Part shown: positions 1 through 4,036 of the stretch, in pieces | Position numbering within the stretch: position 1 is the stretch's first letter | Layout of the letters: the number at the start of each line of letters is the position of its first letter | Source of the DNA: a virus | Taxonomy: Duplodnaviria > Heunggongvirae > Uroviricota > Caudoviricetes | Strand: one strand, 5' to 3' | Virus record (IMG/VR): IMGVR_UViG_2541047431_000036 | DNA length: 4,036 nucleotides | The notes under the pieces: model-generated | What the model was told of the DNA's origin: nothing | Seen by the model: the letters and a program-made list of their open reading frames with translations, nothing else | Databases searched by the model: none | Program-made: the position numbers and the translations under genes

Positions 1-84
1 TTATAATATAATTACCTATATTAGCTCTGACCTGACAGTTACCGGTTATTTATACAGGTATCTGTCAGATTACATCTAACCAAC

Positions 85-111
85 AAAAAACCGGAGCCGG
101 ACTCCGGTTTT
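85..111 (-). terminator. Rho-independent terminator closing the tail fibre transcription unit (hairpin flanked by A and T runs, potentially bidirectional)
   Basis: Plus strand 91-107 is ccggag-ccgga-ctccgg, a 6-bp stem with a 5-nt loop. It is flanked by A6 at 85-90 (a U run 3' of the hairpin on the minus transcript) and TTTT at 108-111 (a U run on the plus transcript). It begins about 20 nt past the stop of the small ORF. Confidence 0.6.
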
Positions 112-125
112 GTGAAGCTGTCGGG

Positions 126-395
126 TTACTTCATCCCGCCAATATTTTCCCACGTCCCGTCAGCACGCAGAATTTGCAGCGGTCTTACCACGCACTGTAT
201 CTGCTTTTTATCCGCATCCAGTATCACCACCTGCGTGATTACCCTGTCCTGCTCCGGAATAATACCATTCTCATCGGACTCCAGGATGTCTGCCGGCCCC
301 AGTCGCAGTTGTGCTGTAAGCGACTGCACGTGTTCACGGCCATCATGCTTTCCGCAACCACACAGACGCTGCATAAGTTTTTTTAGTATATTCAT
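126..395 (-). CDS. Hypothetical small protein (89 aa) immediately downstream of the tail fibre gene; function not recognised
   Basis: ATG at 395-393 is preceded by a good Shine-Dalgarno (GGAGA, plus 401-405) at 5-nt spacing, and lies 2 nt after the tail fibre stop. It reads MNILKKLMQRLCGCGKHDGREH...LRADGTWENIGGMK, with stop at 126-128 followed by a terminator. The ORF tool's 102-aa version starts at ATG 434 inside the fibre gene without an obvious RBS; I prefer the 395 start. I do not recognise the family, and it does not resemble lambda Tfa. Confidence 0.5.
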   Translation of the reverse strand: MNILKKLMQRLCGCGKHDGREHVQSLTAQLRLGPADILESDENGIIPEQDRVITQVVILDADKKQIQCVVRPLQILRADGTWENIGGMK

Positions 396-396
396 G

Positions 397-1589
397 TCAT
401 TCTCCTGTTCTGCCTGTATCACTGCCCACTTCATTCAGCCCCTTAACATCCTGCCACGGCCCGTCACCAAACCTGACCTGCAAATGCCGAAACAGCCCCT
501 GAACCTGTGTGGCATCTTTGGGGTCAAGAAAGGTCAGTCCGGTGATGAGCGCACCATCTGTATCCGGGAACCAGCCATTGCTGTTTGTCTCAATAATGTT
601 TCCCGGCCCCAGACGGAACCGTATTTGCGTCTCCCCCGGGTCGCCCTTCGGCCCCTGAGGTCCGGTTGCCCCCACCGGGCCAGCCGCACCTGTTTCTCCT
701 TTCGGTCCCTGTGGGCCTGCCGGGCCTGCCGCACCGGTATCTCCCTTTGGACCCTGTGGACCTGCATTTCCCGTCAGACCGGTCTCTCCCCGCCCTCCCC
801 TGTCACCTTTCGGCCCCTGCGGGCCTGCCGGACCAGCATCACCTGCCGGTCCCCGTTCGCCGGTTGCCCCTGCCGGGCCGGTGTCTCCACGCTCTCCTTT
901 ATCTCCCTTCGGCCCCTGAGGACCCGCGGGCCCCGGTTCCCCCTTTGGCCCGGGAGGCCCCACCACGGTGGGGATTCGGTTTACGGCTTCTTCCGCCGCT
1001 ATCCTGCTTTGTTCCGCTGACTGTGCGCTTTCTGCTGACTCCCGGGCTTTTTCTGCTGCGGTCGTTGCATCCCTGACTGCTTTGCAGCGGCTGCACTTTC
1101 TGCCGCCTGCCGGGCTGACTCCGATGCATCCCCTGCTGAAGTGTCAGCATTTGCCGCGCTCTCTTCTGCCTGACTGGCTGATATGCCGGCATTCCTCGCG
1201 GACGTCTCCGCCTCTCCGGCATTCTTCTTCGCCTCCTCAGCGTGACGCGCCGCTTCTTCCACCATCAGTTCAAGACGGCGCAGTGCCTCCGGCCGGACGT
1301 CATCCTCCGACATGGCACCGAGAAAATCATTCAGCGTCCCCGGTTGAGAATCTTCATACACGGCGATGGTCCCGGCATGTGACGGCGGGAACCCTTCCAC
1401 CAACAGAATAACGCTGTACTGACCGTACTCAACGTCCATGCTGTAACGACCGGCTTCATCCGGATTTTCAGAGGCCACCGTGTTCACCACCACCGTGGCG
1501 CTGTTACGTCTGGCTTTCAGTTGAATGGTGCAGTTCTCTACCGGTTTTCCTGTGCCGTCTTTCAGTACACCTGAAATCTTTACTGCCAT
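397..1589 (-). pseudogene. stf: Side tail fibre protein: lambda Stf-like N-terminal domain, Ala/Ser/Glu-rich segment, collagen-like Gly-X-Y repeat (37 triplets) and short C-terminal domain; frame broken once as sequenced
   Basis: From the ATG at 1589-1587 the ORF reads MAVKISGVLKDGTGKPVENCTIQLKARRNSATVVVNTV...DEAGRYSMDVEYGQYSVIL...PPSHAGTI.VYEDSQPGTLNDF..., nearly identical to the lambda Stf N-terminus as I recall it. The ORF tool's start at GTG 1595 adds two codons (VN) that I judge not to be part of the protein. This frame stops at 999 after an implausible Q/K/P-rich tail, while the frame opening at 1144 reads ...[36 protein letters not shown] then [19 protein letters not shown]... to the stop at 397-399. 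The frames join at the C3 run 1071-1073 (GGG on the coding strand): adding one G gives ...[16 protein letters not shown]... as a continuous read. Confidence 0.82.
628..960 (-). repeat. Collagen-like Gly-X-Y coding repeat (37 consecutive triplets) within the tail fibre gene
   Basis: The translation is strictly periodic: [27 protein letters not shown] ... [12 protein letters not shown]. The nucleotides show matching degenerate 9-nt periodicity with recurring ggcccctg(a/c)gg and cgggcctgccgg motifs. This is the source of the proline-rich spurious plus-strand ORFs. Confidence 0.9.
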
Positions 1590-1599
1590 ATTCACCCCA

Positions 1600-1627
1600 C
1601 AAAAAAGCCCGCCTGAACCGGCGGGCT
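1600..1627 (-). terminator. Rho-independent terminator after lom
   Basis: Plus strand 1606-1627 is agcccgcc-tgaacc-ggcgggct, an 8-bp GC-rich stem with a 6-nt loop; the plus-strand A6 run 1601-1606 becomes a U run 3' of the hairpin on the minus-strand transcript. It lies between the lom stop (1654) and the stf start (1589). Confidence 0.65.
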
Positions 1628-1653
1628 GTCATAACACTGTGTTACCTGGCTAA

Positions 1654-2254
1654 TCAGAACTTATAACCGACACCCACGATGAAACCGTCAGTGCGCCAGT
1701 CGCCACTGCCGGAGCCTTCATAAGCAATATCAATGGCCACGGATTCGGTCGGGTTAAACTGCACGCCAGCCCCCCACGCCAGAGACGTGTTGCTGTGGCG
1801 ACCGTCATCACTTCCGGTCAGCACATCGTGCGTTTTCCCCTTGTTGTCAGTTACGCGAAGATAATCCCCCGGAGAAAGTCGACACACGGCTGTAAGCCAC
1901 ACCCGCCATCGCATACGCGCTGAACCATTCATTCACGCGCACAGACGGCCCCGCCATTACGCTGAACCAGCGGTTACGAACGGAATCTTCATGCCAGCGG
2001 GTATCGCTGTAACGGGTCAGCTGGCGATTCCTGTCTCCTGCATAGCTGAATGACGTCACCATCCCCAGTGTGTCCGTAAATTCATAACGGTATTTCACGT
2101 TAATCCCGTTAAGATTATCGCTACCGGGAGCGCTCGTCCGGGCATGAAGATACCCCGCGCTCAGCGTGGCCTGCTGCTCAGACGCCCATGCAGGCGCGCC
2201 GGATACGGCCAGACAGATGGCTGCGGACAAAATGGCGGCATAAAGTTTACGCAT
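1654..2254 (-). pseudogene. lom: Lom / Ail-PagC-OmpX family outer-membrane beta-barrel protein (lambda Lom homologue); frame broken once as sequenced
   Basis: ATG at 2254-2252 is preceded by GAGAGG. The N-terminal ORF (MRKLYAAILSAAICLAVSGAPAWA...) has a signal peptide and the Lom-like motifs INVKYRYE and SAYAMAGVA. The C-terminal ORF in another frame ends ...IAYEGSGSGDWRTDGFIVGVGYKF, identical to the lambda Lom C-terminus as I recall it. The frames join at the C5 run 1866-1870 (G5 on the coding strand): removing one G gives VSTFSG-DYLRVTDNK as a continuous read. Stop TGA at 1654-1656. Confidence 0.88.
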
Positions 2255-2278
2255 AATTACCTCTCGCTTTTCTGCAAT

Positions 2279-2302
2279 AAAAAAGGCGCCATTTCTGGCG
2301 CC
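2279..2302 (-). terminator. Rho-independent terminator after J (hairpin GGCGCCA/TGGCGCC followed by a T6 run on the minus strand)
   Basis: Plus strand 2285-2302 is ggcgccatttctggcgcc, a 7-bp stem with a 4-nt loop; the plus-strand A run 2279-2284 becomes a U run immediately 3' of the hairpin on the minus-strand transcript. It sits between the corrected J stop (2322) and the lom start (2254). Confidence 0.6.
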
Positions 2303-2321
2303 CGTATATGGGTTATAAAAT

Positions 2322-4036
2322 TCAGCTGATACTGATGCCTGCGGTGGCTTTCTTCATCACCACAACCAAGCAGATCGCTGATACTGGTTGTTGGTGTCCA
2401 GTTATTCGCTCCTGATGAAGATACGGTGAATGTCAGTGTCAGCGTCCCCTGTCCGGCAGGCATATCTATAACTGAGGAAAATACGCCCTGAGCATCCGTC
2501 GTGGACTGATTAAAAATCTCCTGACCATTGCGGGTCACTCTTAACCGGCAGGTTGAATACCAGTATGACTGTTGGTTATTACTGTTGAAATTCTCATGCT
2601 TACCACCGCGGAATAACACTGGCGGTATCATGACCTGCCGGTCAAACTTCTGATCATCACTGATTCTTACCGTGATGGTGCCACTGGCATAAGTGCTCGT
2701 GCGGGGGAAAGACTTGCTGACCGTTTTGACAATATCGCCTTCAATCTGGTTGGCTGACAGTTTCCCCTTAATCTGACAGTTCTCATTAATCGTGACGTTG
2801 TTGAGCGTCCCTGAGTTCGCATTCACACTGCCACTGATATCCGCATTTTTCGCCGTCAGTCGCCCGTCCGGCGTCAGGGAAAACGTCGGGGGATTGCCGG
2901 ACGAGGTGATACTCACCGCAAACAGTCGCTTCAGGAACACGTCGTTCATGAACAGCTGATTCCCCTGCGCCACAAATAACGGCGTGCTGTTGCCGCTCTC
3001 CGGATTTATCATCGCGATACGGTCAGCCAGCAGCAGTATGTTGCTCAGTGGCTGGCCATCAGTATCCTCAATCCCTGCACCAATCCCGGCCACATAGGGA
3101 ATGCCGTCTTTCGTTTTTTGAACCTTCAGCATGTACAGCGCAGCCAGGTCATCATTTGTGTCCTTCTGCACGCGCTGTATCTGCTGTATAGTGGCGCTCT
3201 GGTTCTCCAGCGTTTTACTGACCGTCTGTGTGATTTCATTGCGGGTTTCCGTGATGGTGGTCTTCATCTCCGCCATCTCATCCGCAAGCTGGCTGTTGTC
3301 TATCAGCTCCCATAGCCCCTGAGCCAGATGCAGTTTTCCTATTTTTTCCCGGAAAAATTCCAGATACCCTTCACCATCATTGCTGGGCTGCCCGCTGACT
3401 TCCACAAACGCAGATTTCCCCACCAGGTTGACGCTGCGCACGTAAAACCAGAAATCCGTCCCCGGCTTAATCCGGCTTCCCTGGACAGTCCACTGACTGC
3501 CGCTCCCCAGATAACGGGCAGATTTTTCCACCTGTGCCGTGTTCGTGATGCGTTTTTTCCGAAAACCAGAACTCAAACTGCACCGTCGGGTCATACACCG
3601 CCAGCACCGGTACCGCCGTTATCTGAAAATACCCCGGCGTCAGTTCAATGGTGGCGGGTTTTGCTGGCGCGTTAATCCGGAAGGTGGTGATGGCCGGTTC
3701 CCCCTGCTGGCCATAACTGTTAATTGCCCTGACTGTCAGGGTGTATTCCCCGAGCGGCAGACCACTGAAACGATGCTCTGTATCCGCAGTGATGGCGGTG
3801 GTCACCAGACGGCTGTCCTGACCGCTTCCACTGGTCAGGCGCAGACTGAAGCGCACGCCCTTCACCACCCGCGGCGTGTCCCATTTCGCCTGCGCCAGAT
3901 ACTGGCTGTCAGCTGCACTCACCTCCACCGTCAGGTGCTGCACTGCCGGAGGGATGACGCTGTTCAGGGTGCCGCTCTGGTCGCCGTCAAAGTGCGCCCC
4001 GTTATCCACGATGGCTTCTTTTTCCGGTACGTGCTG
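2322..4036 (-). pseudogene. J: Tail tip / host-specificity protein J (central tail fibre), C-terminal part; 5' end lies beyond the window; frame broken twice as sequenced
   Basis: Minus-strand translation from the window edge ([30 protein letters not shown]...TPGYFQITA...[14 protein letters not shown]) matches my recollection of the central part of lambda J, and the 445-aa ORF (3594..2257) continues with J-like sequence (YVAGIG...[18 protein letters not shown]...[34 protein letters not shown]...[15 protein letters not shown]). Frame break 1 is at the T6 run 3553-3558 (A6 on the coding strand): removing one A gives [22 protein letters not shown], which is colinear with lambda J. Frame break 2 is near 2366-2367: the next frame reads [19 protein letters not shown] then TGA at 2322-2324, resembling the lambda J C-terminus, whereas the uncorrected frame runs through the downstream terminator to 2257. 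Confidence 0.85.

Follow-up and report, generated by a model that had tools for sequence, protein, structure and literature searches.

Pfam places the PF06820 domain (Phage_fiber_C, hereafter PfC) at the C-terminus of a collagen-repeat tail fiber. This small, all-beta domain terminates the collagen-like side tail fibers of lambdoid phages of EHEC type and of Stx phages. In its isolated form this fiber domain is a trimer that nucleates and refolds the collagen triple helix, and a fragment comprising collagen and PfC refolds instantly after heating (Ghosh et al. 2012, PMC3368898). The full-length recombinant fiber ECs2717 trimerises correctly in laboratory E. coli without the small gene that is the subject of the present analysis (PMC3368898). 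A gene of the same family, ORF68, was included when the late genes of phage Sp5 were deleted singly by Mondal et al. (2016, PMC5155283), who found it to be non-essential, as Sp5 lacking ORF68 still gives plaques and lysogens. The same authors looked for a frameshift signal without finding one, and their suggestion was that the gene is an “intragenomic reservoir” of fiber variation (PMC5155283).

In GenBank, the gene is named atfT in the Stx1 phage AU6Stx1, with a predicted slippery sequence, a pseudoknot and a +1 frameshift, whereas it is labelled “alternate tail fiber tip” in AU5Stx1 and “tail fiber assembly chaperone” in lambda h434 imm21. A literature search with the locus tags, the accession and the name atfT returned nothing beyond Ghosh 2012, Mondal 2016, and a preprint on the cryo-EM and proteomics of the phi24B virion. 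The small protein goes unmentioned in the text of the phi24B preprint, and the supplement of PMC12502783 contains no peptides of it.

The small gene and its surroundings

The window, that is, the whole 4,036-nt stretch of viral DNA analysed (IMG/VR record IMGVR_UViG_2541047431_000036), carries all of its genes on the minus strand: the gene of the tail-tip protein J, of which the C-terminal two thirds are present, lom, a collagen-like side tail fiber gene, and a small ORF. Its bases 1-1000 match a prophage in E. coli O157 strain 272 at 99.9% identity, in which the annotated products are gpJ, Ail/Lom, a 437-aa “prophage tail fiber N-terminal domain-containing protein”, and the 89-aa protein WP_001023455, with the convergent effector genes tccP/espFU and espJ located downstream. 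The arrangement shared by the window and strain 272 is presumably that of prophage Sp14/CP-933U. The fiber is the counterpart of ECs2717, the EPclA protein of Ghosh et al. (PMC3368898), and its gene is broken in the window by a 121-bp deletion at about position 1072 relative to the intact 437-aa gene of strain 272. The structural genes neighbouring the small gene are broken in the window, and the small gene is intact. The features of the locus are as follows:

87..111, strand not assigned: terminator hairpin closing the unit of fiber gene and small gene (terminator scan)
126..395, minus strand: small gene, 89 aa plus stop (ORF list, Pfam, PHROG, DNA identity)
126..128, minus strand: stop codon of the small gene (read 128..126)
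129..314, minus strand: PfC (Phage_fiber_C) domain of the small protein, residues 28-89 (Pfam)
315..395, minus strand: N-terminal extension of 27 residues without a fiber counterpart
345..362, minus strand: CGCGKH, residues 12-17 of the small protein
393..395, minus strand: ATG of the small gene (read 395..393)
397..399, minus strand: fiber stop TGA, read from the sequence and kept in 87/87 copies
402..406, minus strand: Shine-Dalgarno (SD) AGGAG, inside the last fiber codons and six bases 5' of the ATG at 395
397..1595, minus strand: collagen-like side tail fiber gene of EPclA type, with PfN, coiled coil, collagen and PfC (Pfam phage_tail_N, Collagen, Phage_fiber_C)
433..624, minus strand: fiber PfC domain (Pfam PF06820, E=7e-35, residues 115-178 of a 189-aa fragment)

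Exactly one base, C396, lies between the TGA of the fiber gene and the ATG of the small gene, and the small ORF occupies the +1 frame relative to the fiber gene. This TGA-C-ATG is a probable translational-coupling junction. The initial annotation had reported an 89-aa ORF directly after the fiber gene with a strong ribosome-binding site (RBS), a CGCGKH motif near the N-terminus and a terminator behind it, and all of these elements are present. The 89-aa gene is real, but the coordinates 126..434 assigned to it belong to a maximal ORF of 102 aa whose first ATG is inside the fiber gene, and the gene itself spans 126..395 on the minus strand. The 89-aa start is the one used by RefSeq, and the PHROG 576 profile likewise has 89 positions.

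The terminator-like hairpin, read from 111 to 87, consists of 11 pairs followed by TTGTTGG and is flanked by an A-run and a T-run. Because the A-run is on one side and the T-run on the other, the hairpin could work bidirectionally, and the layout suggests that it may also serve the convergent tccP/espFU, which ends just outside the window. In nearly all copies it immediately follows the ORF. Positions 1..1700 contained no promoter-like site, and the Rfam search of the whole window gave no match. The GC content of the small gene (0.50-0.53) compares with 0.54 for the fiber PfC and J and 0.33 for espJ; the GC3 of the small gene is also like that of the fiber PfC and J, unlike that of the low-GC effector cargo.

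Domain content, conservation and distribution

The small protein reads MNILKKLMQRLCGCGKHDGREH...GGMK (89 aa). An example of its peptides is LGPADILESDENGIIPEQDR. It matches Pfam PF06820 with 123.3 bits (E=5e-36) over profile positions 1-64 of 64, the cut-off of the family being 25 bits, and the PfC domain makes up two thirds of its length. The match to PHROG 576 covers residues 1-89 of 89 (E=6e-60), the protein is identical to RefSeq WP_001023455, a “phage tail fiber C-terminal domain-containing protein”, and the CDS annotated in strain 272 is 100% identical to the small gene at the DNA level. The gene family is already catalogued, and the present work re-identifies a known gene. Compared with the PfC of the fiber encoded immediately upstream, the domain is 39% identical over 62 residues (E=6e-14); in the alignments both copies have the motifs RLGP, NG, IT, LD, LQ, and DG.W, and residues G44, I53, L73, Q74, D79, G80, and W82 are invariant across the two paralogues. 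At the DNA level, the coding regions of the two PfC domains agree at 55% of positions, and no exact match between them is longer than 10 nt. Collagen repeats are absent from the small protein, which stands alone at 89 aa. On these similarities, it can be assigned to the PF06820 domain family without the collagen-fiber architecture, and is a free-standing, diverged paralogue of the fiber's own end domain.

The 27-residue N-terminal extension is composed, in order, of an amphipathic helix (residues 3-12) predicted at low confidence from the AlphaFold2 (AF2) secondary structure, the CGCGKH motif and a linker. It is kept among 33 protein alleles, and LCGCGK is retained in the Citrobacter rodentium copy. 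The AF2 monomer model, built from an alignment of 11 sequences, was poor (pLDDT 53.6) and gives docking on the fiber no structural support; a PDB sequence search gave nothing relevant, the best match being optineurin (E=0.82). A reading of the protein as a lipoprotein or as carrying a signal peptide was rejected by eye, its Cys residues having no hydrophobic core before them; neither a signal peptide nor a lipobox is visible in the sequence. The NCBIfam scan assigned the small protein to no family, and the PADLOC defence scan gave no match. Its position is that of lambda tfa, as the initial annotation had noted, and it is much shorter, with no match to a Tfa-type family in Pfam at E<=1 or in NCBIfam.

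Conservation was assessed across 84 loci, which yielded 87 copies and came from IMG/VR viral contigs, strain 272, VT1-Sakai, and E. albertii. All 87 are intact and exactly 89 codons long, representing 58 nucleotide alleles and 33 protein alleles, and all 87 have the TGA-C-ATG junction. The 40 bases 5' of the ATG are the same AGGAG-containing fiber end in 84/87 copies, barring single-base variants. The small gene as a whole gave a pN/pS of 0.13, its PfC region 0.09 and its N-terminal region 0.28, compared with 0.27 for the PfC of the fiber at the same loci, although the loci were chosen and ranked by protein similarity, which biases pN downward. This bias is limited because nearly all of the phage copies are at least 92% identical, and hence not much diversity was left out. 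The small gene is kept intact under purifying selection. The observed signal far exceeds what a chance ORF would give, because the domain match reaches 123 bits against a cut-off of 25 and 87/87 copies are intact.

Matches to the small protein were found in 296 of 50,697 phage genomes. Fiber-type PfC domains were also found in 296 phage genomes with the same organism counts, at about two PfC places per record. By name, these carriers are Stx-converting or other Escherichia and enterobacterial phages, both long- and short-tailed, and the module is found in plaque-forming phages such as lambda h434 imm21, 2B8, and Stx sipho- and podoviruses. The host-range hybrid lambda h434 imm21 carries J, lom, the 437-aa fiber gene, and the small gene, followed by NleB/NleC/NleH genes. 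Among 5,426 complete E. coli genomes, the ORF with its terminator was present in 698, at 6,678 places, with a median of 10 and a maximum of 15 copies. Outside E. coli it was found only in E. albertii and C. rodentium, the C. rodentium copy being shortened to 78 aa and lying in a prophage remnant with NleG and lifA as neighbours; the genome-collection scan also gave a 725-bp contig assigned to Xanthomonas pisi, which was taken as contamination. A profile search of 1.84 billion representatives returned 97 matches, nearly all of them E. coli fragments, and no further divergent phage loci emerged when the C. rodentium homologue served as the query. Beyond the terminator, 23 unrelated downstream contexts were observed, such as NleG genes, and about 17 loci have part of a second copy 0.7-1 kb downstream, among NleG genes. 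Because the terminator is conserved and is then followed by 23 unrelated downstream groups, the conserved part of the tail module ends with the small gene and its terminator, after which variable effector cargo begins.

These results bear on several suggestions of the initial annotation. The ORF had been called unrecognised, which does not hold given its full-length PF06820 domain, 39% identical to the fiber's own end domain. The idea of a truncated remnant conflicts with the 87/87 intact copies and the pN/pS of 0.13, and that of a small cargo gene with the structural-like GC content, the lack of a promoter of its own in the scan and the fact that the gene stays with the fiber while the downstream cargo changes. 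That the ORF might be the out-of-frame tail of a longer fiber gene in relatives is contradicted by TGA-C-ATG in 87/87 copies and by the annotation of two genes in RefSeq. Checks of conservation and synteny were proposed as well, and every related E. coli prophage examined carries the small gene; its junction with the fiber gene is conserved in 84-87 of 87 loci, and the number of phage genomes matched is 296 for the small protein and 296 for the fiber-type PfC.

Possible roles of the small protein

The small gene is predicted to be translated separately, from its own conserved start codon and RBS abutting the fiber stop. Our preferred reading, held with moderate confidence, is that its product is a separate, late, probably trimeric “knob without a shaft” and a dispensable accessory to the fiber. 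The protein would be made late together with the fiber through coupled translation, would form a homotrimer of about 30 kDa, and would act on or alongside the fiber; its likeliest form may be a partner docking on the fiber tip or a second binding surface. Any such role is presumably dispensable on K-12 because deletion of Sp5 ORF68 is listed as non-essential, and an obligatory Tfa-like folding role is not favoured. A further version, which is tentative and rather unlikely, is that of a trans-acting second knob that docks coaxially on the distal end of the fiber, or is joined to it by rare recoding, and provides a second receptor specificity. In the docking variant, the N-terminal helix and the Cys motif of the small protein would pair with the conserved 12-residue tail of the fiber. 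If so, the second specificity would matter on O-antigen-bearing natural hosts and not on K-12, which would explain why a gene that is dispensable in the laboratory is nevertheless universally conserved.

An assembly chaperone of another family that does the work of lambda Tfa or T4 gp38 would fit the place of the gene directly 3' of the fiber gene, its probable coupled translation, the label “tail fiber assembly chaperone” in lambda h434 imm21, and the ability of PfC domains to nucleate trimer formation (PMC3368898). However, trimers of ECs2717 with a collagen helix form without the small gene, the fiber PfC suffices for refolding (PMC3368898), Sp5 ORF68 is non-essential (PMC5155283), and no Tfa-family match was found. 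An essential assembly chaperone is highly improbable on this evidence, and an obligatory role of this kind is already largely refuted; of the earlier proposal of a fiber chaperone of another family, only a non-essential form survives, given that ECs2717 trimerises and Sp5 is viable without the gene. That the gene is a duplicate in decay, or cargo (a moron) with no connection to the fiber, is extremely improbable. The gene does lie at the border with effector cargo, persists in C. rodentium prophage remnants next to NleG and lifA, and is intact here while the neighbouring structural genes are broken, but decay is at odds with the intact copies under purifying selection (87/87), and a cargo gene with the absence of a promoter-like site, a GC content like that of structural genes, no defence-system match, no visible signal peptide or lipobox, and the co-occurrence with a PfC fiber in the surveyed phage genomes. 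That the DNA matters rather than the protein, as a spare end-domain cassette or as a homology block for cargo swaps, was proposed for Sp5 ORF68 by Mondal et al. (PMC5155283). Such a reservoir or recombination anchor is consistent with the approximately 10 near-identical copies per EHEC genome, the 23 different downstream contexts, the partial second copies 0.7-1 kb downstream among NleG genes in about 17 loci, and two chimeras, P0063, in which collagen is fused at GPA to the PfC of the small ORF, and P0179, which combines the N-terminal half of the small ORF with a C-terminal half of fiber-type PfC. It is nonetheless decidedly unlikely, since the PfC regions, at 55% DNA identity and a longest run of 10 nt, are too dissimilar to recombine homologously, each chimera occurs only once or almost so, alongside equally odd CII, J, and Lom fusions, and a silent cassette would not retain the ATG, the SD, the 27-residue extension and a pN/pS of 0.13. 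A homology-block role in cargo exchange between prophages is plausible as a side effect, and leaves the selection at the protein level unexplained.

Recoding would instead produce an alternate fiber tip: some ribosomes would shift +1 at the end of the fiber gene and read into the small ORF, giving a longer fiber that carries either two tandem PfC knobs or another knob at its distal end. In favour of this, the ORF of the small protein occupies the +1 frame, the junction is closely preceded by an SD-like AGGAG, and the fiber stop is UGA-C, UGA followed by C being the weakest termination context in E. coli. Third-position diversity is 0.009 in the last 13 fiber codons, compared with 0.05-0.15 in most other blocks, and the distant relative P0230, with four tandem PfC-like repeats, indicates that tandem knobs are structurally possible. 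The AU6Stx1 record with its predicted slippery sequence and pseudoknot, and the “alternate tail fiber tip” of AU5Stx1, point the same way. Against this, the final sense codon is GAA, for which re-pairing with the +1 codon AAU is impossible, and the SD-like element overlaps that GAA codon, whereas in the prfB rule it lies 3 nt upstream. The last 13 codons have no homopolymer or known shifty codon, and the +1 frame of this allele is open across these 13 codons only, as this frame meets a stop 13 codons before the ATG, both here and in 14/87 others. The RNA fold of the junction is unremarkable, with an MFE of -27.3 kcal/mol compared with an average of -28.4 for shuffled sequences (z = 0.34). None of the 87 copies has lost the ATG, which is optimally spaced from the SD, and Mondal et al. 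found no frameshift signal (PMC5155283). Taken together, a frameshifted fiber tip is very unlikely. A fusion by stop-codon readthrough was rejected, as the 0 frame continues for only 17 codons after the TGA and ends short of the PfC domain.

The Stx phages and lambdoid prophages found here to carry the collagen-like fiber and its small companion are the elements by which Shiga toxin and type III effectors pass between EHEC, EPEC, E. albertii, and C. rodentium, and sequenced E. coli genomes contain several thousand copies of the small gene. If the separate small knob modifies the specificity of the fiber, this would have consequences for the range of strains able to acquire toxin phages.

Comparison with known systems

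The closest described relatives are Sp5 (VT2-Sakai) ORF68, 933W L0122, and PHROG 576, which belong to the same family, with a length of 89 aa and 92-100% identity. As in the present locus, ORF68 and L0122 directly follow a collagen-like fiber gene, and they carry the MNILKKLMQRLCGCGKH extension ahead of their PfC. Sp5 is a short-tailed Stx2 phage, whereas the present copy resides in a long-tailed lambda-like prophage (Sp14/CP-933U type) with tccP and espJ nearby, and its J, lom, and fiber genes are disrupted; otherwise, nothing essential differs from Sp5 ORF68.

The PfC of the EPclA/EPclB fibers (PF06820; Ghosh et al. 2012) is of the same fold family, and the small protein, like it, has the domain at full length, together with RLGP and the LQ..DG.W core. 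The fiber PfC is a proven trimerisation module; the small protein is 39% identical to it but has no collagen shaft, has a 27-residue N-terminal extension of its own, and lacks the 12-residue C-terminal tail of the fiber.

With lambda Tfa, Mu U, and T4 gp38 the small gene shares its position, a probable co-expression with the fiber and a possible role at the fiber tip. Unlike them, however, it shows no sequence relationship to these proteins, is half their size, is homologous to the end domain of the fiber itself, and was not required for fiber trimerisation or phage viability in published tests (PMC3368898, PMC5155283).

The junction resembles +1 frameshift sites of the prfB type in its UGA-C stop, the SD-like element upstream and the downstream ORF in the +1 frame, and differs from them in having a P-site codon unable to re-pair, an incorrectly spaced SD, and no visible stimulatory structure.

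Disrupted tail genes beside an intact small gene

Comparison with the intact prophage of strain 272 (E. coli O157) showed that the tail genes of the window carry four disruptions, as follows:

~1072, 121-bp deletion in the coiled-coil part of the fiber gene
1866, single-base insertion (C) in lom
2368, single-base insertion (A) in J
3553, single-base insertion (T) in J

The deletion splits the fiber gene into 999..1595 and 397..966. These four differences from strain 272 would therefore mean either that the tail genes are truly broken or that the sequence contains insertion errors. Despite its disrupted neighbors, the small gene, encoding a stand-alone Phage_fiber_C (PfC) protein, is 100% identical to the strain 272 reference. 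Near its start lies a run of seven A residues (378..384, codons 4-6, L-K-K), a predicted slippage-prone tract that is interrupted in some alleles (K5R).

Terminators and transcription units

Hairpins from the terminator scan include the following:

87..111, terminator hairpin bordered by an A-run and, on the opposite side, a T-run
1606..1627 (-), strong terminator-like hairpin between lom and the fiber start

According to the neighboring annotation, tccP/espFU is convergent and its stop codon immediately precedes the window (stretch 1..86 before the hairpin), and the hairpin at 87..111 probably closes both transcription units, that of the small gene and that of tccP/espFU. The hairpin at 1606..1627 comprises eight pairs, seven of them G-C, followed by TTTTTTG. 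The fiber and small genes may form a separate unit of their own, as judged from this arrangement; a putative promoter has been reported by Ghosh et al. (PMC3368898) upstream of ECs2717, the counterpart of the fiber gene.

Copies of the small gene in other loci, phages, and hosts

Partial duplicates of the small gene were observed 0.7-1 kb 3' of the intact copy, amid NleG-type effector genes, in two collected loci and in approximately 15 further ones:

L003, 4975..5096, partial second copy
L040, 5043..5137, partial second copy

They span either nt 130-251 (~93% identity) or nt 167-269 (~81%) of the small gene, and resemble scars left here when cargo was inserted or exchanged. In Citrobacter rodentium (L096-L099), the small-gene copy encodes 78 aa and is located in a prophage remnant, adjoining NleG, an IpaB_EvcA-family gene, and lifA/lymphostatin, while the fiber gene 5' of it has only the N-terminal and PfC domains, without collagen. 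A 93% identical copy is encoded on a 725-bp contig of a Xanthomonas pisi assembly (L084, NZ_JPLE01000138.1), almost certainly as contamination by E. coli or phage DNA. The same collagen fiber and small gene are also present in lambda h434 imm21 (L100, OM418627), a laboratory host-range hybrid phage, where type III effector genes (NleB, NleC, and NleH-like) come next; the record notes of OM418627 place these effector genes in the 434-derived region.

Chimeric and tandem PfC proteins

Two rare natural chimeras were found among the related proteins. In P0063, the PfC of the small gene is joined directly to collagen repeats at a GPA microhomology, and P0179 combines an N-terminal half from the small protein with the C-terminal half of a fiber-type PfC. 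A distant relative, P0230 (565 aa), contains four PfC-like repeats in tandem (...ILRVRQADGTWKEIPAIKG...), followed by collagen repeats, which suggests that the PfC domain is a member of a wider class of fiber modules stackable in series.

Follow-up and report, generated by a model that had tools for sequence, protein, structure and literature searches.

The window, the whole stretch of 4,036 nucleotides that was analysed, is the last 4 kb of the 61.7-kb contig AVRE01000025.1 in the draft genome of Escherichia coli O157:H7 strain B93. The contig passes from unique chromosome (hprS to yodB, espJ, tccP) into a tfa-stf-lom-J module and stops inside J. Exact product look-ups indicated that the window stops 2 nt short of this terminus. 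The module in the window, composed of the C-terminal part of J, lom, stf and tfa, belongs to a prophage of the Sp14/CP-933U type and adjoins tccP and espJ. Gene order and full-length homology of the four genes (tblastn, Pfam, RefSeq names) confirmed a lambda-type tail tip/side fibre module, and an earlier note on this DNA had named J, lom and stf correctly. Searches by tblastn with intact reference proteins covered residues 590-1159 of J, 1-199 of Lom, 1-171 and 211-437 of Stf, and 1-89 of Tfa. O157 genomes each contain about 10 near-identical copies of the module. No tRNA was found at the prophage border in an ARAGORN scan of locus L004. The features of the window are as follows.

87-111, minus strand: terminator-like hairpin, 3' of tfa
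126-395, minus strand: tfa, tail fibre assembly / fibre C-terminal domain protein, intact, 89 aa (tblastn)
397-1589, minus strand: stf, side tail fibre, 1193 nt versus 1314 (tblastn)
794, minus strand: substitution E306G in the collagen-like region of stf; 29 complete genomes have this allele, in different stf contexts
1073-1076, minus strand: junction of a 121-nt deletion (123 minus 2) in stf, ambiguous through CAG microhomology (base-by-base alignment)
1274-1364, minus strand: private non-synonymous substitutions in stf, at 1364 (T76A) and 1274 (F106L) (alignment)
1606-1627, minus strand: terminator-like hairpin, 3' of lom
1654-2254, minus strand: lom, Ail/Lom outer-membrane beta-barrel, 601 nt versus 600, split into called products of 135 aa and 77 aa (tblastn)
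1866-1870, minus strand: C5 (G5 on the coding strand; four in the intact allele), +1 after Lom residue 129 (base-by-base alignment)
2284-2303, minus strand: terminator-like hairpin, 3' of J
2325-4036, minus strand: 3' part of J, tail tip / host specificity, residues 590-1159 of 1159 aa in three frames (tblastn with WP_072643111.1)
2368-2369, minus strand: AA (TT on the coding strand; one base in the intact allele), +1, 15 codons before the end of J (base-by-base alignment)
3553-3558, minus strand: T6 (A6 on the coding strand; five in the intact allele), +1, J stops after about residue 750 (base-by-base alignment, closest complete genome)

The orthologous locus of J is gpJ in RefSeq, and the called J fragments match Pfam Ig_J, Phage_Tail_Tip and Ig_GpJ_C. 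In the tblastn alignment J occupies three frames: residues 590-750 in frame -1 (4036 to 3554), 747-1145 in frame -2 (3564 to 2368) and 1145-1159 in frame -3 (2369 to 2325). The sequence at the first site is TGTTCGTGATGCGTTTTTTCCGAAAACCAGAA, compared to a T5 form in the reference, so that one base too many is indeed present at 3553-3558 as the earlier note had it. At the second site the sequence is CATCACCACAACCAAGCAGATCGCTGAT, compared to ...CCAGCAG.... The earlier note had also read an extra base near the 3' end of J and assigned it to the C of CC at 2366-2367; the extra base is there, but it is one of the two A at 2368-2369. The window has CCAAG where the reference has CCAG. One base is doubled in an intact single-base context, hence there is no run. 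The open reading frame at 2257-3594 gave an exact record as the depositors' 339-aa product. No exact record was found for its 445-aa version, because the depositors called a shorter start.

In lom, the frame changes from -1 (residues 1-129) to -2 (residues 129-199) at 1868/1869 (tblastn). The site reads ACGCGAAGATAATCCCCCGGAGAAAGTCGAC, against a C4 form, and the single extra C proposed for 1866-1870 was borne out.

The stf product is laid out as an N-terminal domain, Ala/Ser/Glu-rich repeats, a collagen-like Gly-X-Y region and a C-terminal domain. Frame -3 encodes residues 1 to about 171, and frame -2 encodes residues 211-437 (tblastn). The start frame runs for 196 aa before a stop, compared to 437 aa in the reference. 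The earlier note had proposed one missing base at 1071-1073. What is missing is 121 nt, with the junction at 1073-1076. The deletion removes about 40 codons, shifts the frame by -1 and falls between two imperfect direct repeats, both starting GGCAGAAAGTGCAGCCG, with the crossover in the CAG microhomology. The junction sequence is GGTCGTTGCATCCCTGACTGCTTTGCAGCG, and it is exactly the sequence that results from piling both repeat copies and switching the consensus from one copy to the other at CAG. A clean in-frame form, 123 nt shorter, exists among natural stf paralogues and uses an 18-nt perfect repeat.

All four frame breaks that the earlier note described are therefore present in the deposited sequence, each placed by it within a few bases (tblastn with the intact reference proteins). 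Its description of all four as single-base indels at runs holds for two of them (T6 and C5); the others are a single-base duplication and a 121-nt repeat-mediated deletion. It had also suggested a frameshift-tolerant comparison with related genomes, and tblastn recovered each protein across the frames. The protein 3' of each break is 99-100% identical to the intact proteins in the shifted frames, indicating no further decay downstream of the breaks.

The order J-lom-stf-tfa-tccP-espJ beside yodB/zinT is shared with Sp14 of Sakai and CP-933U of EDL933, and identity to complete O157:H7 genomes is 99.7%. In the B93 deposit three of these genes (J, lom and stf) are disrupted, whereas one identical allele with J, lom, stf and tfa all intact is common to at least 16 complete genomes. 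The identical Tfa protein is recorded in 8,832 blocks of the collection. Comparison of the window to the intact allele revealed seven differences. Six of the seven were not found in any of 5,426 complete E. coli genomes, save for A6 in one PacBio-only assembly. For the second J site (TT) and the stf junction, exact 81-mers were found in none of these genomes, and the lom G5 81-mer had no full-length exact match among them. Among genomes covering most of each 81-mer, the variant was present in 1/847 for A6, 0/2,204 for TT and 0/4,314 for G5. Over the 171-nt stretch of stf carrying T76A and F106L, every complete genome stays below 99% identity, so that neither substitution is observed by itself on an otherwise matching background. 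'Repaired' Stf proteins with the B93 substitutions, including E306G, gave no exact record. The broken products (196, 135, 77 and 339 aa, and an antisense product of 208 aa) are recorded in contig AVRE01000025.1 only, the 135-aa and 77-aa lom products thus for strain B93 only; for Logan and ENA this absence has limited power, as short-read assemblies break in this repeat.

The single genome with the exact A6 81-mer is strain 155 (CP018237), a PacBio-only assembly in which gpJ is annotated as frameshifted. The assembly carries a further +1 frameshift 5 kb from the A6 site, and its sequence background is unrelated. Recurrence there speaks against an artefact in B93 and could mark a real slippage hot spot. 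The earlier note took the same indels in independent isolates, together with reads confirming the run lengths, as the sign of genuine pseudogenes; in the 81-mer search of the 5,426 complete genomes, only A6 recurred, in this one unrelated assembly.

The positions of the changes were compared with the rest of the contig. None of the seven is more than 3,245 nt from the contig end. The probability that six private changes all fall in the terminal 2,964 of 13,040 nt is 1.4e-4. The 7.3 kb chromosomal backbone contains no indels and no private changes, in contrast to six private changes in less than 3 kb of the window. Because this flanking backbone is clean, ordinary divergence is ruled out for the density of private changes. 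In the next ~10 kb, every locally checked difference is also found in other genomes: a tccP stretch with five substitutions in about 290 genomes, a zinT SNP in 306 and the espJ T8 allele in 13. A possible exception is the 141-nt repeat missing from tccP. The three single-base events are all insertions, and there are at least as many indels as substitutions. In spontaneous mutation of E. coli, by contrast, substitutions are far more numerous than indels. The probability that at least two of three random insertions lengthen a run of four or more is 1.8e-3, which puts the association of the T6 and C5 sites with runs above chance.

The espJ allele provides a positive control within the same contig. 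A T7 to T8 change (position 5711 of locus L004) lies only 1.7 kb outside the window and, like two of the window lesions, adds one base to a mononucleotide run and breaks a prophage-borne gene. Unlike them, it is reproduced by independent sources. The T8 product is found in 100 contigs (NCBI, Logan, ENA), including other source-named strains, and T8 itself in 13 complete genomes. Given this recurrence, it behaves as a real inherited pseudogene, and the window lesions fail the same control. That a genuine frameshift lies so close to the window is itself an observation against the artefact reading.

The B93 deposit (GCA_000462425.2) has 50 contigs and 5.52 Mb, compared to 236 contigs and 5.32 Mb in an Illumina-only reassembly. 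The difference suggests that the extra repeat sequence rests on error-prone longer reads. Low-contig deposits are Celera hybrids of 454 and Illumina reads (Rusconi et al. 2016), and from the contig counts we infer that the B93 deposit is of this class. The affected sites lie in sequence that O157 genomes carry more than once. The first J site is found in up to five places per genome and the stf site in a median of nine; among the records listed, the second J site is found in 4-10 places and the lom site in 2-12.

Taken together, the four frame breaks are probably consensus or assembly artefacts in a multi-copy repeat, on a circumstantial case built from sequence comparison. Error is favoured because the changes are confined to a single draft assembly and concentrated in the terminal 3.25 kb of a contig that stops inside a multi-copy gene, and because private substitutions accompany them. 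If so, J, lom and stf are most likely intact in the actual B93 genome, as they are in the at least 16 complete genomes. In the mechanism that we propose, few reads would be placed uniquely in the multi-copy module and reads from paralogues would contaminate the pile-up. The consensus may then have gained three single-base over-calls and two substitutions, and an internal 123-nt repeat would have collapsed to give the 121-nt deletion. The window shares several properties with homopolymer and repeat-collapse consensus errors in draft or long-read assemblies: single-base length changes, a collapsed internal repeat, restriction to one assembly, a contig end in a multi-copy prophage, and shifted frames that otherwise encode a perfect protein. 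It differs from that class in that one insertion doubles a single base and not a run.

Other routes to an erroneous consensus were considered. Mixing of paralogues is plausible for E306G and the 121-nt deletion. It was rejected for the single-base insertions, as none of the paralogues in the complete genomes contains the variant 81-mers. A chimeric misjoin of the tail module of another prophage onto the tccP flank need not be invoked. The same join is found in at least 16 complete genomes, and in EC4115 the orthologue is a closer match than even the most similar paralogue. Uniform platform error along the contig is not compatible with 7.3 kb of backbone lacking an indel.

Sequencing error and slipped-strand decay were the two alternatives named in the earlier note. 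They are the right pair, and the evidence favours error. In the second, all four lesions would be genuine and reflect recent inactivation by strand slippage (three +1 events) and direct-repeat deletion, leaving a dead remnant; this is decidedly unlikely. Sp14 is defective and is not packaged in Sakai (PMC2669165), and selection on the tail genes may be relaxed, but weaker selection leaves the mutation rate as it is, and six private mutations would be needed in less than 3 kb, against none in the 7.3 kb backbone. The microhomology at the deletion junction is as in real slippage deletions. Frameshifts or internal stops are annotated at other sites in gpJ or stf of the same prophage in PV15-279, 611 and TW14359, which indicates that real decay of these genes occurs and which also counts against an artefact. 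The neighboring espJ is a genuine, widely shared frameshift pseudogene, and A6 is present in strain 155 too. However, that sole other A6 genome is a PacBio-only assembly, and the broken products of the window are recorded for no other isolate, in contrast to the 100 contigs with espJ T8. The coincidence of the cluster with a contig end in a repeat, the excess or parity of indels over substitutions, the single-base ones all being insertions, and the lack of additional decay downstream all argue against genuine inactivation. A burst of inactivation in B93 limited to J-lom-stf, with the A5 run as a recurrent slippage hot spot that turns the tail tip off, is likewise quite improbable. A mixed origin, in which one or two lesions are real and the rest are consensus errors, is rather unlikely. 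The best candidates would be the 121-nt stf deletion, since repeat-mediated length variation is natural in this part of stf, with paralogues lacking the 123 nt, and a homopolymer miscount is more typical of base-calling error than a deletion of this kind, of read length; or the J A5 to A6 change, since A6 recurs in an unrelated background. Against this, the natural short forms of stf are in frame through their perfect repeat, the 121-nt junction is found nowhere else and equals a pile-up chimera of two copies, and all lesions are in one contig-end cluster.

A functional role of the run sites, as programmed ribosomal frameshifting or as phase-variable contingency switches for tail or Lom expression, is extremely improbable. 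In its favour, two of the sites fall in short mononucleotide runs, and A6 was found a second time. However, of the other two sites one lacks a run and the other is a 121-nt deletion, the homologues are single uninterrupted reading frames in hundreds of complete genomes, and the variant counts given above (1/847, 0/2,204 and 0/4,314) contradict it at the population level. Known contingency tracts are far longer than runs of four or five bases.

Genuine frameshifts in stf do exist and are tolerated. In work by Hendrix and Duda in 1992, laboratory lambda (lambda PaPa), compared with Ur-lambda, is said to carry an stf frameshift that leaves two open reading frames. As in the window, the stf of a lambdoid phage is split. 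The lambda lesion is experimentally verified and lineage-wide, whereas the B93 lesions are singletons in one draft contig.

For users of GCA_000462425.2 the result is a caution: taken at face value, the deposit turns J, lom and stf of the tccP/espJ prophage into pseudogenes and adds a probably spurious antisense 'hypothetical protein'. The earlier note had set a functional tail module against a dead remnant. This contrast is weaker than it was put, as Sp14 is already defective in Sakai (PMC2669165): it is defective in other modules there, with tail and host-specificity functions scored as intact. Real lesions would merely add one more decayed module to a defective prophage. The comparison also offers a cheap, read-free way to sort real from artificial frameshifts, using recurrence elsewhere, clustering at contig ends and recovery of a neighboring genuine frameshift. 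B94, the household-pair isolate of B93, is 0 SNPs apart from it; the Illumina runs of the two are SRR646549 (B93) and SRR646552 (B94).

The genes of the window are all on the minus strand and comprise the 3' 1.7 kb of J (tail tip/host specificity), followed by lom, stf and tfa. Among 5,426 complete E. coli genomes searched by megablast, at least 16 O157:H7-type chromosomes match the window with 100% coverage and 99.7% identity. They annotate intact gpJ, Ail/Lom, a tail fibre N-terminal-domain protein and a tail fibre C-terminal-domain protein. In strain 3-5-1, the orthologous locus is followed by tccP and espJ. The module is the right end of an Sp14 (Sakai)/CP-933U-type lambdoid prophage. The source contig, identified from exact matches to the truncated products, is AVRE01000025.1 (61,694 nt; assembly GCA_000462425.2, Escherichia coli B93). 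It ends 2 nt beyond the window end and breaks off inside J. B93, an O157:H7 isolate of clade 8.32, came from a human in Missouri in 2005 and forms a household pair with B94, 0 SNPs apart (PMC4928038). A misjoin with another prophage's tail module need not be invoked: the same join occurs in at least 16 complete genomes, and in EC4115 even the closest paralogue falls short of the orthologue in similarity.

Tfa is intact in the window. Stf contains a long collagen-like Gly-X-Y region (window 640-960, minus strand). Its C-terminal domain is ~39% identical to Tfa in tblastn cross-hits (126-620, minus strand, for the two together), which makes the downstream tfa gene a paralogue of the fibre C-terminus. 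Terminator-like hairpins come after J, lom and tfa and suggest separate transcription stops around lom.

Terminator-like GC-rich hairpins with a T tail
87-111, minus strand: after tfa
1606-1627, minus strand: after lom
2284-2303, minus strand: after J

Four frame switches were found across the window by tblastn with the intact proteins, and the lesions were resolved by alignment with the closest complete genome. The earlier note had placed four breaks here, all as single-base indels at runs. All four breaks are present. The extra base in T6 and that in C5 are borne out. The extra base assigned to CC at 2366-2367 is instead an A at 2368-2369, and the supposed one-base loss from C3 at 1071-1073 is a 121-nt deletion, which takes out ~40 codons and causes a -1 frameshift. 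Two of the three insertions lengthen runs of at least four bases (chance P = 1.8e-3), so with the breaks present the observation is confirmed in part. Three further differences from the intact allele are substitutions.

Differences from the intact allele (private: absent from the 5,426 complete genomes, save that T6 occurs in one)
3553-3558, J: T6 in the window, T5 in the intact allele
2368-2369, J: CCAAG (AA) in the window, CCAG (single A) in the intact allele, which has no run here
1866-1870, lom: C5 in the window, C4 in the intact allele
junction 1073-1076, stf: 121-nt deletion, undeleted in the intact allele
1364: private substitution, T76A
1274: private substitution, F106L
794: non-private substitution, E306G

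The start-frame products end near residue 750 of 1159 in J, and comprise 135 of 199 aa in Lom and 196 of 437 aa in Stf.

The differences cluster at the contig end. When 13 kb of the B93 contig was aligned with complete genomes, all seven differences from the closest allele fell within 3,245 nt of the end, and all six private ones within 2,964 nt. Were six events scattered at random over 13,040 nt, the probability that every one falls in the last 2,964 nt would be 1.4e-4. Farther inward, every locally checked difference is an allele common to other complete genomes (a tccP stretch with five substitutions, ~290 genomes; a zinT SNP, 306; espJ T8, 13), save a repeat loss in tccP. The chromosomal backbone, 7.3 kb in length, is free of indels. 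B93 tccP (241 aa; 4039-4764 of the B93 contig locus, L004) has one 141-nt proline-rich repeat fewer than the compared complete genomes, and no exact match to its product is on record. The repeat loss is either natural repeat-number variation or a further repeat collapse in assembly.

The deposited B93 assembly has 50 contigs and 5.52 Mb, and a SPAdes reassembly from Illumina reads alone comes to 5.32 Mb in 236 contigs (Rusconi et al., Supplementary Table 1). We infer that the extra 0.2 Mb consists of resolved repeats, including this contig end, from longer, more indel-prone reads, and that Illumina reads could not be uniquely placed in it.

All four lesions are probably artefacts of consensus calling or assembly, at a contig end of low quality in a multi-copy prophage module. 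Real, recent pseudogenisation by all four is improbable. Two points speak against the artefact reading. Sp14 is already defective in Sakai, although tail and host-specificity functions are scored intact there (PMC2669165). In the complete O157:H7 genomes PV15-279 (L009), 611 (L010) and TW14359 (L022), annotation gives gpJ or stf of this prophage a frameshift or an internal stop at positions other than those in the window; these genes do undergo genuine decay. However, there are ~2 private changes per kb here and none in the adjacent backbone. Relaxed selection on a defective prophage does not raise the local mutation rate, and real divergence therefore fails to explain this density. Past each break, the shifted frames still specify 99-100% of the intact proteins (tblastn), so the lesions, if real, must all have arisen very recently. 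Every one of the three single-base events is an insertion, and indels are at least as numerous as substitutions; spontaneous mutation spectra are unlike this all-insertion, indel-rich pattern. A mixed case, with one or two real lesions, most plausibly the stf deletion or A6 (the J run on the coding strand), is unlikely but somewhat easier to accept. Programmed frameshifting or phase variation as the source of the breaks is highly implausible.

Recurrence was examined with 81-nt queries, one centred on each site, against the 5,426 complete genomes. A6 has a single exact match, strain 155 (NZ_CP018237.1, L003), whose orthologous gpJ (locus 3794-7274) is annotated as frameshifted. Its assembly is PacBio RS II only (PMC5359411), and its lom-stf allele differs from that of B93. 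The A5 to A6 change, common to both strains at the orthologous J position, marks a site of repeated error or else a genuine slippage hot spot; a near-palindrome, GTTTTCGGAAAAAC, surrounds the run. In the same genomes, the TT site (2368-2369) and the deletion junction gave no matches, and the G5 site (1866-1870) no full-length match. No complete genome reaches 99% over the 171-nt stretch with the stf substitutions 1364 and 1274, so neither allele is seen alone in otherwise matching context. The E306G allele is carried by 29 genomes, where the stf context differs; an Stf protein combining it with the window stf allele is not on record.

Intact stf contains GGCAGAAAGTGCAGCCG twice, 123 nt apart. 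Copy 1 is followed by CTGCAAAGCAGT-CAG and copy 2 by GTAATGCAGC-CAG. Natural paralogues, such as that of PA8, show a clean in-frame version that lacks 123 nt, with the join inside the 18-nt identity. The window stf keeps a 12-nt copy-1 tail and resumes after the copy-2 CAG (123 - 2 = 121 nt). If the two copies, or long- and short-form paralogues, were piled up and the consensus switched source at CAG, this junction would result. Real slippage at 3-4-nt microhomology would produce an identical-looking one.

A T-run in espJ (5681-5890 of the B93 locus) served as a positive control. T7 to T8 at 5711 lies ~1.7 kb outside the window on the same contig. The 69-aa T8 product is found in 100 contigs (NCBI, Logan, ENA), including other source-named strains, and PGAP flags the frameshift in both T8 genomes opened, 611 and F3113. 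TW14359 and strain 155 carry other espJ frameshifts, that of strain 155 being a +1 elsewhere in the gene. Given the wide recurrence of T8 and these different frameshifts, this effector gene appears to be undergoing real, repeated decay in O157:H7. By exact look-up, each product of the window lesions is found in one contig, always that of B93, although espJ is single-copy and assembles from short reads, whereas assemblies usually break within the multi-copy J, lom and stf.

Products found in the B93 contig only
Stf-N, 196 aa
Lom-N, 135 aa
Lom-C, 77 aa
J piece, 339 aa
394-1020, plus strand: antisense ORF called in place of stf, 208 aa

The antisense ORF crosses the GC-rich collagen-like portion of stf; the deposit names it hypothetical protein S1C_2489 (ERC40996.1, 208 aa). 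This call is spurious and occupies the space that the broken stf leaves.

Compared with its flanks, the J-lom-stf-tfa module shows mosaicism (L004 compared with L005, L010, L011 and L022), which suggests that prophage tail modules have recombined with one another. The tail-module allele of B93 is found again in 3-5-1, its espJ T8 in 611 and F3113, and its zinT allele in 611, F3113 and TW14359. Its tccP differs from those of 3-5-1, 611, F3113 and TW14359 at five identical positions, although locally the tccP sequence of B93 is identical to that of many other complete genomes.
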